From: Squalus acanthias
Taxonomy: Eukaryota
DNA length: 64,000 nucleotides
Direction: 5' to 3'
NCBI GenBank assembly: GCA_030390025.1
Contig: CM059432.1
Location: forward strand, 620,001-684,000
Made by a program: the position numbers and the translations under genes
The notes under the pieces: generated by a model
Told to the model about the DNA's origin: nothing
Seen by the model: the letters and a program-made list of their open reading frames with translations, nothing else
Databases searched by the model: none
Shown: positions 1-64,000 of the stretch, piece after piece
How the letters are laid out: each line of letters begins with the position of its first letter
How positions within the stretch are numbered: the first letter of the stretch is position 1

Positions 1-29
1 CGCAGACACTAGCAAATGGAATAACCTAC

Positions 30-109
30 CTAGATCATGACTGATGTTGACTGAATGATTTGCACTGGTGTCAATAATTGGGGCATATTCAGAAACAATA
101 CGTGGTTTC
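30..109 (-). CDS. NPC1: NPC1 exon 7; gene continues beyond the window start
   Basis: KPRIVSEYAPIIDTSANHSVNISHDL resembles the NPC1 VSEYxPI segment; CAG/GTAGG; phase consistent with exon 6. Confidence 0.88.
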
Positions 110-408
110 CTGTAGAAAAATATTGAATTGTGAAACATGAGATTCACCCAGTAAACAGACATTGTTTGAAAAAACCTACTCGAGTGACAATTGAATTCTT
201 GCTCAAGTTTGTAGCTCGCATTTACATCAGCACAACTTTAACAACCAAAGATTGCTTTGACAAGTACTCAAGTTGTAGTTCAACATCAGTAAGGCAAGAC
301 AAAAAACACATTTCATTGCTGCATTGTAAATCTCAGTTAACAGTTGCAAATAGATATTTTTTTTTTATATAAAAGGAGTTCAGGCTTTACTTCCTTTAAG
401 ATTGTTAC

Positions 409-658
409 CTGCAATACCACACACCAACGACTGCTCCCCCAAAGACAGCCAGGAAGATCAGATAGCAGATCCACATTATAACAGCCATAGCATCCAAACC
501 AAAAATGGTCCATGGGGTAATAGGTGGTGGGGGTACTGGCTTTGGGCCACAAACTAGTGCACAGTCCTGGCAACTACATGGTGGGGAACCATCATCCAAG
601 GTCTCATTGCAGCCTCTGGTTGCGTTATTCATTGGAATCATTCTTCCAACTGGATGAT
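409..658 (-). CDS. NPC1: NPC1 exon 6 (end of N-terminal domain, Pro-rich linker, first TM helix)
   Basis: [11 protein letters not shown]...[37 protein letters not shown]; 250 nt; TAG/GTAAC. Confidence 0.96.
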
Positions 659-689
659 CTACCAAAAAAAAAAGCCAGCCACTAGTATT

Positions 690-1310
690 GAAGACATGTC
701 TAGTACAATACTGATACCATACTGACGCCCTGCTGTATGCCTCAGAGACATGGACCATGTACAGCAGGCACCTCAAAGCACTGGAGAGGTACCAACGCTG
801 CCTCCGCAAGATCCTGCCAATCCATTGGCAGGAAAGGCACACCAACGTCGGTGTTCTCACTCAGGCCAACATCGAAGCTTTGACCACGCTCGATCAGCTC
901 CGATGGACGGGGTCACATCGTCCGCATGCCCGATACGAGACTCCCAAAACAAGCGCTCTACTCGGAGCTCCGACATGGCAAGAGCCCCCAGGTGGACAGA
1001 GGAAACGCTTCAAGGACACCCTCAGCCTCCTTGAAAAAGTGTAACATCCCCACCGACACCTGGGAAATCCCTGGCCCAAGACCGCACAAAGTGGAGGAGA
1101 AGCATCCGGGAAGGCGCCGAACAGTCTCTTTGCCGGAGCAAGCGCAGGCAGTGCACGTCAACCCAAGCACCCCACCCGCCCCCTTCAACCACTGTCTGCC
1201 CCACCTGTGACAGAGACTGTAGGTCCCGCATTGGACTCAGTCACCCGAGAACTCTTAATATGGAAGCAAGTCATCCTCGGTTCTGAGGGACTGTCTAAGA
1301 AGGAGGCTAC
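690..1310 (+). mobile_element. RTE-clade LINE 3' fragment in NPC1 intron 5
   Basis: [29 protein letters not shown]...RLPKQALYSEL...GGQRKRFKDTL with frameshifts and a terminal CPTC zinc-finger remnant. Confidence 0.8.
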
Positions 1311-2209
1311 CACGAAGTAACAGTTTCAACTCCCACTTGCTCCCTTGACTATGCATATGCTTCTACTAGAAACTGGATTGGGGAAGTCCTCTCCATTAAT
1401 GTAGACTCAAACCACTAGCATCTCTTGCACTGCCCTCTCATTTCCTTCTGTTTCCTCTGCAGAGATTTGGATTGACATTTGGGTCATCCCACATAGTATT
1501 GTGGATATGGATTAAAGCAAAATGGCTTGGTGTGCTCAGCTTTTATTGCAAGCTACAGTACAGCTTACTTAAAATACAAGGTAATGAGAAGTCTAAAGAT
1601 ATTTAAGGCACATTAGAATTTCTATTTATTATGGGCCACAATAGGAAAGAGGCCAGAACTTTTAAACATAGGGGCGGTTTGCCAATTTTAGTGGTTACCA
1701 TTGTGACAACTCTGCTTATGATTCATGCAAGAGTGGTTTTTATAATAAGCTTCATTACTGACTGATTTGGTCTTTTATATTAATGGTATGCAAATACTAC
1801 AAGCTGGTTCCCAGGCTCCATCTACTTCAGAGAACACTGGTCAGTACATCACAAGTCCTGGAGTGACCAGTTCCCACCTTCTTGCAGTGGCATTGCTCCT
1901 GACCCGAGAACACTGACGTCAAGGGGACCTGGTTCTATTCTTATACTACAATACAACCTTGGCCGGTGCGTAATACATAGGTATGAATATGTAGTGTGCA
2001 TGTTTAGCTGCAGCTGCATTTTTATGTGTTTACCCAGCTTATCTTTTCACCCTTTGCGTCTGTAGTACAGCAAGTGCTTAGACTCCTCTTACTATGGTAG
2101 GTGCGGTCTTGGAACTGTTGTTCAGAGACAAGATTAGGATTTCGCTGTCTCCCATATTGACAATATAAACCCTAGCAAAAGGATGCTGGGATAGCTTGAC
2201 TAAATCTTA

Positions 2210-2955
2210 AAGCATTCCAACAGGTAATATTCACACCACAGAAGTGCCAGGCAATGACCATCTCCAACAAGCAAGAGTCTAACCACCTCCCCTTGCCATT
2301 CAACAGCATTACCATTGCCAAATCCCCCACCATCAACCAGAAACTTAACTGGACCAGCCACATAAATACTGTGGCAACAAGAGCAAGTCAGAGGCTAGGT
2401 ATTCTGCAGCAAGTGTCTCACCTGACTCCCCAAAGCCTTTCCACCATCTACAAGGTACAAGTAAGGAGTGTGATGGAATACTCTCCACTTGCCTGGATGA
2501 GTGCAACTCCAACAACTTGAAGCTCGACACCATCTAGGACAAAACAGCCTGCTTGATTGGCACCCCATCCATCACCTTAAACATTCACTCCCTCCACACC
2601 AGCACACCGTGGCTGCAGTGTGTGCCATCTACAAGATGCACTGCAGCAACTTGCCAAGGCTTCTTCGGCAGCACCTCCCAAACCCACAACCTCTACCACC
2701 TAGAAGGACATGGGCAGCAGGCACATGGGACCACTACCTCCAAGTTACACACCATCCTGACTTGGAAGTATATAGTCAATCCTTCATTGCCACTGGGTCA
2801 AAATCCTGGAACTCCCTCCCCAACAGCACTGTGGGAGTACCTTCACCACACTGACTGCAGTGGTTCAAGAAGGCAGCTCACCACCTTCAAGGGCAATTAG
2901 GGATGGGCAATAAATGCTGGTCTTGCCAGTGATGCCCACATCCCATAAACAAATA
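2210..2955 (+). mobile_element. CR1/L2-group LINE 3' fragment
   Basis: LNWTSHINTVATRASQRLGIL...YKVQVRSVMEYS; tail GGGCAATAAATGCTGG shared with 15180-15545 (minus) and the SINE at 22855. Confidence 0.75.
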
Positions 2956-3332
2956 TAAACAGGGGTTTTCCCACTTCCAGTAATTTTCTAAATTTTTCTT
3001 TGTTAGTTTCCTTGTTACAACAGCATATCTTTCCTAACCTGTGTAGAGAAGTTTTGAAAAAGACTAGTCTCAAATCTAGTGGTTAAAATGTGGCCAACTT
3101 GTATGAAAGCTGAAGATGGGAGTTATCACAGCAATCACTGGTACTCCAGGTCAAAACTACTTCTGTAACTGGTTAGTATTGTGTTGCAGCAGCAAAACAC
3201 CATTTTCATCCACTAAAGTCCTTTATTTGTTCCACCACTGGTAAGCGATCAGGAACACGAGGCAGCGCTACGCAAACGAGTGCACATACCGATTGATTTA
3301 CACATGTTAAGTAAATTTCTTCAAAGGCTTAC

Positions 3333-3500
3333 CGCTGAAGATGGGAATAATGTTGAAGGGTGTCTGAGCATTACTGGTTGTACACATATACTGAATCCAG
3401 TTGGTTGCATTACAATCTTTTACATCTTTTCCACAAAGCAGCCCCAGAGCCTTGTCATTACTTGAAGGGGACTGAACATCTTTACAGGCATTATACATGG
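3333..3500 (-). CDS. NPC1: NPC1 exon 5
   Basis: [39 protein letters not shown]...[12 protein letters not shown]; 168 nt; CAG/GTAAG. Confidence 0.96.
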
Positions 3501-4350
3501 CTGGAAAAAAAAAACACAATTAATGTGCATTTGCAGTAACCATCAGCAATATCTTGAGGCCATGGTCAGTCAAAATGCAAAGCATTGAAATGTTAAGTGA
3601 TCCCACCTTCACAGTATAACATTACTGATCTTTGCAACAGTTTGACTTGGAACAGATTTTATGAATTTGCACCCAGTATCTTAACCCACTTGGAGGGCAC
3701 ATCAAGAATTGGGATGCATAGGTCATTGGAAAACCCAACCATTAAAATTCACAAATGGAAAATCCTGCAAGGACTGATCTCCAAACATGCAAATCCTTTC
3801 ATCTGAAGAAAACCTCATTTTACAGGGTATGAAGCTTATTACAGCTTGTGTACCAAAAAGCTCCTTACAATCCCTTCCCAGGGATATGGTGTTAAATACT
3901 ATAGATGCTTGCATATAGCACTTCCATTCATCAAATGTTCAATTAGTTTGTCTTTTGAAGCTTCCATTTATTTTTAACAAAAGCAATAGTACTGAAATCT
4001 GATGGTTTTACTGTGGTAGAACAACCAGGGACTCACACTTAATCTAAAGATTGACCAGGTGTTAGTGGTTTGCTTTGGGATGTATTAAGGAAAAGGCATC
4101 ACTCCCCTAGGGGTAAGGTGTGGACCAAGCCATCTAGGAGCAGTAGGGTGGAAGATACCACCTGCTCTCCATCACCAGCTCTTTTGGCTGTAGTTGGTGC
4201 AAGATGCTGGGAAACTGACATAGTTCCTTAAAACAATCAGTCTGCAGTCAGACAAAAACCCTTTGTTCCATAAGTCTCATTAAAATTTTGCATGAAAGAA
4301 TGAGCTCACATTAGAGTACTCAACAAGATTGGATAGATATCCATTCACAT

Positions 4351-4373
4351 GAGAGAGAGAGAGAGAGAGAGAG
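4351..4373. repeat. (GA)n microsatellite
   Basis: Perfect GA run. Confidence 0.9.
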
Positions 4374-4945
4374 CACCACAACAACTGCAGTTCAATGAGG
4401 CCCACCATCACCCCCCCCCACATCCCAAGAATAAAAGAAAGCCATGTGGAGTCCACAACTCAACAGGAAGGCGTGCTGCATAGTACCAAGCCATACAGGG
4501 CAGAAAGAACCCAGCTTGTCCCTGGCCCATACTGAGAGTTAACCATTTTCAGCTGCAGAAGCAATGGAGCACTGAAGTGTAAATTACCACTAGTCCAGGA
4601 AGAGGGGGAAAAGCCAAGATTCCTGCCTCAATGTGGAGGGATTTAGATAGCTGGAACACAGGGTCAGACTTGGAATTAGTTATTGACCATGGGGAATATC
4701 CAAGTCATCAACCAACCACCAGGCTTGTAGATAAGGAACAGTTACTTGAGCTAGGCAGTGAGACACTCATCAGGAGAGAAGCTCACTAGCAGTTGCAGCA
4801 CTGAAGAATTGAAGTTCAGTCTACTAGGATAGTCAATTAAAAACTTGTAAAGTCCTTCTGTTCACCCCAATCATACTCCCCCTATCCCCAATTTTTTTAA
4901 ATTTCCACAGACATGTTCATGTTAATCAAAAACTGAATTTCTCAC

Positions 4946-5106
4946 CATTTGCAAAACTTGCTCCAATGTAATATTCCACCTCAGTGATGCTGGTTTGGTT
5001 CTGAACATATGGTTCAAATTTGGTGGCACTGAGAAACAAACTCTGAGCAGGGCTGCAAGTCAGTTCACAATAAAAGGTCATGAAATTATGGAAACAAGAT
5101 GGGCAT
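4946..5106 (-). CDS. NPC1: NPC1 exon 4
   Basis: [25 protein letters not shown]...[20 protein letters not shown] boundaries; phase consistent with neighbours. Confidence 0.96.
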
Positions 5107-6431
5107 CTGCAAGACAAAAAACAGTTAAGTTTTTCCCCTTTAAAAAGGCAAAAACAGCAAATGCTATAAACAGCCAGCTTTGTAAAAATATTCAATTCAG
5201 CAGTTGAGCAATATAAATAGTTTGGCAGCTTGATCTTCAGGTGTTAGGAACAGGAGGAGGTCTTTCAACCCCACGAGCCTGTCCCATTCATTCAATTAGA
5301 TCATGGTTGATCTGTACTACTTCATTCACCTGCCTTGGTTCTGTAACCCTTACCCAACAAAAAAAAAAATACAAATACAAAAGCAATACCGCAGATGCTG
5401 GAAATCTGAAACAGAAAATGCTGGAAATACCCAGCAGGTCAGGCAGCATCTGTAGAAAGAGTCAACATTTCAGGTCGATAACCCTTTGTCACAACTCAAA
5501 AACTCAGTTTTGAAATTTGCGATTGACCCCAGCCTCAGTTTTTTGGGGAAGAGTTCCAGATTTCCTCTACCCTGTGTGTGTGAAGTGCTTCCTGACATCA
5601 CCCTGAATGGTCTAGCTCTAATCTTAAGGTTATGCTGCCAGGTTCTAGACTCCCTGGAGGAAATAGGGTATCAACTCCTTTAATCATCAAAACACCTCCA
5701 TTAGATCACCCTTTAAATCTTCTACACTCAAGGGAATACAAGCTTAGTCTATGCAACCTCATAATTTAACCCTAGTCCTGGTATCATTCTGGTGATTTTG
5801 CACTGCACCTCCAAGGCTAATATATGCTTTGAGGTGCAGTGCCCAGAACTGAATAGTACCCTAGATGTGGTCTAACCATAAGGTGAGGTACTAAAGCTTT
5901 TCTGCATGAAGGCATTAAAGCACAACTGCATCCCAAAAGACCTGGTCACTGGCAAGATAGTACAGCATGGAATGGATTTAGTCATAGATCCTTAAAATTA
6001 CAATAGTCTAGTAAAGAGTAGGAAGTGCAAGAAAGGGAAGGAGACACAAGGAGGAAGGGGACAGCGCATCATTGGTCTTAAGCAGAGGTTGGTAAACGTC
6101 ACAAAACTGGAAAATCCCAGTGAAGGAAAGTTGTTAAACTAGCTCATGCTCATTACCTTTACAGCAAACATGTTTTAATACAACAGGCAAATAGAGCAGG
6201 TGTCACTATTGAACCTCAAGAAACTCCAAGAGGCTGTAGTGTCACAGTAAAGTCCAACATGCACCTAGAGATTCTGCAATCTTTGTGCACTTTTCTTGGA
6301 GAGAAAGGTCCTTTGTCAAAAGTCAATTAGCAATACTCCTGGGCCTCCGAGCAAGAGCTTGGGAGGATAATTAGAACTTGTTCAGTCTGGATCATAACAG
6401 GTTTTAAGCAAAAGACCAAGAATGAGGATAC

Positions 6432-6538
6432 CTGGACAAGAATTGTAGCGGTAGCTGCATATTATCCTTAAGCGTGTGCAGTTGTTGAATATCACAGCAG
6501 AGATTAACATTTCCATAGTGAAAATTGGGGCACAATTC
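6432..6538 (-). CDS. NPC1: NPC1 exon 3
   Basis: [36 protein letters not shown]; 107 nt; CAG/GT boundaries. Confidence 0.96.
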
Positions 6539-7615
6539 CTGGAGGGGACAGAAAAGTGACTCATTTATATGCTGGTTACAAGTGAAAAAGGCTACATGCA
6601 CTAGTTTAAGTACAACACATTTCAGAAAACTGCATATATTCATTCTCAAATATTTTCTTGAAAGAATCAAAACTTAGCAGAACATTGCCATGATCCAATT
6701 TCTGCAAGAGCAGTGCTTAGAACAGTCAACAAGGAACGGTTTTGTATCTTAGAAAGGGTACAACAACTACTTGCTTTTATGTAGTGCTATTAAAATGTAC
6801 TAAAACATCCTAAGGCACTTCACAGGAGCATTGTCAATTTTACACAGCCACATGAGATTAGGACAAGTCAGCAAATGTAGGTTTTAAGGATGAGAATTTT
6901 AAATGCAAGGCATTGCCAGACCAGGAGCCAATGTAGGCCAGCAAGAACAGGGGTGCCTCAGCACGAGCATTGACTGAAATCAGCTGGGGCATTGTAGGAT
7001 GAGCATACCACCAATGCATCACTGAAGCAGTGATCATGGCAGGCTAGGTCATGGTAAGGCAACAGAAAAAAGGGTAAACTCAGATCAAGACAGCTCAAAA
7101 GTGCATGATCAAGACTGAAATACATCAGCTGGCAAATCAACACCTGAGAAACAGCTAATCAGTCAGTCAGGCTGAGCCAGCTCATGTACCCACTTACAAC
7201 TCCTGCAGTACCCAACTCAAGAGCAGACAACACATTCCATCCCACTCTGGCAAATTAAAATTAAAAATGCTATTTCTGGGCAAAAACAGCCCCCCCCAAC
7301 ACTCAAGTTGTAGAAGTAATTAAATTACTAACTTTACAATGAACTATCAGCTGCACTCTTATTCGGCTCAATTTAAACCTGTCCATTTTAGGTTCATCAA
7401 AATGTTTTGGCAATAAGAGATCCTAATTTGTGGCTCTTTTGCAGACATACTGAAAGGCTGTACACAAATATTTTCAGTGATCTGTTTAGTTTGCAAGAAA
7501 TGCCTCCAGCCAGGTAATTAATTTCAAAGCATTTTGTGCAAGTTTGTGCTGTAAAATTCTGTTGACAGACCAAAGTTTGAAAGTCCAAGGTTTGAAAACC
7601 ACACTGACTACTTAC

Positions 7616-7747
7616 TTCAATTAATTCATATCCTGCTTTAGGCAATGGTTTTGGTGGGCCATCATATTTACAGTTGTACCGCTTCTGTGTGGCTTTATCT
7701 GTCCCACATTCACCATACCAAACACAAGTTCCATTTTGTGCAAATAC
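7616..7747 (-). CDS. NPC1: NPC1 exon 2
   Basis: VFAQNGTCVWYGECGTDKATQKRYNCKYDGPPKPLPKAGYELIE matches the NPC1 N-terminal domain CVWYGECG motif; AG/GTAAG boundaries; 132 nt. Confidence 0.96.
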
Positions 7748-8829
7748 CTAGAGAGAAAAAAATCAGTTACTAGGTTTATAGCAATAGACAAGTCAGCTAG
7801 TCAACAGAAGTGGTTTGTACAGAGTATTAGGGGGTGCTTGGCAGGATTCATACACTAAACAAATTCTGAGGGGCTCATGCAGAATTTGGCAGTTTCTCAC
7901 CCAAGTTGCCAATCCCTTTGCCAGCGAGTACCAACAGAAAAGAGAAGACAGAGGGGTGACCAGATAGAGGACTAAAATTATGAAAGGGTAGATGTAGAGC
8001 AGAGAAGATGTTGCTACTAGTGGGGGGGGGGGGGGGGGGAGAATCCAAAGCTAGTGGCCATAAAGATAAGTCACTAATAAATCCAATAGGGAATTCAGGA
8101 GAAACTTCAGAATGTGGAACTCTACCACATGCATGGAGATGAATAGCATAGATGCCTTTAAGGGGAAGCTAGATAAGCACATAAGGGAGAAAGAATAGAA
8201 GGATATGCTGATAGGGAGAGATGTAGTAGGCTTGTGTGGAGCATAAACATCATGGACCCATTAGGCTGAACAGCCTGTTTGTGCTGTAAAATTCTATGTA
8301 GGATCAGGAAGAGACATCAACTAAATTCCAAGAAAGTTTGTAGCAAGTGCTGCAGTGGTTTTCTATTCTTCAGGTACAGAACAAGCCACTGAATGCTGTG
8401 GCAGTGGATTTCATTGCAGTTACTGGGCAAATGTGAAAGGAGAAGTTTTAGGAAAGAGCAACAGGTCAGCTATAATTAGAAACATGTGAGCATCAACCTC
8501 ATTTTTAAACCACGAGTTCAAGGTCTTTAAATGTTGAAGCATTTTTGACAAGGAGACAGATTGCCAACCTTCAAGTCAGCTGAGAGCCACCATCCAAACC
8601 CACACAAACTCCTCAAAACCCAGCACTGGAGCAAGCACTTTGACAAACTTCATCAGGGGAAACCTTAAGTCAACAAAGAGGGAATTGTCAAATTAAGCAT
8701 TTCATCTGACAGGATTTGTGGAAAATTAAGTTTGTTTTACTTAATTGCTTACAGCATAATGTCTAACTTCACTTACTCAACTTGTTCTCAAATTCACAAA
8801 CAGTTTAATAAAATGTCAGGCAGTTAAAG

Positions 8830-9135
8830 AGACTTGCATTTATACAGCATCCTTCATGACCAGCAGACATCCCAAAGCACTTTACAGCCAATGAAGTACT
8901 TTTTGAAGTGTAGTCACTGTTGTAATGTAGGAAATGCAGCAGCCAATTTGCACACAGCAAGCTCCCACAAACAGCAATGTGATAATGACCAGATCATCTG
9001 TTTAGGGAAGTTGATTGAGGGATAAATATTGGCCCCAGGACACTGGGGAGAACTCCCCTGCTCTGTGCCATGGGACCTTTTACACCCAGCCAAGTGCAGA
9101 TGGGGCTCTGTTTAACATCTCATCCAAAAGACTGA
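8830..9135 (-). mobile_element. Deu-domain SINE (SacSINE1/AmnSINE-like) fragment; related copies at 9350-9560, 32925-33235 and 59315-59430
   Basis: Shared core GCAAGCTCCCACAAACAGCAATGTGATAATGACCAG...GAGGGATAAATATTGGCC. Confidence 0.7.
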
Positions 9136-12100
9136 ATGCTGACCCAAAAAATGGTAAGAGTTCAGTTAACTACCTTAAGAAAAACAGTTTCAACTGACTT
9201 TTGCAGGCAGAAAGAACAAAGGCATGACTAGCAAATATTTAGTCACTAGAATCATTGAAAGATTACCATTGCCTTCACCCCCCACCCCAAAGTAGTATTG
9301 TCAGACTAGCAGAGTCAGGTATAAACCCACTCAAATCCAAAAGAGACGACAACTTTCATTTCTACAGTGCCTTTCACAACCTCAGGACATCCCAAAGCTC
9401 TTTACACTTCAAAAGTACTTTTGGCTGTAGTCATTTGTAATGTAGGAAACAGCAGCCAGTTTGTGCACAGCAAGCTCCCACAAACAGCAATTGATGACGA
9501 CTAGATGGTCTGTGTTGATTGAGGGATAAATATTGGCCAGGACACTGGAGAACTCCTCTGCTCCAGTCAAATCCACTCAACTAGGGTGAAAGCAATGCAA
9601 TAGTGCACAGTCACAAAAGAAAATCCGACCTAAAGTCTCATCCCATGGCCGAGGGGAGGGAGGAAACAAAGGGATGGGGTCAAGGTGAAAAATATCACTG
9701 GTTACTGAATCAGTTGCAGTCAACCTACAGATTTATCCAAATGTTGTCTCCCCTTATCACTTGGTCACTGACTATCTCCCAAGTGGCCAATCATTTGCCA
9801 GATTACATGCATTCACTATTTAGACTACTTGATCAAACAGGGCAGCAAGACAAGTCAAATTCCACTCAGATGGCCAGTTTCCTGTATGATTCGTTGCTAG
9901 GCAGGGCAAACTCCACTTACTGAGAAGGCACATCATGGCTGAGTCACTAGAAGTATAGACCCTCCCATGTCTAATGAGCAGTTTGGTTAGCAAGCTCCTA
10001 GACAATGTTGTACAGTAGAAACCTACAGGATGCAGGCAGAGTCAAAAAATCTAACAAGCCTCGAAGAGGTTAAGAGGATGTGAAGATAAGCAGTCATGAT
10101 TAACCTCTTCTGGGAAAATTATTATAAATCCCTTAAACATTAATAGAGGACTACTATGATAAATTGTGCTGAGACACCAATTGTACACATTTCTCAAGTA
10201 TATTTGTTCAAATAGTGACAATACCAAGACCAGAACTATGAACACTCAAATCTGGTAAATTTGGGGTTTCTCTTTCTCTTTCCCCCCACCGGGAGAAAGC
10301 AGCCACAGGAAGATTAAAGTAAGATCTTAAAGATTCAGCACTAAAACAAAGTGAAAGTTTTTAGTAGAGTAAATAAGGAGAAAGGGTAAAGGAGAAACTG
10401 TTTCCACTGGCAGAAGGGCCAGTAACTAGGGGACACACATTTAAAGGTAATTGGCAAGAGAGCCAGAGGAGTGACGAGAAAAAAAATTACAAAGCTGGAG
10501 GGGGGGGGGGGTTAGGCAGCTTTTAAAATTTAATTTTAAAAGCAGCCTGCTATGGTGCCAAGTTGTAAACTTTGAATTGTGTTCCACATATATAGTTTCA
10601 TTTTAGATTTAAGTTCAGGTACATTAAACATCCAGGTTCAGTATGAACAAACAATGGGCAGTTAGGCTCATGTTCTTCAAATCAGGTTAATGCTACTACG
10701 ATCTGAGAACTGAGGATTTACTGATCAGGAAAGGCTGAACAGGCTGGGGCTCTTTAAAGAGAAGTCTGAGGAGTGACCAAGAGGTTTTTACAATTATGAA
10801 GGGGACTGATGTGGATGTTTCCACAGGGAGGGGGGGGGAAAGAGAGGAGGAGGAGGGGAGGAGACCAAATCTAGGGGCCATAAATATAGTCACCAATAAA
10901 TCAAATAAATGGGGAATTCAGGAGAAACTTCTTTACCCAGAGTGGTGAGAATGTGGAACTTGCTACCACAAGGAGTAGTTGAGGCAAATAGCATAGATGC
11001 ATTTAAACAGAAACTAGACAAGCAAAAAATTGAGAATATGTTGATGGGGTAGATGAAGAGGCTCGTGTGGAGCATAAACACCAGCATAGACCAGTTGGGC
11101 CAAATGGCCTGCTTCTGTGCTGTAAATTCTATGTAATTCAATGTAATTATGATGATCAGAAAGCACTACCTGAGGGGGCAGTGGAAGCAGAGTCAATAGT
11201 ACCTTTCAAAAGGGAATTGGATAACTACTTGAAAAGAATAAAATTGCAGGGTTATGGGGGAAGAGCAGGAGTCAGACTAATTGGATAGCTCTTTCAAAGA
11301 GCCAGCACAGGCACAACAGGCTGAATGGCCTCCTTTTGTGCTGTATGATTCTAGATCAGAAAAATATGCAGACCATAAGATTAATACACCACTTGACAAC
11401 CAACCAGTCATGAAGTGCACTTTAAACTCCAGTAACTACAGAAAGCTGCTTTGCTGACTAAGTTTTCATTGTTTGCAAACACAATCTTACCCTTGAACCA
11501 AGACAAAATTTTAAAAACAGGGTCTTTTGTAAGAAAGTCTGGCCAATCTATGCCAATCTTCCAGACACATTATGGCTAGCTCCTAACCTTAGTCATCCAA
11601 AACTCAACTGCCCATGTCCTAACTCACCAAGTCCCGTTCACCTATCACCCCTGTGCTCACTGATCGACAATGGCTCCCATTTCAGCAACGTCTTTCAAAA
11701 TGCTCATCCTTGTTTTCAAATACCACCATGGCCTTGCCACTCCCTAATCTCCTGCAACAACCCCCACCCCACAATATATCTATGCTCCTCTAATTCTGGC
11801 TTCTTGAACATCTAATTTTAATTACTCCACCATTGGCAGTTATGCCTTCTGTTGCCAAGGCCCCAAGCTCTGGAATTCCCTTAGACTCCAGCTCTCTTCC
11901 CTCCTTAAAAACCCAACTACTTATATAGCACCTTTAACGTAGGTCCCAAGGTGCTTCACAAGAGTATTAGAATACAAAAAAATGACTCAGCCACACAAGG
12001 AGAAACTAGGGCAGGTGACCTAAAGATTGGTCAAAGAGGGAGATTTTAAGGAGCCTCTTTGACCAACTGCCCCAATGTGGCTCGGTGTCAAATTTGTGTC

Positions 12101-12149
12101 TTATAATCGCTCTTGTATGAATACAAGTCGTTGTTCGGATCCTTAATCA

Positions 12150-13255
12150 GCAATGACAGTCACGAGGAAACTTGGCACCCAAGGTGAATGAACTTTCACC
12201 GCAGCGCGCAGGCGCAGTGGCCAGACAGCCGATCGGACCACGGGTGACGGAGGGAGAGTCACGTGGGGAAAGGAACGCGCCAGCCCCTCGGGTAGTCCAC
12301 CCCATCACACTGACCCCGGGGGGGGGGGGACGTACGTCAGCCCCTTGGGCATCAAGCAGAGCCCCCGAGACCCCGCAGCATATACACCCCCCCCCTTTCC
12401 CCAATCAACATCGATCCTTCCACCCACTCCGCCGATCCATCGCGGGTTGCCACGACAGTTGACCCGCGGGACGGCGTCGGGAAGAGGGCACGACAGAGCC
12501 TCTTGGACAGCTCCCAACACAGGCGGTTAACACTACACCGCCCCGACCCTAGCGCCTCAGATAATCCGGCTAGAGCTACACCCCACGGCTCGGCACTCCG
12601 ACCCGGCCTGACAGCCTCCACACACTCACACACCTCAGCACTCCAACCCGGCCCCAGACAGCCTCCCGGTAAGCCGGCAAGATCCACACCCACCCCACGG
12701 CCCGGCCCCGACAACCTCCTCACACACACACTACTCCAACACCGCCGGGGTGTGGATCCCGGCAGCGAGCGAGCGCCCCTCACTCACTCACTCCAGTCAG
12801 TCAGTCAGTCGGTCAGTCGGACGGACGCCCGTTTTTGTCAGTTGGATTCGAACGAGCCGCGCGCCACTCACCGAAGGTTCTGGAAGCTCCAGGAGGATCA
12901 TCATCATCAGCAGCGGCGCCGCGGAGGCGCTCAGACCCGGGCTCCTCATCGCTGGGCCGGGTAAGTGTGAGAGTCGGTCTCTCGCAGTGGAAGGTAGCTA
13001 ATGCTCAACATTCCCTTCGCGCCGCCCCCTTTTTATAACTCATCCCCGGCTCGCTGTTCAATTGAAACACAATGACCCCTCCCCTCCCCTCCCTCCACTC
13101 GCTGGCTGCTCGGGCCCCGCCCACAGCCCCGCCCCCGAGCATCAATCACCCAATCACAGCAGCAGCAGCTGGCCATTCCGCCCATCCTGCCCGTGCTGTG
13201 CTGGACTCCCCACTCGCCCCACCTGAAGACAGCCAAAGTACAGGAAGTCAAACAG
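12150..13255. promoter_or_regulatory. CpG island / NPC1 promoter and 5' end of intron 1
   Basis: High GC and CpG density around exon 1; minus-strand TATAAAA at 13031-13037; GC boxes near 13020 and 13115; CCAAT near 13150; CAGGAAGT (ETS-like) at 13241. Confidence 0.75.
12872..12949 (-). CDS. NPC1: NPC1 coding exon 1 (signal peptide)
   Basis: ATG at 12949 reads MRSPGLSASAAPLLMMMILLELPEPS, followed by a GTGAGT donor in phase 0 that joins exon 2 in frame; lies in a CpG island. Confidence 0.85.
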
Positions 13256-13637
13256 CCAAGCTCTTATTGAAATATTTTTTATTCAAATACAATAATACCT
13301 ATACAACTCATCAATTACATAGTAAATCCGTTACATAGTAAATCCATTACATTCATCCATCACAGTAAAAAATAAAGCCTTAAAAACAGCCTTAGTTACT
13401 ATAAATGCAATGATTAATTTTACAAATTAATTTTACAAATTAATTTTACAAATAATCAATAATGTTTACAGTACAAATACCCTTAAACAATACCACACAA
13501 CTTTTTAGATTTAAAATAATAAATCTCAAAGTTAACTCCACATAAAACAAAAACCATTTCAAATATTTTTATTCAAAAACAATCATACCTGTACAACTCA
13601 TCAATTACATAGTAAATCCATTACATAGTAAATCCGA

Positions 13638-14070
13638 TAGCAAAATACTGCGGATGCTGGAAATCTGAAATAACAACAGAAAACGCTGGAAAAACTCAGC
13701 AGGCCAGGCAGCATCCGTGGAGAGAGAAAGAGAGTTAACGTTTCAGGTCGATGACCTTTCGTCAGAACTGTGAAGAGCCGGAAATCAAATAGATTTAAGG
13801 CCAGAGTAAAGCTGGGAAAAGGGGGAGGGGATAAAAGAACAAAGGGGGAGATGAAGAGACATTAAGAGATATGCAAGGCTAGAGGTGGTGTTAATGTGAC
13901 AGATTAAGGCTGAAAGAAGTGTGAAATCCACTGGCAGAATGAAGGACAGCTGCCAGCTTCTAGGAGGAAAAAAAAAGGTGGGGGGGGGCAAATAAAAGGG
14001 TGGAAAAAATAAAATATAAATGTGATTGGAGCTGAGGTTATGATCTAAAATTGTTGAACTCGATATTGAG
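13638..14070 (-). mobile_element. Penelope-type short repeat with hammerhead core
   Basis: Family recurs at 5380-5500, 24981-25085, 26453-26600 and 32120-32200; contains CTGACGA...GAAAC. Confidence 0.6.
13733..13769 (-). ncRNA. Minimal type I hammerhead ribozyme
   Basis: AGTT-CTGACGA-A-AGGTC-ATC-GACCT-GAAAC-GTT-AACT: stem I AGTT/AACT, stem II AGGTC/GACCT, intact core, palindromic ACGT stem III. Confidence 0.7.
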
Positions 14071-14614
14071 TCCACATAAAACAAAAACCATTTCAACACC
14101 ACAGTGTACAAACACATAGCACCATCATAATCCAATTAAATGCTACAGATAACATTTATTCCAATAAACCACGAAAAAACCCGTTTTACGCCAGTCCTAC
14201 TGGCATTGTTCGTTCGATCATTCGATCATTCATTCAATTGAAGCTCTTATTGAAAGGTGTAAGATTCTGATGGGGGCCTTTGACAGGGTAGATGCATAGA
14301 AGCATAGAAGATAGGAGCAGGAGTAGGCCATTCGGCCCCTCCAGCCTGCTCCGCCATTCAATGAGATCATGGCTGATCATCCAAGCTCAGTACCCTGTCC
14401 CTGCTTTCTCCCCATATCCCTTGATCCCTTTAGCCTTAAGAAATATATCTAACTCCTTCTTGAATATATATGCAGGGAGGATGTTTCCCCTCCTGGGGGA
14501 ATCTAGAACCAAGGGGGCCACACAGTCTCAGGATAAGGGGGGGTCGCCCATTTAAGAAAGACTTGCATTTCTACAGCGCCTTTCACGACCACCGGACATC
14601 TCAGCGCTTCAAAG

Positions 14615-14810
14615 CCCTGGAGATGGAACACGCTGTGTCCACCGGCACGCTTCAGGCCTTCCACGACCAGTGGGCACCAGAGGGACTGGAGTGCATCATC
14701 ATTCCGGGGAATAGTATTTTAATTACATTTTTTAAGTTTCCTTTTAATTTTTGGTTAAGTTACAGTCCTTATTGGTTGTGCCCCTTTAAAAAGGGGGCGC
14801 GTGCTTAACT
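14615..14810 (+). mobile_element. Tx1/L1-like LINE extreme 3' fragment
   Basis: LEMEHAVSTGTLQAFHDQWAPEGLECII resembles the Tx1 ORF2 C-terminus, followed by a T-rich UTR. Confidence 0.45.
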
Positions 14811-15049
14811 TTAAATTGGCACTTGCCAGCAAGAAGAAGAGAGAGTTATCCAATGAGTCCCTGCTCTTTCCCTATAGCCCTGCAAATTTTTCCTTTCCAA
14901 GTATTCCTTTCCAGCTCCCCTTTTGAAAGGTATTATTGAATCTGACAAACAGGCATCCGTCTGATGGGCTTGCTGCCGGTATCCGTATCCCGCGGTAGGG
15001 GGAGGCCGGGCTGGGGCCTCGAGCTGGGGCGTAGGCTGAGGTGTCGGCC

Positions 15050-15091
<42 letters not shown>

Positions 15092-16009
15092 GTGGGTTAA
15101 AGTCTCACTCCAGAACTTGAACACAAAAATCTAGGCTGACACTCCAGTACAGTACTGAGGGAGTGCTGCACTTGTAGGCGTCGCTAGCAAGGCCAGCATT
15201 TATTGCCCATCCCTAATTGCCCTTGAGAAGGTGGTGTTGAACTGCCTTCTTGAACCGCTGCAGTCCGTGTGGTCATGTTACTCTCTCACAGTGCTGTTAG
15301 GGAGGGAGTTCCAGGATTTTGACCCAGCAACGATGAAGGAACGGCCGATATATTTCCAAGTTAGGATGGTGTGTAAATTGGAGATGGTGGTGTTCCCATG
15401 TGCCTGCTGCCCTTGTCCTTCTAGGTGGTGGAGGTCGTAAGTTTGGGAGGTGCTGTTGAAGAAGTCTTGGCGAGTTGCTGCAGTGCATCTTGTAGATGGT
15501 ACATACTGCAGCCACAGTGCGCCGGTGGTGGAGGAAGTGAATGTAGTAAAATGTCCCACGGTGCCGAGCCACATAAGGAGATATATGGGCTGATGACCAA
15601 AAGCTTAGCTTAGCGTCTTAAAGGAGGAGAGAGAGACAGAGAGGTTTGGGAGGGAATTCCAGAGCTAAGGGCCCAGGCAGCTGAAGGGATGGCCGCCAAT
15701 GATGGAGCGATTAGATGCTCAAGAGGTTAGAATTGGCGGAGTGCAGAGATCTTGGAGGGTTGTGGGGCTGGAGGAGGTTACAGATATAGGGAGGGGCGAG
15801 GCCATGGAGGGATTTGAAAACAAGATGAGAATTTTGAAATCGAGGCGTTGTTTAACCAGGAGCCAATGTAGGTCAGCGAGCACAGGGGTGATGGGTGAAC
15901 GGGACTTGGTGTGAGTTAGGCACGGGCAGCAGAGTTTTGGATGTCCTCAAGTGTACGTAGGGTAGAACGTGGTAGGCCGGCCAGGAGTGCGTTGGAATAG
16001 TCGAGTCTA

Positions 16010-19000
16010 TTTGGATACACTCGTGGGACGGGTCCCATTAAAAGAGTGTCTATTTCAAGTTTTTACGTGGCTCGTCCACGGGGTCTCGTCCAGCGAATAC
16101 ACACAGGCCATGGGAGGGCCGGGTACTCAGGTGTTGGGGAGGACTGGGTAAATCTATGATTAATAGGATAGGTACAGACGGCTTCCTGTTTTACCAGCAT
16201 GGAGTTCACCACCGAAAGGGAGACGCAGCTGAGCTACCGTGTCGTTGATTAGTTCTCGTAGAGCCATACGCTCATAGAGTTATACCCATAATCATCATCG
16301 ATGTTTGTGCATTATTACTAATAATATACACATTCATTACAGTGATTAAAAACACAATTTTTATAATTCATCTTTAACGATGATAATACAAACACATGCT
16401 AGAACTATTTACATAGAGATGTTGACTTTGAAATTACTTTTACGCACAGACAGTACACCAGCGATTACTGATCATTGAAGATCTGTAATATTTCCAGTGT
16501 TAAAGCTATTGTTAATCTAGATAGTTGTTTAGAGAAGGCATTGTACCTCTCAATGTTAAGATATTTCATAAGAGTGTCATTAAGTTCCAGCCATTTGCCT
16601 CTGGCTCCCATTACGAATCCAAAAAATTGGATCGACAATCCCTTGGTCAATTCTGCGATCAGTGGTTCCAGATGTTTGTATTTTCCGGCCTTCTCCGCCC
16701 ATGCTTTCTCCAGCGCCATGTTGTTGTCCTCGAACCACACCGTCACATCGACCACTGCCACCTCCTGCCCTTTGATGAATATGATGTCGGGCTTCCACAG
16801 TCTCCCATCCTGGGTTGTGAATCTGGGCTCGATGTGTGTCGTCCACCCGTATTTGGACACCAGTTCTTTCAGCTTGTCCTGGATCTTATTGTGGCGTTTA
16901 ATTCTCGCGTTCTTGACCGCGGGACATCGTCCAGATATATGTGCTGTAAGGGGTTCGCGTGGCTCTGTGCTTAGCCTGGGTGCTAGTGCGGGGTTAGGCC
17001 TTGTTGCCTGTTCTGGTCTCCAGCCAGCCTGGTAGCACTAGACACCTGTGAGTGGTTCGACCCACTCGCCCTTACGGTTCTGACACTGGACTTAGGTGCG
17101 AGAGCAGTGAATGCGGAGAAAACTCAGGTAGACCCGGTTGAATAGTACGAAATGGAAAATCTTTATTGCATATTGTTCAAGATTACGAAATACATGTCAT
17201 AAGCACAGATTAATGACATTACAAGCTTACATACATTTATGCAACTAGGTTTAGGGAAACGAGGAGCGCACGACACATCGTAAAAGGGGACACACATTAT
17301 ATTTATCCTTAAAACAAAAACCCTCCCCTATCAATACCTGTCCTAATCTAGATCTGTAGGATCGAGAACCATGCTCACCACTCGTGATAACTCGGAGAAT
17401 TCTAAAACGATGCTCGGATGTTTTCGCCACAGCACCTGACTATTCACGTGTTGATCAGGGGTCTCTGTACCCCACTTGTTTACTCGCTTTGCTCCGGCTA
17501 GCAGGCTGGACCGTCTGCTGTCATGAAGATCTGTGTTGACCTCGGAACTCTGATAAAACTCAAAGAAGAGTCTTCCTGTGCCCGACACCAGTTAGCCGGT
17601 AGAATTCAAAGAAGAGTCTTTCTGGATCGACACCAGTTCGATAAAATTCGAAGAAAAGTCTTCCTGCGTCAGTTCGTGCAGTAACCTATAGAGTTCAAAA
17701 ATGGTATATATATTTTCGGGCGCGGTCGGGGTTTACTGACCGCGGCGGCACGTGGATTCTTCTCTTGTCTTGTTTCGTCTCGTCGGGCCTTCGGGTCCCC
17801 ACACCGTCTACCGACCCTCGGGATGGTGTACCCGCTTACCGGCCTTCGCAGCCCAGCTCTTCACAGATCTTCGCGGCAAGCCACGAGGTTGACTCCCGGA
17901 AGATCAGCGGACCAAGAGCTCGGTGGGCCGCAAACGAGAGCCAGGGGTCGAATCAAGAGAGAGGTGGACGTTTGTTTACTACAGTTATAGTACTGTAATT
18001 CTTTATCTCCCGCCCAATCTTAATGTTCATCTTTTGTCATGTTTTGGCACTCAAACTTCTTGTATGGGGTGGTTCTTGTCGTCAATGGGTTTCGGTGATA
18101 CTTGTAACTGTCTAAGTACCCGTTAATGTTTCTCGCATTGTGGAACCGGCTAGGAGTCTCCCTGGAGGGGTTTTGGGGCCCTCCGAATTCTTGCTGTGAG
18201 TACCCGCGAACGGCTCTCTCATCGTAGAGCCGTGGGGAATTTGCGTATCAATGTCTTTGGATGGGCCCTTAATTGCCCAGTACAATAGCCCTCGTTTGTG
18301 CATGGAAAACCGATTCCAGCACTTATATTCTCTTAGGTGTACAAAATGCAAAACGATCGCGTCTTGTCTTATTTCATTATGCTGAGTACTGTCCGATCTT
18401 GCTGAAATGTTTATTGAAACGCCATCTTGTCTGCCTACTGAAAAGTCTAGAAACTTCTGCCACGAGGCGTGGCGGCCATTTTACAGGCTGCTTGTGTCCG
18501 TTTTGAAACATGACAGCATTTTACTGAAATAAAGCTGTTTTTACGAAACTGTATGTCTCTTTCTCATTATTTTGAAATCGCGATAATTTGCAAATTTTAC
18601 AGTGCTATAGATTCACTCGCCGCCAAGCATCTTCTACAGGTTTTCACCACGTTATTGCGGCCATATGAAAGAGTGTACCTAGTGGGATATAGGTTACACC
18701 TCAACAGTAGTCCCATTATATATTGCGATTGTTTGCGGATGTAGACTGTGTTTATCCATGAGTTGGATGTTCTGTCATCTCTAATAATGAATTCCCGAGC
18801 CTTGGCACCGGAGTTTTGCCCATCTGGCGAATTCCCGTTTCCTCCAGTCCGCGTATCTGTTGACTGGTTTGTTGCTCTTTCCAATTCCGAACATTGCTCT
18901 CGCCACCACTTCTAATGTAGAATCCAGCCGTCTGGGCATCTCTCTGTCTTGGTTTGCCATCTCTTCGATCGTTTCCTCGGCAATGCTTGGCAGTCTGGGC

Positions 19001-20028
19001 AATTCACTGCCTTGGATGGCTTGGGGTGGAGTGGGTTCAAGGAACTCTTCAATCTCTTTGAGGACTTTCAAGTTCCTGAGCCTCATAATGTTCTCTTGGT
19101 TGTTTTTACTGCGGTACTGGAACGACGCACTGATGATCGCATCGTTAGAAGTTTCAAGGGATACGAGTTTCCTTATGATTGCAGATGGAATTTGTATTTC
19201 TAGCTTGGGCTGCCCAAGGCCTCCGTCTTTATTTCTTGAGTATAAAATACCGTCCGTGATGTCGGCTGGGAGATGGAGTATCTCCTTTGCTGCTTTTTTA
19301 ATTAATAGGTCCAGATTGGTAAGAGTATTCTGGGATGCTTCAGTTAGGATGAGATGATAGTAGATCCGTGGGATCATATGCGTTTTAAGTATTTCGACCT
19401 TCTGAGTTGGCTTAAGTTCGACCTTCCTCAGGCTCTCTATCCAAGTGTTCAGTTTTGCGGACCATTTGTCCTCCGTGACTCCTGCCCATGGGTTGATACG
19501 GGCCCCCAGATACTTCTCTAGGTCTCCTGGAGGGATGTAGCTCACCGGGCTTCCGTTGATCCTCCAGTTATCCTTACAGTTGTATAGGAACGTCTTCCTC
19601 ACACAACTGAAGTGGAAGCCAGCTGTCTTCTTTATGTTGATGTTGAGACCCATGTTCTTACAGAATGACTGCAAGATTTTCAGGTTTGTAGCCATTCCTG
19701 AGTGGGAGTCGCTGAGAATTGCGATGTCGTCCGCAAATGCAAGTGAAGAACAGTTGATTGCTTGGTTGTTAAGTTTCATCACTACCCCCATGTTTGCTCT
19801 TTCTAAGGAACAGATAAGGGGGTCCATTGTAATATTAAACAACAGGGGTGATAGCGGGTCGCCTTGTTGACTCCCCTTTTGATGAGGATGGGGTCTGTGT
19901 TGGTTTTATCACCTTCTATCACCGTCATGTTGCCGGTATAGAGACTCGCCACCAGGTGAATAAACCTTCTCGGTACTCCCATCCTTTTTAGACCAGTTTA
20001 GAGCATTTTGTGGCCGACCAAGTCAAAG
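16010..20028 (-). mobile_element. 5'-truncated R2-like RLE non-LTR retrotransposon (RT, CCHC knuckle, restriction-like endonuclease)
   Basis: FDLVGH, QGDPLSPLLFN, LAFADD, YLG, LHLP..DGILY...DGGLG; CRRC...HISGRC knuckle; RHNK; KPDII...VVDVTV...KAGKY (16465-16860); single-nt frameshifts near 19870 and 18785. Confidence 0.88.
16945..18601 (-). mobile_element. Solo LTR, 1657 bp, copy A
   Basis: TGTAA...TTACA termini; 4-bp target duplication GTGC (16941-16944 / 18602-18605); removing it restores the R2 reading frame. Confidence 0.85.
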
Positions 20029-20328
20029 GATGAGGGTTTCAGCAACAGATGAGCTGAGGTTGGGTGGAGACGGGCGATATTACGGAGGTGGAAGTAGGCT
20101 ATCCAATTAGTCCCACTCCTCAGATTCAATAGTAACTTTCAAAAGGTGAATTGGATAAATACTTGAAAAGAAAAAAAATTGCAAGGCTATAGGGAAAGAG
20201 CAGGGGAGTGGGACTAATTGGATAGCTCTTTCAAAGAGCCGGCACAGGCACGATTGGCCAAATGACCTCCTTCTGTGCTGTATCATTCTGTGATTTGCTT
20301 TATCTAACTCTGAAAAATACAGCACTCT

Positions 20329-21219
20329 GGGGGAAAAATTCAGTTGGTTGCGCCTCCCGTTAGCGCCTTAAGAGGGCGCTAATGGGGCGTAAAGTGTCTA
20401 GTGCCCGGGCGCGGCGATGTTTGCACCGCTCGCGAAATTAACTAGACATTTTGTGGCGGCGCTAAACACTACCGCCACGATCTCCTGCGCCGGCAGATCG
20501 TGACGTCAGTCAAGTGCGCAACACCCCGGTATCGCCCCGGAGCGGATATTGAGTGGCGCCCCCTGCCTTACCGCCTGCCGCTAGCAACGACAGGTTGAGG
20601 GGAGCGTTTTGCAGTCAGGAAGGGACTGGGGGAGCGCTATTTAAAGGTGACCGCTTCCTGCCTTTTATTGTTGCCGACATTTTTGAACCACGCATTCTGA
20701 GAGAGAGAGAGAGAGACTTCTGGAGAGATTCAACGCTGTGTGAAGGAGTTTTGGGTACTGAGCAGCACTTTGCAGGTTCATTTTGATTTGCCCTTCCTTG
20801 TATCGATTTAGAAGAGACTGTGGGGGCTGCACTCTGAGCTCTTTCCCTGGTATTCTCCATTGTTCTTTCCAGCAGATTTGATGTGCAGGTCTCTCCAGGC
20901 CGAGATTCAAGGCTGCAATGAGCAGGATGTGGATGGAAAGCAAGATCAACCCTCCCCTTTAAGAACTGGATCGCGCCATTGTGTCTGTTCCATTGCTGAC
21001 TGACATCACATGAGCTTCGCCAGCGCTCTGAGGTAGCGCCTCGCTCCTCGGCCTTTGCGCCTTAAGACAGGTGTGAAACGCCTGATTTAGCGCTCCAATC
21101 ACCTCCAGGGGCGATAAAAGTCAAGTTTGCAGTCGGTGGCGATAATTAGCGTCAGGCGCTAATCTTTGCGCCCGGACGATAATTGCGCCCCAACTGGGGC
21201 GATACTGAATTTCTCCCCC
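20329..21219 (+). mobile_element. PIF/Harbinger-type MITE, copy 1
   Basis: 16-bp TIR GGGGGA(A/G)AAATTCAGT; 3-bp target duplication TCT. Confidence 0.85.
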
Positions 21220-21626
21220 TCTATGTGTAAATGGTTTATGGCTATCATTCTGGGAGTATGTGTATCCTCCTAGGGGTAGTAATTGGAGTCTCTTTGGGGT
21301 CAGGTTGAATCTTCAGATGACAGAAGTTTTAGAACAATGTTAGTCTCTTGCTATATAGACTTCCTGAGAGAGGCTGGTCTGCAATACTCCAGGATGTTGT
21401 TGATAATTTACCCACCAGCCTGGCTCATTGATGAGATCTAGTGGGATAGATCATCCCCATGGGGTTGAGCTTCTTCCCATTTGGAACCAAGCAACTTTGG
21501 ATCTGCAAACCAATGCCCTAATGGTCCTATCTGGACAAGGCAAAGGAAGTTTACCAGTGCTTTGTGTTGATAAGCTGTACACATGTAGCCAGTTGAACTC
21601 TAGCAATGTCTGTATACAAACTTATG

Positions 21627-22525
21627 GGGGGGAAAATTCAGTATCGCCCCGTTTGGGGCGCAATTATCGGCCGGGCGCAAAGATTAGCGCCTGGCGCTAA
21701 TTATCGCCTCCGTCTGCAAACTTGACTTTTATCGCCCCTGGAGGTGATTGGAGCGCTAAATCAGGCGCTACACATCTGTCTTAAGGCGCAAAGGCCAAGG
21801 AGCGAGGTGCTAACTCAGAGCGCTGGCGAAGCTCATGTGATGTCAGTCAGCAATGGAACACAGACACAATGGCCCCGGCCAGTTCTTAAAGGGGAGGGTT
21901 GATCTTGCTTTCCATCCACATCCTGCTCATTGCAGCCTTGAATCTTGGCCTGGAGAGACCTGTACATCAAATCTGCTGGAAAGAACAATGGAGAGGCCCA
22001 GGGAAAGAGCTCAGAGTGCAGCCCCCACAGTCTCTTCTAAATCGATACAAGGAAGGGCAAATCAAAATGAACCTGCAAAGTGCTGCTCAGTACCCAAAAC
22101 TCCTTCACACAGCGTTGAATCTCTCCAGAAGTCTCTCTCTCTCTCTCTCTCTCTCAGAATGCGTGGTTCAAAAATGTCGGCAACAAAAAAAGGCAGGAAG
22201 CTCTCGCCTATAAATAGCGCTCCCCCAGTCCCTTCCTGACTGCAAAATGCTCCCCTCAACCTGTCGTTGCTAGCGGCAGGCGGTAAGGCAGGGGGCTCCA
22301 TTGAATATCCGCTCCGGGGCGCTACCGGGGCGTTGCGCACTCGACTGACGTCACGATCTGCCGGCGCAGGAGATCGTGGCGGTAGTGTTTAGCGCCGCCG
22401 CAAAACGTCTAGTTCATTTCGCGAGCGGCGCAAACATCGCCGCGCCTGGGCACGAGTTGCTTTGCGCCCCATTAGCGCCCTCTTAAGGCGCTAACGGGAG
22501 GCGCAACCAACTGAATTTTTCCCCC
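21627..22525 (-). mobile_element. PIF/Harbinger-type MITE, copy 2 (inverted relative to copy 1)
   Basis: Same TIR and internal sequence in reverse; target duplication ATG. Confidence 0.85.
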
Positions 22526-22854
22526 ATGGGTTCTTAAGTCTTGGCTTTGGCAACCTGTATTTTGGCTCTCTAGATTTAGGTGAGTGAGATATGTCCCTAC
22601 ATGGAGAGCATATGTACTCCATATCAAGCAAACAGAAATGATGTACATTGCTCAGTAGTTTTGGAGACAGTTAAGCATGGTAATGAGTTACTTTAGAACC
22701 CAAGGGTCTTCCTGCTGAAGGTAGTCTCTAAAATTCATTTTCGCTCAGTTAGTACCATTCTCACTTCTGGATAAGAAGGTTGTGGGTGTAAGACCACTAC
22801 AGGGTCTGAGCATTTAATCTAGGCTGACACTTCATTATAGTACTGAGTTTAGAG

Positions 22855-23250
22855 TTTATGGTAGCATAGTGGTTAGCTTACTGGGCTAGTAATTCAGACG
22901 CCTGGAATAATGATCCAGGGATATGAATTCAAATCCCACCACGGCAGCTGGGGAATAAATTCAAAATAATTAAATAAATCTGGAATAAAAAGCTAGTACC
23001 AGTAATGGTGACCATGAAACTACCGGATTGTCGTAAAAACCCATCTGGTTCACTGATGTCCTTTAGGGAAGGAAATCTGCCGCCCTTACCCGGTCTGGGC
23101 CTATATGTGACTCCAGACCCACAGCAATGTGGTTGACTCTTAACTGTCCTTTGAAATGGCTCACCACCACCTTCTCAAGGTCAATTAGGGATGGGCAATA
23201 AATGCTGGCCTTGCCAGCGATGCCCACATCCCGGGAAAGAATTTAAAAAA
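22855..23250 (+). mobile_element. tRNA-derived SINE with LINE-derived tail
   Basis: A-box GGTAGCATAGTGG, B-box-like GAATTCAAATCC, tail shared with the LINE at 2210-2955. Confidence 0.7.
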
Positions 23251-25535
23251 TAATAATTACATTAATATTTGTGCTCAAAATTGTCATTTATATATAGAAT
23301 ATATTTACTGAACTGAAGCCAGAGGGGTAGATTCGAACTATTGGGCAGGAGCTCGATCCTGGCCAGGTCCATTTTGATATTGGGGCCTCATTACCAGGGC
23401 CATTTGCAAGCTGGCTGGCAGGGAGGTAGATCCAGGGGGACGGTTGTGATCTCGGACAGCAGGAGCCCAGTCGACAGCGGCCCACACTATTCTTGTGGCG
23501 CTCGGTGGAGCGCTCCTGGCCCCAGAGAAATAATTTTAACACTTCTTTTTGAGCCTCTTCTGCTGTACCGCCAGGTTTTACTGAGCAGCGTAACACTGTG
23601 CACGATCCACCATTAAAATTAAGATCTGAAGTATTTAAAGTCAATGTTGAGGCCAGAGAGTTGCACAGGCTGCAAACAATATATTAACAATGTATGTAAT
23701 AGTGCCCTGATTTTCATAGATTAATAGAAAAATCCCGCCTGATTGAGGCGGTTGCCTCGGCCACCCAGCAGAAAGCCCCGGGTAAAATGACGGTGGAGCG
23801 GTAAGTCTTCCACCTCCATTTTAACTCCACCAGAGCCACGTTTCTGCCAGGCGGGGGGGGAGTTGGAATCAGATTGTTGATCTTAATCTGGCACTTCTGG
23901 TGTTAAACCATTTTCTGACGTAATATGACCTGATGAGCAGCGCTGTTGAAATATGGGAGGGGCCTAAAGTTTGAAATTGAGCAAACCAGTCAGTTAGTTA
24001 CACATCTCCCTTGTTATCTCAGTAATGACGTTTGAAACAGTTGAACAGTATCTTAGCGTGTTTGCTTTGTAGTACAGCCATAGGATGGGGTAAGAAGCAT
24101 TTGTAGATTAATGCCTGATAAAAGCCTACATTCTTAGAATGAGCAAAACTGGTGCCGCCCAATATGATATCATTGTCCACTGACATTGCACTAAACATTG
24201 CAGTGTGTTTTATTCTAGAATAGAGTATAATAATCAGCTCCATGTCCCCATTCTATCTTTAAAAAGTTGGAAAAAGTGTTTACAAACATTCTGTGCACAA
24301 ACTATTTAAAGTTAATAGTTCACATCTTAATCACCGCTCCCATTTTCTCTCAGGTGCTGGTAATGGAGGATGGCCACACCAGAGCCACTGGAAGTGGAGG
24401 CGGTGCGGGCTGGTGCTTGGGGTGGGGGATCCACTATTGGTACACGGCCGGCGGGGTGGTCCGCACGCCTGGAGTCTATCTGACTTTCTTCCGCCACATT
24501 CCCAGGTCACGGCAACTCTCTGCTTTGCCAGCTTTTCTATGCTTCTCCACAAAAAGCAGTCAATGCTAGCTCAATTAATAACTTTAAATCTGAGATGGAT
24601 AGATTTTTGCGAGCCAAGTGTATTAAGGGATATGGAGCCAAGGTGGGTAAATGAGTTAGGATACAGATCAGCCATGATCTCATTGAACGGCAGAACAGGC
24701 TCGAGGTGCTGAATGGCCGACTGCTGTTCCTATGTTCCCCTCTGCTATTCTGCTGTAACCATTTATCTGGTTTAACTGCCTGTTAACTACCTGTTAACAG
24801 ACAGTTAAGTGGCTGTAATCCCCTTCCCGCCTCCAGGAGACGGGACCTGGCGCAGGTCGGCTTCCCGCCTCCTGGGAAGATGTCACGGAGGCGGGATGGG
24901 GGGCAGGATGGGTACCCGCCCCCAGATTCTGCCATTTTCCCGGCAGACCCGCCTCCCCAGGGCTGGCAAAATGCAGCCCGTTAACTCTGTTTCTCTCTCC
25001 ACAGATGCTGTCTGACCTGCTGAGCGTTTCCAGCATTTTCTGTTTGTATTTCGGATTTCCAGCATCTGCAGTATTTTGCTTTTGTATTAGCTTTAAGTAG
25101 TGCTAGCAAGTAATGATATTGGGCCACCTGCTGATGTGTGCAGCCAATGAACAGCGCGGCTAGCAGTGGCTGCATGCAGCAATCACTATAATGAGCAGGC
25201 AGCACGAAGATGGCAGCAGCAGCAGAGGCGGCAGTGCGGACCTGGGAGGAGCGGCGATGCGGCGGTATAAAGAGAGCCTGAGGCGCAGGTAGGCCGCACA
25301 GCAGCAGCAGCAGCAGCAGCGGCGGCAGAGCGGACCTGGGAGGAGCGGCGAGGCGGCAGCGGTACCAACTCAGCACCGGCAGAATTTTCAAAGAGTGACG
25401 TCAGAAGTCAAAAGTGACGTCGGCACAAGGGGAGGGAGCTGATTGGTGAGTATCTGGTAAGTGTTTTTACTTGGCTTTCTTAAAGTTTTTAAGTTTATTC
25501 CAGCTAGGTTAGTAAATAGTCTGTTAATTAAAGGT

Positions 25536-26637
25536 ATGGCAGGGCAGCTCACACCCGTGGAATGCACATCCTGTGCCATGTGGGAAGTCCTGGACACCTC
25601 CCGTGGTCTGGACGACCACATGTGCGGGAAGTGTCGCCAGCTACAGCAGCTCGAGCACTGGGTTACGGAGCTTGAGCAGCGGCTGCATTCACTGCTGTGC
25701 ATCCGCGAGGCTGAGAGCTACGTGGATAGCACATTTCGGGAGGTGGTCACCCCGCAGCTTAAGAGTGTGCAGGCAGAGAGGGAATGGGTGACCGTCAGAC
25801 AAAAGAGGAGGACCAGGCAGGTAGTGCAGGAGTCCCCTGAGCCCATCTTGCTCACCAACGAGTATTCGGTGCTGAGTACTGGTGAGGGCGATGGTTCCTC
25901 TAGGGAGTGCAGCCAGAGCCAAGTCCACAGCACCATGGAAGGCTCAGCTGCACAGGCGGGGGGGAAGAGGAGAGGGAGAGCAATAGTGATAGGGGATTCA
26001 ATGGTTAGGGGAGCAGACAGGCGTTTCTGCGGCTGCAGACGTGACTCCAGGTTGGTATGTTGCCTCCCTGGTTCCAGGGTCAAGGATGTCACTGAACGGC
26101 TGCAGGGCATTCTGAGGGGGGAGGGTGAACAGCCAGAAGTCGTGGTCCATATCGGTACCAACGACATAGGTAGGAAGAGGGATGAGGTCCTGCAGGCAGA
26201 GTTTATGGAGCTAGGAAAGAGGTTAAAAAGCAGGACCTCAAAGGTAGTAATACCAGTGCCACGTGCTAATGAGTTCAGAAATAGGAAGATAGAACAGATG
26301 AATGCGTGGCTGGAGAGATGGTGTGAGAGGGAGGGCTTTAGATTTCTGAGGAATTGGAACCGTTTCTGGGGGAGGTGGGACCTCCACAAGCCAGACGCGT
26401 TGCACCTCAACGGGAACGGGACCAATATCCTCACGGGAGGGTTTGCTAGTGCCTGCTCTTTCAGTTCCGACGAAGGGTTTCGACCTGAAACGTTAACTCT
26501 GTTTCTCTCTCCACAGATGTTGCCTGGCCTGCTGAGTTTTTCCAGCGTTTTCTGTTGTTATTTCGGATTTCCAGCATCCGCAGTATTTTGCAATCGTATT
26601 AGGGTTTGCTAGTGCTGTTGGAGAGGGTTTAAACTAG
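25536..26637 (+). pseudogene. CR1 ORF1 (CxxC...CxxC zinc finger, leucine zipper, GDS esterase), interrupted near its C-terminus
   Basis: VECTSCAMW...HMCGKC; IVIGDSMVRG; HIGTND; DALHLN; natural end GFASAVGEGLN* restored by removing 26453-26600 plus one duplication copy. Confidence 0.85.
26453..26600 (+). mobile_element. Penelope-type short repeat inserted in CR1 ORF1
   Basis: 15-bp target duplication AGGGTTTGCTAGTGC (26438-26452 / 26601-26615); hammerhead-like core mutated to CCGACGA. Confidence 0.75.
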
Positions 26638-26847
26638 CTTGGCAGGGGGATGGGAACCTAAGTATAGAGTCAATAGGGAAGGAAGAAAAACTGGAATTGG
26701 AAAACAAAAACGTAGAAAGTAAATTGGAAGGACAGAGGAATAAAGGGCTAGCTAGTAGTCAACAAGGAGGTTTGCCTGTACTAAATGATATATACTTCAA
26801 TGCAAGGAGTATAGCAAACAAGGCAGATGAGCTGAGGGCACAGGTAG

Positions 26848-27180
26848 ATCATAGAATCACAGAATCCCCACAGTGCAGATAGAGGCCATTTCGGCCCATC
26901 AAGCCTGCAACGACACATATCCCACCCTATCCCCGTAACCCTACGTATTTAATCCCCCTAACACTAAGGGTCAATTTTTATTTTTTTTAATCATAGCCAA
27001 ATCAACCTAACCTGCACATCTTTGGACTGTGGGAGGAACCCGGAGCACCCGGAGGAAACCCACGCAGACACGGGGAGAATGTGCAAACTCCACACAGACA
27101 GTCACCCGAGGCCAGATTCGAACCCGGGTCCCTGGCGCTGTGAGGCAACAGTGCTAACCACTATGCCACCGTGTTGCCCC
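26848..27180 (-). mobile_element. HE1-like V-SINE inserted in the CR1 endonuclease domain
   Basis: tRNA-like head GGTGGCATAGTGG...GGTTCGAATC; V-domain GTTTGCACATTCTCCCCGTGTCTGCGTGGGTTTCCTCCGGG; CR1-like tail. Confidence 0.85.
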
Positions 27181-28692
27181 ATACTTGGGACTATGATATT
27201 ATAGCTATTACAGAGATGTGGCTGAAAGAGGGGCAGGTATGGTAGCTCAACATTCCTGGTTACAGGATTTTCAGACGGGATAGAGAGGGAGGTAAAAAGG
27301 GAGGGGGGGTCGCGGTATTGATTAAAGAAACTATTACAGCTGTGAGGCGGGACGATATGTTGGAGGGATCATCAAACGAGGCCATATGGGTCGAATTGAA
27401 AAACAAAAAAGGGGCGATCACACTGCTGGGAGTGTACTACAGACCCCAAACAGTGAGAGGGAGATAGAAGAGCAAATATGTCGACAAATTTCTGAGAAGT
27501 GCAAAAACTATGGGGCAGTAATAGTAGGGCATTTCAACTACCCCAATATTAACTGGGATAAAATTAGTGTGGAGGGTATAGAAGGTGCGGAATTCCTAAA
27601 ATGCATCCAGGAGAACTTTTTTAGCCAGTATGTAGCAAGCCCAACAAGGGAGGGGGCGGTTCTGGACTTAGTTTTAGGGAATGAAGCTGGGCAGGTAGAA
27701 GGCGTATCAGTGGGGGAGCATTTTGGTGCTAGTGACCATAATTCTGTTAGATTTAAGGTAGTTATGGAAAAGGACAAGGATAGACCAGGAATAAAAATTC
27801 TAAATTAGGGAAAAGCAAATTTTGCTAAGCTCAGAGGGGATTTAGCCATAGTGGACTGGAAACAGCTACTTGAAGGTAAATCAGTGTCAGAGCAGTGGGA
27901 GGCAGTCAAGAAGGAGATCCGGAGGGTTCAGACCAAACATGTGCCCTTAAAGAAAAAAGGTGGGACTAACAAATCTAGAGCCCCCTGGATGTCTAGAGAT
28001 ATACAGGGTAGGATAAAAAAAAAAAGGGAGGCATATGACAGATACCGAGGGCTAAATACTCCAGAGTCTTTAGAGGAGTACAGAAAGTGCAGGGGTGCAA
28101 TTAAACATGATATTAGGAAAGCAAAGAGAGAGCATGAAAAATTCTTGGCAAGTAAAATCAAGGAAAACCCAAAGATGTTTTATAAATATATTAAGAGTAA
28201 GAGGATAACTAAAGAAAGGGTAGGGCCTATTAAAGATCATGAGGGTAATCTGTGTGTGGAGGCGGGAGATGTCGGTAGGGTTCTTAATGAATACTTTGCG
28301 TCTGTTTTCACAAAGGAGAGGGGCGAAGCAGACATTGCTATCGGGGGGGAGGAGTGTGAAATATTAGATGAAATAAACATAGTGAGAAAGGAAGTATTAA
28401 GGGGTTTAGCAGCTTTAAAAGTGGATAAATCCCCAGGCCCGGATGAAATGTATCCCAGGCTGTTAAGCGAAGCGAAAGAGGAAATAGCAGAGGCCCTGAC
28501 CATCATTTTTCAATCCTCTCTGGCTTCAAGTGTGGTGCCGGAGGACTGGAGGACTGCTAATGTGGTACCCTTGTTTAAAAAGGGAGAAAAGGATAGACCG
28601 AGTAATTGCAGGCCAGTCAGCCTAACCTCGGTGGTGGGTAAATTATTGGAAAGAATTCTGAAGGACAGGATAAATTTCATTTAGAAAGACAC

Positions 28693-29780
28693 AGAAAGAC
28701 AGAGAGTTGGAATAAACGGCTCATTTTCTGAATGGCAGGCAGTAACAAGTGGGGTACCGCAGGGATCTGTCCTGGGTCCCCAGCTGTTCACAATTTACAT
28801 TAATGACCTGGATCAGGGAGTCGGATGCAGCATTTCCAAATTTGCAGACGACACTAAACTAGGAGGGGGGGTGGGCTCAGAGGAGGAGACCAGGAAGCTC
28901 CAGAGCGATTTGGACAGACTGGGTGATTGGGCGGATAAATGGCAGATGCACTATAATGTGGACAAGTGCGAAGTTATCCACCTTGGGTGCAGGAACGGGA
29001 GGGCAAATTATTATTTAAATGGCAATAAATTGGGAGAGGGGGAAGTACAGAGAGACCTGGGTGTTCTTGTACACCAGTCACTGAAGGCGAGCATGCAGGT
29101 GCAACAGGCGGTCAAGAAGGCAAACGGTATGCTGGCCTTCATAGCAAAAGGGTTGGAATACAGGAACAGGGATACCTTGCTGCAGCTGTACAGGGCACTG
29201 GTGAGACCACACCTCGAGTACTGTGTACAGTTTTGGTCGCCTCATCTGAGGAAAGATGTTCTTGCCATGGAGGGGGTGCAGCGGCGATTCACCAGGCTGA
29301 TACCAGGAATGGCGGGATTGACCTATGAGGAGAGACTATGTAGTTTAGGGATGTACACACTGGAGTTTAGAAGATTGAGAGGGGACCTCATAGAAGTGTA
29401 TAAAATTCTGACAGGTCTAGACAGACTAGATGCAGAAGGAATGTTTCCCTTGGCGGGTGAGAACAGAACTAGAGGACATAATTTAAGGATAAGGGCTAAA
29501 CCATTTAGGACAGAAATGAGGGGGAATTTCTTCACTCAGAGGGTGGTGAACCTGTGGAACTCATTGCCACAGAGGGCAGTGTACGCCAGCTCATTAAATA
29601 TATTTAAGAGGGAATTAGATATATTTCTACAGGCAAAAGGGGTTAAGGGTTACGGAGAGAAGGCGGGGACGGGATACTGAATTGGAGGATCAGCCATGAT
29701 CTCATTAAATGGCGGAGCAGGCTCGAAGGGCCAGATGGCCTACTCCTGCTCCTATCTTCTATGTATCTATGTATCTATGT
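28693..29780 (+). mobile_element. Young 5'-truncated CR1 nested in the host CR1 RT
   Basis: (CTATGTAT)n tail; ACAC duplication; near-identical to 55321-56410. Confidence 0.85.
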
Positions 29781-32700
29781 ACACGGATTAATCAAGGATA
29801 GTCAGCACGGATTTGTTAAGGGAAGGTCGTGTCTGACAAACTTGATTGAATTTTTTGAGGAGGTAACAAGGAGGGTAGATGATGGTAGTGCATATGGACT
29901 TTAGCAAGGCTTTTGATAAGGTTCCACATGGCAGACTGGTCACGAAGTTAAAAGCCCATGGGATCCAGGGCAAAGTGTCAAGTTGGATTCAAAACTGGCT
30001 CGGAGACAGGAAGCAGAGGGTAATGGTTGATGGGTGTTTTTGTGACTGGAAGGCTGTTTCCAGTGGGGTTCCGCAGGGCTCATTACTAGGTCCCTTGCTT
30101 TTTGTGGTATATATCAACGATCTAGACTTGAATATAGTGGGTATGATTAAGAAGTTTGCAGATGATACTAAAATCGGCTGTGTGGTTGATACTGAAGAAG
30201 GAAGCTGTAGACTGCAGGAAGATATCAATAAATTGGTCAGGTGGGCAGAACAGTGGCAAATGGAATTCAATCCGGAGAAGTGTGAGATAATGCATTTGGG
30301 GAGGGCTAACAAGGAAAGGGAATACACATTAAATGGTAGGACACTGAGTAGTGTAGAGGAACAAAGGGACCTTGGAGTGCATGTCCACAGATCCCTGAAG
30401 GTAGCAGGCCAAGTAGATAAGGTGGTTAAGAAGGCATACGGAATGCTTGCCTTTATTAGCCGTGGCATAGAATACAGGAGCAGGGGGGTTATGCTTCAAC
30501 TGTATAAAACACTAGTTAGGCCTCAGCTAGAGTACTGCGTGCAGTTCTGGTCACCACATTACAGGAAAGATGTGATTGTACTAGAGAGGGTACAGAGGAG
30601 ATTTATAAGGATGTTGCCGGGAGTAGAGAATCTTAGCTATGAGGAAAGACTGGATAGGCTGGGTCTGTTTTCCTTGGAACAGAGGAGGCTGAGGGGAGAC
30701 CTTATTGAGGTGTATAAAATTATGAGGGGCATAGATAAAGTGGATAGAAAGGACCTATTTCCCTTAGCAGAGGGGTCAAAAACCAGGGGTCACAGATTTA
30801 AAGTAATTGGGGGAAGGTTTAGAGGGGATTTGAGGGGAAAATTCTTCACCCAGGGGGTTGTGGGGGTCTGGAACTCACTGCCTGAAAGGGTTGTAGAGGC
30901 AGGAACCCTAACCACATTTAAAAAGTACTTGGATGTGCACTTGGGATGCTCTAACCTGCAGGGCTACAGACCAAGAGCTGGGAAGTGGGATTAGGCTGGA
31001 TAGCTCTTTGTTGGCCGGCGCGGACACGATGGGCCGAAATGGCCTCCTTCCGTGCTGTAACTTTCTATGATTCTATGCTGCCTGCATTACATTGAACGGG
31101 CACGGGGTAATCGCGTATCGTGATCCCCATGTCCGTTTTTGGGGGCTGTCCAATTTAGTCCCTTAGAACTGGAAAATTAGACATCTTAAATTATTCATTA
31201 TGTCTCAATTAGGTGCTTAATTGTCTGAAACCTATGTTTATGGGCTAGATAATTAATCCATGATTTAGTACATTGGTTGCAGTTTGCAACCTCTGGGCTC
31301 AACATTGACTTTAATTACTTCAGATCTTAACCTCAGCCTCATTTTCTTTACAGTAGGCGATGTGGGATGGCTGGTGTCCGGTGGTGGGGGCGGGGGGCAG
31401 CAGCAGGCGGGGGCAGCGACAGGTGGTGTGGGGGATAGTAAGGGAGGTAGGTTAAAGCTTGGACTGGAAACCCGCTATCAAAACGCAGTGTTGGTGGAAG
31501 AGTCTGCGCTGTAGGTGTTGGTCTGCTTTTTTTTCAGCACTGGTAGAGCATATTTTGCCAGATTCTCCTGTGTTAATTTTAGACCTACCCCCATCTTTTG
31601 TCTTGTCCTTGAGTAAAACCCACTACAATTACCATTATTTCTCTAATGGCTTATTTTTTTAATATGTCTTTCCATTGTCTGATTTAAAGATCATCTCGGC
31701 TGTCTATCCATCTCCTGTTTTTCTTTTAAGCAGGTTACAGGTAATTGAATAGATTGGGCCTATACTCTCTGGAGTTTAGAAGAATGAAAGGTGATCTCAT
31801 TGAAACATATAAGATTCTGAGGGGGATTGACAGGGTAGATACTGAGAGGTTGTTTCCCCTTTGGGTGCTCAATCGTTGAGTATATTCAAGACAGAGATTG
31901 ATAGATTTTTGGACTGTAGGGGAATCAAGGAATATGGGGATCGGGCGGGAAAGTGGAGTTGAGGTTGAAGATCAGCCATGATCTTATTGAATAGTTGAGC
32001 AGGCTTGAGGGGCCGTATGGCTGATTCCTGCTCCTATTTCTTATGTTCTTATATTCTTATCAATACTTCCTCTCCATTAAAATACTTGTTCATTTTTCAA
32101 TTTTTTAGTTTTGCTTGCCTGAAATGTTAATTTATCTGTTCTCTCCACAGATGCCGACTGACCTGCTGTGTGTTTCCAGCAATTGCAGTTGTTTGCTTTT
32201 TATTATTAATCTGTTGCAGAAGTTCAAAGACCATGTTGTATAATTTGAAGACAAATCAGGTAGGTAACCCTTACATTCAAGTGTAGTTCTAATATTTAGG
32301 AAATAGTACAGGATTAATATAATGATTTAAAAAAATTAAAAACCAGCAGCCTATTAAGACAATACATGCAAACAGTTTAATTTACCAATCAATTGGAGAA
32401 GACAAAATCATTTCAAAACAAATTGACAACTATGTGTAAATATCCCTACTGTAAGCAAGTTGTAAGTTAAAGATCACAGTCCCCAAATTCCAAGACATTT
32501 TCAGGGCCTAAAATGGAGGTAACTCACTTGACTGCGGCCACTTACGCTGACCTTCTGCCCCAGCAACAGCACCCAAATTTTCAAAACCAATTTGGCCCTT
32601 CCTGCGATCTGACCACTCATATAAAAATAATTGCCAGTGGTGCTGCAGCCCCGAATTTCCTGTGTTTACGCTCGCAATGTGCTAGGGGTAAGTGAGAATG

Positions 32701-33298
32701 AGAATGATAAAGAACAGATGTTGCCAGGATCAGCTGAGACTGGCAGAAGTGAGGGATTTTGAACTTGAAAACTGCTGAAAGTTTGGAGTAGCAATTACTG
32801 CAGCTGGGAATATTTGCAGCAATTTTTTTTGGCATTCAGCCTAGACAACCTTGCACTTGCTTTTGACTGCCTGTGAGAGTGTGAGCCCAACTGAGTGTTG
32901 TTCAGGAGCAGTTATAGAAAGAACCTGCATTTCTATAGCACCTTTCACAACCATAGGATGTCCCAAAGCACTTCACAACCAATCAATTACTTTTGAAGTG
33001 TAGTCACTGTTATAGCGAATCATGATTTGCACACAGCAGGATCCCAAAAATCGTCTGTAAGATAAATGACCAGATCATCTATTTTAGTGATGTGGGTTGA
33101 GGGATAAATGTTGGCCAGGACACCAGGAGAACTCCCTTGCTGTTCTTTGAATAGTACCATGGAATCTTTTGCATCCACTTGAGAGGGAAGATGGAAGCTT
33201 AGTTTAACATCTCATCTGAAAAACAGCAGCTCTGACAGAGGGTAGCCCTCTCGCCTCTGAGTCAGAATGTTGTTGGTTCAAGTCCCACTCCAGAGACT

Positions 33299-33836
33299 TG
33301 TCGAAGTTTCGACTTCCGAGTAAGACTCTCTAAACATAAAGTATCGTCAAAGACAGGCTTTATTATTTACTTGCAGCAAGGAGAATGCATGCAGTCAACG
33401 GCTACTTGACATTCTGAAGAATCACAGAAAATGGAACATCTTTATACACTGAAAATACAAGCTTTCTATATCACATGACATGTTGTTTAAAGTAAGCTAA
33501 GTTAAAAGTTAAAAAAATAGAAATGCCTTACGATGAGACTAGCTAATCTCTACAGTCATGGAGTCTGTCTGTCTGTTCTTCTTCTCCCACCAAGGCCAAG
33601 GTATCTGGATGTTTACTTCACTAGTCCTTGGTTATCTCAAGTTGATTAGAAGAAGCCTTTTTGTTCTGTACCAGCAGACTATGAAAACAACATAGTCTGC
33701 AAAGTTTAAATTCATCTCCATGAGAAGTCATAAACAACTTTATCTTTTCCCAAACAAGTCAGAGTCGGCCATTTTGTATCACTCTTTCTGTGTCTAGGAA
33801 GCCATTTTGTGTCCGAGACAAAAATACACTTCCACA
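33299..33836 (-). repeat. 3' LTR (538 bp), preceded by PPT AAAAAGGGGGGAA
   Basis: About 4 visible differences from the 5' LTR; TATAAA at 33441-33446; AATAAA at 33359-33364. Confidence 0.95.
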
Positions 33837-34069
33837 TTCCCCCCTTTTTGTCCTTCTAGGACAAAATAGCTCAATTTAACTCTTTCGGTCTCTCCTGTCG
33901 GTTCCTGTACCAAATTTGAATTTTGGCCAGGGATGCCAACTTCTTTTCTGTTTTAACCATCCTCAGGATTATACCTGTATTGATGGCTGACCTTATTTAA
34001 GATCGTCTCTCCTTTCTGTCTATCCTTAGGGTTGGGCATGTAATTCTTTGAATTCTAATTTGTCCAGTT

Positions 34070-35414
34070 TTAATTTTGGCCACTGTAACTGGCATCATCT
34101 TGGTCATCTAATCCGTAAAAATTTATCTTACTCAATCGCCTTAGCTCTTCCCCTAGGGGACTGTTCTTCTCTTCTTCTTCATTTACTTCCCTCTGTACCA
34201 TCATACTTCCTCCAGGTATAACTGCCTTACCTAGCCTATTACAACAGCATTTAATCATTGTGACAAACAGAATTACTGCTACCATTACTACTAGTCCATG
34301 CAATAATATTTGTCCCATTGATCCCAGCCATCCTCCCAGTATCCAGTCAAACCATCCTTGGCTCTTTGGATTCTTATACTGACTCACTGCATCTCTTATG
34401 TGTTTAACTATGTTAGTTATATTTTCTGAACTGTCTGGGATATAGGTACAACATTCACTCCCTATCAAAGCACAAGTTCCTCCTTTATTCGCCAACAGAT
34501 AATCTAATGCCATTCGATTCTGCAATGTCATTACTCTTATAGCTACCATTTCAGCACTCATTTCGGACAATCCTTCCTCAGTTTCATTTGCCACTTTTTC
34601 TATCAGATCTGCTAGCTCGTTTACTTCTTCCATTAACTTCCCTATTCCGTATGGGGCTATTAATACGCCAAAGACTCTTTCATAAGTTGCTATCTCTCTT
34701 TTACTCCTTTGGAATTCATGATGTTCTCCTATCTTGTCTAAAATGTGGATATAAGGTACTACATAACCCAAATAGCAGGACCCTGTCCAGTTATGTGGCA
34801 ACCATGGATAAGCCTTGTTCCCGCATATAAAATAGGTGCAATTATAGGCCGTCAAGTTACCCTCTCCTCCCATCCATATTCGGATAGGGTCGCCTGTCCA
34901 GGGGGACCTACTGGTTTTATTATTTACTTTAGTCCAGTCAAACTGAAAAAATCCCTGCTCAAGCAGGCCAGGAACTCTCTCCGACTTTCTTTTCATCCTG
35001 CATCCTGCTTACTGCAGCCTGCTTTTTAAAACATAATGCCCCTTGTGGTCTACCAACTCCTGAGGTATTAGTTAATACAAGAAACGGGGGTGTTCGAGTA
35101 TGATTATAATTGGGCTGATACCATCCCTGAAAGCTGGTTAGGTTATACCCTGCTGATCTGCACTGTTCTACATCTGAGGTCTTATCCGGATCCCTTGAAC
35201 TGTTTCTTCTTATTACCCATTCTGCTGTTTCGGAAGTATTAAAGGGAATTGATCTGAGGAGGATCCCTCCCGTGGTGTGAATAGGTATATGGGCACAGAC
35301 CCAACAACTAGATCTACCACTAGTTTTAGCATGCTCGTAAGACATGTACAAGAAAGTGTTAACATGTAATTCTCGTTTCTTTCGGGATCCTTCCCCACCT
35401 CTTTGGCACGTCAT
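34070..35414 (-). pseudogene. env: Gamma-type envelope (SU-TM), frameshifted near 34965
   Basis: CWVC motif, WTGSCYLG, furin site RSKR, fusion peptide, immunosuppressive domain LQNRMALDYLLANKGGTC, CX6CC (CALIGSECC), TM helix and cytoplasmic tail. Confidence 0.92.
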
Positions 35415-35474
35415 GCGTATCAGTCCGATTAATATTTAAAATATATGTAACAGCTTCATTGTTTAAGTCCTTGT

Positions 35475-35535
35475 TTGGTGCTTTCTTGCAATGGGATGCG
35501 TGGATCCAGGTAGATCTTTCCTTGACTTTTCGACT
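35475..35535 (-). pseudogene. Integrase C-terminal remnant
   Basis: KVKERSTWIHASHCKKAP, the gamma/epsilon-type integrase-end WIHASH motif. Confidence 0.75.
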
Positions 35536-36019
35536 CCATTTTTGTCTATTATCCCCCACCCTGTGTTGTTTTGCATTTTACGATTCCCTTATCACTTCTA
35601 TTTGTCTTTTGATGCTTGATATTTGACCTTGCTGGCATTTCTGCTATCTGTTCCTGGCTGCATGTTGTCAGTTTCTGTTCTAAGAATTAAAACCCATCTT
35701 TGAATCGAACAGCTATTTCTTACAATTCCCTTCTTTGAGAAGGAAATAATTCTTATTGACTTCTCACAATCGGCTCTTGACTAATCTGGCTAGTTCTTAT
35801 TGCTCTCTCAATTTGGGCGTTAGTTATCAGTCCATTCCTTTGAGGAGAAGGAGCAACCTCTGACCCTTACTCAAATTCAATTCATTGTTCCAGTATTCCA
35901 ATTCTGCCCCGCCTGGGGTATCCTCTGTTTCTTCTATCTTCCTGATGTTACCCCGCCTGGGGTCTCCTCTACATTGCTTCGGATCTTCTCTTTCGGTGTG
36001 CTCAATTTGTTAGTGCTGG

Positions 36020-37291
36020 TTAGTCATGGGCATGACTACCCAATTGGCTTGTGTATCTTACTACATAGGTTACATATATCAAATACACAGGCCCAGAAAT
36101 TCGCGTGTCCGGCTTGCCGCGGGGGTAAGGATCGCGCGCGCTCTTACCCACCGCGCCTGCCGTTGTGTTTTGGGCCCACAGGAACTTCGGGTCCTGGGCC
36201 TCTCCCAAGAGCTGGCGCGCAGTGCTTGCGTGTTCCAGGGGCGCAGTTAGTGCGATGCGACCCCTGGGATCACGTGGGCCATGGAGAGCCAATGGCAGCA
36301 GACCATCTTTCATTCATAGATTTGACAGGAGACCTGTCAAATCTGTGAATTGAAATCGGCCCCAAAAGAACAGCTAAACTTAAAATAATTTTTTTTAAAA
36401 AACCATCACATTTATAAAATAACTATAGGTAAATAAATTAACCACTTTAAACAAAAATTTAAATTTTTGAAAAAATTAAAATACTTTTTAAAAGTTATAA
36501 AAATAAACTTACCTTTCTTTAAAGTATCTAAAAAAGATAAACCTGTTGAAAAATTTTTAAAATTATACTTAATTAACCACTTACCTAGTTCAAAAGGGTT
36601 CTTACGCCTCCTTTTTATTAGCGTAGAATCTTCAATACTTACCCTTGCGTGGAAACCTGAAAAAAAATCTAAGTGTGCTGCGTGCGCGCAGCCTCTAGCG
36701 CGCACGCGGTTCACCTAGGAACCGCCCCCTTCACCATACCGGAAGTTCCGGTTTCCCGCGCATGCGCAGTGCATGCAGGAAACCGGCACTTCGGGAATCA
36801 ATACGGGTGAGTACACACTGTGTACTCACGCGGGAAGGGCTGAATTTTTGGGCCACTATCATTACAAGTTGGAGAACTACCAGAACGTGTGAAATAATAC
36901 AAATCTAAGGGTGTGCTGATATATTAAACCCAATATCCCACCAGTGTGAGTTGTCCCCTATGCTGTCAATTTCAATATCTATTCTCGAGTTGTCTTCCTT
37001 CAAAACATAAAAATGCTTTAGGGAGGAGTTCAGTCGCATCATGAGCTCACTGATAACCTTAGACAACAGGGGAATGTCGTATCCGAATTGTGCCACATAA
37101 TTGTGCAGCTCATACTTAAGTACCTCATTTACTGTCAGTTTCACTTGAGCACAGGTTTCAATATTATGTAAAATGTGTTGATTGATGGGACAGGTCCAGT
37201 TAGACCCGTAAAGCATGGTAGTTGCGGTAGTAGTGACACAGGAGGTACCACCAAAACCACCACATACTGGATTCGCACTGGTTTTTCCCAC
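36020..37291 (-). pseudogene. C-terminus of an env-like type I membrane protein (non-gamma), split by a MITE
   Basis: Cys-rich segment, helical IPLLSKVISELMMRLNSSLKHF, HWWDI, one in-frame stop, then a hydrophobic TM ICIISHVLVVLQLVMIVYLIYVTYVV that is continuous only after removing 36090-36854 plus 3 bp. Confidence 0.6.
36090..36854. mobile_element. Harbinger-type MITE inside the provirus
   Basis: TIR GGCCCAGAAATTC / GAATTTTTGGGCC; imperfect 3-bp duplication ACA/ACT; GC-rich arms around an AT-rich core. Confidence 0.75.
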
Positions 37292-39049
37292 GCTCTGTTA
37301 CCTACAAAACACAATTATTACAGTCACTGTTAAATTCAGTCTTACAATCATTTCAAGCAACATTACAATTTAACATCTAATCAACAAATCATGGACTTAA
37401 AAGATTCTCCAGATCGCTCTTTTTTTTTACTCGTATCCATATTGTGGATAATTCTTACTAAACATGATTTCTCCTTAGCCCTCAATTGTCCCAATCCAGA
37501 TTCCAGGTAACTCTCCACTTCAACTTCAATTTCCAATCCCTCTAACAGGTACCAGTGTGTTTAACTCTATTCTGTTTCATTAATTAGATAGTTTCTCGAT
37601 GGAGTATGTGTCAATGCTTTAAAAGTTGTCTCGCTCTCCTGAACCATATTACCCATTTCATGTCTTGCTGTTGTCAAGTAACTGAGCTTGTTTGAGACCC
37701 GTTCTTCAGTGCAGATTCACCATACATTTCCAGATGGTAATTGCTTCATACGTAACAAATCACATTTGCACACATCTCAATATCATGCCACATGTGCCTT
37801 TCTCGGGCTTTCAGGTATCTTATCAAAAGATTGTCTTTGTTCATCTTCCTCTGCATGGTTCCGATGCCTTGGATAGTGGCCAGGCTATCAAATTCAGTTT
37901 TCTTAAAAGTTCATTATAGGCAGGGACACAAATGTCTCCAAGAGAAAGCTATCAATTTATTATTCTTAGCTACACTTTCCTGACTTTCACCAGAAAGTTT
38001 TTAAAAATTCCCATTCAGCAGTGTAATTCTCCTGTTTCAATCTTACACCTTCAATCACTCCCCTTTAATTACTATTCATATCTCATTCATGAGCCCTGGA
38101 GAAACTTTACTGTCCAGTACAATATTTAAGATTGAAAACATAGATCAAACATTCTCACTAGGTCCAAGTTATTAACACTTTTTTTATTTATCATTATTTT
38201 AGAGGATCTTTTATTTTTCCAAAAGTAACCCAATATATAGTGCCTGAGTCCATTTTGTCATTTCAACATTATCCCAAAATCCAAACAGCAGTATTATTGA
38301 ACTGACAGGTTTTGTCAATGTTCAATTTCATTTCTATCAATTTATCTTATCAATTCCAATTTCAGAAACAAATGATTTCCAGGCTAGGTGGCTTACACAG
38401 TGTTTTAACATTAGAGACAGAAGTGCTGCAATTAGTTTACAAGGTAACTTCCATATAACAAAAGAAAGAAGAGAATCCATTGTGACTCTGCTTAGAGCCC
38501 AAGGGGTTAATTTATCAAATCATAATTTTCCTTCTGGGAAATGTTAAATTAAAATTAAGAAACTTAAATTTAAGAATGTCCAATATCTTTAAATGTCATA
38601 CTAAAGTTGTTGCTCGGTGAACTTAAACAGCTGTCAGTGGAAAGGGTTAACTCCTTTGCAGGTCTTTAAGAAGGTGGAGCGAAACATTGTCAGGCGCACG
38701 TAATTGCGTCACTTTACGTAAATTAAAAACATTTTTCCCGATCGAAAAAGACAGTTGTGTTTTCATACTTTAACTGAACATGAACAGAACAGATAAAACA
38801 AAACAAACTAGTACATGCTTGTAGAAAACCATAAATCACATCATATTTCTTATAACTGGAGAAAAATTAGTTTTTCACACTTAAGCAAATCAAATCAAAC
38901 TGCTTTGGAAGATTTCACCATAGCAACTGCGACTCCAAGGTTAAATCTTAGACCGAAACTTAATCTTTTGTTAAACAAACTTTTTGTTTTTCTTCTCAGT
39001 TTTTACACACCAGCTTAACTTAAATTGTAGTTCAAAGTTTTTTTTTCAA

Positions 39050-39520
39050 TTCTTGGGGCACAATCTATTGCAGCCACACATCGTGGCATTGCCTTCGCTA
39101 CTGGATCCCTCTTTAACTAACCGTTGAATCGGCTCTGCTTTCCCTGCAAAGTCTGATATAAAATTCCTGCAGTAGTTAAATTGTAGTCCCAACACTTTCC
39201 TCACTCCCCGGATGGTCACTGGCCTTGGCATGTCTTTTATGGCTGCCTTTGTTTCTGCAGGAGTGCCTTATACCCCTGGTTAATTTCATGTCCTAGATAC
39301 TTTACTTTGGACAGTCCAACCTGTACCTTTTTTTGGGGTTCAATTTAAAGCCAGCTTTCCTTTGGCATCCTCTGATGCAATCATTATGTCATCGACATAT
39401 TGGAGTAGGGCACTCTGATACTTTGATAGGTCTAACTCGTCTAAGGCTTGACTCAGTACATGGTGGAATATATTTGAATTATTGTGGAACCCCTGCGGGA
39501 CCCTGATCCATGTATCCTGT
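39050..39520 (-). pseudogene. pol: Retroviral reverse transcriptase remnant
   Basis: TWIRVPQGFHN, LLQYVDDIMIAS, KKVQVGLSKVKYLGHEI, PRPVTIRGVRKVLGL(Q)FNYCRNFISDFAGKAEPI; deletions and frameshifts. Confidence 0.85.
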
Positions 39521-39544
39521 CTATCCCTGACATTGGAGTAGGGC

Positions 39545-39562
39545 ATCTCGGTGGAACCTCCA
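39545..39562 (-). promoter_or_regulatory. Primer-binding site, tRNA-Gln
   Basis: TGGAGGTTCCACCGAGAT, complementary to the 3' 18 nt of vertebrate tRNA-Gln(CTG). Confidence 0.9.
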
Positions 39563-39570
39563 AGAAATAC

Positions 39571-40107
39571 TGTCGAAGTTTCGACTTCCGAGTAAGACTC
39601 TCTAAACATAAAGTATCGTCAAAGACAGGCTTTATTATTTACTTGCAGCAAGGAGAATGCATGCAGTCAACGGCTACTTGACATTCTGAAGAATCACAGA
39701 AAATGGAACATCTTTATACACTGAAAATACAAGCTTTCTATATCATATGACATGTTTTAAAAGTAAGCTAAGTTAAAAGTTAAAAAAATAGAAATGCCTT
39801 ACGATGAGACTAGCTAATCTCTACAGTCATGGAGTCTGTCTGTCTGTTCTTCTTCTCCCACCAAGGCCAAGGTATCTGGATGTTTACTTCACTAGTCCTT
39901 GGTTATCTCAAGTTGATTAGAAGAAACCTTTTTGTTCTGTACCAGCAGACTATGAAAACAACATAGTCTGCAAAGTTTAAATTCATCTCCATGAGAAGTC
40001 ATAAACAACTTTATCTTTTCCCAAACAAGTCAGAGTCGGCCATTTTGTATCACTCTTTCTGTGTCTAGGAAGCCATTTTGTGTCCGAGACAAAAATACAC
40101 TTCCACA
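39571..40107 (-). repeat. 5' LTR (537 bp)
   Basis: TGTGGAAGT...ACTTCGACA termini; TATAAA and AATAAA present. Confidence 0.95.
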
Positions 40108-40249
40108 GACTTCAGCACAAAAATCTGGCCTGACACTCCCAGTGGCAGTACTGAGGGAGCGCTGCACTGTCGGAGGTGCCGTCTTTCAGATGAGATGTTA
40201 AACCGAGGCCCCGTCTGCTCTCTCTGGTAGATGTAAAAGAAATGAAAGA

Positions 40250-40705
40250 TTGACTTGCATTTATATAGCGCCTTTCACAACCACCAGACTTCCAAAGCGT
40301 TTCACAGTCAATGAAGTACTTTTTGCAATGTAGTCACAGTTGTAATGTAGGAAACGCAGCAGCCAATTTGCGCACAGCAAGCTCCCACAAACAGCAATGT
40401 GATAATGACCAGATAATCAGTTTTAATGATGTTGATTGAGGGATAAATATTGGTCAGGACACCGGGGATAATTCCCCTGCTGTTCTTCAAAATAGTGCCT
40501 TAGGAACTTTTGCGTCCACCTGAGAGATCAGATGGGGCCTCGGTTTAACGTCTCATCCGAACGACGGCACCTCCAACAGTGCAGCACTCCCTCAGTACTG
40601 TACTGGAGTATCAGCCTAGATTATGTTCTCAAGTCTCTGGGTTGGGACTGTGAACCCACAACCTTCTGACTCAGAGGCGAGAGTGCTACCAACTGAGCCA
40701 CAAGA
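40250..40705 (-). mobile_element. Full-length Deu-domain tRNA SINE (SacSINE1-like)
   Basis: tRNA head TGGCTCAGTTGG...GGTTCACAGTCC plus Deu core. Confidence 0.75.
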
Positions 40706-42117
40706 GGAAACATGGCCTGTACAAATCCTGCAGGGAGAAAGAAATGCCTTTCCAAACAAAGATACCCCAAGTAAAATCAATGACTGTGATATACATGAGA
40801 TGCAAGTCCTAGAAACGTTAAATGGGCTCAAAACAAATTGCAGGGATAGATGGTATTTATCCCAGAGTCATGAGAGAGACTAGGGAGGCGATTTGTGAGA
40901 CACAGACAATCGTTATAAGGGAGTCAGTGGGCACTGTGGAGGTACCTGTAGATTGGAAACAGGCTAATGTAGTGCCCATACTAGACACAGGTACCTACAA
41001 AGCCGTTAATCTTACTTTCATTGCATGTAAAATAAATGAACGGAGATACAACCAGAACCATGGGACTACTACAGCCATCATAGAAACATAGAAACATAGA
41101 AACTAGGAGCAGGAGTAGGCCATTCGGCCCGTCGAGCCTGCTCCACCATTCAATACGATCATGGCTGATCATCCAAATCCAGTACCCTGTCCCTGCTTTC
41201 TCACACAGAATCCCCATCGAGCCTGCACCGACACATATCCCACCCTATCCCCGTAACCCCACGTATTTAATTCCCCCTAACATATCCCATCCTATCCCTG
41301 TAACCCCACATATTTAATCCCCCCCTAACACTAAGGGTCAATTTATCATAGCCAAATCAACCTAACCTAATCATAGAGCATGCCATTGGATTTTTCAAAT
41401 GCTTTCACTGCCCAGATAGGTTGGATGGGGGATATTCTGGAGTAAAGCCCACAGAAAGTATCCCGGGTTGTGGTTGTCTGCTGCATTCTGCACAAGTTTA
41501 ATGTGCCACAGGGTCAGCGCATGGATCCTGCTCAGCAAGAAGACTTTCTATAATCTGATGAGGAAGACCCCAGCGGCGGAAAGAATGGGACATAAACAGG
41601 AGGGCAACAGCCGGCAGCCAGAACTCCTCGCCAGCAGTTCAGCCCACCTCTCACCGCCACTTTACCAGTCCTCAGTACCATCTTTACCAGTCCTCCTACC
41701 CTGCAATAAAGAAATTCCATCCTCTGACCAACTTTCATGTACATGGCACCTGACATTGGAAGTTCAGAAACTAATATGGAACCACACTCCAGACAAAGTT
41801 ACAAAATCAAACTCTAAGATGTTTTTAATGGCTCACACATGTGCCTTTATTTCATTATTTCACCCATGTGTTACCCTATAGTGCTTTTCTTAAGTGACTT
41901 CTTGCTTATTCCATCACTTCAATGAGGTGCTCCCCCAGTGGCTTCCGCATGGATGGCGGAAGACTGCGTATTCAGATGAGGGTCCGTGAGAGGCTCAGTG
42001 TTTGGTGGAGAGGCTTGTGGAGTAGGGAAGGGAGGTGTTTGGAGTGCTGCGGAGCAGAGGGGACAGGGGGTGCTGTGGCCAGGTATAATACAGGGAAATA
42101 CAGATCGGAAAACATCC

Positions 42118-42343
42118 TTGTTGCCCAGGTTAGTTTGTTGATGTGCGTGTGGCACTGATTCCGTGTCCTGGGGGTGATGTTTCAGACATTGACATTGTCT
42201 GCCACTTTCCTCCAGACCTGCAGTATCATCTGTTTGGCCTTCCTGCCCACAGAGGGTAAGAGGATCTGCCTTGCGTGCCCTCACCTGCTTCGCAAGCACC
42301 TCCACCACTGTGTCGAGAATCGAGATGCTCTTGCCTGTGACAT
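42118..42343 (-). pseudogene. Harbinger Myb/SANT-like DNA-binding protein remnant
   Basis: Across two frameshifts reads MSQARASRFS/DTVVEVLAKQVRARK/QILLPSVGRK...WRKVADNVNV*NITPRTRNQCHTHINKL. Confidence 0.6.
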
Positions 42344-42959
42344 GTTGCTGTCCAGAAACTTCCCAGTACCAGCACAGAGTTGAATGGCACCTCACTTTAA
42401 GAGATGCATTCACTCTTTAAATGGGAGCTGGGCCCTGCCAAAAATCACACCCTCCACTGCTGCCTGTCACCGCTGGAAATGGATGGGCCGCCCACCTACT
42501 GGAATGTAAATGAAGCCTGACCATAAAAACGGTGTAGGCCTCAAACCGACAACATCGGGAGGGCAGCCCAATCGCCTTGCCCATTGCCTGCCTGTAGTAA
42601 TAATTAGCCCTGTGGATTCAGAAACTCAATGTAAAGCGGTCAAATTTGAGAGATGATACCAATCTAGGAGGGCCAGTGGAATCACAAGAGGCTGCTCAGA
42701 AATTTCGCGTTGAGTTGGACAAAATATGTCAGTGGGCAGAAGAATGGCCATTGAAATTTAGTGCAGGCAAAGTGTAAAGTGCAACTCACAGGAAGGAAAG
42801 ACAAATGACACATCTTGAACAGTGTTGAAATAGCTGATGAAGCTGAAAGAGACCTTGGAATTTTAGTATACTCAACACTAAACACGTCCAACCAATGCAA
42901 AGTAGCAATAGTCAAAGACAATAGAATGTTGAACTATAGAGCCAAAACATAGAGTCATA

Positions 42960-43852
42960 GGGGGAAAAATTCAGTTGATTGCGCCTCCCGTTAGCGCCTT
43001 AAGAGGGCGCTAATGGGGCGCAAAGCATCTAGCGCCCAGGCGCGGCGAAGTTTGCGCCGCTCGCGAAATTAACTAGACATTTTGCGTCGGCGCTAAACAC
43101 TACCGCCACGATCTCCTGCGCCAGCAGATCGTGACGTCAGTCGAGTGCGCAACGCCCCGGTATCGCCCCGGAGCGGATATTGAGTGGCGCCCCCTGCCTT
43201 ACCGCCTGACGCTAGCAACGACAGGTTGAGGGGAGTGTTCTGCAGTCATGAAGGGAAAGGGGGAGCACTATTTAAAGGTGACCGCTTCCTGCCTTTTATT
43301 GTTGGTGCCATTTTTGAACTACGCATTCTGAGAGAGAGAGGGAGAGACTTCTGGAGAGATTCAACGTTGTGTGAAGGAGTTTTGGGTTCTGAGCAGCACT
43401 TTGCAGGTTCATTTTGATTTGCCATTCCTTGTATCGATTTAGAAGAGTCTGTGGGGGCTGCACTCTGAGCTCTTTGCCTGGTACTCTCCATTGTTCTTTC
43501 CAGCAGATTTGATGTACAGGTCACTCCAGGCCGAGATTCAAGGCTGCAATGAGCAGGATGTGGATGGAAAGCAAGATTAACCATCCCATTTAAGAACTGG
43601 CCCGTGTCATTGTGTGTGTGTTCCATTGCTGACTGACATTACATGAGCTTCGCCAGCGCTCTGGGGTAGCGCCTCGCTCCTCGGCCTTTGTGCCTTAAGA
43701 CAGGTGTGAAGCGCCTGATTTAGCGCTCCAATCATCTCCAGTGGCGATAAAAGTCAAGTTTGCAGTCGGTGGCGATAATTAGCGACATGCGCTAATCTTT
43801 GCGCCCGGCCGATAATTGCGCCCCAAATGGGGCGATACTGAATTTCTCCCCC
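42960..43852 (+). mobile_element. PIF/Harbinger-type MITE, copy 3, inserted in a CR1 tail
   Basis: Same TIR and internal sequence; target duplication ATA. Confidence 0.85.
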
Positions 43853-43855
43853 ATA

Positions 43856-46830
43856 GAGTTATACAGCACAGAAAGAGGCCCTTCGGCCCATCGTGTCTGC
43901 GCCGGCCATCAAGCCCTGTCTATTCTAATCCCATTTTCCAGCACTTGGTCCGTAGCCTTGTATGCTATGGCGTTTCAAGTGCTCATCTAAATGCTTCTTG
44001 AATGTTGTGAGGGTTCCTGCCTCTACCACCCTTTCAGGCAGTGAGTTCCAGATTCCAACCACCCTCTGGGTGAAAAAGTTTTTCCTCAAATCCCCTCTAA
44101 ACCTCCTGCCCCTTACCTTGAAACTATGCCCCCTGGTTATTGACTCCTCTACTAAGGGGAAAAGTTCCTTTCTATCTACCCTATCTATGCCCCTCATAAT
44201 TTTGTACACCTCAATCAGGTCCCCCCTCAGCCTTCTCTGCTCTAAGGAAAACAACCCCAGCCTGTCCAGTCTCTCTTCATAGCTGAAGCGCTGCAGCCCA
44301 GGTAACATCCTGGTGAATCTCCTCTGCACCCTCTCCGATGCAATCACATCCTTTCTATAGTGTGGTGACCAGAACTGCACACAGTATTCCAGCTGTGGCC
44401 TAACTAGCGTTTTGTACAGCTCCATCATAACCTCCCTGCTCTTATATTCTATGCCTCGGCTAATGAAGGCAAGTATCCCATATGCCTTTTTAACCACCTT
44501 ATCTACCTGTCCTGCTGCCTTCAGGGATCTATGTACATGCACACCAAGGTCCCTCTGATCCTCCGCCCTTCCTAGGGTCCTACCATTCATTGTGTATTCC
44601 CTTGCCTTGTTAGTCCTCCCAAAATGCATCACCTCACACTTTTCAGGGTTAAATTCCATTTGCCACTGTTCTGCCCATCTGACCAACCTGTCTATATCGT
44701 CCTGTAGCCTGAGGCTTCCCTCCTCGCTATTTACCACCCCACCAATTTTCGTGTCATCTGCAAACTTACTGATCATACCTCCTACATTCATATCTGTATC
44801 ATTAATGTACACTACAAACAGCAAAGGACCCAGCACCGATCCCTGCGGTACACCACTGGACATAGGCTTCCAGTCACAAAAACAACCTTCGACCATCACC
44901 CTCTGCCTCCTGCCAGTAAGCCAATTTTGGATCCAATGTGTCAAGTTGCCCTGGATCCCATGGGCTCTTACCTTCTTGACCAGTCTCCCATGTGGGACTT
45001 TGTCAAAAGCCTTACTGAAGTCCATGTAGACCACATCAACTGCACTACCCTCATCCACACACCTAGTCACCCCCTCGAAAAATTCAATCAAATTGGTCAG
45101 ACATGATCTCCCCCTGACAAAGCCATGCTGACTATCCTTGATTAATCCTTGCCTCTCCAAGTGGAGACTAATTCTGTCCCTCAGAATTTTTTCCAATAAT
45201 TTCCCTACCACTGATGTTAGGCTCACTGGCCTATAATTTCCTGGTTTATCCCTACTACCCTTCTTGAATAATGGTACTACATTAGCTGTTCTCCAGTCCT
45301 CTGGCACCTCCCCTGTGGCCAGAGATGTTCTGAAAATTTGTGTCAGAGCCCCTGCAATCTCCTCCCTTGCCTCACACAGCAGCCTGGGATACATCTCGTC
45401 TGGGCCTGGGGATTTATCCGCTTTTAAGCCCGCTAAAACCGCTAGTACCTCCTTCCTCTCAATACTAATTTGTTCAAGTATATCACAATCCCCCTGTCTG
45501 ATTTCTATGCCTACATCGTTCTTCTCCATAGTGAACACAGATGCAAAATATTCATTTAAAACCCCACCTACATCTTCTGGCTCTACACACAGATTGCCAC
45601 ATTGGTCCCTAATGGGCCCTACTCTTTCCCTGGTTATCCTCTAGCCCTTAATATACTTATAAAACACCTTGGGATTTTCCTTTATTTTGCCCGCCAGTGT
45701 TACTTCATGCCCCCTCTTCGCTCTCCTAATTTCTTTTTTAAGTACCCCCCTGCACTTTCTATACTCCTCTAGGGCTTGCACTGTTTTTAGTCCTTTGTAT
45801 CTGCCAAAAGCCTCCCTTTTTTTCCTAATCCATTCTCGTATATCCCTTGACATCCAGGGTTCCCTGGGCTTGTTGGTCCCACCCTTGACCTTTACGGGAA
45901 CATGTTGCCGTTGTACTCTCTCTATTTCCTTTCTGAAAGACTCCCACTACCGTGATGTGGATTTTCCTACAAGTAGCTGATCCCAGTCCACTTTGGCCAG
46001 ATCCTGCCTTATCACATTAAAATTGGCCTTCCCCCAATTTAGAAACTTTATTTCCGGTCCATCTTTGTCCTTTTCCATGACTAGGAATGACATATGAGGA
46101 GAGATTGGGTCGATTGGGCTTATACTCGCTGGAGTATAGAAGAATGAGAGGGGATCTCATCGAAACATATAAAATTCTGACAAGTCCTGGACAAACTAGA
46201 TGCAGGAAGAATGTTCCTGATGGTCGGAGAGTCCAGAACCAGGGGTCATAATCTAAGGATAACGGGTAAGCCATTTAGGACAGAAATGAGGAAGAATTTC
46301 TTCACCCAGAGAGTGGTGAACCTGTGGAATTCTCTACCACAGAAGGTAGTTGAGGCCAAGTCATTAAATATATTCAAGAATGAGTTAGATATATTTCTTA
46401 AAGCTAAAGGTATCAAGGGATATGGGGAGAAGGCAGGTACAGGGTACTGAGTTTGGATGATCAGCCATGATCTCATCGAATGGCGGAGCAGGCTCGAGGG
46501 GCCGAATGGCCTACTCCTGCTCCTATCTTCTATGTTTCTATGACTACCTTAAATCTCACCGAATTATGGTCAATGTCACCAAAATGCTCTCCGACTGACA
46601 CTTCTACCACTTGCCCTGCTACATTCCCTAGAATTAGGTCCAGTACCGCCCCCTCTCTTGTAGGACTTTCTACATGCTGGCTCAAAAAGCTCTCCTGGAT
46701 GCACTTTAAGAATTCTGCACCCTCTAAGCCTTTCACACTCTGACTATCCCAGTTAATATTGGGGAAGTTGAAATCCCCTACTATTATTACCCTATTTTTT
46801 CTACACTTCTCTGAGATTTGCCTACATATC
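43856..46830 (-). mobile_element. CR1 LINE ORF2 (open 537-aa RT at 43925-45538), interrupted by a plus-strand CR1 3' fragment at 46084-46539
   Basis: RT motifs NYRPVSL, DFSKAFD, PQGS, FADD; ATGACTA duplication around the nested copy. Confidence 0.9.
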
Positions 46831-46943
46831 TGTAAACAGTAAAATACAAGTCAGGGGAGGTAGTGATCTTGTCAGACCAGACTTTTAATACAGTCCCCAC
46901 TACTTAAACCGTCCATGTTTAAACAGGCAGTCACTTATACCGG

Positions 46944-48580
46944 TGTAAAATTCGCAATTATCGCGATTCGAAATAACAAGATAGAAGCAGATTCGTTTGA
47001 TCAGTTTATTTAAACGAAATGCTGTCATGATATAAAGGACACAGAAGCCTGTAAAATGGCCGCCGAGCATCGTGGCAGAAGCTTCCAGAATACAGTGGGC
47101 AGACAAGATGGCGTTCGAATAAACATTTCAGTATAAGATTGGTTAATACGCAGCAAACACTGATAAAGACAGGTTGCAACCTGTCTGCTTTCGACACAAT
47201 AGCAAAGATATAAGTGCTGGAATCATTTTCCATGCACAAGTAAGGACCATTGTAATGGGCAATCGAAGGCCCATCCAGATACATCAATACGCAAATTCCC
47301 CAGGGCTCTACAATGAGAGAGCCATTCTCGGGTACTTACACAAGTATTCGGAGGCCCCCAAAACCCCGCCAGGGAGGCTCCTAGCCGGTTCGACAATGGG
47401 AAAAACATTAACGGGTAGTTGGCCAGTTTAAGGTGCTACCGAAACCCATTACAAACAAGAATCACCCCATACTGGGAATTTTGAGCGCCAAGATTTTACA
47501 AAGGATGAACATTAAGATTTGGGAGGGAGATAAGGGAACACAGCACTATAACTATAGTGAATAAATGTCCATCGGTCTCTTGACTCTCTTATCTCGCTGC
47601 TGGCTGCTGAACTCTCTTATTCCTCTGATCCTCCCGGGGCTGATTCGTTTGAACTTTGGAACGAGTCACCTCGACGGAGGCCAGTGACCGGGTGCACCAT
47701 CCCGAGGGTCGGTAAACGGTGTTCTGGACCCGAAGGCCCGACGACACGAGATGAGAAGAGAAGAAGAAGAATCCACGTGCCGCCGCGGTCAGTAAACCCC
47801 GACCGCGCCCGTAAATATAAAGACCATTTTTGAACTCTATCAGGTTGCTGCCGAACCAGTGGAAGACTCTCTTTCGAATTCTATCGACAACCGGTGTCAA
47901 TACAGGAAGACTCTTCTTTGAATTTTACCGGCTAACTGGTGTCGGTCCAGAAAGACTTTTCTTTGAGTTCTACAGCCGGGCCCGAGCACTGTCGAGTTCT
48001 TCATGACAACGGGGAGCCCAGCCTGCTTGCAGCAGCAGAGAAGATAAACAAGTGGGGTACAGAGACCCCTTCCAACACGTGACAGTCAGGTGTTGCAGCA
48101 AAACAAGCCGAGTGCCTCGTTTAAAATTCTCCGAAGTATCACGAGTGGTGAGCATGTTTCCTCGATACTACAAATCTAGATTAGTGTAGGTATTAATAGG
48201 GGAGGGTGGTTTTATTAAGGATAAATATAATGTGTTCCCCTTTTTACGATGTGCCGTGCGATCCTCATTACCCTAGACCAAATTTTATGAATGTATGTAC
48301 ACTTGTACTGTCATTAATTTGTGCCTATGACATGTACTTCATGATTTTGGACGTTATGCAATAAAGATTTCCATTTTGTACTATTCAACCGGGTCTATTT
48401 GAGTTTTCTCTGCATTACTGCTCTCGCACCTAAGTGCAGTGTTAGAACCGTAAGGGCGAGTGGGTCGAACCACTCACAGGTGCTTATTGCAACAAGGCTG
48501 GCCGGAGACCAGAGCAAGCAATAGTATTAGGCAACGAAGGCCTAACCCCGCACAAGCACCCTGAACCGAAACCCCTTACA
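46944..48580 (+). mobile_element. Solo LTR, 1637 bp, copy B of the same family
   Basis: TGTAA...TTACA; target duplication CCGG (46940-46943 / 48581-48584); colinear with the reverse complement of copy A; AATAAA at 48360. Confidence 0.85.
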
Positions 48581-48704
48581 CCGGCCAAAAAAGTGATAAC
48601 CATGAACCATTTGCATTGACGTCAATTTCAAAGTTGACAGTTATAGCGTCTTAATTTGTATTTATTTTGGGCAGAAACGGCTTTGCTTACTCACTAGTTT
48701 GCAC

Positions 48705-48867
48705 CAATGTTCCCGCTAAGCTGCGCAGCCGTGCAGTGGTCTGGAGGTCCCGCGCAGGCCACTCACCGGCTTTTCAATGCAAGAACCCGTGCATGCATGA
48801 AAATTTGAATGGGGCGCTTAGCCTGTTAAAGGGACTGTGCACCAAAAAAAAATTACAGGGAACATTG
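48705..48867. mobile_element. hAT-type MITE, 163 bp
   Basis: TIR CAATGTTCCC / GGGAACATTG; perfect 8-bp target duplication GTTTGCAC. Confidence 0.85.
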
Positions 48868-49931
48868 GTTTGCACCTCATTAAGGTGCTCTGAATGCAAG
48901 AACAAATGTAAGTAAATAACACATCTTTAGGGTGCTCTGAATGTAATAAAAGAGTCTTATCGAGGCAGACTTTATTTTAATAATATATAACAACAACAAC
49001 TTGCATTTATAGAGTGCCTTTAATGTAGTAAAAAGTCCCTTGGCACTTCACAGGAGCATTATCAAACAAAACTTGACACTGAGCCACATAAGGAGATATT
49101 AGGGACAGGTGACCAAAAACTTGGTCGAAGAGGTAGGTTTTAAGGAGCGTCCTAAAGGAGGAGAGAGAGGCGTAGAGGTTTAGGGAGGGAATTCCAAAGC
49201 TTAAGACCCAGGCAGCTGAAGGCACGGTCACCAATGGTGGGACGAAGGAAATAGGGGATGCTCAAGAGGAACAATTGGATGCTACAGTGGGGGCAAGTTA
49301 GGATCTCTCTGAATGGAGAAATTAGGATGGATCGAATAGCCTTCCTCATCCATAATTATATAATGCTCTTGAGAACAGCCTGGGGTTTTCTTTGCTATTA
49401 TTGCCATTCTATGTATTTCTCTTAGCAGCTCCATTGTCATACTTACTGGGTTTCTCAGTAACTTCTTCTCATAAGAAGCAAAAGAGGTTGAGGGGAGATT
49501 TGATAGTAGTGTATAAGATTATGACGGGTTTGGATAAGGTAGACAGAGAAAGGCTGTTCCCATTAGCTGAAGGTACAAGGACTAGGGAACACATATTTAA
49601 AGTTTTGGGCAAGAGATACAGGGGGGATGTGAGGAAGAACTTTTTTGCGCAGCGAGTGGTAATGACCTGGAACTCGCTGCCGACGAGGGTGGTGGAAGCG
49701 GAGACGATCAATGATTTCAAAAGGAAATTGGATAGGCATTTGAGGGAAATAAACTTGCAGGGCTACGGGGATAGAATGGGGGTATGGGATTGGCTGGATT
49801 GCTCTACAGAGAGCCGGCATGGACTCGATGGGCCAAATGGCCTCCTTCTGTGCCATAATGACTCTAAGAAGATAAGAAATAGAAGCAGGAGTAGGCCATC
49901 GGCCCTTCGAACCTGCTCCACCATTCAATAA

Positions 49932-50117
49932 AAATGAGAAGTCGCACAACACCAGGTTATAGTCCAACAGTTTTATTTAAAATTACGAGCTTTCGGAGCA
50001 GAAGGAGCAGAGCTCCGAAAGCTCGTAATTTTAAATAAAGCTGTTGGACTATAACCTGGTGTTGTGCGACTTCTCATTTTTGTCCACCCCAGTCCAACAC
50101 CGGCATCTCCGCATCAT
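49932..50117. mobile_element. Penelope-type insertion forming a 70-bp hairpin
   Basis: Arms 49930-49999 / 50012-50081; 13-bp target duplication CACCATTCAATAA. Confidence 0.75.
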
Positions 50118-50914
50118 CACCATTCAATAAGGCCATGGCTGATCTTCTACCTCAACTCCATTATCTACTAATCTTCTCTATTAATCTTCAAGCTGTAGAA
50201 ACTGGCGGGGGGGAGGGGGGACCTTTCAATTTCTCCTTAACAAGCCTTTCACAATAAAGACAACAGCATCAGTGAATCAACCTGCTGAACTCTCAGGAGA
50301 AATTTAAGTGTCAGCAAACATTACGACCCACTCCATTTACAGTAATTTACACAGAATATACAGCACAGAAACAGGCCATTCAGCTCAACTGGTCTATTAC
50401 AGTGTTTATGCTCCACACGAGCCTCCTCCCACCGCTCTTCATGTCACCTATTAGCATATCCTACTAATTTGGAAAATGACACTTTAATAAAATTTAGCAC
50501 ATGAGCTTGTTCCAAAACACAGAACAAATTAACCCACTTAGTGTGTTACTGATCATTATTCTCTGTGGGAAAATTAGTTTTTTAAAAATCTAAATATTTC
50601 AAGTGTGGAATGACAACTTTTAGAATTTTACTCGTACTCGCAAATAAAAAAATATGTGGCACTGCAGATTCAATGAAAGCTAATATTGCATAATTACAAA
50701 GAAATGTTGACAAGAAAGCCTGCTGAGCTCTGAACATAGCAAATGTAAGTCCCATTTACACAGAAATTCATGCAGACATTCTGCATCACACCTTTCACCG
50801 TCCACACTCTGTGACTCATACCGCACTGAAACATGCAAATTATGTTCTGCATCAATACCAGTGACTCATGTACCAGACTTTTTTGCATAGTATTTACTCA
50901 ACTGACAAGTTTAC

Positions 50915-53720
50915 ACAGGATATACGGCACAGAAACAGGCCATTCGTCCCAACCAGTCCATGCTGGCGTTTATGCTCCACTCAAGCCTCCTCCCATCTTT
51001 CCTCATCTAAATCTATCAGCATAACCCTCTATTCCCTTCTCCCTCATATTCTTATCTAGCCTCCCCTTAAATGCATCTATACTATTCGCTTCAAACACTC
51101 CCTGTGGTAGCGAGTTCCACATTCACACCACTCTCTGGGTAAAGAAGTCTCTTCTGAATTCCCTATTGGATTTCTTGGTGACTATCTTATATTGATGGCC
51201 TCTAGTTTTGCTCATCCCCACAAGTGGAAACACTCTGTATATACTGTTTCAAAGCCTTTCATAATTTTAAAGACCTCTATTAGGTTGCCCCTCAGCCTTC
51301 TCTTTTCAAGAGAAAAGAGACCCAGCCTGTTCATCCTTTCCTGATAGGTATACCCTCACATTTCTGGTATCATTCTTGTAAATCTTTTTTGCAACCTCTC
51401 CAGTGCCTCTATAGCCTTTTTAATAATATGGTGACCAGAATTGCACACAGTACTCCAAGTGTGGTCTAGCCAAGGTTCGATACAAGTTTAGCATAACTTC
51501 TCTACTTTTCAATCCCATCCCTCTAGAAATAAACTAGTGCTTGGTTTGCTTTTTTTATGGCCTTATTAACCTGTGTCGCTACTTTTAGTGATTTGTACTC
51601 TGAGATCCCTTTGCTCTTCTACCCCACTTAGATTCTTATTTTCCAAGTAATATGTGACCTCCCTTGATTCTTGTCTTTGTTATCTATGTGTGATGGTGGC
51701 CTGTAAGAGAAACTACTATTTTAAACAGAGGCCTGCGCAGAGAAGCTGTTGTGGCTTTCCGGCCAGGAAAATGGCTCGTGTGGAGCAGAAACACCAGCAT
51801 TGACCCGTTGGGCCAAATGGCCTGCTCTTGTGCTGTAAATTCTATGTAATGCTACAAAAAGGAGGCGGGGCCTGCAGAGACCCAGAAAGGTAAGTAGTTT
51901 ACTTTTTTTTGACTTTCCACAGAAGGAAAGTTTAGGCCTCTCCTGCTCTGGACATCTCCCCTTCCCTGTTCGCGAGGCCCTTCCAAACCCCCTCCCTCCC
52001 CACGACTTACCATAGAGTGCTTTGGTCCATTCCTTTGGTCCTTGGCCGTGACTTCCTGCTGCCCAACATCATGCTCCCGCCCGCCATCCAGCTGCCGCTT
52101 CCCGCCCAGGCAAATTTAATTTGAATTTAATGCCAAACACAATAATTACCTTTAATTAATTTCTCACTCGTGTCAACCCATGGTGCCTTTCTTAAAAAAA
52201 AGGATTACCAACTCTTATTACTCCTACAAGTGTAGTGCAGAATCACCAGAATGATGACTAAGGGTTAAATTATGAGGAAAGGTTGCATAGACGAGGCTTG
52301 TATTCCCTTGAGTATCGAATTCTAAGGGGTGGTCTAATCGAGGTGTTTATGGTGATTAAAGGATTTGATAGGGTAGATAGAGAGAAACTATTTCCTCTGG
52401 TGGTGGAGTCCTGAACAAGGGCACAGTCTTAAAATTTAGAGCTAGGCCTTTCAGGGGTGATGTCAGGAAGCACTTCTTCACACAATAGGCAGTGGAAATC
52501 TGGAACTCTCCCCAAAAAAGCTGTAGAGGCTGGGGGTCAATAGAAAAATACAAAACTGAGATTGATAGATTTTTGTTAGGCAAGGCTATTAAGGGTTACG
52601 GAACCAAGGTGGGTAGATGGAGTTAAGATACAGATCAGCCATAATCTAATTGAATGGCGGAACAGGTTCAAGGGGCTGAATGGCCTCCTCCTGTTCTATG
52701 CTCCGACAAGGTGCTCCCCTATTGGCCTCAGCAAAACTGGAAAGGCTGCTGTAGCTCATGTAGGGAACCTTGAGACGTTCGTGGCCATGACTCCTCGGTG
52801 TTTGAGCATGTGAGGGCCCGGCTGCAGACTCTTGTCAGGATAGTCTGGCCCAGTTGATTTGCTGGCACCATGGTAGGTATTGGTTGAGGGAGTGGCGAAG
52901 GAGTAAACATATTATCCTGAGAGAGGGCAACACAAACTGCTCCCATAGCACCACTGCCATTCACATGGGACCTGGGCTCATCACTTTCATTGATCTGCAG
53001 AAGAGCAGACTGCAGAAGGTGAGTGACACCTTGAAAGCCCTTACCTCTTTGGTCCACCAATCTGTCCAAGATGGACGCCTGTCTCCCCAAGGTCTTCTTC
53101 GAAATAGTGCCGTGGAATCTTTTACGTCCACCTGAGAGGGCAGACAGGGCCTTGGTTTAACATCTCATCCGAAAGATGGCACCTCTGACAAGATTTACAA
53201 GAATGATATCAGAAGTGAGAGGTTATAACTATCAGGAAAGACTGAACAGCCTCAAACCTGCTGGATGGCACGTGACTATGACTATGAGACTGAACAGGCT
53301 GGGGCTCTTTTCTCCCAGAAACGTGAAGACTGAGGGGTGACCTAATAGAGGTCTTTAAAATTATGAAGGGGTTTGATAGGCTAGACATAGAGAAGATGTT
53401 TCCACTTGTGGGGAGACCAAAACTAGGGGTCATAAGTATAATATAGTCATTAAGAAATCCAATAAGGAATTCAGGAGAAACTTCCCTCCCAGAGAGTGGT
53501 GAGAATGTGGAACTCACTACCACAGGGAGTGGTTGAGGCCAATAGTATAGATGCATTTAAGGGGAAGCAAAATAAGTAGATGAGGGAGAAAGGAATAGAA
53601 GGTTATGCTGATAGGGTGAGATGAAGTAGGGTGGGAGGAGGCTCGTGTGGGACATAAACACCAGCATAGACCAGTTGGACCGAATGGTCTGTTTCTGTGC
53701 TGTACATTGTATGTAACTCT
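50915..53720. mobile_element. Decayed CR1 3' fragments (50915-51660 minus; 52240-52700 plus; 53200-53720 plus)
   Basis: Recognisable CR1 3' end RT/UTR sequence. Confidence 0.7.
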
Positions 53721-54277
53721 GAATAAAGCCTGGTAGTCATACTGATGACATCAGGAGGGTGGGGGCAGTTTCTCACATGCCTCGACCTCGCCTACCCAAT
53801 CCTGCTCTGGCCTGATATCAGGGCTATTGAGCACATAGCTGGTTAAAAGCAGTTTGGAGAGGCCTGGGAGTAGCTCATCCACCTGTTCCTATATATATAT
53901 TGTGTGTATATTATACAAAGGAAACATAGCTTTCAGATAGTGCTGTAAACAAACATTAATACCATAAGAATTTGTTAACCTGGACCACAGGTTTGTTATT
54001 TTCCTTTTTCAGTACATGGATTGTCATTAGAAAGTTCCAAGGGATAAACTATAGGTTTTTTTTTGATCGAGGTATAGTTATGAATATAATTATTCATAAT
54101 CATATACTATACTTACTGCATTTTAAGCAGTGCACTACACAATGTGCCAGTCAGACTTTTTGTAGCACTAGCTTGATTATAGCACCATCTGCTGGGTAAA
54201 AGCAGTCTCAATCAGTTTATATATAAAAATGAGAAGTCGCACAACACCAGGTTATAGTCCAACAGTTTTATTTAAAA

Positions 54278-54314
54278 TTACGAGCTTTCGGAGCTCCGCT
54301 CCTTCTTCAGGTAA
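54278..54314 (-). ncRNA. Minimal type I hammerhead ribozyme (second family)
   Basis: TTAC-CTGAAGA-A-GGAGC-GGA-GCTCC-GAAA-GCTC-GTAA: stem I TTAC/GTAA, stem II GGAGC/GCTCC, palindromic AGCT. Confidence 0.75.
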
Positions 54315-54389
54315 AGGTACAGTGAGGGAATCTCACTTTATATAGAGTTTATATATATGAACAATAGGAACAGAAGGAGGCCAAAATAC

Positions 54390-57300
54390 AAAATTCTTTC
54401 AGGGCTTGACAGGGTAGATGCAGGGAGGATGTTTCCCCTGGTTGGGAGTCTAGAACCAGGGGTCACAGTCTCAGAATAAGGGGTCGGCCATTTAGGACTG
54501 AGATGAGGAGAAATTTCTTCACTCAGAGGGTGCTGAATCTTTGGAATTCTCTACCCCAGAGGGCTGTGAAGGCTCAGTCGTTAAGTATATTCAAGACAGA
54601 GATCGATAGATTTTTGAATATTAAGGCAATCAAGGGATATGGGGATAGTGCAGGAAAGTGGAGTTGAGGTAGGAGATCAGCCATGATCTTATTGACAGGG
54701 TAGATGCAAGGAGGATGTTTCCCCTGTAAGAATTTTGTATGTTTCACTGAGAGCGCCTCTCATTCTTCTAAACTCTAGAGAATATAGCCCTAGTCTACTC
54801 AATCTCTCCTCATAGGACAATCCCCCCATCCCAGGAACCAGTCTGGTGAACCTTCGTTGCACTCCCTCTAGAGATAGCGGATGCACTAAGTATGATTTTT
54901 CAGAATTCATTAGACTCGGGAACAGTGCCCATGGATTGGAGGGTAGCTAACGTTACCCCACTATTCAAAAAGGGGGGTAGGGAAAAAGCAGGTAATTACA
55001 GACCTGTAAGCCTTACATCAGTTGTGGGCAAAATGCTGGAGTCCATCATTAAGGATGAAATAGCGGAGCACTTAGCAAATGGGGACAGGATAGGACAGAG
55101 TCAACATGGATTTACAAAGGGTAAATCGTGCTTGACTAATCTATTGGAATTTTTTGAGGGAGTAACTGGTAAAATAGATGGGGGAGAGCCAGTAGATGTG
55201 GTGTACCTGGACTTCCAAAAGGCCTTCGATAAGGTCCCACATAAAAGATTAGCAGGGAAAATTGAAGCTCATGGGATAAAGGGGAAAGTATTGACGTGGA
55301 TAGAGAACTGGCTGTCAGATAGAAAACAGAGAGTTGGAATAAACGGCTCATTTTCTGAATGGCAGGCAGTAACAAGTGGGGTACCACAGGGATCTGTCCT
55401 GGGTCCCCAGCTGTTCACAATTTACATTAATGACCTGGATCAGGGAGTCGGATGCAGCATTTCCAAATTTGCAGACGACACTAAACTAGGAGGGGGGGGT
55501 GGGCTCAGAGGAGGAGACCAGGAAGCTCCAGAGCGATTTGGACAGACTGGGTGATTGGGCGGATAAATGGCAGATGCACTATAATGTGGACAAGTGCGAA
55601 GTTATCCACCTTGGGTGCAGGAACGGGAGGGCAAATTATTATTTAAATGGCAATAAATTGGGAGAGGGGGAAGTACAGAGAGACCTGGGTGTTCTTGTAC
55701 ACCAGTCACTGAAGGCGAGCATGCAGGTGCAACAGGCGATCAAGAAGGCAAACGGTATGCTGGCCTTCATAGCAAAAGGGTTGGAATACAGGAACAGGGA
55801 TACCTTGCTGCAGCTGTACAGGGCACTGGTGAGACCACACCTCGAGTACTGTGTACAGTTTTGGTCGCCTCATCTGAGGAAAGATGTTCTTGCCATGGAG
55901 GGGGTGCAGCGGTGATTCACCAGGCTGATACCAGGAATGGCGGGATTGACCTATGAGGAGAGACTATGTAGTTTAGGGATGTACACACTGGAGTTTAGAA
56001 GATTGAGAGGGGACCTCATAGAAGTGTATAAAATTCTGACAGGTCTAGACAGACTAGATGCAGAAGGAATGTTTCCCTTGGCGGGTGAGAACAGAACTAG
56101 AGGACATAATTTAAGGATAAGGGCTAAACCATTTAGGACAGAAATGAGGGGGAATTTCTTCACTCAGAGGGTGGTGAACCTGTGGAACTCATTGCCACAG
56201 AGGGCAGTGTACGCCAGCTCATTAAATATATTTAAGAGGGAATTAGATATATTTCTACAGGCAAAAGGGGTTAAGGGTTACGGAGAGAAGGCGGGGACGG
56301 GATACTGAATTGGAGGATCAGCCATGATCTCATTAAATGGCGGAGCAGGCTCGAAGGGCCGGATGGCCTACTCCTGCTCCTATCTTCTATGTATCTATGT
56401 ATCTATGTATCCTTCCTTAGGTAAGGAGACCAAAACTATACACAATACTCCAGGTGTGATCTCACCAGGGCCCTATATAATTGCAGTAAGATGTCTTTAC
56501 TCTTATACTCAAATCCTCTTGTAATAAAGGCCAACATACCATTTGCTTTCCTAATTGCTTGCTGTACCTGCATGTTAACTTTCAGTGATTTGTGTACAAG
56601 GATACCCAAGTCCCTCTGAACACCAACATTTCCCAATCTCTCACCATTTAAAAAATACTCTGCTTTTCTATTTTTCCTACCAAAGTGGATAACTTCATAT
56701 TTCTCCACATTTTATATTCCATTTGCCATATTCCTGCCCACTCACTTAGCCTGTCTATATCCCCTTGAAGCCTCCTTGCATCCTCCTTACAATTTACATT
56801 CCCACCCAGCTTTGAATCATCAGCAAACGCGGATATATTACATTTGGTCCCCTCATCCAAATCATTGATGTAGATTGTGAATAGCTGAGGCCCAAGCACT
56901 GATCCTCGTGGTACCCCACTAGTTACAACCTGCCAACCCGAAAATGACCCGTTTATTGCTACTCTCTGTTTTCTGTCCGTTCACCAATCCTCAATCCATG
57001 CTAGTATATTACCCCCAATCCCATGAGCCCTAATTTTGTTTAATAACCTTTTATGCGGCACCTTATCGAATGCCTTCTGAAAATCCAAATACACCACATC
57101 CACTGGTTCCCCCTTATCGATTCTGCTAGTTACAACCTCAAAAAACTCTTAACAGATTTGTCAAACACGATTTCCCTTTAATAAATCCGTGTTGACTCCG
57201 CCCAATCCTATTATTATTTTCTAATTGCCCTGTTACCACGTCCTTAATAATAGATTCTAGCATTTTCCCTACTACTGATGTCAGGCTAACTGGTCTGTAG

Positions 57301-59220
57301 TTCCCCATTTTCTCTCTCCCTCTTTTCTTAAATAGTGTGGTTACATTTGCTACCTTCCAATCCGCAGGAACCATTCTAGAATCTATGGAATTTTGGAAAA
57401 TGACAGGTTGGGTGAGTGGGCAGAAGCGTGGCAGATGCAATATAACGTGGATAAATGCGAGGTTACCCACTTTGGTGTCAAAAACAGAAAGGCAGACTAT
57501 TATCTGAATGGCAATAGATTGGGAGAAGGGGAAGTGCAACGAGACCTGGGTGTCCCTTGCGCACCAGTCGCTGAAGGTAAGCATGCAGGTGCAGCAGGCG
57601 GTGAAGAAGGCAAATGGTATGTTGGCCTTCATAGCGAAAGGGTTTGAGTATAGGAACAGGGATGTCCTGCTGCAGTTGCACAGGGCCTTGGTGAGACCAC
57701 ACCTTGAGTACTGTGTGCAGTTTTGGTCGCCTTATCTGAGGAAGGATGTTCTTGCCATGGAAGGAGTTCAGCGAAGATTCACAAGGCTGATACCTGGGAT
57801 GGCAGGAATGACATATGAGGAGAGATTGGGTCGATTAGGCTTATACTCGCTGGAGTATGGAAGAATGAGAGGGGATCTCATCGAAACATATAAAATTCTG
57901 ACAGGTCTGGGCAAACTAGATGCAGGAAGAATGTTCCCGATGGTCGGAGAATCCAGAACCAGGGGTCATAATCTAAGGATAACGGGTAAGCCATTTAGGA
58001 CAGAAATGAGGAAGAATTTCTTCACCCAGAGAGTGGTGAACCTGTGGAATTCTCTACCACAGAAGCTAGTTGAGGCCAAGTCATTAAATATATTGAAGAA
58101 TGAGTTAGATATATTTCTTAAAGAAAAAGGTATCAAGGGATATGGGGAGAAGGCAGGTACAGGGTACTGAGTTTGGATGATCAGCCATGATCTCATCGAA
58201 TGGCGGAGCAGGCTCGAGGGGCCGAGTGGCCTACTCCTGCTCCTAGCTTCTATGTTTCTATGTAACCTCACCTGCAGCTGCCATCTCTTCCAGCCTATGG
58301 AGGGAGTCACTGGAGAGTCTGGGTGCAAGAGCTCACCTTTGTACAGTGTTTGCAGCACCTCAATGCTGTCAAACACAGAAATGAGCTGTCAAAGAAAAAT
58401 TGTGTGTGGTCCCTTTAAGAAAACCGGCAGATGACGCGTCATCAAATGACATCATCTGATTGGCTTCCTCTTAATTGGCTGGCAAGCCTGCAGGGCGGGC
58501 TTAACAAGGTCAATCAATGTAAAATCATGTCCATGGGCTGGATGTAGTTGGGGGTGGGACTGGAAGCCGGAAACCACCTGACCCGCTGCCAACCTGCATC
58601 TATTTACAAAATCGCGGCCAAAGTATTTGTTTAATTTCTCTGCCATTTCTTTATTCCCCATTATAATTTCTCCTGTCTCAGCTTGTAAGGGACCCACATT
58701 TACTTTCGCTAATCTTTTCCTTTTTTACATACCTAGAGAAGCTTTTACAATCTGGTTTTATGTCTTGCTAGTTTACTCTCATATTCTATTTTCCCTTTCT
58801 TTATCAATTTCTTGGTCCTCCTTTGCTGAATTCTAAAATCCTCCCAATCCTCAGGCTTACTACTCTTTTTGGCAGCATTATAAGCCTCTTCCTTTGATCT
58901 AATACTATCTTTAACTTCTCTTGTTAACCACGGTTGGATCATTTTTCCTGTGGGGTTTTTGTGCCTTAAAGGAATGTATATTTGTTGTAAATTATGTATT
59001 AATTCTTTAAATGCTAGCAATTGCTCATCCACTGTCATACCTTTTAATGTAGTTTCCCAATCTACCTTAGCCAACTCGCCCCTCATACCTACGTAGTTTG
59101 CTTTGTTTAGATTTAAGACCCTAGTTTCAGAGTTAACTCAGTCACTTTCAAACTCAATATAAAATTCTATCAAATTATGGTCACTCTTCCCTAAAGGCCC
59201 CTTTACAACAAGGTTATTCT
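54390..59220. mobile_element. Cluster of nested CR1 LINEs: a minus-strand host split by plus-strand copies at ~54870-56410 and ~57402-58262
   Basis: RT ORFs on both strands with abrupt junctions and CR1 tails. Confidence 0.85.
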
Positions 59221-60699
59221 AAAAGTTATGTATCCTGGGATATTTAGTTCCCACTTGGCCACTTTGCAACCATGTCTCCGTTATGGCTATTAGATCAAAC
59301 CTGTTAATAAACCTGTAAAAGATCCCATGGCACTATTCGAAGAGCAGGGGAGTTCTCCCCAGGCCAATATTTATTCAACCAACACCTAGAACAGATGATC
59401 TGGTCATTTATCTCATGTTTCCTACATTATAATAGTTTTATGGTCAAAAGTTTTATGGGAATTTCTGACCAGTTTCCTCAGTTATTTATTTAATCCTGCT
59501 GGCACTTATGTTCTCATTACTACTTACCTTATCATAATTCTTCATATTTTCATAGATTGTTTCCACTGGTCAGTGAGACAGCAAAGAGAAAGTACAACTT
59601 AAAGATAATTTTCAAAATTTTGAATTCTCTGCCAAAAACCATTGTCATAAGAACATAAGAAATAGGAGCAGGAGTAGGCCATTCAGCCCCTCAAGCCTGC
59701 TCCGCCATTTAATGAGATCATGGCTGATCCAATTTTGGCCTCAACTTCACTTTCCTGCCTGCTCCCCATAAGCCTTGACTCCCCTGTTGCTCAAAAATCT
59801 GTCTATCTCAGCCTTGAATATATTAATGACTCAGCTTCCACAGCTCTCTGGGTCGAAGCAAAGTCCATACATTCTTTTAATGGGATTGGATAGTTGCTCG
59901 AAAGCTTTGGGGACTGAGCAGGAGAGTGGGACAAGACTAGGTGGCTCAAGGGGAGAAAACACATCGATGCAGAATTCATGGGTAGAATGACCTTTTCATG
60001 TGCTGCAACATCCTATGGGTCTATGATTTCTTTGCTGCTTATCTGCTAAACAAAAAAATCCTAGGGTCACTGGAGCTAGATCCTACTACCAGCTGTATCT
60101 GGATCCCTGTATCAAAGCCAATTCTAACAAGACGTGGCTCGATCCTCATAAAACACGATGAGCTTTATGTTATTGTACATTGCATTTACAACATTGTAGG
60201 TTAGAAATTCCAGTCAGCGGGAGGGAGGTGGACAAGCGGTGATTCCAGTGGTGGGGTAAGATCCCAATTTCGGAAAAGGGTCCTAAAACAGGCATTAGCT
60301 ATGGCGAACCAATATGGCGTCGGAGGTGGTTTAACGCTGTTCAAGCGTGGCAGGTTGACCCTTAATTTGGACCTCTGTGCACCTATTTTCCACCCAGAAA
60401 ATGGGTGTGACAAGGTCCAGTTTCACCCGTTATCTCCTGCAACCGACTTCCTTTCCTCTGGCCTGTCATCCACATTGACATGATGCTTCCACTGGTGTGC
60501 TCTCCGACCTTCAATGCCTTTGTCCCCACCAGGTACCAAGCCAATCCCACCATTCCCTCAGTACTTCAGCCAGAGTGCATGTACCAATCAGCTGGCTCAA
60601 CCGCGTTAGGTAATATTGCGGCAGACAAATGCTCCTATTAGTTCAGAGCCACCTGGGAAGGCAAGACTGACCCCCAAACTCCATTTCATACCATGGACT

Positions 60700-61495
60700 C
60701 ATAGAAATTTACAGCACGGAAGGAGGCCATTTCGGCCCATCTGTGTCCGCGCCGGCCGACAAAGAGCTATCCAGCTGAATTCCACTTTCCAGCTCTTGGT
60801 CCGTAGCCCTGTAGGTAACGGCACTTCAAGTGCACATCCAAGCACTTTTTAAATGATGTGAGGGTTTCTGCCTCTACCACCCTTTCAGGCAGTGAGTTCC
60901 AGACCCCCACCACCCTCTGGGTGAAGAAATTTCCCCTCAAATCCCCTCTAAACCTCCTACCAATTACTTTAAATCTCTGCCCCCTGGTTGTTGACCCCTC
61001 TGCTAAGGGAAATAGGTCCTTCCTATCCACTCTATCAAGGCCCCCCCTCATAATTTTATATACCTCAATAAGGTCTCCCCTCAGCCTCCTCTGTTCCAAA
61101 GAAAACAACCCCAGCCTATCCAATCTTTCCTCATAGCTAAAATTCTCCAGTCCAAGCAACATCCTTGTAAATCTCCTCTGTACCCTCTCTAGTACAATCA
61201 CATCTTTCCTGTAATGTGGTGACCAGAACGGTACGCAGTACTCTCGCTGTAGCTAGTGTTTTATACAGTTCCAGCATAACCTCCCTGCTCTTGTATTCTA
61301 TGTCTCGGCTAATAAAGGCAAATATTCCATATGCCTTCTTAACCACCTTGTCTACCTGTCCTGCTACCTTCAGGGATCTGTGGACATGCACACCAAGCTC
61401 CCTTTGTTCCTCTACACTACTCAGTGTCCGACCATTTAATGTGTATTCCCTTTCGTTGTTAGCTCTCCCCAAATGCATTACCTCACACTTCTCCA
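60700..61495 (-). mobile_element. CR1 3' fragment
   Basis: LERVQRRFTRML...RGDLIEVYKI ORF remnants and tail. Confidence 0.85.
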
Positions 61496-62585
61496 CTGTA
61501 GATCCACATGGAGGTTGCCGAAGAGCAGGTATGTTTTTGTTTCAAGAAATGTTTAAACTTACCTTAATGTGGAGTCAGGAGTAGCAGGAATGCTTGCCAG
61601 CTCATGCTCGGCCCCCTCCCCACCGCCCCCAGGACCTACCTGAGGGCCCCTGGTGAGCTGCCTGGTAGTCGTCCACAGTCTGCCAGACTTATTAAAATGA
61701 GACCCAAGGTCCAATGTCGATTGGGCCTCAGGCCCTACTTGTTTTGGTGCAGGGACTGTTCCCTGAGCCCATTTTGCGATGGCTCAGCAGCACTGTGGTG
61801 TCCTAGCACTCTGATATTGTCGTGGTTTGTGCAGGTGAAACAACACCCTATACTGCCAAGGTACTTTGTTCATTTATTTACCTCCTTTTTTTGCCAAAAA
61901 AGTAAAGAAAATATTTTCCCCCCAATCCTAGAGGATTTTCCATCAAAAAGGTCAAATAAGTACTGGTAACATTTCAGTTTAGTTATAGTTTAATCAAACA
62001 ATAGTACAGTACAACTTAAAGATTATTATTTGGTTCAGTACATTGACCTAACTCTGTGTATTTGTGAGGGATGGTGCTTAGAAAGTTGCATAGCATGTTT
62101 TTTATTGAAATGCCGAAATAATATTTCAACACTCATTTATTAACTAATAGATTGGCTGTTGATAAAAGATTAGGTTTATGGCAGAAAAATTAACCATCAC
62201 CAAGAGACATTGAGGGAAGCTTTCCTTCGTTTGCTATTTATAGCAAAAGTGTAAATGCGTTCTTTACTCTCATGTTGATAATTTCATCACCAACTGCAAA
62301 TAAGAAGTCCTACCCATCAGCTCTTAATGGATCAAAAGCCAAGATCAATTAGGTTCCAGTAACAAGTTAAAATTACACACAATTGTTACTTTTAATTTAA
62401 ATAAAATTAAAAAAAAAGGATGCACAATAAACCCTTTACATGGCTCAATAATTTTCATGTTACATCTTTACGACCACTCAACTGAATTGTGTCCCCAGTC
62501 AGAAGCAGGTGCCTTTTTACAGTTCTCACTGTACTTTGATGTGTTTGTCAGAAGTGGGCCTTGTGCCTAGTGTGGTTCCACATCT

Positions 62586-62669
62586 TCAGCTTTCTCCACT
62601 TCTTTGTTTTGATTGAAGCTGTCTGATCAGACGATCATTCCTTGTAAGATCTGCTGGCAATTCTTCTTC
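62586..62669 (-). CDS. ANKRD29: ANKRD29 last coding exon
   Basis: CAG acceptor then EEELPADLTRNDRLIRQLQSKQRSGES*, resembling the ANKRD29 C-terminus (ELPAELTKNERILRLLRSK as recalled); same strand and side as the known NPC1-ANKRD29 synteny; AT-rich 3'UTR with AATAAA at 62136-62141 and 62101-62106. Confidence 0.8.
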   Translation of the reverse strand, partial: EEELPADLTRNDRLIRQLQSKQRSGES

Positions 62670-63354
62670 CTGAAACATAAAGTGCAAATTGAGACTTCCA
62701 TTATATTTCAGTGTGGCTGATCTCCCAGGACGGGGCCAGATGTCGTGAAAGATTATACACAGAAGCCAGCACTGGTAATACATAGAAGTTACAACATGGG
62801 AACAGGCCAGTCCGTGCCAGTGTTTACCCTCCACACGACCAAATAGTTCTGATCACGTGTACCCACCCTCCCACCCCCGTTCCCAAATCCCTTCAGCCCT
62901 TTTTCCTTCATCCACCTGGTAAGCAGATTCTCAGAACTGGTAACACTTCAAGCAGTCGTCTACCACGTGGCATGTAGAATCATGCAGTACAGAAGGAGGC
63001 CATTTGGCCCATCATGCCTGTGCTGGCTCTTTGAAAGAACTATCCAATTAGTCTCACTCCCCTGCTCTTTCCCCATAGCCCTGCAAATTTTTTCCCTTCA
63101 AGTATATATCCAATTCGCTTTTGAAAACAAAATTAACAAAGTGCTTATTTCACAATGTGAAGCATCTCTACTGAACTATTCCTATCTATTTTAAAGTAAC
63201 CAGCAAATATAAATGTTTGACATTTTGCTGCATTAATAAGGAACTGAATTAACCGCCTCGATGAGCTTGTCTCCGAGAGCTCTGGTAGGTAACGGCACTG
63301 GTGATCGATGCCTCTCCTCCCCTTCTTCCTGCAATTCCTCCTCTTCTTGCTCCT

Positions 63355-64000
63355 CATAGAATCATAGAAAGTTACAGCACGGAAGGAGGCCATTTCGGCC
63401 CATCGTGTCCGCGCCGGCCAACAAAGAGCTATCCAGCCTAATCCCACTTCCCAGCTTTTGGTCTGCAGCCCTGCAGGTTAGAGCATCCCAAGTGCACATC
63501 CAAGTACTTTTTAAATGTGGTTAGGGTTCCTGCCTCTACCACCCTTTCAGGCAGTGAGTTCCAGACCCCCACAACCCTCTGGGTGAAGAAATTTCCCCTC
63601 AAATCCCCTCTAAACCTTCCCCCAATTACTTTAAATCTGTGCCCCCTGGTTTTTCACCCCTTTGCTCAGGGAAATAGGTCCTTTCTATCCACTTTATCTA
63701 TGCCCCTCATAATTTTATACACCTCAATAAGGACTCCCCTCAGCCTCCTCTGTTCCAAGGAAAACAGACCCAGCCTATCCAGTCTTTCCTCATAGCTAAG
63801 ATTCTCGACTCCCGGCAACATCCTTGTAAATCTCCTCTGTACCCTCTCTAGTGCAATCACATCTTTCCTGTAATGTGACCAGATCTGCACGCAGTACTCT
63901 AGCTGAGGCCTAACTAGTGTTTTATACAGTTGAAGCATAACCCCCCTGCTCTTGTATTCTATGCCACGGCTAATAAAGGCAAGCATTCCGTATGCCTTCT
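63355..64000 (-). mobile_element. CR1 3' fragment in the ANKRD29 last intron; same subfamily as 29790-31077
   Basis: RT C-terminal ORF and TTCTATGATTCTATG tail. Confidence 0.85.

Follow-up and report, generated by a model that had tools for sequence, protein, structure and literature searches.

Introduction

Cross-class retroviral recombination is usually deduced from conflicting trees. In anamniotes, ERVs that join a class III (SnRV-related) Pol to a gamma-type Env are known, one of them being ERV-SA.a-Ppe in the accessible part of a preprint (bioRxiv 10.1101/2021.11.23.469661), and SnRV-like and epsilon-like ERVs coexist in a cartilaginous fish, as the available portion of a study reporting elephant shark CmiERV lineage I describes (PMC4422223). 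Lokiretroviruses, in the accessible sections of their description (PMC7947760), have an Env that is related to the F proteins of paramyxoviruses and pneumoviruses and combines a signal peptide, a furin site, a fusion peptide, a coiled coil and an anchor, and an RNase H that groups with that of foamy viruses.

We analysed a window of 64,000 nucleotides from Squalus acanthias (assembly GCA_030390025.1, contig CM059432.1, positions 620,001 to 684,000 of the forward strand), in which a first-pass annotation had marked a provirus at 33299..40107 as an apparent chimera of two retroviral lineages. The copy is probably a dead deletion derivative of a non-autonomous family of at least 58 copies, in which a 4.8-kb cassette from an apparently SnRV-like lineage has replaced the pol of a class I backbone, likely through template switching, and which likely spread by means of its parent's enzymes. 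Acutely transforming retroviruses, like non-autonomous ERVs that move in trans, keep their cis signals, lose their enzymes, carry foreign sequence in place of pol and need a helper. The mosaic shares all four features; unlike in those elements, the captured part is the defective genome of another lineage and shows nothing that looks like a useful gene.

Recombinants of class III with class I retroviruses have been published, and the mosaic is a further variant of them. Like the ERV-SA.a-Ppe type of fish and amphibians, as the accessible part of its source presents it, the mosaic reflects recombination of class I with a class III lineage, here a probably SnRV-related one, and has its gamma-type Env located downstream of pol sequence from class III; unlike that type, it has no working pol and keeps the donor's F-like env remnant, PPT and U3. 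Recombination was inferred there from tree conflict, whereas here both parents lie in one genome and the junctions are resolved to the base. Compared with SnRV and CmiERV lineage I in the available parts of their sources, the element holds only a 426-nt RT scrap and the env tail of such a lineage. The literature searched, a scope outside which most subscription papers fall, held no description of the mosaic family. The supplements to a bioRxiv survey of Env list ERV lineages from six cartilaginous fish, and the backbone family may be among these.

Organisation and ends of the element

The features of the element are listed in Table 1. Both LTRs are bounded by TG...CA, and their alignment differs at 4 of 538 columns (3 substitutions and one 1-base indel); this agrees with the near-identical LTRs noted at first pass. 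A perfect 4-bp target duplication flanks the element. The youth annotated for the copy corresponds to an age of about 1.3 to 12.8 My, a range set by the assumed rate. The PBS is an exact complement of the 3' end of a tRNA-Gln gene from the same genome, and the RT remnant begins 13 nt after it, both in line with the annotation. The integrase-end motif was likewise found, at 35508-35491. The stretch before the integrase tail, taken at first for a spacer, has at its end a second PPT followed by 202 nt of U3 from another family. The best 40 of 1355 genome candidates for the 5' LTR are 93-100% identical to it.

Table 1. Features of the provirus and its flanks, in window coordinates
Feature	Position	Strand	Evidence
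Upstream target-site duplication copy, 4 bp	40108..40111	-	same 4-mer at both element ends
5' LTR, 537 nt, lineage 1 (class I backbone family)	39571..40107	-	LTR-pair alignment
tRNA-Gln PBS, 18 nt	39545..39562	-	8 nt past 5' LTR end
Templated insert, 12 nt, at private deletion junction	39533..39544	-	identical to a stretch of RT 133 nt beyond it
RT remnant (palm with YVDD, and thumb), second lineage	39107..39532	-	RVT_1 E 4.9e-7; DNA match to lineage-2 copy; tree
AT-rich filler of captured cassette, mostly non-coding	37301..39106	-	common to other non-autonomous families
env A remnant, last third of F-like envelope	36855..37300	-	profile search, hhalign, family fold
MITE, 765 nt, 13-nt terminal inverted repeats	36090..36854		within env A membrane-anchor codons
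env A end and donor-element 3' untranslated stretch	35739..36089	-	profile search, copy comparison
Second, internal PPT, donor-derived	35725..35738	-	identical to sequence before family-C copy's 3' LTR
Foreign LTR start, 202 nt, U3 of family C	35523..35724	-	96.5% identity to family-C LTR
Lineage-1 integrase, last 22 codons	35467..35530	-	siblings 95% to parent pol residues 1169-1190
env B, gamma-type, lineage 1	34070..35459	-	TLV_coat; 88-94% DNA identity to parent copies
PPT ahead of 3' LTR	33837..33850	-	sequence
3' LTR, 538 nt	33299..33836	-	LTR-pair alignment
Downstream target-site duplication copy, 4 bp	33295..33298	-	same 4-mer at both element ends

A family of mosaic copies

A search for the 5' junctions of the mosaic returned at least 58 copies, 29 with each of two types, so that an initial model with a single 5' type was rejected. 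Since at least 58 copies share it, the mosaic is not an assembly artefact; the same part order recurs on many contigs, where each copy has its own LTR pair and the flanks differ, and with the perfect target duplication of the present copy this leaves an assembly chimera or chance juxtaposition a practically negligible probability. The family retains LTRs, PBS, PPT and target duplications, is devoid of pol, has many copies and has an autonomous relative. This plausible helper, which the first-pass annotation had proposed to look for, has the same PBS and leader, and the element's 5' LTR is 86-90% identical to the LTR of one pol-bearing copy. The annotation's view of a non-autonomous element recently mobilised in trans thus fits the family, but not the gag-less form, which never spread beyond one copy.

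The 3' junction found in the window occurs in 12 copies, and 27 family rows show five 3' types. These all leave the foreign LTR between U3 positions 198 and 335, upstream of its sole AATAAA (at 710), and 5' and 3' types occur in mixed combinations. The window-type 3' junction shows an 8-nt microhomology at 35530-35523 between the foreign U3 and the lineage-1 integrase tail, and the type II 5' junction, which lies in gag close to codon 128, another of 8 nt; little or none is seen at the type I 5' junction and at three other 3' junctions. The 8-nt microhomologies are compatible with RT jumps and also with DNA-level end joining. Splicing was discarded as a source of the 5' junctions, as there is no GT/AG at the breaks. 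The cassette itself was found in at least 4 unrelated backbones, namely lineage 1, family C (which has a tRNA-Leu-type PBS) and the elements in L034 and L042.

The cassette is the body of an already defective lineage-2 element, comprising an RT scrap, filler, the last third of an F-like env, a PPT and the start of U3. We propose that reverse transcriptase then switched between lineage-1 RNA and cassette-bearing RNA at the two 8-nt microhomologies, in gag and in the integrase tail, and further switches to helper RNA would have given the second 5' type and four more 3' types, with exits before the foreign poly(A) signal. The lineage-1 LTRs, PBS, leader and PPT having been retained, the parent's Gag-Pol would have been able to package, copy and integrate the product, and we infer co-packaging and mobilisation in trans from this. 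Alternatively, a family-C provirus could first have inserted into a lineage-1 pol, with later deletions, in DNA or in read-through RNA, that took away most of pol together with the 5' LTR and poly(A) signal of the insertion, a route that needs no cross-lineage packaging and resembles the model for retroviral transduction of cellular genes. Nested insertions into these proviruses are common, every 3' exit precedes the foreign AATAAA, and the five 3' junctions are not interderivable by deletion, their common ancestor needing at least 333 nt of foreign U3 plus lineage-1 sequence from the integrase tail on; however, repeated jumps to helper RNA account for these junctions equally well. No such long ancestor was present among the 65 stretches examined, which were not gathered in a dedicated search for one, and the type I 5' form, in which parent gag-protease has been gained no more than 15 nt from the type II junction, requires a second RNA template. 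We therefore consider the nested order unlikely, while still giving it some weight, and prefer template switching.

A private deletion anchored at the PBS

The absence of gag noted at first pass is confirmed for this copy but does not extend to the family, in which siblings retain part or most of gag. The deletion responsible starts exactly at the last PBS base, where a common leader follows in all 26 related copies with the same PBS (18 siblings and 8 parent copies), and the closest siblings hold about 1.9 kb where it lies, a size that replaces a previous estimate of 2.9 kb. The PBS-RT junction, known here from the assembly alone, has a single match genome-wide at up to 2 mismatches, so that no daughter copies of the gag-less form were found, and the other 39 of the 40 RT matches are without it. 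A 14-mer of the insert recurs at 39412, in RT; tRNA read-through was rejected as the origin of the insert.

This loss, unique to one copy, looks like an error of second-strand transfer, and the gag-less form probably dates from the round of copying that led to this insertion. A strand-transfer deletion in that round would explain near-identical LTRs around a gutted interior, and the loss of the leader would explain why the form did not spread. Large deletions arise by aberrant second-strand transfer in defective HIV-1 proviruses (PMC12657518, accessible part), which share with this copy a deletion 5' end at or near the PBS and an origin in one reverse-transcription round. The HIV-1 deletions in the accessible part of that source begin upstream of the PBS or bear tRNA read-through, whereas here the junction falls at the last PBS base, the 12-nt insert is templated from the landing region and the deletion is fixed in the germ line. 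In the present case, plus-strand strong-stop DNA, which ends at the PBS, would have landed in the RT remnant, been extended by 12 nt and then slipped back by about 130 nt before synthesis resumed, with the loss of the approximately 1.9 kb including the leader. A closer precedent for a PBS-anchored strand-transfer deletion is reportedly that of Pulsinelli and Temin in 1991.

The donor of the middle part

The RT remnant (426 nt, YVDD at 39399-39388) is interrupted by a 40-nt deletion and small indels; it differs from a lineage-2 copy by 20 mismatches over 467 alignment columns, and has no comparable DNA match in lineage-1 pol. To place it, we built an RT tree of 54 rows, obtained from 80 candidates by leaving out 4 whose RT coverage was short and by thinning the Gypsy outgroup; SnRV, loki, foamy, beta and lenti viruses are without labelled rows in this tree. 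Both RT pieces of the element fall inside lineage 2 (100/100), an 18-row fish and shark clade (96/91) outside class I, and outside the class I clade (100/100) that contains lineage 1 and WEHV-1; forcing them with lineage 1 was 158 log-units worse (31 rows, p-AU 1.95e-5). The element is thus a recombinant of two retroviral lineages, as the annotation had suggested, and its RT does not group with the lineage of env B and the integrase tail. Lineage-2 copies also differ from lineage 1 in gag, protease, PBS and LTR, and carry a non-gamma env homologous to protein A, the first of the two env-like products annotated (env A below).

The donor is probably SnRV-like (class III) rather than foamy or loki. 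The basis of this assignment is a by-eye comparison of motifs against a published alignment, SnRV being outside the tree: the SnRV rows in the accessible part of the PMC7947760 supplement share with lineage 2 the RT and RNase H motifs DI.NGFWSI.L.EE.Q, QYTWTR.PQGFH.SP.IFH, K.NPKK, LGLFN.CR and SAQVAELVAL, whereas the thumb motif of the two loki RT rows there is unlike that of lineage 2. Homologue searches returned no named SnRV, foamy or loki Pol, and a scan of viral contigs gave no relative. A lokiretrovirus or foamy-like donor would fit the F-like Env, a hallmark of lokiretroviruses in the accessible part of PMC7947760 that the donor lineage shares, as well as the best solved-structure match of the lineage-2 integrase, which is that of foamy virus (PFV, 119 bits) and counts against an SnRV-like reading. 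Yet the RT thumb is closer to MLV RT (38-41 bits) than to foamy RT (31-32 bits), and a single alignment of lineage-2 pol with MLV runs on through tether and RNase H (289 bits), whereas its foamy alignments end by residue 515 and no foamy RNase H is among the matches listed. Pfam families in lineage 2 include RVP and zf-CCHC and none of foamy viruses, Env and protease included. Its RNase H is of orthoretrovirus type, and its RT appears to be, unlike those of lokiretroviruses, which the available part of the source places as sister to all retroviruses or as foamy-like. Such a donor is accordingly very unlikely, and the spuma/loki leaning first proposed for the RT survives only in the loose sense of class III.

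The class I backbone and env B

By sequence comparison, the LTRs, integrase tail and env B derive from a class I, epsilon-leaning family. Complete, recently inserted copies of this parent family are present in the same genome in the order LTR-PBS(Gln)-gag-pol-envB-LTR, with a protease about 92% identical, many open 1190-codon pol frames and LTR pairs of 98.7-100% identity in 5 of 6 cases, overlapping the ages of the mosaic family. The cognate lineage-1 RT groups with gamma and epsilon retroviruses, in an 18-row clade with WEHV-1 and gamma-like rows from birds and reptiles (100/100; 96/77 with WEHV-1 specifically), and lineage-1 pol aligns to MLV RT-RNase H at 521 bits. The gamma-type character annotated for env B is borne out by a CXXC (35306-35295), furin site (34708-34697), ISD (34525-34502) and CX6CC (34474-34448), all on the minus strand, and by a match to TLV_coat (E 4.9e-16). 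An in-frame stop early in the gene and a deletion of 35 nt near 34968 disrupt the frame.

The remnant of a second envelope

Protein A, which the annotation had left as a possible viral glycoprotein, had no match in Pfam, and 40 members of its alignment matched no envelope family there except for one GP41 match at E 0.04. In a profile search it nonetheless covered positions 354-503 of 542 (E 3e-24), and hhalign gave 98.7%, which identifies it as a glycoprotein remnant. A PDB sequence search with lineage-2 env gave chance matches only. We modelled a natural full-length relative (pLDDT 65, pTM 0.41), and the model matched the F proteins of hPIV3, RSV and henipavirus (best E 6.6e-11, TM 0.42 by target); leads from Atlas agree with this, at low recognition. 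The env A family is thus predicted to fold like paramyxovirus F, and its Env, like that of lokiretroviruses, appears related to Mononegavirales F. The literature searched gave no report of an F-like fold in the Env of the SnRV clade.

The first-pass picture of two env-like genes does not hold for a working pair, both being disrupted and env A a dead 3' third. A two-envelope virus, or retention of env A in some useful role, for instance as a secreted fragment that blocks receptors, would agree with a within-family pN/pS of 0.52 (66 non-independent pairs, 118 codons), which is below neutral, with an acceptor-like AG directly upstream of the frame, and with five copies chosen by LTR pairs alone, env A being present in 4 and env B TM in 1. 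Against it, the remnant, of which profile positions 354-514 of 542 are all that is present, has no signal peptide, furin site or fusion peptide; a stop precedes the membrane anchor, in 19 of 22 siblings too; stops flank the frame on both sides in most copies; pN/pS is 1.04 against other families; and MITEs struck env A in three copies. The MITE annotated in this region is missing from the site in siblings and lies there in this copy only. About 1800 candidate loci for the env A part exist in the genome, and the 130-codon frame has a stop in 148 of the best 150 matches. We consider a functional role highly improbable; env A is a passenger, not a functioning second envelope.

Implications

The mosaic reveals no new gene and no functioning two-envelope virus. 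A classification based on RT would place the family in the wrong class, and the present copy provides an apparent germ-line example of a PBS-anchored strand-transfer deletion. It is a speculative and rather improbable idea that the cassette acts in cis as a portable module, serving packaging, dimerisation or RNA export, by which an RNA can travel in particles of two retroviral classes; if true, it would explain the at least 4 unrelated backbones and the abundance of env A candidate loci, and why the mosaic family kept the cassette but shed env B, gag and protease. A single genome preserves both parents, along with a defective intermediate and several types of junction, and the route by which a retrovirus can swap between a gamma-type and an F-like envelope can therefore be read at base resolution.

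Structure, age and setting of the window element

The minus-strand provirus is bounded by LTRs that, as the first-pass annotation had described them, are near-identical (3 substitutions and one single-base indel over 538 columns). The LTRs end in TG...CA and are flanked by a perfect 4-bp target duplication, and the 18-nt PBS is exactly complementary to the 3' end of a tRNA-Gln gene of the host; ARAGORN called tRNA-Gln at 3 of 4 loci. The RT remnant, the integrase-end motif and the gamma-type env motifs were recovered where that annotation had placed them. The LTR distance of 0.0056 corresponds to 1.3 My or 12.8 My, using substitution rates of 2.2e-9 or 2.2e-10 per site per year, respectively (PMC4422223). 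The nearest named relatives of the window proteins come from sharks, pointing to a cartilaginous fish as the probable host.

Positions of the window element and its features (nt of the window)
Feature	Position	Strand
Provirus	33299-40107	minus
5' LTR	40107-39571	minus
Gap between LTR and PBS	39563-39570	
MITE	36090-36854	
Family C U3 fragment	35523-35724	
3' LTR	33836-33299	minus

Across this lineage (the window and loci L043-L050), the PBS begins 8 nt past the terminal CA of the LTR (6 nt in L043) whereas the PPT-to-LTR gap is just 2 nt, which implies an unusually long U5 overhang trimmed at integration. Beyond the provirus, short and LINE-like repeats occur at high density in the window, and degenerate copies of one short interspersed repeat flank the element on either side. 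Elsewhere in the genome, a tandem array (L069, G000:C21:3347821-3475405) holds about 90 tRNA-Gln-type units among the matches listed, with a spacing of about 1190 nt.

A class I backbone and its candidate helper

The first-pass annotation had proposed mobilisation in trans. Using a sibling protease as a query on the 3.7-Gb assembly, we retrieved many genome copies at about 92% identity, located within 1190-codon open frames. In eight copies of this parent (lineage 1) that were examined, the 5' LTR is followed by the PBS and leader known from the mosaic siblings and then by gag, pol, env B and the 3' LTR; one of the eight has a window-type LTR. The integrase tail, env B and 3' end of the window element are 88-94% identical to these copies. 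The parent Pol scores 521 bits against MLV, and a 54-row RT tree places its RT in the class I clade that includes WEHV-1 (support 100/100), on the epsilon side (96/77). LTR pairs are 98.7-100% identical in 5 of 6 parent copies, so a candidate helper was inserting during the same period, and we infer that the mosaic spread by helper mobilisation. In two copies of the parent family (L045 and L046), the LTRs are identical over the stretch compared and most of env is deleted, which suggests recent intracellular spread without an envelope.

An RT remnant from a second lineage

At 85% identity (gaps counted), the RT remnant matches a separate family, lineage 2. This family has a full pol and a non-gamma env, and its gag (with two zinc knuckles), protease, PBS and LTR differ from those of lineage 1. 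Aligned over 467 columns with one lineage-2 copy, the remnant shows 20 mismatches; lineage-1 pol gave no match of similar quality at the DNA level. In the 54-row tree, from which SnRV itself is absent, the two window RT pieces were entered as separate rows and both nest within lineage 2 (100/100), itself part of an 18-row fish/shark clade outside class I (96/91). The annotation had named, ahead of any tree building, a grouping of the RT remnant with the env B lineage as part of the result that would speak against a two-lineage chimera; forcing this grouping on 31 rows was rejected (p-AU 1.95e-5), and the chimera stands.

Its further suggestion of an RT thumb closer to spuma/loki-like than to gamma RTs is not supported, the thumb scoring 38-41 bits against MLV RT versus 31-32 against foamy RT. 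Lineage-2 Pol also aligns with MLV across the tether and RNase H; pointing the other way, the best solved-structure match of the lineage-2 integrase is the foamy-virus integrase. By eye, the SnRV rows of the PMC7947760 supplement have the lineage-2 RT and RNase H motifs and two loki rows there do not. These motifs suggest an SnRV-like donor for the middle part of the element.

Two envelopes, neither intact

Protein A (env A) is a viral glycoprotein remnant, as proposed: it aligns to the lineage-2 env tail (32%, E 2e-20) and matches, by hhalign at 98.7%, a family of 40 proteins from sharks and frogs. Of the 542 profile positions, the window copy covers only 354-503, and siblings extend to 514. 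The structure modelled for P0048, a natural relative of full length (pLDDT 65, pTM 0.41), resembles the F proteins of paramyxoviruses and pneumoviruses (best E 6.6e-11; TM-scores modest), and Atlas leads point likewise toward F proteins with low recognition value. The 32% identity places the origin of env A in a relative of lineage 2 rather than in lineage 2 itself, and the captured cassette was therefore already a patchwork. Env A has no signal peptide and no fusion peptide, its stop precedes the anchor in 19 of 22 siblings, and its pN/pS is 1.04 against other families and 0.52 within the family. Both env-like genes of the first-pass annotation are thus present, but not as intact genes: in the window copy env A is decayed and interrupted by a MITE, and env B is broken. 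Env A is a dead second envelope.

The MITE belongs to a possibly Harbinger-type family (also at L005, L019, L026, L048 and L064) with 13-nt inverted repeats and an imperfect 3-nt duplication, inserted independently at differing sites in or beside several related proviruses. Full-length members of the F-like envelope family occur in the frogs Mantella, Bombina, Discoglossus, Pelodytes and Xenopus and in other sharks (P0064, P0077, P0079, P0092, P0105); one full-length relative is labelled 'Ig-like domain-containing'.

Copies and junctions of the mosaic family

The window LTR has 1355 candidate loci in the genome, the best 40 of them at 93-100% identity, and copies sharing the mosaic interior were indeed among them: five full-length copies picked through LTR pairs alone carry the RT remnant and filler (5/5), env A (4/5) and the env B TM region (1/5). 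The same part order was found in 19 further loci, a biased sample chosen mostly through RT or env A matches. Two 5' junction patterns were each found 29 times in the genome (≤2 mismatches; control hits 0), giving at least 58 copies, so the family is not an assembly chimera. One outlier apart, sibling LTR pairs show about 3 to 14 differences per 330-610 nt.

In type II 5' junctions, gag passes into the cassette near codon 128 at an 8-nt microhomology; in type I, parent gag 365-564 and protease intervene and the cassette is entered 15 nt further on. At the other end, what had been annotated as a spacer terminates in a second PPT followed by 202 nt of U3 from a third, coding-poor family, C, both previously missed; this U3 meets the integrase tail at an 8-nt microhomology, a junction common to 12 copies. 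Five 3' types were distinguished among 31 sequences: the 27 family rows divide as 7, 9, 2, 8 and 1, two sequences yielded no row and two are from other families. All of these types exit the foreign U3 at 198-335, upstream of its only AATAAA (710). The pieces were likely joined through template switching, and the mixed combinations of 5' and 3' types point to repeated exchange among co-packaged RNAs.

Related mosaics were observed at other loci. In L042 (with L051 and L052), the same cassette departs from the foreign U3 90 nt in and continues as an RNase H/integrase nearer lineage 2 (48-52%) than lineage 1 (32-33%), downstream of which lies a different gamma-type env, making a second class III x gamma-Env recombinant. 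The provirus at L034 (with L055 and L056) has LTRs of 930 nt and a PBS of the tRNA-Leu type; its interior combines pieces of SnRV-like RT, the end of a lineage-1 integrase and a gamma-type env with two distinct F-like env tails placed consecutively. Family C (L033, with L057 and L058) consists of LTR, tRNA-Leu-type PBS, filler, env A tail, PPT and LTR, without gag or pol, and probably makes up the bulk of the 1838 env A candidate loci.

A private deletion in the window copy

The window copy lacks gag, as annotated, but part of this loss is private: its siblings of the window type are type II and were already without most of gag, and relative to the closest of them about 1.9 kb more is absent. 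Among 39 loci tested, 26 related copies have this PBS, and in every one it leads into a common leader. The window copy has in that place a 12-nt stretch templated by sequence 133 nt downstream, after which RT begins; this junction has 1 occurrence genome-wide. A tRNA origin of the 12-nt insert was rejected. The leader is the usual site of the packaging signal, and with it lost the window copy would be a dead end. Since plus-strand strong-stop DNA terminates at the PBS, its mis-landing in the RT remnant, with one short slip, would explain the private junction. Errors in this strand transfer are documented for HIV-1 (PMC12657518).

Relation to known retroviruses

SnRV-like and epsilon-like ERVs coexist in the elephant shark (PMC4422223), an F-like Env is known from lokiretroviruses (PMC7947760), and ERVs pairing a class III Pol with a gamma-type Env are reported from anamniotes, as is frequent disagreement between Env and Pol (bioRxiv 2021.11.23.469661). 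Our literature search returned no account of the window mosaic family, nor one of an SnRV-clade retrovirus with an F-like Env, and survey supplements may bear on both. The window element represents a genuine cross-class recombinant family, well resolved and with its two parents in the same genome; it is cross-class like the class III Pol/gamma-type Env ERVs described in bioRxiv 2021.11.23.469661, to which it adds a dead second envelope.

Follow-up and report, generated by a model that had tools for sequence, protein, structure and literature searches.

The window analysed here is a stretch of 64,000 nucleotides from Squalus acanthias, and on its minus strand lies a provirus of 6.8 kb (33299-40107) with paired LTRs, a PBS-like site, a polypurine tract and a 4-bp target-site duplication (33295-33298 and 40108-40111). 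Read in the proviral direction, its interior consists of a reverse transcriptase (RT) remnant, AT-rich DNA, the last fifth of an env gene that belongs to a family of shark sequences, an integrase-tail-like motif and a second env, of gamma type (Table 1). The insertion sits inside a SINE-like repeat: the proviral flanks match adjoining halves (15060-15114 and 15115-15172) of one repeat copy. gag, pro and most of pol are absent: what is left is a piece of RT that follows immediately on the PBS, plus a weak motif like an integrase tail, and we therefore regard the provirus as a non-autonomous derivative. We take the PBS-like 18-mer to correspond to tRNA-Gln.

Table 1. Features of the provirus, listed in the proviral direction (coordinates are those of the window)
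Feature	Position	Strand	Remarks
5' LTR	39571..40107	-	537 nt, TG...CA ends; 99.3% identity to 33299-33836
PBS-like 18-mer	39545..39562	-	begins TGG, 8 nt inside the 5' LTR
RT remnant	39100..39549	-	directly after the PBS, in several frames; RVT_1 E 4.4e-7
AT-rich stretch	37300..39100		GC 0.345 for 37600-39100
C-terminal remnant of env, probably F-like	36855..37252	-	beta-rich part, heptad helix, WW motif, start of membrane anchor
MITE, non-autonomous DNA transposon	36090..36854		765 bp with terminal inverted repeats of 12 bp; interrupts the part that codes for the membrane anchor
Rest of membrane anchor and short tail	36020..36089	-	score gain against relatives
Stretch between F-like env end and integrase-tail-like motif	35530..36019	-	about 500 nt; holds a 20-nt direct repeat
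Integrase C-terminal-end-like motif, class I (gamma/epsilon-type)	35479..35529	-	MLVIN_C E 0.083, below cut-off
Gamma-type env	34070..35459	-	TLV_coat E 4.9e-16; CWVC, RSKR furin site, ISD-like stretch, CX6CC, membrane anchor
Polypurine tract	33837..33849	-	sequence reading
3' LTR	33299..33836	-	538 nt, TG...CA ends

The provirus is young but defective. Its two LTRs differ by three substitutions and one indel (4 of 538 positions), a divergence of 0.56% that gene conversion may have lowered and that corresponds to an age of 1.3 to 13 million years at, respectively, the mammalian rate and the assumed shark rate in the available part of PMC4422223. Decay of the RT exceeds what this divergence allows, so that the damage likely predates the last integration. 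Two stretches of the interior carry no recognizable gene: the 1.8 kb of AT-rich DNA yielded no Pfam family in any of six frames and no Rfam match, and the stretch between the first env and the integrase-tail-like motif, where one frame was scanned, yielded no Pfam family and is possibly a decayed 3' accessory region. The MITE hairpin aside, self-comparison brought up neither an internal LTR nor any other repeat. At least 20 of the 22 sequencing runs listed for 35400-38600 contain part of this region and five contain half or more, about a quarter of the query being MITE; no RNA dataset is among them, and a list of runs is not evidence on copy number or expression.

The first-pass annotation, made from the letters alone, had read the stretch 36020-37291 as the hidden C-terminus of an env-like class I fusion protein, split by a MITE. 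Homology in fact begins near 37252, some way inside the upstream limit proposed. From there to the insert (37252-36854), a profile of five natural relatives matches residues 555-699 of an intact shark ORF of 739 aa, about 20% of the gene, at E 2.6e-25; the same profile found nothing else better than E 0.27 for the remaining 80% or so in the six frames of the window. The first-pass annotation had recognized neither how small a share of the gene is left nor that the piece belongs to a full LTR element with a gamma-type env further along. Over the 399 nt upstream of the insert, the minus-strand frame of the gene is interrupted by a single stop, at 36905-36907, while the two alternative frames have 11 and 13. 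With X placed at stops, a search of 1.84 billion representatives retrieves six relatives of the remnant that pass E<=0.001; their E values run from 7.8e-11 to 3.1e-5 and their identities from 30 to 37%, the best of them having E 7.8e-11 and 35% identity. Pfam and PDB sequence searches with the window piece gave nothing meaningful and the Atlas no usable match; a search with P0004 against longer proteins returned none of 58 candidates.

How well does the remnant keep the layout proposed for it, that is, a cysteine-rich region followed by an amphipathic helix, an HWWDI motif and a transmembrane helix? The WW pair is invariant across all seven aligned sequences and the hydrophobic helix of the anchor comes next, but only two of the four remnant cysteines align with cysteines of the intact shark relative. 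Aligned to its relatives, the remnant also lacks about 15 internal residues. Since it comprises only a fifth of the gene and has this gap as well as the stop, no functional protein is possible from the piece: it is real but dead. Just upstream, on the minus strand at 37271-37351, lies a hydrophobic stretch with a weak likeness to the same membrane anchor (profile E 0.27), which we would tentatively ascribe to chance or to a decayed tandem piece.

The insert in the anchor-coding stretch is a MITE. Its terminal inverted repeats match at 11 of 12 nucleotides, its arms have a GC content of 0.58-0.60 with little CpG loss (CpG o/e 0.86-1.08), and between them lie a core with a GC content of 0.21 and internal hairpins. 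The excision proposed in the first-pass annotation, of 36090-36854 plus one 3-bp duplication, is backed by the inverted repeats but not cleanly by the flanks, which in the register that the repeats set match at only two of three positions. By contrast, the three other elements with similar ends in the window all have exact 3-nt flanking duplications; these are copies of another MITE family, 92-94% alike, at 20329-21219, 21627-22525 and 42960-43852. From its 3-nt duplication we take the insert to be PIF/Harbinger-like. No second copy of it was found within the window, and there is nothing unusual in such an element having landed in a defunct gene of a provirus. Elsewhere the window holds two identical copies of a 300-nt repeat (28865-29164 and 55493-55792) and long ORFs at 27326-30994 and 43925-45640, which we presume to be young CR1-type LINEs.

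Does the env gene continue on the far side of the insert? When the proposed tail is joined to the remnant and every break is written as X, the alignment score summed over the six relatives rises by 53. Of 3000 random tails, 3 reach this gain, and of 600 hydrophobic ones, 9; reading on into the insert adds 0-7. The rise in score indicates that the gene does continue past the insert. The particular tail put forward is less secure, for another frame on the far side yields a gain of 50, which leaves two candidate frames for the cytoplasmic tail.

The intact relatives are two: P0009 from Chiloscyllium punctatum (739 aa) and P0011 from Scyliorhinus torazame (754 aa), both unnamed ORFs. They are 86% identical over 734 residues across two shark genera, and each comes from a cluster of one or two sequences on one contig, which makes them candidate domesticated env genes. 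Both have a furin-type site, eight N-glycosylation sites and cysteine clusters, along with long helices, a long N-terminal heptad, a cysteine-rich beta region, a C-terminal heptad and a C-terminal membrane anchor; CX6CC and CxxC are absent from both of these full-length relatives. Possession of the furin-type site, helices, beta region and anchor supports the original proposal that the window piece is the C-terminus of a class I fusion protein. Residues 68-145 of P0009 show weak matches to antibody domains (E 0.05-0.85). Two further relatives are gene models that fuse an env remnant of the family with a protein bearing a cadherin domain (P0007) or with an F-box protein (P0008); these fusions may be mis-annotations or cases of exonisation.

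To which class of fusogen does this family belong? The likeness to paramyxo- and pneumovirus F proteins suspected in the first-pass annotation is probable, on evidence from folds and profiles that stays below threshold throughout. When the portion downstream of the furin site is compared by language model, its named neighbours in the Atlas are F0 (12 of 30 matches) and Baculo_F/gypsy Env (15 of 30) at 0.93-0.94, where the rank-1 cluster is unnamed and 4-10 per 100 shuffled proteins reach at least 0.9; broken down, 12, 13, 2 and 1 of 30 matches fall in sets that carry F0/Baculo_F families. The best 10 of 361 Foldseek matches in the PDB all belong either to F (of RSV, hMPV or measles virus) or to foamy Env, with a sequence identity of 11-14% and E values of 0.017-0.25, none of them significant and obtained with a model of pLDDT 35. 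A second structure model, of pLDDT 49, had no specific fold match, and a viral structure library ranked unrelated proteins first. At the level of sequence, Baculo_F appeared at E 0.0011, below the cut-off, in one of the six relatives (P0008), on the stretch homologous to the window piece. PF00523, which the Atlas neighbours carry, was matched by none of nine proteins in hmmscan.

Profile A3 gave coiled-coil noise only against the PDB, and profile A2 recovered from a 5.8-billion set, among 8000 candidates, only the same two shark proteins again. None of 11 and none of 9 candidate stretches matched on viral contigs, and none of 62 on metagenome contigs searched with P0009. Taking fold, profile and layout together, we consider it probable that the family encodes a class I fusogen cleaved by furin and of the same type as paramyxo/pneumovirus F; the window would hold its membrane-proximal part (heptad repeat, WW stretch and anchor). 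An F-like env family of cartilaginous fish for which Pfam has no model would thereby gain a divergent member, which touches on the question whether retroviruses had F-type fusogens ancestrally.

The second env is of a different kind. Of the features that the available parts of 10.1101/2021.11.23.469661 and PMC8278194 give for gamma-type Env, it has the CxxC motif in SU, the furin site, the ISD-like stretch, CX6CC and the anchor. It too is disrupted: a stop occurs early on and the frame shifts. Some of the frameshifts in the provirus may be assembly errors. Tandem duplication of a single env can be set aside, since the two are unrelated (best BLASTP E 0.24 between the gamma-type env and the F-like family). 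Among metagenome contigs, 3 of 321 stretches match the gamma-type env, at 39-42% identity (L001-L003), and these three have no match to the F-like env, the RT or the integrase tail better than E 0.18. One of them, L001, holds an ORF at 3009-4673 that looks gag-like by eye. The integrase-tail-like motif, for which the PDB offered no sequence match, and the gamma-type env next to it lead us to infer that the 3' part of the provirus derives from a class I-like retrovirus with a gamma-type env.

The 5' part points to another source. The RT remnant, which has no gag, pro or RT start before it, finds MLV RT as its best PDB match (E 1.1e-6, 50 residues on both sides), with foamy RT at E 0.06 and no SnRV RT among the PDB matches. 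Its motifs PQGFH and QYVDDI each occur at least three times in the available part of the PMC7947760 supplement, in every case in SnRV rows. Note that this placement consists of two motifs read by eye in a short remnant rather than of a tree. RT and F-like env follow one another, with 1.8 kb of AT-rich DNA between them, and from this order we infer that they came from the same parent, which would make the 5' part the legacy of an SnRV-clade retrovirus with an F-type env.

How, then, did two unrelated env genes come to lie within one pair of LTRs? The reading we favour, and to which we assign a probability of roughly two in three, is that of a non-autonomous mosaic provirus: a recombinant of an SnRV-like retrovirus with an F-type env and a gamma-env retrovirus, carrying the remnant of a dead env. 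Imagine that RNAs of an SnRV-clade virus with an F-type env and of a gamma-env virus were co-packaged and that a template switch occurred during reverse transcription. The end of the old env would have been kept ahead of the new one because the switch fell downstream of the first env. Large deletions would have taken gag and pro, the greater part of pol and the 5' portion of the F-type env while leaving the cis signals intact, and a helper virus would have copied the element in trans into the SINE. We invoke copying in trans because the RT is more decayed than the age of the LTRs allows. The MITE would have jumped into the anchor-coding stretch either before or after that last integration.

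A bolder version of this scenario sees in the provirus a frozen intermediate of a switch of envelope class in a mobile family, in which a shark virus of the SnRV clade gained a gamma-type env while keeping its F-type one, perhaps by way of a stage with two working fusogens that differed in fold. We regard this as possible but doubtful. If true, it would mean that, besides loki and foamy viruses, an orthoretroviral lineage had F-type Env as its native one, and that gamma-type Env displaced it there. Exchanges of env are usually inferred from a mismatch between pol and env trees, the old env being lost; the end of a displaced env beside the new one would show both the direction and the place of the swap.

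Among the alternatives to a recombinant provirus, the one that fares best supposes that a class I-like ERV with a gamma-type env served as backbone for separate captures, namely a scrap of SnRV-like RT, a scrap of F-like env and host DNA, so that RT and F-like env would have no parent in common. Several features of the locus would sit comfortably with such a history: the AT-rich DNA between RT and env piece is unassignable, the RT remnant starts abruptly after the PBS, and neither LTR nor PBS is tied to either parent. Yet RT is followed by env, both on the minus strand, as in the order of one retroviral genome, and we consider independent captures unlikely.

Two further explanations are much less probable still. 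The env piece might be that of a lokiretrovirus, as the first-pass annotation had suggested, and so extend loki viruses to cartilaginous fish. In the available part of PMC7947760, loki Env is indeed F-like, with furin site, heptad and anchor, and in one published loki Env end the cysteines and beta elements follow, by eye, a similar order. Against this attribution stands the RT of the same provirus: where the remnant has the two motifs of the SnRV rows, loki RTs in those data have a PFG motif with a shorter spacing to YVDD. The regions in which a lokiretrovirus would carry its CGIN1-like integrase, its tether with RNase H and the optional smc gene are deleted from the provirus. The WW motif is moreover absent from the loki Env end compared, the nine proteins lack PF00523 matches, and loki viruses are recorded for none of six chondrichthyan genomes (PMC7947760, available part, with the meaning of the column taken from the legend of Fig. 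1). Just as improbable, to our minds, is that the layout arose at the level of DNA, through nesting or gene conversion, or is a chimera of the assembly, rather than having been replicated as an RNA genome. That the layout is represented by one copy in a repeat-rich genome might suggest as much, but LTRs, target-site duplication and split SINE are clean, and the self-comparison revealed no internal LTR and, the MITE hairpin excepted, no further repeat.

Least credible of all is capture of a fragment of a host membrane-protein gene: two of the six relatives are joined to host domains and the intact ORFs are as alike across two genera as host genes would be, but the homologous stretch does not include the cadherin and F-box domains, and the intact ORFs possess a furin site, have neighbours of F type and share no more than 27% identity with the window piece; should these ORFs be host genes, domestication of an env gene would be their simplest origin.

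The mosaic provirus that we favour resembles a number of known systems in part. We did not find both env types within one provirus in print, and the layout rests on one copy: a narrow search of the literature, which left some supplements outside it, returned no description of an F-type and a gamma-type env in one LTR pair, and the available parts of PMC10536682, PMC9967133 and 10.1101/2024.03.17.585361 contain nothing on a two-env layout. The components taken singly are familiar. SnRV-like ERVs are known from the elephant shark (CmiERV lineage I; PMC4422223, available part), and F-like Env has been published for loki, foamy and errantiviruses (PMC7947760, PMC13524379 and PMC11468914, as far as their available parts go).

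With respect to the first env, lokiretroviruses (Wang and Han 2020, PMC7947760) offer the same layout of an F-like class I fusogen in a vertebrate retroelement; going by the available part of that report, the present element differs from them in its RT motifs, in the lack of a PF00523 match and in having a WW stretch, which the loki Env end compared does not. Paramyxo- and pneumovirus F, foamy Env, baculovirus F and errantivirus Env (PMC11468914 and PMC13524379, available parts) are alike in the probable fold of the intact shark relatives. The likeness is distant (11-14% identity in the top 10 fold matches, none significant), and the window holds the membrane-proximal fifth only. Snakehead retrovirus itself (PMC12193657, available part) shares the RT motifs and has ORFs 3' of env, where the present provirus has the stretch at 35530-36019.

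With respect to the combination of parts, the parallels are class III elements with a class I or gamma-type env. XtERV-S, as described in the available part of PMC8278194, likewise joins a class III pol to a class I env and likewise includes copies with deletions in which LTRs, PBS and PPT persist; it differs in being ERV-L-like, with a 5-bp target-site duplication, a tRNA-Ser PBS and one env only. Chen et al. (10.1101/2021.11.23.469661, available part) report SnRV-related pol joined to gamma-type env in ERVs of fish and amphibians. Such SnRV-related (class III) ERVs with a gamma-type Env, ERV-SA.a-Ppe among them, resemble the present provirus in combining an SnRV-type RT with a gamma-type env in an anamniote, and the combination is explained there by recombination. 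Compared with elements of that type as the available text presents them, the present provirus has lost gag and most of pol, and it keeps, ahead of its gamma-type env, the remnant of a second env that is not of gamma type.
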